DNA from: Octopus vulgaris
Lineage: Eukaryota
NCBI GenBank assembly: GCA_951406725.2
Contig: OX597824.1
Coordinates: forward strand, 43,648,001 to 43,712,000
Reading direction: 5' to 3'
DNA length: 64,000 nt
The notes under the pieces were generated by a model. The model worked only from the letters and a program-made list of their open reading frames with translations, was not told the DNA's origin and ran no database searches. The position numbers and the translations under genes were made by a program. Shown here piece by piece: positions 1-64,000 of the stretch. The stretch's first letter is position 1, and each line of letters opens with the position of its first letter.

Positions 1-309
1 CCTCGCCTAAGAGATCACAACATCGCTTCGCGAGAGAAATTCTGAGTAACGGTGTTTGGTGTGCGCTAAATGTTTCATACAAATGAATATACTCGATAAC
101 ATGTATTTTTCATTATTGTTAACCCCAACAAAGACCACACCAGCGCGTGTGTGCTCGTGTGTGTAGATTTGCGTGAATTTGTGCTTATGTATTAGTTTCT
201 AATGCACAAATCAACTTCAATCTCATATTAAACCCATCCCAATAATTAAACGGGTCTAGAAAACGAGAATAATGTAATCTAACACCGGTTAGATTACATT
301 ATTCTACAT

Positions 310-449
310 ATTAAAGCTTCAAAAATTATTACAGAACTGATATTCAGAGTTCCCGTTCGTCGGACAGTTGTAATTATAAGTTTATTACTCTACTTTTGGT
401 ATTCGGGTACTACTTTTTCCACCTTGTTTTGCATTTACGTGTTCACCTG
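310..449 (-). mobile_element. Degenerate copy of the small hammerhead-bearing Penelope-like (pLTR-derived) element
   Basis: Reverse complement matches 18065-18290 and 40374-40542 (aactgtccgacgaacgg...gaactctg and ttactctac...ttttccaccttgttt). Confidence 0.65.
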
Positions 450-507
450 TGCGTGTGTATAAATATATATATACATATATATATACATACATACATACAT
501 ACATACA

Positions 508-555
<48 letters not shown>

Positions 556-612
556 AATGTAGTACTTATTCTATGGTCCCCTTTTATCTAACAGCTAAGC
601 TATAGCACGCAT

Positions 613-643
<31 letters not shown>

Positions 644-654
644 TGCGTGGTTTG

Positions 655-850
655 CTTTTTCCGTACCTGTAACCACTCGCGTCTGACAACCGGTGTTAGT
701 TTGTTTACTTTCTCATAGCTGTTAGAGAAAAGGGGGCCATAGAATAAGTACTTGACTTCAAAAATAATTACTTGGGGCGACTTGTTTGAATAAACCTTCT
801 AGGGCGGTGTCCCAGCACGATCGCAGTCCAATGACTAAAAAAGTAAATGA
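655..850 (+). mobile_element. Diverged 3' half of tRNA-derived SINE family A
   Basis: atagaataagtact...ggcggtgtcccagcacgatcgcagtc matches the tail at 21395-21541. Confidence 0.6.
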
Positions 851-1148
851 TATGCGATATTCTCAGCTCTTCCGTTCAATTCCATTCCACATCTTGAAGA
901 TTTCATTTCCATTTCTTTTTGTTTCTATTTTCTTATACTGTCACCTATTCTTGAATAGTCGAAAATTACCTCATACCCTACTTGCATACCCCCATTACAG
1001 CCATCTCCAGTACTTGCGTACTTACCACACTTATGTACATACTACCACAATTACATGCATACTGTCACTATTACCGTTATTTTCACTGCTACTTTCCCAC
1101 CGTAAATACCACATTAACCATCATTATCATAATTTTTCCAGCTCTTAA

Positions 1149-1520
1149 CGCTTTGGGTTGAAATTCCACCGAAGTCGACAATGCCTTTCTTCTTTTCGAG
1201 GTCGATAAAACAAGTACCAGATGAACTGTGGGGTTGATGTAATCATTGAGGCAATTCCACCAAAATGTTAGGCATTGTGCCTATTGTAGAAAGGATTATT
1301 ATTGAAGGCATCGGGCTGGTAGAATCGTCAGTATATCAGAGAAAATATAGATTTCTTCCGGCTCTTTACGTTCTGAATTCAAATACCGACAAGGTCAACG
1401 AACTTTGACTTTTATTCTCTCGGAGTCGATAAAGTAAGGTAGCAGTGAAGTACTGGGGTTGATGTAATCGACTAACCCACTTCCTTCTAAAATTGTTGGC
1501 CGTGTGCCAATACTTGAAAC
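1149..1520 (+). mobile_element. Two tandem diverged copies of SINE family B (Nin/Deu-domain-like)
   Basis: Each has a B-box-like gttgaaattcc / ttcaaatacc followed by a ttcgaggtcgataaa..aagtacc-type core; same family as 3018-3436. Confidence 0.65.
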
Positions 1521-3017
1521 ACTTATTTTTTTAAAATTTAATTTTACCCCTGCAGGATTTAAACATAGAACCAAGAAGAAACTGAGTAAATAATCGGAAT
1601 TCATTTGCTATAAAGCCGAAAGAAAATGCACCCTAGAGGGAGCTTTTATCTGTTAATTACTTGGGTAAGCTCAGTCGATATTTTCAACTCACCAAATTTA
1701 CATATGTAAGTTCCTTTCCTACAGTATGCGTAATTCATTTAATATGACGTTCGATAATTCGGTCATCTATACTCCCACCTAATAAATCTAATAAATGATT
1801 TCTATACTTCGGCTCCATGCCAAAAACTTCGTCTCCTGTCTTGAGATGGGTAGGTGGCGTGAAATGACTGATTCGACCTAATCACTCCCAGCACTTGAGT
1901 GTTACTATTTCACCCCTACTCCACCTCTAGGGATATGAAAGGCAAACTCAAGTCATATGAACTATTGGATTTAAACTCAGAAGATAAATAGGCGTGATTA
2001 AATGTTGTCATCCAACTATCTGTTTTCTTTCTAATAAGTGTTTATTGGATTAATAAATAATTAAACATTAAAGGATGAGCTTCCCTCTCTTGTTCATGGA
2101 CAGTAAAACATCTGCGGGGAAACCAAGAGTTTCGGCCCTTGATAAGTCCTTTCAATGTTTTTGTTGCATAACTTCTTTCTCATTTAGGTCAACTCTGATT
2201 GAGCAGGCCTATGGCCACCAGTCTTTTGAGATGTATCTTAGATTACATTATTAAATATGTATATATATGTAGATATATATGTATATATACATGTAGATAT
2301 ATATGTATATATGTGTGTGTATATATATGTATGTATATATATATGCATGTATGTATATATATATATATATATATATATTTGTAGACATATATGCATATAT
2401 ATATGTATATATATATATGAATATGTATGTATATGTATATTTGTGTGTGTGTGTATTTAACTGAATATCTGTTCGTTTCACAATATTTCTATAGTATGTT
2501 AGTACGTTTAAGTTACCGTCAATTAAACAGTTCATCTATCTATTTATCCATCAGTACATCAATATCTTTATGCAGAAATATTTAATATACTATCAAAGAA
2601 GCTAGTTATGTATTTACCTAATTTACATGCATATGTAAAAACATACACACAAATACATATACAGGTGAGTGTGTGAGTGTGTGTACATTAATCAAATTTT
2701 TTTACTGGACAATAATAAATGCTATACAGTATTATGTGTATCTATGCATGTATGTGTGTATACACACACATACGCATACACACACACATACACATGCACA
2801 CATATACAAAGCTGACAGTGACTTTGAAGTTTCGTTTTGCTAGCTAACAGACTGATGATGGTTAGTAAGCTGAAACTTCGAAGTCACTGGCAAATATTTC
2901 CTTGTAAAAATTGATAAATTTGGAGCTCTAGTAAAAAGTATTGAGTGATTCTTCGGTTTAATATTCAGCTGTTTTGATATTACACAAAATAAACGTGCGC
3001 ATACATGGGAGTATATA

Positions 3018-3202
3018 TTGTTTTCTACTCTAGGCACAAGGCCCAAAATTTTGGGGGAGGAGAGGCCAGTCGATTAGGTCTGGTACTTAACTTATCGACC
3101 CCGAAAGGATGAACGGCAAAGTCGATCTCGGCGGAATTTGAACTCAGTATATAAAGAAAGACGAAATATCGCTAAGCATTTCGCCCGGAGTGATAACGTT
3201 TC
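3018..3202 (-). mobile_element. SINE family B copy (host of the adjacent copy), tail type gggccttgtgcctagagtagaaa
   Basis: Minus strand reads gagttcaaattccgccgagatcgactttgccgttcatcctttcggggtcgataagttaagtacc. Confidence 0.8.
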
Positions 3203-3436
3203 TTATTTCTTTATTGCCCACAAGGGGCTACACACAGAGGGGACAAACAAGGACAGACAAAAGGATTAAGTCGATTATATCGACCCCAGTACGTAACTGG
3301 TACTTATTTAATCGACCCTGAAAGGATGTAAAGCAAAGTCGACCTCGGCGGAATTTGAACTCAGGACGTAGCGGCAGACAAAATACTGCTAGGCATTTCG
3401 CTCGGCGTGCTAACGTTTCTGTCAGCTCGCCGCCTT
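3203..3436 (-). mobile_element. Full-length SINE family B copy with LINE-like tail
   Basis: Head aaggcggcgagctgacagaaacgttagcacgcc, B box gagttcaaattcc, Nin-like core catcctttcagggtcgattaaataagtacc, tail tagccccttgtgggcaataaagaaataag. Confidence 0.85.
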
Positions 3437-3725
3437 GAGTTGCCTATGTATGAAGATAAAACGGTAATTTTTACATGTGTGTGAGGATTGGGCGTGTGTG
3501 CGTGTTTGTGCGTGCGTGCCTGCGCGCCCGCGTGTGTGTGTATGTATTCCAAGTACTAGATATCGACAGGTGTGTATAATATCTTTTATTGTTGAAATGC
3601 CAGAAGATAACCTGCTTTGAACCTCATATTTTTATGTTCAAATCAATGATGTATTAGTGGTGGAGCAAGAGCAAGAGGGGGGAGGGCATAGTTCCCAATT
3701 TAGACAGAGACAGATCGGTAAATTA

Positions 3726-3856
3726 TTTTTTTCAGTTTCAGTCATGGGACTGCGGCCATGCTGATGCACAGACTTGAAGGGATCGAACAAATCGAGCCGA
3801 GTGCTTATATTTTGAAGGCTGGTACTTATTCTATCGGTCTCTTCTGCTTAACCGCA
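3726..3856 (-). mobile_element. SINE family A 3' fragment
   Basis: gactgcggccatgctg...ggtacttattctatcggtctc as in 21547-21949. Confidence 0.7.
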
Positions 3857-3949
3857 TTTTTTTCTTTCTTATGAGGACTACATTATTCAATGTGTCCTTC
3901 CTTTGTAAAAGAGTAACGTGTGATTTGAAGGGGGTATCGTTGTGAATAT

Positions 3950-3998
<49 letters not shown>

Positions 3999-4115
3999 CA
4001 GCAGCAGCTATGGTTGTGGTGGCGTTTTTTGATCGGATATCTTTTGCTATACAATATATCTAGAACTATACTATCCTGTGTGTCCTTACAATTTAGAACA
4101 CTTGATATCGATGTA

Positions 4116-4169
<54 letters not shown>

Positions 4170-4525
4170 CGTGTGTGTGTGAGAGAGAGAAAGAGTATGC
4201 ATACATGTATGCAAGCAGGTGGGTGGTAAATAAATGGACGGGTTATTTAGAGTACATTGATAGATAGGTAAGATAGCTATAGTAGTAAGTACGATAGTAG
4301 AATAGACAAGCGCTTATGCAGGTTGTAAGATAGGTAAGTTGGTATTTTATAACAAGATAGACAGCAAGACAGACTGATAGCAAAACAACTAAATAATAGG
4401 TGGGTAGGTAAGCTGACAATTAGGTTAAGCAGATTGGTAGTTACATAGGAACGTTGCTAATCATGGAGAAACCTATGCAGCTAGAGATAAAGTATCAATA
4501 AGCTAGCTACTTACAAAAGCAGGCA

Positions 4526-4985
<460 letters not shown>

Positions 4986-5224
4986 GACGGTTATTTGATA
5001 AGTAGGCAATTTGGTGGACATATGCATGTACCGAGAGGTAAATGGATTGACATATGTATGTACAAGGAGGTAAGTTGGTAGGGAAATAGGTCAGTACATA
5101 AGTAGATAGATGTATTAGTAGATATGAGGAAAGATTAGATGGTTATGTATAATGCTAGGAAGATAGGTAAGCAAGTAGGTACGTAGTAAGCTAGGTAGAT
5201 AGGCAAATCGATGAAATTTACCAA

Positions 5225-5345
5225 AATGCAGTTTGTGTGCAGTGTAGTTGCGAAGCTGGCAGCCAATGTGCAAGCTTTATTGATTACACTGCGACAGTCT
5301 GGCTAGAGAACAGAACACGTCATCGATAGAGATGGCGCTGCTGTA
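5225..5345. promoter_or_regulatory. Possible promoter/enhancer island
   Basis: Unique CpG-containing stretch between microsatellites, with agccaatg (CCAAT box), acgtca (CRE-like) and agatggcgctg (YY1/CTCF-like). Confidence 0.3.
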
Positions 5346-5349
5346 TACA

Positions 5350-5396
<47 letters not shown>

Positions 5397-6072
5397 TCTC
5401 TCACACACACACACATACACACACACACACACAGATGTATACAGCTTTATACACTCATTGATAATGATTTGATTACTGCTTAGCAATAACAGATACACTT
5501 CTAGTCTTAGCATATTTATATATGTATACATATGTATGTGTCTACGTGTGTGCGCGCGTGTATGGTCCTGTGTTCGAATATATGTGTATGAGCTTGTGTT
5601 CGTGCGCACTATTACACCAACTTCTCTCTCTAGCTCGCTCTCTCATACACACACACCCACACATTCTCACACAAAACCATGTTATTGTTAATGATGGTAG
5701 GTTGCTCAACAATGTCGATCGTTGTGGCGGTGTGTGTGTGTGTGTGCGTGTGGCTACATCGTTGGCTTTCACACTCCTATTGATGACAATTTCGATCTAA
5801 TAGCTATCTATATGTGTATGTTTGTAATTGGATGTATTTTGTGTGTGCTTGAGTGGGAAAGAGAGAGAGTGAGAGAGTGAGAGAGAAAGAGGTGCGTTTT
5901 ATAAACAGGAAATAAAGAATTCAATAAAAGAAAATACACAAAGTATTAATAAACCATTATTAGCTGTGATTATTTGGCCCAATATGCTAGGCCTTAGAGT
6001 AGTGACTCCTGTAATATTCTCAGCTCAGCTATAGAGTGATGGATAGACAGATAGATAGGTGGAGAGAGGGGG

Positions 6073-6073
<1 letters not shown>

Positions 6074-6139
<66 letters not shown>

Positions 6140-6354
6140 AAAAGAAAGATGCTCACACACACACACACACACACACGTGTCTGCGCGTCTGTGTGTATGT
6201 ATGAGTAAGTGTTGTCATCACAGTATCATCATCATTACTAATACTGTTTGGTGTTCAGCAGCAATAGCAGGTCCCGATTCTGGCTCAATTCATGTCTATG
6301 TGCGTATCTATATATGTGTGCTTGTTCATTAGTTTGTGTTTGGGTCCTGGTTGA

Positions 6355-6432
<78 letters not shown>
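6074..6432. repeat. (GAAA)n, (CA)n and (TG)n microsatellites
   Basis: Direct reading. Confidence 0.9.
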
Positions 6433-6436
<4 letters not shown>

Positions 6437-6582
6437 TAAGGATGTATGTGTGTATGTACACACACGAACATATACAATTCATATATACCGATCGATCCTT
6501 GAAGGCTGAGAAAATACTAGTCGTGTAGTAAAATCAGTTCAATTAAATAATAACACACTAATAATGGTAGCAATCATCATCG

Positions 6583-6614
<32 letters not shown>

Positions 6615-7045
6615 GCTATTATTCAATGAAAGAGCAGTGCATGCCATCAAAGTGACACTAGAGTAAAATATACGAAGCCCAGTACCTATCATGACTACAC
6701 GTCTGATATGAGTACACCAGGCACATGCATCACAACCATGATCTCATATCAAAATAAACACCGCATGACCTTGCAGGTGGGGCCCAGTTAGAATTTTCTT
6801 CAAGTCGAGTAGTTCATCCCACTCAACAGTCCCTGAATAAGGTTTGTTTAAGGATGTTGAATGAAACATTCATGTTTGTAGACGTAAAAAATTCAAACCC
6901 AAAAGAATTCCTCTCAACTCATAGCTATGATACTCTCCCATTACTTCTGCTCGTGATCAGAGATGCACATATCGTCAACTGCTAAGGGACATGCTCAACT
7001 GGTTAAGTCAAATAACTGACAAGCAAAATATTTGCCGTATCATTA

Positions 7046-7200
7046 TTACCTCCTCCTTTAGCGAAGGCAGAGGTATTGTTTTCAGTCATGTTTGTTTGTT
7101 TGTCCGTGGACAAGATATCTCAACCGCTGGATAGATTCGGATGAAACTTTCAGGGATGTTTGACCTCGTGACTGGCACGAACTGATTAGATTTTGGGATC
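7046..7200 (+). mobile_element. 5' part of a Helentron-associated non-autonomous element (HINE/DINE-like)
   Basis: ttacctcc...gaggtattgttttc start, (gttt)n, aagatatctca, gatgaaacttt; overlaps the 3' piece at 32548 by aactgattagattttggga. Confidence 0.6.
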
Positions 7201-7418
7201 TGTTTTTTTATTACCCATGCGGGTTAACACATAGGTGACAAAACAAAACATGTAAGACATAAAACATATATAAAAAATAGAAATGAATATTATAATGTAT
7301 GAAGACATGAATATGAAAAATGGATTGGAACCACTCGCCCCACTTACGAGTTGCTTCATTTTCTACTTTTTAAATTCTAAACCTTCCAACACATCGATGC
7401 TTGTTTCCTCTAACCTCT

Positions 7419-7561
7419 AAGAGTATATGGTTGGATTTTATTTTTGGGAAGTGGACTGCAGCTGGAGCTCATTCCCAGACTTTACTACGTACTAGTAAAG
7501 TCTGGGAATGAGCTCCAGCTGCAGTCCACTTCCCAAAAATAAAATCCAACCATATACTCTT
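7419..7561. repeat. Palindrome with perfect 69-bp arms and a 5-nt spacer
   Basis: 7419-7487 is the exact reverse complement of 7493-7561; spacer cgtac. Confidence 0.97.
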
Positions 7562-8791
7562 GTATTTTTTCCTCCAGCTTCTTATCGGGTATTACACACA
7601 AGTGATGTTCCTCCACGTTATCATACCCCGCAGTTCCAATACACTTTATGTCCCATTCCGCCAAATCCCTTAACAGTTCGTCGCTAAGCAACATATAAAT
7701 CCTACACTTTTTCCTTCTCTTTTTTAACTTGGAGGAGGGGTTTTGGGTTTCTTTGTATGTGTTTGCCTCTTGTTTTTGTGTCAGACGGGAATGGATAAGC
7801 CTAGTGTCTGCAGGGAGTGGGTGGGTCTGAAAGGGTGTGGGTGGGATGGGTGTGGAACGGGGTTTACAGTTTAGTTCACTTGCCTTTTCTCGTTTTCTTC
7901 CTGTCGTTTTTTCCCATTTATTTTTTCTATTTCCACTACTTCCTTTTCTTTTTCGGTTACTTCCTTTCTGCGGCTCTCTTCTATCTTTTCTTCTGTATTT
8001 TCTGGTCGCTTTTCCTCTGTTTTTTTTTTTTTGGGGGGGGGCTTTGATGTACATTCTGCTCTTATGTGTCCCTTCAGACCACATTTAAAGCAGCATGGAA
8101 CCCTTCCTTCCACCCTGACAGTTATAATTGTTTCTTCCATAATTATTGTTTCCGTAATCTTTTCCATCGTTTCTTTTGAACCCTGGACTATCATCTCCAG
8201 TGATTGATCTCTCCAGTTGATGCACTCTTTTTTCTTGGCCTGGAGCACCACTATGTTGTCCTCATTACCAAAGAGGACCGCATCTGCCACCCAGGTCACA
8301 TCAATCTCCGGTGGGATTCCTTCAACTGTGACTCTTGTTGCTCCCATGCCTCTATACGTGGGCAAAAGCACCACTTCTTTGCTCCGAATTGTCGACGCTG
8401 CATGTTTCCTTGCTGCTGTTGCTGCTGCTGCATTACGAAACCATACAGTTCCAAATGTTGAGCCTCTAGTCAGGTATATTACGTCTTCCCAAATCTGCTT
8501 TAACGCCTTTTCTATTTGTTCTGTCATGATGATGTCTATTCTTCCTTTATTAATTGAAAAGGTTCGATAGATTATCGTCTTTTCCCTTATTCCGTTTTTA
8601 ACCTCTTGCGGGGGCGACATCTTCACTTCGAACCCATCTCGGTTCATTTCTTCTTTGTGTCTTCCGAATTCCCTGATATCCACTTCTTTTTCCTTGCACC
8701 TTGCTGCATCAACAAAATTCCTCTTCTCTTTTATCAGTTTCTGGTCCATTATCTTATCTGCCTCCAACAACTACTCCTCGGACGATGACAT
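7485..8791 (-). pseudogene. Disrupted L1/Tx1-type ORF1 (gag-like) with CCHC zinc knuckle
   Basis: ATG at 8791 (MSSSEE) then an in-frame TAG at 8773-8771; ORF 7871..8770 contains CFKCGLKGHIRAEC (CX2CX4HX4C) after an RRM-like region (RVTVEGIPPE); probable C-terminus in frame 7485..8084. Confidence 0.75.
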
Positions 8792-8818
8792 GTCTGAGTA
8801 ACTATAACTGTTTTCAGT

Positions 8819-8893
8819 ATAGTAGAAGACACTTGCCCAAGGTGTCACGCAGTGGGACTGAACCCGGAAGCTACTTACCACACAGCCACTCCT
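8819..8893 (-). mobile_element. tRNA-derived head of SINE family A, abutting the 5' end of the ORF1 element
   Basis: Minus strand aggagtggctgtgtggtaagtagcttccgggttcagtcccactgcgtgacaccttgggcaagtgtcttctactata. Confidence 0.8.
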
Positions 8894-8949
8894 ACATAAA
8901 TATATAAATATATATAAATATATACATATATTCACATATATATAAATAC

Positions 8950-9880
8950 ATACAATTTTACACATGCCTTACTTAGGGTCCGGGGAGTGTCATCGGCAAA
9001 AAAAAATTTTAACTTTTTGCCTCGGGCGAGCCCACAGCAATATCATATTGTCACCACTACGATTCCCTAAAACTTGAGAACTACACAACCAATTTCATTC
9101 AAATTTTACACATGCCTTACTTAGGGTCCATGTAGTTTTATGGGCAGAAAAAATGTTCAACTTCTTGCCTAGAGCGAGCCCATAGCAATATCATATCTTC
9201 TCCACTATTTCAGTATTACGTGTTAAAAGTGAAACAAAAACATTTCTCTATTTTAAATTAGATACTTTCACTTTAACAATAAGAATAATAATAACAATTG
9301 AATTATATGTAGTAAGTAATAATTAAAATCAAACTAAAGTATAATATAATCGTAACATGACAAAAGTAAAAATAGCAATTGGTATAAAATTGCATCAATG
9401 ACTTGAACTTGAATAAGTGGTTTCACATGAATGGGAATAAATTAAAAATAAAATTAGCGTGCAGAAATGGAATAGTCCAGATGGATAATAAAAAAAAATA
9501 AATTAAAGAAAAGACTATTGTCTATAAAGTATACAATGTAGAGAAAAAAGCAGATTTGAACACATGGAGGAAAGCACCTTCGAAAAGTGTCTTGATGCGA
9601 CTATGAAAGATATCTAATCGGAGGCGGTAAATTCGCCACAATAGAAGCAAGGTTCGAGTCAACGGAGCGTGCAAGGGAGTACTCGACTCGAACTTGCAAA
9701 GTGGAAATATTTTATTTTTACCTTTATATCTGGAACGTAGGACGTCCGGGAAAAAAATTTAAAATGCCCACCACCCCCCAGAAGTAGAGGTAGGCTGGAT
9801 TGTAGCCACACTTCTATACAAGAGGGAGGACAAGATACAATTGATCGAAATTACAAGAGACGGGCTAACAATTCCAGTCT
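8950..9880. mobile_element. Probable non-autonomous Helitron-like element with a ~150-bp internal tandem repeat
   Basis: aattttacacatgccttacttagggtcc...gcgagccc..agcaatatcatat occurs at ~8954 and ~9102; classification tentative. Confidence 0.4.
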
Positions 9881-9957
9881 GTTATATATTTTGAGTATTG
9901 TTATCACTAGCTATATCAAGATATAACTTTGTATTTTGTATTCTATGTGTGTGTATA

Positions 9958-10011
<54 letters not shown>

Positions 10012-10077
10012 TGTAATATGTACACATATATACATGCACTAGCACTATGACCCGGTAACGACGGGTCTTTAATGCTA

Positions 10078-10114
<37 letters not shown>

Positions 10115-10261
10115 CATACATAAATACATACATACATAAGTATACATATACATAAATATATACATATATACATATGTATATATACTTATATATATGCATA
10201 CATACATATATAGACATATATATATATAAATATACATATATATTCACACACATACACACAC

Positions 10262-10306
<45 letters not shown>

Positions 10307-10348
10307 GCATATATACATATATATACATTATATATATATATATGCATA

Positions 10349-10386
<38 letters not shown>

Positions 10387-10476
10387 TATATACATATACA
10401 TGTATATACACACACAGAGTCATATATATACACACACACATATATATACATATTTATACATATATATATATACATA

Positions 10477-11310
10477 TGGAGTGTACAGCAAAATATTCAA
10501 CCATCACACTTTAAAACTATCCTATGCAAATACATCAAACTTAGAGGACCATATTCATAAGATTAACAACCGTAAACTGAGGCGAAGATTAGTCAGCACT
10601 CAAAATAACCTTCTTGACATCAACCATAACTCATATGATCAACCTAAAAACAACGTTTATAACTCAAATTATACTACCAACCAACAGAGCAATAATTACA
10701 ATATCCATGATAACCATCCAAAAACCAACACCAGTAATAATTCAAATCATAAACTAAGAACACCTAGTGATAATAAAACGATAATATTGACAAGCAAAAT
10801 ACCGAACAGAACCAATACCTCCAGCTCTCGATGTACACAAGCCAACAAAATCAAACAGTTATACTCATGCAGAGATTGATCCAGTTGCCCTTTGGATAAC
10901 CAATGTATGACTAAGAATGTGGTATACAAGTGCACTATAAACACTAGTGGAGGCCCCTACGTATATATATCGCCATTAGCTGATATTTTTCAAAAATGAT
11001 ACCGCAACCACATCGCCGGCCGATTTTATCTGCAGGCTTAAGAAAGCAAAGACAAAATACGACCTTACAAGGTCCATACTTTGACACGCGAGTCCCTACA
11101 ACACTATATACCGCAAATGCCAATTATGCTCCGAGGAGAAATTCACTGAACAATTACCCAGATGCGTACACGCAGCTAAACACACATTCACATATTACAA
11201 TCCAGACCATATATAACTTGATATATACATGGCACCCACAACTCTTAATACACATGAACTTAAGGAATTATAATTGAATAACTTGTATTTGACATATGAT
11301 CTAGCAATCT
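10477..11310 (+). mobile_element. Penelope-like element 3' relic (RT thumb/linker and start of GIY-YIG)
   Basis: [20 protein letters not shown]...CRD*SSCPLDNQCMTKNVVYKC. Confidence 0.7.
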
Positions 11311-11491
11311 AGATTCATATATGTAAATATGTGTGTGTGTGTGTGTGTGTGCATGTATGTATGTATGTATGTATATGCATATATAATATATGTATGTGTG
11401 TGTATATTTCTGTATGTGCATATATGTGTACGTGAGTGTGTGTATATATGTATATGTGTGTGTATGTATGTGCGTGTGTGTATATGTGCAT

Positions 11492-11579
<88 letters not shown>

Positions 11580-11580
11580 G
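11492..11580. repeat. (GATA)n microsatellite
   Basis: Direct reading. Confidence 0.95.
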
Positions 11581-12523
11581 TAGAGATATATACATCTACA
11601 TATTCATCTGTGCGCATTTGCGTTTTTCGTAGGTGTATGTACATATTAGTGTGAATTTGTGTATACGTGAGTGTATTAACACGTGTGTGTATCAAACTGT
11701 GCATAGTTGTCTGCATCTTGTTTTACGTACAAATATATGCACATATTTACTATGCTGTGTACGTATATTTATGTATATATACGCGTGTGTACCTGCATAC
11801 AAGTTTCTATACATATATATGTATGTATTCGTTCATGCGTGTGAGTATGCGCGTGTATCTAGTTGTATGTATATACCCATATACTTGGATGTGTGTGTGT
11901 GAGCGCGTATATGTGCGTGTATATATGTATCTGTGTATGTATATGTGCATCTAAGCACGAACACAAAAAAATTCCGTCCAAGTATTATCTTCCTTTCAAC
12001 TTCTACATCCTTTTCTTTCTCTTAACAGTTACAACAGTGAAGGTTCATTGCGTCAATTTCTCTAAAGTAGAATGTATAATTTTCACGTTCATATTTGAAT
12101 TTTTTGCGTTTCAACTTTTTCTGTTTTTTACACATTCTCGAAGTTGGTGGACATATAGTGGTAAATAGAAACCGAATCAGAAAATCTCTAGTACGATTTT
12201 TGTTAATGGTGTACCCGAAGAGACCCAGAACGGAACGAAACGTATGTCGTACCTAATAAAACATTTTACTCATTCCATCTATTTTATTAATATTGTTACC
12301 CCCACCGCCACTACGAAGTTCGTGCAATAAATCTACGGATAACAACAGGTTATCGATGCTGTGCCGGTGCTTTGGTCATCATCTATACATTTTGTATAAT
12401 GTCTCCATTATGTACATATATATAAATACATATTTACCTATGATTTGTACGTATATTTATTTATATATATACACATGTGTATCTGCATACATAAGTTCCT
12501 ATACATATATATGTATGTATTCG

Positions 12524-12561
<38 letters not shown>

Positions 12562-12657
12562 CATATATATACATATATATACACAAACACACACACATAC
12601 ATACATACATACATACATACATACATACATACATACATACATACATACATACATACA

Positions 12658-12689
<32 letters not shown>

Positions 12690-12699
12690 AGACCACACA

Positions 12700-55516: not shown

Positions 55517-56653
55517 CAGGGGGTGTAAGATATTTGAGGACTGATTTATGTTTATAAAAAACAGACATGTAATAACAAGTAATAACTTTAGTTATCAATA
55601 AATGCTTCTATATGAGATATAAATCATCTACATGCTTGAATCAAGTGGTCCTAGTTCATTTTGAACATTATTCTGACTATAGCAGCTTTCAAAAAATCTT
55701 TGGTGTTATGAGTGTGTTCATTGACCTCTTTGTCAACAATGCTCCACATATAATAGTCCAATGGATTAAGATCTAGGGAATTAAGAGGCTAAATGTTAGG
55801 GGTTATGTAATCATGAACATTTTCAGCCATCCATTCCTGTATTATTAGAGCCATGTGTGATAGTGCAGAGTCTTACTGAAACACATATGGCCTTCCATTG
55901 CATACACTGTCTATCCAGGGCTTAATTATTTCCAGGACCTCACTGTAGGCAGCAGAGTTAACTCTAAGGCCTTGTGGAAAGAAGTAAGGAAGCATCACAT
56001 GTCCTTCATTACTGACAACCCTTAAAACTGTGACAGTTGCAGGAAATTTTGTATGCATAACACTTGGAACTTCAGAAGGGTCTGCACATAACCATCTATA
56101 ATTTCTTCTGTTAACTTTTTGATCTTGGTCGAAGTTTTTCTCGTTTGAGAAAAACCAAATCAAATAATCTTCTGCTGGATTTTTCAGTTTGTTTAAGAGC
56201 CTTTTAGATCTGATGTAATGATTTTCCTTTGCTTTTTCTGACAAGACTTATATCTGATGTCTTCGTGGACAACATTTCTGACTGCTCCTTCTAACACATG
56301 GAGATCTTTTGCAATTGACCTCATGAACTTTCTGGGATTGTAATCAATGGTCTGTTGAACTTACTGGATAAATTCAAGTTTTCTGGTGATTTCAGAGTGT
56401 TTAGAATGCTTTTTATGCTTTGATACTGGTATTACATTTCCTTGTAGAAGAAAGATATGGCAACTTTTAAAATTCGAGATATTTCTAAATCGCTATACTT
56501 AGCCTTTATAACCACAATAAAAGCATGCCACTTCATTTCTTGAGTAAGCTGAGGGTCTGCCATTATCTTCTGAAACAAAGATTATACAGAGTTAGCAAAA
56601 AATTACAGCAATGACCCAAAAACGGTATGTCCTCAAATACCTTATGCACCCTG
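55517..56653 (-). mobile_element. maT/DD37D Tc1-mariner transposon, full-length but defective
   Basis: ~25-bp TIRs cagg(g)..taag.tatttgaggac; ATG at 56563; FFSNEKNF (D1 mutated to N), FQ*DSA, 37 residues to NPLDY. Confidence 0.85.
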
Positions 56654-57114
56654 TGTATGTGTATATATATATATATATATCATAACTGATGAAAGAAACA
56701 GAAGATAGATTTGGCAGTCTTTATTCAGTACGATAAACGTTTCACTCAACACACTAACTGACATATGGCCATTAGTCCAAAAATTACATGTGTGTGTAGA
56801 GAGAGAGGCGGGGGTATGTAAGTCTAAGTAATTATATATGTGATTATGTGTGAAGAGATATTTATATGTATGTATCTACATCATCATAATTTTAATGTCC
56901 ACTTCTCCATGCTCACATCAGTCAGGTAGAATTTGTTATAGTGGATTTTCTACAGCCAGATTTTCTTCCTGTTGCCAACCCTCACTGGTTTCCAAGTAAG
57001 CTAATATTTTCTCATAGCTAGACATGTTTTTATGGAAGATTAGAAATGAAGGACACTCATGACTATCATGGGATGTCAAGTCAAGGTGGTAGTAACATAT
57101 GCATATATGTGTGT

Positions 57115-57906
57115 ATCATCATCATCATCATCATCATTTAGCGTCCGTTTTCCATGCTAGCATGGGTTGGACGGTTCAACTGGGGTCTGTGAAGCCGGAA
57201 GGCTGCATCAGGCCCAGTCAGATCTGGCAGTGTTTCTATGGCTGGATGCCCTTCCTAACGCCAACCACTCCGTGAGTGTAGTGGGTGCTTTTTACGTGCC
57301 ACCCGCACAGGTGCCAGACAGAGCTGGCAAATGGCCACGAACGGATGGTGCTTTTACGTGCCACCAGCATGGGGGCCAGGCCAGGCTGGCAACGGACACG
57401 AACGGATGGTGCTTTTATGTGCCACCGGCACGGGGGCCAGGCGAGGCTGGCAACGAACACAAGCAGATAGTGCTTTTACGTGCCACCGGCACGGAGGCCA
57501 GACGGGGTGGCGCCGGCAACGGCCACGATTGGATGGTTTGCTTAACCACAGCTGCAACTTCCATTGATGTTGATCGACCTCAATTTTGGTTCTGCTTTCT
57601 GATATCTGATTTGATTTGGTTTGATTTTCATTTTGATTTTGATTCTGACTGTTCTCACTGGTCTTGCCGGGTCTTCTCACGCACAGCATACTTCCATAGG
57701 TCTCGGTCTCTAGTCATTTCCTTGGTGAGACCTAAAGTTCGAAGGTCGTGCTTCACCACCTCGTCCCAGGTTTTCCTGGGTCTACCTCTTTCACAGGTCC
57801 CCTCAACTGCCAGGGTGTGGCACTTTTTCACACACCTATCTTCATCCATTCTCGCCACATGACCATACCAGCGCAATCATCTCTCTTGCACACAACAACT
57901 GATGCT
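57115..57906 (-). mobile_element. RTE LINE 3' end (same family as 28125-29618)
   Basis: RWYGHVARMDEDRCVKKC...GRPRKTWDEVVKHDL, tandem ~60-bp UTR repeats, (gat)n tail. Confidence 0.9.
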
Positions 57907-57918
57907 GTATATATAATG

Positions 57919-57950
<32 letters not shown>

Positions 57951-58619
57951 CACACACATGTGTGTGTGTGTGTGCATGTGAAGGTACTTGGCTGGTGGCT
58001 GATGACATACACACACACATACACAAAAAGAGAGAGAGAGAGATACAGCAGGCCTTTTGTTTTTCTTCTCTTTTTTTTTTGTTTCTGACTACCAAAGGGT
58101 TTGATGGTCTCAGAGTAATATTAGAAGACACTTGCCCAATTTGTCACACTCTGAATGTACTAAGTACATTTTATTGTATCAGCAGCATGTTCTCAGATAG
58201 AATAAAGGGTCCTTTTAACTCTTATGTTGTCTCCATTCATTTGTTAACCACATTACAGCATATACTAGAGCATTTTATGGCAGCACCAACAATGGGGATT
58301 ACTGAATGCTCCACAAGTCTGAAGAGTCCTCACTATTCTATGGTGTCTGTTTGTTCAAGGCAACATGACCAAAAGAGAGAGTAGTAAAGGTGGGGGTAAT
58401 GGAAGAGCTGCGGTGTTGGAGTGAAAGTATAATGAGAGAAACAGAATAATGGCAAAGTGGATACCAGAGAGTATAAGTTGGAGAGATTGAATGGGGAAAG
58501 GATGAATTATAGGTTAGTAATAGAGAGATAAGCATATCAAAGAGGTAAGGAACAGGAATTGGAAGCTTAACAAAAATATATTGGGACATAGAACCAAATG
58601 TACATATATACCTTCTAGC

Positions 58620-61000
58620 TGCCATTACTACCATCATTTTAATGTTCAAAAAGTCTTTCTTGCATGAGTGGGTGGTATCCTTTTTAGTACTCTGTTGCCA
58701 ATCATCATGTTCCTTTGTCATCGACATTGTAAGGCTCAGCATCCTTAGATCAGTCTTCATCATTTCATTTCATGTATTCCTAAGTTTCTTCTACTTTGAG
58801 TAACCTACTCTTTTTTTATACAACTGCATATTCTTAATGTATTACATGCCTGTACCATCACTGTACCATCTTCTCTCTTGCACACTACATGTGATTCCTC
58901 TTATACTCAGCTTGTCTCAACTCATTTGTGTTGCATCATACATGCACACTAACATAATCAAAAGAGCATACTCACTCCATTTCTTTTTAATCTTTGCAAA
59001 TCCTCTGCATTCAAGGCCACGTTTCAATACCTTATAGCATTACAGATTATACACAATCACAATACAATCTGCCCTTCACTCTGAGAGCTATTACCAATAC
59101 TGGTAATAGCATTCTCAACTTTTCTCTCTTGTTCTTACATCTCTTCTGCAAATTAAATCATTTAGGTAACAAAAACTAGCAATTCTAAGGAGCCATTCAA
59201 GCATTTAAGAAAATCTCTTTGACATGTGCTCTTAGTGCTTAGTACCCCTGTGTATCTGTCTGTGCAACATATACAGTTCATCTTTACTGTTAGCCTGTCA
59301 TGGATGTATCCATAGTATGTATGTATCCATAGTTCACACTTGGTACACCATATGGAATTTCTGCTCATTCCTTATCTGCTTAGTAAGCACAGCCATTTCC
59401 TTGATGGTAGCTGAATTTTCTTTCTTGCATATCAAAACTTTAGTGTTTGCTGAGTTTACTTTGATGCCTCACAATTTAAAATTTTGTTTCCTAAGTCTGA
59501 AATTTCTTTTCTAAATCTACTGCATATTCAACTCTAAGAACTAGGTCATTAGTATGCAGAAGTTTCCCACAGACAGCCCTAAACTTCTCTATTATAACTT
59601 GGTGAAGTATAATAAACTGGAGGAGTCTCGGGACTAAGCTTTAATTGACTCCCAAATGCATACTTCAATTTGTCCTTCACACTTCATTCTGTCAGTGAGG
59701 CAAACACTTGCCTCACTGACTGCACCTCAACATTTCTTTGCACAGACCTCACAAGCTATTCATTTATACTTAGTTTTCTTAGCTACTACCAGATAACAAA
59801 GTGTGGAACACTGTCAGAAACCTTTTTCAGGATGATGACTGTTAGGTATAGTGGCTTACACCTGGTGAAGGAATTTTGCTGTTGTTCCACTAAGAATATG
59901 ACATTGTTAGTACCTCTTCTTGACACAAAGCTAAACTGCATCTCACTAAACTGTCTACTATTTTGGCTATGAAAACACAGAAGCTCAAAGCTATTTTTCC
60001 CATAGCTCCTTTCCTCTTGCTTTTACAAGATATAGTTGTGAGGGCGCGTGGCTTAGTGGTTAGGGCATTCGGCTCATGATCGTAAGGTTGTGAGTTCGAT
60101 TCCTGGCGACGCGTTGTGTCCTTGAGCAAGACACTTTATTTCACGTTGCTCCAGTCCACTCAGCTGGCAAAAATGAGTTGTACTTGTATTTCAAAGGGTC
60201 AGCCTTGTCACTCTCTGTGTCACGCTGATTATCCCCGAGAACTACGTTAAGGGTACACGTGTCTGTGGAATGCTCAGCCATTTGCACGTTAATTTCACGA
60301 GCAAGCTGTTCTGTTGATCGTATCAGCTGGGACCCTCGTCGTCGTAACCGGCGGAGTCTTTAAACAAGATATAGTAATCTGTTGTGACTTTCAAAATAGA
60401 ACACTTTTAAAAATTTTTTGAACACATGTTTACAAGTTCATTAACATTTTCTGTATGGTTCTAGAAACATGTATTAACAAATTCATTATTATTTTCTGCA
60501 TTTTTCGCAACCCCATATTTACAAATTCAGTATTTTCTGCAGTGGTGAACTTGACCTTCAATTAAGCAGTTTTATTTTCTAACTGTTTTCCTAACCTACA
60601 ATATGTATTCTGACTTTCTGTTGTTACTACACTAGCTGCATTAGTTTTTCAGTCAGACATTCCTAGTAACCCTACTCATTGTTTTTCATAGTTAGAAACC
60701 CAATTATTTAATGCTCAATATAATGTCAGAGTCTACATTTTTCACCTCTGTTATTACTTTGCTTCAATCAGAAATACTGCATACCAGCTTGAAGGTACCA
60801 ACTACAACACAGCATCTCTTTCAAAAGCCATCACAATTCAACAGTGACAAACAAATTAAACACTTCTGCAGCAGATCACTGGCAGCAACAAATGGCTCTA
60901 GCATCCAGTAGTTTTCATAATGCAGAACTTTCTACAAGCTATTTTTTTCTCTAGTACAGATGTCATAAATCATATGTATGCTTGCAAAAATATCACCATC
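58620..61000 (-). mobile_element. Old, heavily degraded RTE LINE interrupted by a SINE
   Basis: MMKTDLRMLSLT, NSIWCTKCELWIH (PHD-like insert), RVKGRLY-like segment; boundaries approximate. Confidence 0.55.
60037..60363 (+). mobile_element. Full-length tRNA-derived SINE family C with 12-bp TSD
   Basis: A box tggcttagtgg, B box gagttcgattcc, core gtgtccttgagcaagacact; TSD acaagatatagt at 60025-60036 and 60364-60375. Confidence 0.9.
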
Positions 61001-61272
61001 AGTCATTTATCTTTCTGCAGAGCCATTTGCATGAAAGCACACACTATGTTTACATTATGCAGACTCACTTGCATAATACATATGTGTACATACAAGTGTA
61101 ATTTTGCAGTTTTGTACACACTTGCAGATCCACTTGCTCTCTTGCTCACACATTATGCAAATCTCTCCTACTTGCACCTTGCATATGCATGATATACGTC
61201 AGTCTCTTGGTTAACTCACCATCTATATCATTCATACCTCTCTCTCGCTCTCTCTCTGTATATATATGTATA

Positions 61273-61332
<60 letters not shown>

Positions 61333-61335
<3 letters not shown>

Positions 61336-61700
61336 GTCTCCTATGATTTAGATTCCTACTCCCACATTTTGCTGCGGTGCAGTGTAACCAAAAGTGGGTA
61401 TCTTATAGTCGTGATTCATATCGAGCCCTTCTGGGTATTAGCGCGCGTCTACGATGAGTCTACGATTTTAAAAAAAAATTACCATCAATTTTTCCCATTT
61501 GTAATGAATTTTTCTGCTATTATATAAGGGAAGTAACTCTCTAAAAATGTATTATTAAATCTCAGAACGTAAAAAGCTACAGTAACACCCCCACCTTTGT
61601 GGTTAGCCATATTGAGATGGCTATTATACTTTACATCTCTAAAAATGCTTATATAGTTATTTCCCTTACAAACCCAAGCAACGCCGGGCGATACTGCTAG
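61333..61700 (+). mobile_element. Helitron 3' portion
   Basis: Hairpin cccaagcaacgccggg then gatactgCTAG|T. Confidence 0.6.
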
Positions 61701-61775
61701 TATATATATATATATATACAGACACACAACTTCACTTTTATATATAAAGATATATATATATATATATATATTGTG

Positions 61776-63185
61776 TCTTTTAGTGACTTATTATTTAACA
61801 CACTCACTGGTAAAGTTTCCACTCATTTACTTATTTATTTTTCCTAAAATTTTCGTTGTGTCTTGCAACCTTTTCAATAGTTGTTGACTCTGTCCATTAT
61901 CTGAGCTGCGTTCTTTTTGTTTGTTTGTGCACATGTGTGTGGGTCAGTGTGTGTACGCATACACATGTATGTATGTATATATGTATCCATGCATGCATGT
62001 AAGTGTAAGTATGCGTGTATGTATGTGTCTGTGTGCGTATGTATGTATGTATGTGTGTACATTTATATGCATGTATTCTGCATATTCATGTTTTTGTGTG
62101 TGTATGTGTGTGTGTACCTCTGTCTCCTAGTGTGTGCATGTCTGAGTGTATGGGTTTTTGTGACTATGTACTATGTCTGTATGTATGGATGTGTGTCTCC
62201 ATATGTGTCCTTGTGTGAAGTGAAGTGTGTGTGTATATGGCCAGGTGTTTCAGTCTTCATTTGCATATGTATGTGTGTATGCGTGCTTGTCTGTTCATAT
62301 TACCTATGTACCTATCCATCTGTATGTCTATCTATTTACATTAATATCCATTTGCCTACATACATGTGCATATACATATACATATACGTATACATATGCA
62401 CACACACACATGCACACATCTACAAAACAGCCTACTAACTATTCTACCTGTATATAAATGTAAACTGTGGGTATGGGGGTATGATTAGCTACTATATATA
62501 TTTCCTATTTAGTACTGGGGATGTTTCATTTATGAGGACATATTCCTGTATTTCTCTGAGTGTTAGGTCCTTTGGGTGCTTGGATAAAATGCAGATGTCA
62601 TGTTGACCCAGATTGCCTCCATGTTGGTCCTTGGTATGTTGGTAGAGTATGGAGGACTGTTTTTGTTGTCATATTGCCTCAAATGTTCGTTTAGCTTTTT
62701 CCACAATGCTCCTTGATGTCTCACCTATGTATGTCATGTTCATGTCTTTACAAGCACCTATGCATCTTATGTTTTAGACTACATTTCTAGTTCTACAGTT
62801 AATGCCAGAGCTAATCCTACATACTATGCAATTATCATTGGTGCATATGGTATTCTCAAAGAGATACATCCTATATAGTTGTGATTTGATGGAGTTCCCT
62901 GGCTTTTCAACAATCTTAATGTTGAGTTTGGTCTCCCTTAGGGCTTTCCTAAATCTATGGGCTAGTTCTCCATGGGCTGTGGCCTCTACAAACATCACTC
63001 CTTGATATTTGGCGGTTTTATACTAAATGTTCACTCTGTTTGCTTTGTCACAAGAATGCAGCTTGGATAACAGACTGAGTCAATGATTACTGAAAAGATT
63101 GCAAGACAACGAAAATTTTAGGAAAAATAAATAAATGAGTGGAAACTTTACCAGTCAGTGTGCTAAATAATAAGGCACTAAAAGA
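61776..63185 (-). mobile_element. Penelope-like element: GIY-YIG relic bracketed by inverted pLTRs
   Basis: Cys-rich linker CTNDNCIVC...NCRTRNVV* and YIGETSRS; pLTR 61776-61908 is the reverse complement of 63059-63185. Confidence 0.8.
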
Positions 63186-63271
63186 GAATGACTCTCCCCA
63201 GACACAACAAAATATGCTTCAACACAAGAACTCACATAAAGTATCTTGCAAACCAAATCAAAAAACGAAAT

Positions 63272-63327
<56 letters not shown>

Positions 63328-63659
63328 ATATTAATTTGCGAAGGTGTCATTAATTCTATTATTATCCAATGTAACTATTTAAAAAAATGATAATAACAGA
63401 ATCAATGACACAGGCAATAGCAGGCCAAAAATAGCATTAAATAGCCAAGGGATTAAAATTAATCAAAGGACATACTAAGTATGTCTACCTGCTTGAAATA
63501 ACAGTCAAAACTCTTATTAAATCGCCAAAAATATACTGATGAAAAACTACAGAAATCAAACGAAGGCAAAATCAGGTTAAGACAATCTACTAACATACAT
63601 TTAAGTATCTGGACTCATGTGAACCGGTTTCTGCACTGGCAAAATAAGCCTTAGCTTCT

Positions 63660-64000
63660 TCAGCAGATAGACATACTTAGTATGTCCAAGTTTAAAAGTC
63701 GTTTTCATGCTTTAGGAATGGTCACTTGTTACTTGAAGATCAACCTCATTCAGGGCAACTGTCAACCTGCTGAACAAATGAAAACATCATGAAAATTTAT
63801 GAACTGATCTTGGAGGACCATCACTGAACAATTGGCAAACTTTCTTATATGACTGGTGTGCCCTGGAGCTCCTGCCAATGAATTTTGAGTGAGGAATTGC
63901 GAATGAAAAGAATTGCATCAAAATTTGTGCCTTGCTAGCTCATGGATGATCAAAAGCAGTCATGATTGAATGTATGTTGTGAACTGAAAGAACAGTGGGA
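63660..64000 (+). mobile_element. mariner transposase N-terminal relic (runs off the window)
   Basis: EDQPHSGQLST...ILSEELRMKRIASKFVP (cf. WVPHEL/FVPRLL). Confidence 0.7.

Follow-up and report, generated by a model that had tools for sequence, protein, structure and literature searches.

The element analysed here lies in a window of 64,000 nt of Octopus vulgaris DNA (the whole stretch), and its sequence points to a dead copy of an ORF1-only retrotransposon derived from the Tx1 clade. The family to which it belongs, family W, shares both its 3′ tail and its insertion site with a LINE family that we call Tx1-H, and the copy was probably reverse-transcribed in trans by the ORF2 protein of Tx1-H. 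The LINEs are taken to be Tx1 elements, following the first-pass annotation of the window.

The three 3′ ends quoted in the first-pass annotation were located at 7207, 3210 and 50948 on the + strand and are the 3′ ends of minus-strand elements (Table 1); its description of the element as a CCHC ORF1 followed by a UTR and poly(A), with no ORF2, was confirmed in the window copy and in the sister copies. The weak CCHC match is contained in a 299-aa frame, and no ORF2 is present on the element. ORF1 is longer than that frame: after a switch of frame it takes in a lysine-rich linker and a C-terminal domain and terminates at the stop codon 7363-7365, after which about 160 nt of UTR precede AATAAA and a short poly(A). 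The copy is dead: it has neither a start codon nor the ~170-nt 5′ UTR present in sister copies, and its ORF1 is interrupted by the stop codon 8771-8773, by a shift of frame within the linker and by the inverted duplication. Of the host repeat, the upstream half is absent here; no target-site duplication is readable for this copy itself, and the repeat head that abuts its 5′ end is presumed to be that of a SINE. The arms of the 69-bp inverted duplication are perfect, though the copy is otherwise ~10% diverged from its sisters, and the duplication would either have arisen long after the insertion or be an artefact of assembly. Hyper-editing of the A-to-G type was not seen among the 55 private changes of the copy (6 changes, beside 20 G>A and 13 C>T), and an Rfam scan of 2900-9900 gave nothing but miRNA matches below threshold, located on the palindrome and on simple repeats. 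Contigs of four sequencing runs contain pieces of the family, and such contigs say nothing on expression or on the presence of the palindrome in other samples.

Table 1. Positions of the features discussed, numbered from the first nucleotide of the window.
Feature	Position	Strand	Remarks
Abundant SINE-like repeat with Tx1-type tail (3210-3253)	3203..3436	-	
Downstream half of the ~410-nt Helentron/HINE-like host repeat	7046..7202	-	W copy stops at the fixed nucleotide of the target (~7200)
ORF1-only non-LTR retroelement, family W, decayed, 5′-truncated just inside the start codon	7203..8817	-	Four sister copies at 86-90% with the same ORF1-UTR-tail layout
3′ UTR and tail with short predicted stem-loop, AATAAA, short poly(A)	7203..7362	-	
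ORF1 remnant: RRM-like region, CCHC knuckle, lysine/proline-rich linker, C-terminal domain	7363..8817	-	
Perfect 69-bp inverted duplication, private to the window copy	7419..7561 (arms 7419-7487 / 7493-7561)	.	Absent from sister copies
CCHC zinc knuckle	8045..8095	-	PF00098, E 0.0036, under the curated cut-off
Head of another SINE-like repeat (presumed), abutting the truncated 5′ end of the W copy	8818..8890	-	
Host repeat copy with empty target site	32533..32761	-	
5′-truncated Tx1 LINE, family Tx1-A, ORF2 residues 621-1131	50940..52790	-	

Family W consists of a 5′ UTR, an ORF1 with two predicted RRM domains and a CCHC knuckle, a short 3′ UTR and poly(A), and it has no ORF2. A DNA search of its own genome gave at least 80 matches, taken from the best 40 of 2891 candidates; four sister copies are near-full-length, and many more at 64-83% keep the same order of elements. 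Across loci L001-L030, the sole ORF2 match lies on the opposite strand. A one-off deletion was ruled out, since the sister copies share the layout of ORF1, UTR and tail without ORF2. The supposition of a HAL1-like ORF1-only family was thus borne out: ORF1 followed by the tail without ORF2 recurs across copies, the family is multicopy with a shared layout, and it falls in one deep clade devoid of ORF2.

That clade was delimited with ORF1 proteins. In the protein search 150 of 13392 candidates were scored and about 60 loci were examined; the window ORF1 was the seed for all of them, and an autonomous parent nearer to W could lie outside the scored candidates. An ORF1 profile run over 0.89 Mb of fetched DNA gave 135 matches, of which 13 covering fewer than 120 columns and 29 near-duplicate array units were left out. 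The resulting 93-row quick tree, midpoint-rooted with sequences of this genome as its only members, contains one clade of 58 rows (SH-aLRT 99) that comprises 54 rows without ORF2, four undetermined and no autonomous row, and whose protein identity reaches down to about 43%. A careful tree of 33 hand-picked rows recovered the same ORF1-only clade (support 99/95). No ORF2 start was found within 1.5 kb in any of the 83 clade members having at least 1300 nt downstream; one member, L177, has a 5′-truncated ORF2 piece 408 nt downstream. An HMM trained solely on LINE and SINE tails matched 74 of the 83 members, mostly 600-870 nt past the knuckle, and it matched none of 20 autonomous ORF1s. Four tandem arrays account for 38 of these 83 members, and 36 of the remaining 45 have a tail match, two of these being SINE copies.

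The ORF1 of the W clade has mostly been under purifying selection between lineages. Nine of ten comparisons between ORF1-only lineages gave dN/dS of 0.11-0.26 (W versus L006 gave 0.61), several of the deeper ones at dS above 1.5, which is near saturation; the comparison value for the autonomous family Tx1-B is 0.14-0.15, and within W the ratio is 0.59, as expected for decaying copies. PF00098 matched at E<=0.5 in 12 of 14 aligned relatives. For one relative with an intact ORF1, L129, rather than for the window copy, structure prediction gave tandem RRM-like domains N-terminal to the knuckle (mean pLDDT 58, Foldseek E 7e-5, best Z 8.3). A PDB sequence search with ORF1 gave matches confined to the knuckle region, and the search for homologs outside this genome found just two Octopus bimaculoides proteins.

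The W ORF1 is 29-33% identical to that of Tx1-A (E to 1e-25), 43-44% to that of Tx1-B and 40% to that of the Tx1-H group. Topology tests rejected a single clade of W with Tx1-H (AU p=0.0004) and of W with Tx1-A (p 1.4e-6), so the W ORF1 stems from an old ORF1-only lineage and not from a recent deletion in Tx1-H. A clade uniting W with W2, a lineage of ~73% nucleotide identity to it, was rejected as well (p 8e-6); W is placed away from W2, in the midst of lineages whose targets are mariner-like and piggyBac-like repeats. W and W2 have a 3′ UTR body in common, about 75% identical over 140 nt.

Several further groups lacking ORF2 were seen. Another 10 ORF1 rows with no ORF2 form a second clade (SH-aLRT 96; L074, L073, L116, L177, L143, L091, L185, L172, L076), in which only three rows have a tail match. 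Family Y (L111-L118, L128) is young and ORF1-only, with intact frames of ~470 aa, and occupies C2:138.77-138.80 Mb, C17:67.74-67.76 Mb, C14:37.73-37.76 Mb and C3:113.97 Mb. Its three long arrays hold 10-14 head-to-tail units of ~1.75 kb that differ in their junctions, two units including ~85 nt of target flank, which suggests that the arrays grew by repeated retrotransposition. A decayed Tx1-type ORF1 fragment in the window (9487-9858, +) belongs to the repeat lying next to the Y arrays at their 3′ ends, and this repeat appears to be their target. Two internally deleted derivatives of W were found at L134 (C4:163.455 Mb) and L011, one an ORF-less copy of 5′ and 3′ parts, ~190 nt long, at the host site and the other with an in-frame deletion in ORF1.

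The host of the W insertions is a non-coding repeat of ~410 nt; as read from L138 and the window, it has a subterminal inverted repeat of 9 nt and a hairpin at its 3′ end, and on this structure we assign it to a Helentron/HINE-like type. Its target site is empty in 304 exact copies in the genome. Among 10 W copies with a 3′ end, six stop at one nucleotide of the host repeat and four elsewhere. An exact pattern of tail plus site gave eight matches (control, 0): four W-type, two W2, one 30-nt 3′ piece of a third ORF1-only lineage, W3 (L138), and one Tx1-H LINE 3′ end. The W3 piece is bounded by a perfect 21-nt duplication; it had been considered a SINE tail at the host site, a reading that was dropped when its sequence matched W3. 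No SINE was seen at the site, the lone SINE among nine pattern matches fitting it over 8 nt only (control, 1). The family bears the marks of target-primed reverse transcription, namely poly(A), 5′ truncation and target-site duplication. Off-target W copies have duplications of 23 nt (four mismatches) and, twice, of 12 nt (two mismatches); two of them, L004 and L018, keep several host-like bases past the poly(A), and L004 also keeps ~20 nt of upstream host. These duplications and carried host bases argue for independent retrotransposition with a site preference, not for hitchhiking. Separately, L194-L197 (C27:9814.9-9815.5 kb) form a minisatellite whose 60-80-nt unit consists of the W2 tail and the first bases of a target-like 5′ start.

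Tx1-H is a third LINE family, other than the Tx1 of the window, and its 3′ end lies at the same host-repeat nucleotide as that of W. The search for it scored 40 of 1246 candidates and gave 30 loci, of which seven end at the host site or at a site-like element start, four at a mariner-like site and three at another position within that host. Like the other LINEs of helper type, it belongs to elements with an APE-RT-zinc-finger ORF2 behind a knuckle ORF1 and with a target preference. ORF1 followed by an ORF2 start was recovered in two of 20 extended regions of the Tx1-H group (L170 and L173, both broken), and the full-length copy L170 starts inside the host site. Fixed sites are also used by sister ORF1-only lineages, in mariner-like (L007, L008) and piggyBac-like sequence (L019, L020, L023, L026), and the mariner-like site of L007 and L008 is that of the four Tx1-H loci, the LINE ends L147, L148, L151 and L164 lying there. 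The mariner-like, piggyBac-like and SINE labels are putative, taken from a reading of the flanks rather than from a library match. A further Tx1-type endonuclease domain fragment, 44% identical to the Tx1-A ORF2, lies at 43055-43552 (+) of the window.

Tails were compared in the 40 nt that precede the poly(A) signal, with 2000 shuffles (p floor 0.0005) and 1782 AATAAA-anchored background windows; they were called by HMMs, and 50 extracted LINE ends were kept after five had been discarded as mis-calls. The window element matches the Tx1-H tail at 31/40 positions (p 0.0005), a value reached by 12 of the background windows (the highest rows viewed were tails of the families), and the group score of W to Tx1-H is 18.8. 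The first-pass annotation had proposed a 3′ tail shared by the element, the SINE and the Tx1 LINE of the window. The motif is indeed common to the element, the SINE (27/40, p=0.0005 to the element) and Tx1 LINEs; the match to the window Tx1 is weak (24/40, p=0.0145, reached by 139 of the 1782 background windows, real tails included), and that of Tx1-A to the SINE is 25/40 (p=0.0135). A weak 4-bp terminal stem is predicted for all tails (42-sequence consensus, -2.9 kcal/mol), with a covariation term of 0.05 and two-sided changes in two of its four pairs. W best fits one variant of the Tx1-H tail and W2 the other. W3 (L190, L193) uses the same site with a poor tail match to Tx1-H (3.5-9.5), and the tails of ORF1-only copies at the mariner-like site are no closer to the LINE tails at that site than to others; therefore, tail and target are not always coupled.

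The long tail was found on 35 of 94 SINE heads in the 0.89 Mb of fetched DNA. It scores 11.2 to Tx1-H and 11.8 to other Tx1 families, and the helper of the SINE is likely to be one of the LINEs of this Tx1 radiation. Its proposed reliance on the ORF2 of the window Tx1 fits poorly with a tail score of just 4.9 to Tx1-A. A search with a LINE-style tail pattern found no LINE with exactly the tail of the SINE, its one match being itself a SINE. Rfam gave no tRNA match in 2900-9900, and ARAGORN found 0 genes; decayed SINE heads are often missed by such searches. Nine of the 35 tails run directly into an internal site of another copy of the same SINE, an arrangement to which window 3080-3203 belongs, and in L198 such copies follow one another in a chain.

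Taken together, the shared tail and site suggest how W may have been mobilised by a LINE ORF2 protein. The ORF1 protein of W itself would package W RNA, and the ORF2 protein of Tx1-H would recognise the last 40-60 nt, with the short stem-loop before AATAAA, nick the host repeat and prime reverse transcription. At either end, transcripts would extend into the host by a few bases, and the transcribed host bases may help to guide the ORF2 protein; the host-like bases at off-target sites would be found there because transcripts run into the host in this way. As the W ORF1 does not come from Tx1-H, the tail match was likely acquired, or kept in step, later. Tentatively, and with somewhat less than even confidence, we suggest that an ancient ORF1-only lineage outlived its parent LINE and radiated into many families by switching Tx1 helpers, taking the tail, 5′ start and target of each helper while keeping its own selected ORF1.

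Other explanations were weighed against mobilisation by Tx1-H. It had been proposed that the Tx1 of the window serves both W and the SINE in a closed three-member system. Tx1-A does have the same terminal motif and a nominally significant tail match (p about 0.014 for both pairs), is abundant (10614 candidates in the genome) and includes a copy with an intact 1133-aa ORF2, but its tail scores are the lowest among the LINE groups (4.5 to W, against 18.8 for Tx1-H, and 4.9 to the SINE), its tail model matches only one of five full-length W copies (10.7 bits) and not the window copy, and 29 of 30 Tx1-A ends, the window copy being the exception, are directly followed by (ATT)n or (ATC)n, whereas W ends in the host repeat. 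A role of Tx1-A as common helper is therefore very unlikely. The related proposal that ORF1 and ORF2 reside on different elements, each depending on the other, could draw on ORF2 3′ fragments directly upstream of ORF1-only units in L140 and L162, but these fragments are 5′-truncated, and extension of the Tx1 family of the window in the 5′ direction found an ORF1 of its own in full-length copies (L061-L064). Tx1-B, a second autonomous family, which is inserted in (TC)n, likewise has its own ORF1 (15 tree rows), as does the Tx1-H group. The split is thus refuted for the three families examined, and we give it next to no credence.

That W instead arose by deletion from an autonomous family whose ORF1 is much closer to its own, with ORF1-only forms having arisen many times as in HAL1, is improbable. 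The fraction of ORF1 candidates scored and the second clade without ORF2 leave it some room, as does the recurrent loss of ORF2 reported for HAL1 (PMC5753468) and for Drosophila telomeric elements (PMC13534243); against it stand the absence of autonomous rows from the 58-row clade, despite its span in protein identity, and the 3′ UTR body common to W and W2, of which only the last ~60 nt are common with Tx1-H. An origin by passive copying, in which a single insertion spread with its Helentron-like host and had no target specificity, would agree with the similar divergence of W copies (86-90%) and host flanks (83-95%) and with a copy of the site at the 5′ end that differs from the one at the 3′ end alike across W copies. 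It would not account for three ORF1-only lineages and one LINE at the same nucleotide, the separate placement of W and W2, the truncated insert with its perfect duplication, off-target copies with duplications of their own, or the many exact empty sites. This explanation is already largely refuted and remains extremely unlikely.

Each ingredient of mobilisation by Tx1-H is known elsewhere. HAL1 of mammals is likewise a non-autonomous LINE derivative with only an ORF1 protein and a poly(A) end (PMC5753468, PMC5786205). In contrast to HAL1, W comes from the Tx1 clade and not from L1, its ORF2-bearing ORF1 relatives being Tx1-type; it has a fixed insertion site and a specific tail shared with a putative helper; and it lies within one deep clade, whereas HAL1 is said to have arisen on several occasions. 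HeT-A and other ORF1-only telomeric Jockey elements, as well as Ag-Sponge of the CR1 clade, also have ORF1 only and need the ORF2 of another family (PMC5786205, PMC13534243), as W would by our reading, and head-to-tail arrays, too, occur here in relatives. Ancestral ORF1-only lineages yielding new ones are described for Drosophila telomeric elements, in clades of two to six families (PMC13534243). Unlike these elements, the W clade is of Tx1 type, is not telomeric, targets sites inside other transposons and is larger and deeper in our sample. Tx1L in Tx1D, the crocodilian Tx1-Mar with SINEU, and Kibi provide precedents for sites in DNA transposons or microsatellites, for a non-autonomous passenger at a common target and for tandem insertions, and Tx1-B resembles Kibi in targeting (TC)n (PMC4494074); the W passenger differs from SINEU in encoding a selected ORF1 protein and in having a Helentron-like host. 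That host, as assigned from structure, resembles the non-autonomous Helentrons HINE and DINE-1 in being non-coding and in its subterminal inverted repeat and 3′ hairpin (PMC4067079).

PMC5786205 lists LINE derivatives with ORF1 alone in three clades, L1, Jockey and CR1. In the literature searched, which extends to neither Repbase reports nor subscription papers, we found no description of one derived from Tx1. The accessible portions of PMC4758252, PMC4824008 and PMC13282606 give no Tx1 partner for an octopus SINE and no ORF1-only family; the main text of PMC13282606 has 0 mentions of ORF1, and its repeat library may already contain these families. We place W beside HAL1, HeT-A and Ag-Sponge, as a Tx1-derived member of the same kind. 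If helper switching is true, it would amount to a protein-coding retroposon with the SINE-like habit of changing partners. With several pairs of helper and passenger in one genome, each pair at a fixed target that differs from those of the others, two questions can be put to the test: what leads a passenger to retain an ORF1 protein of its own, and whether the choice of target is set by the helper endonuclease, the RNA end or the ORF1 protein.
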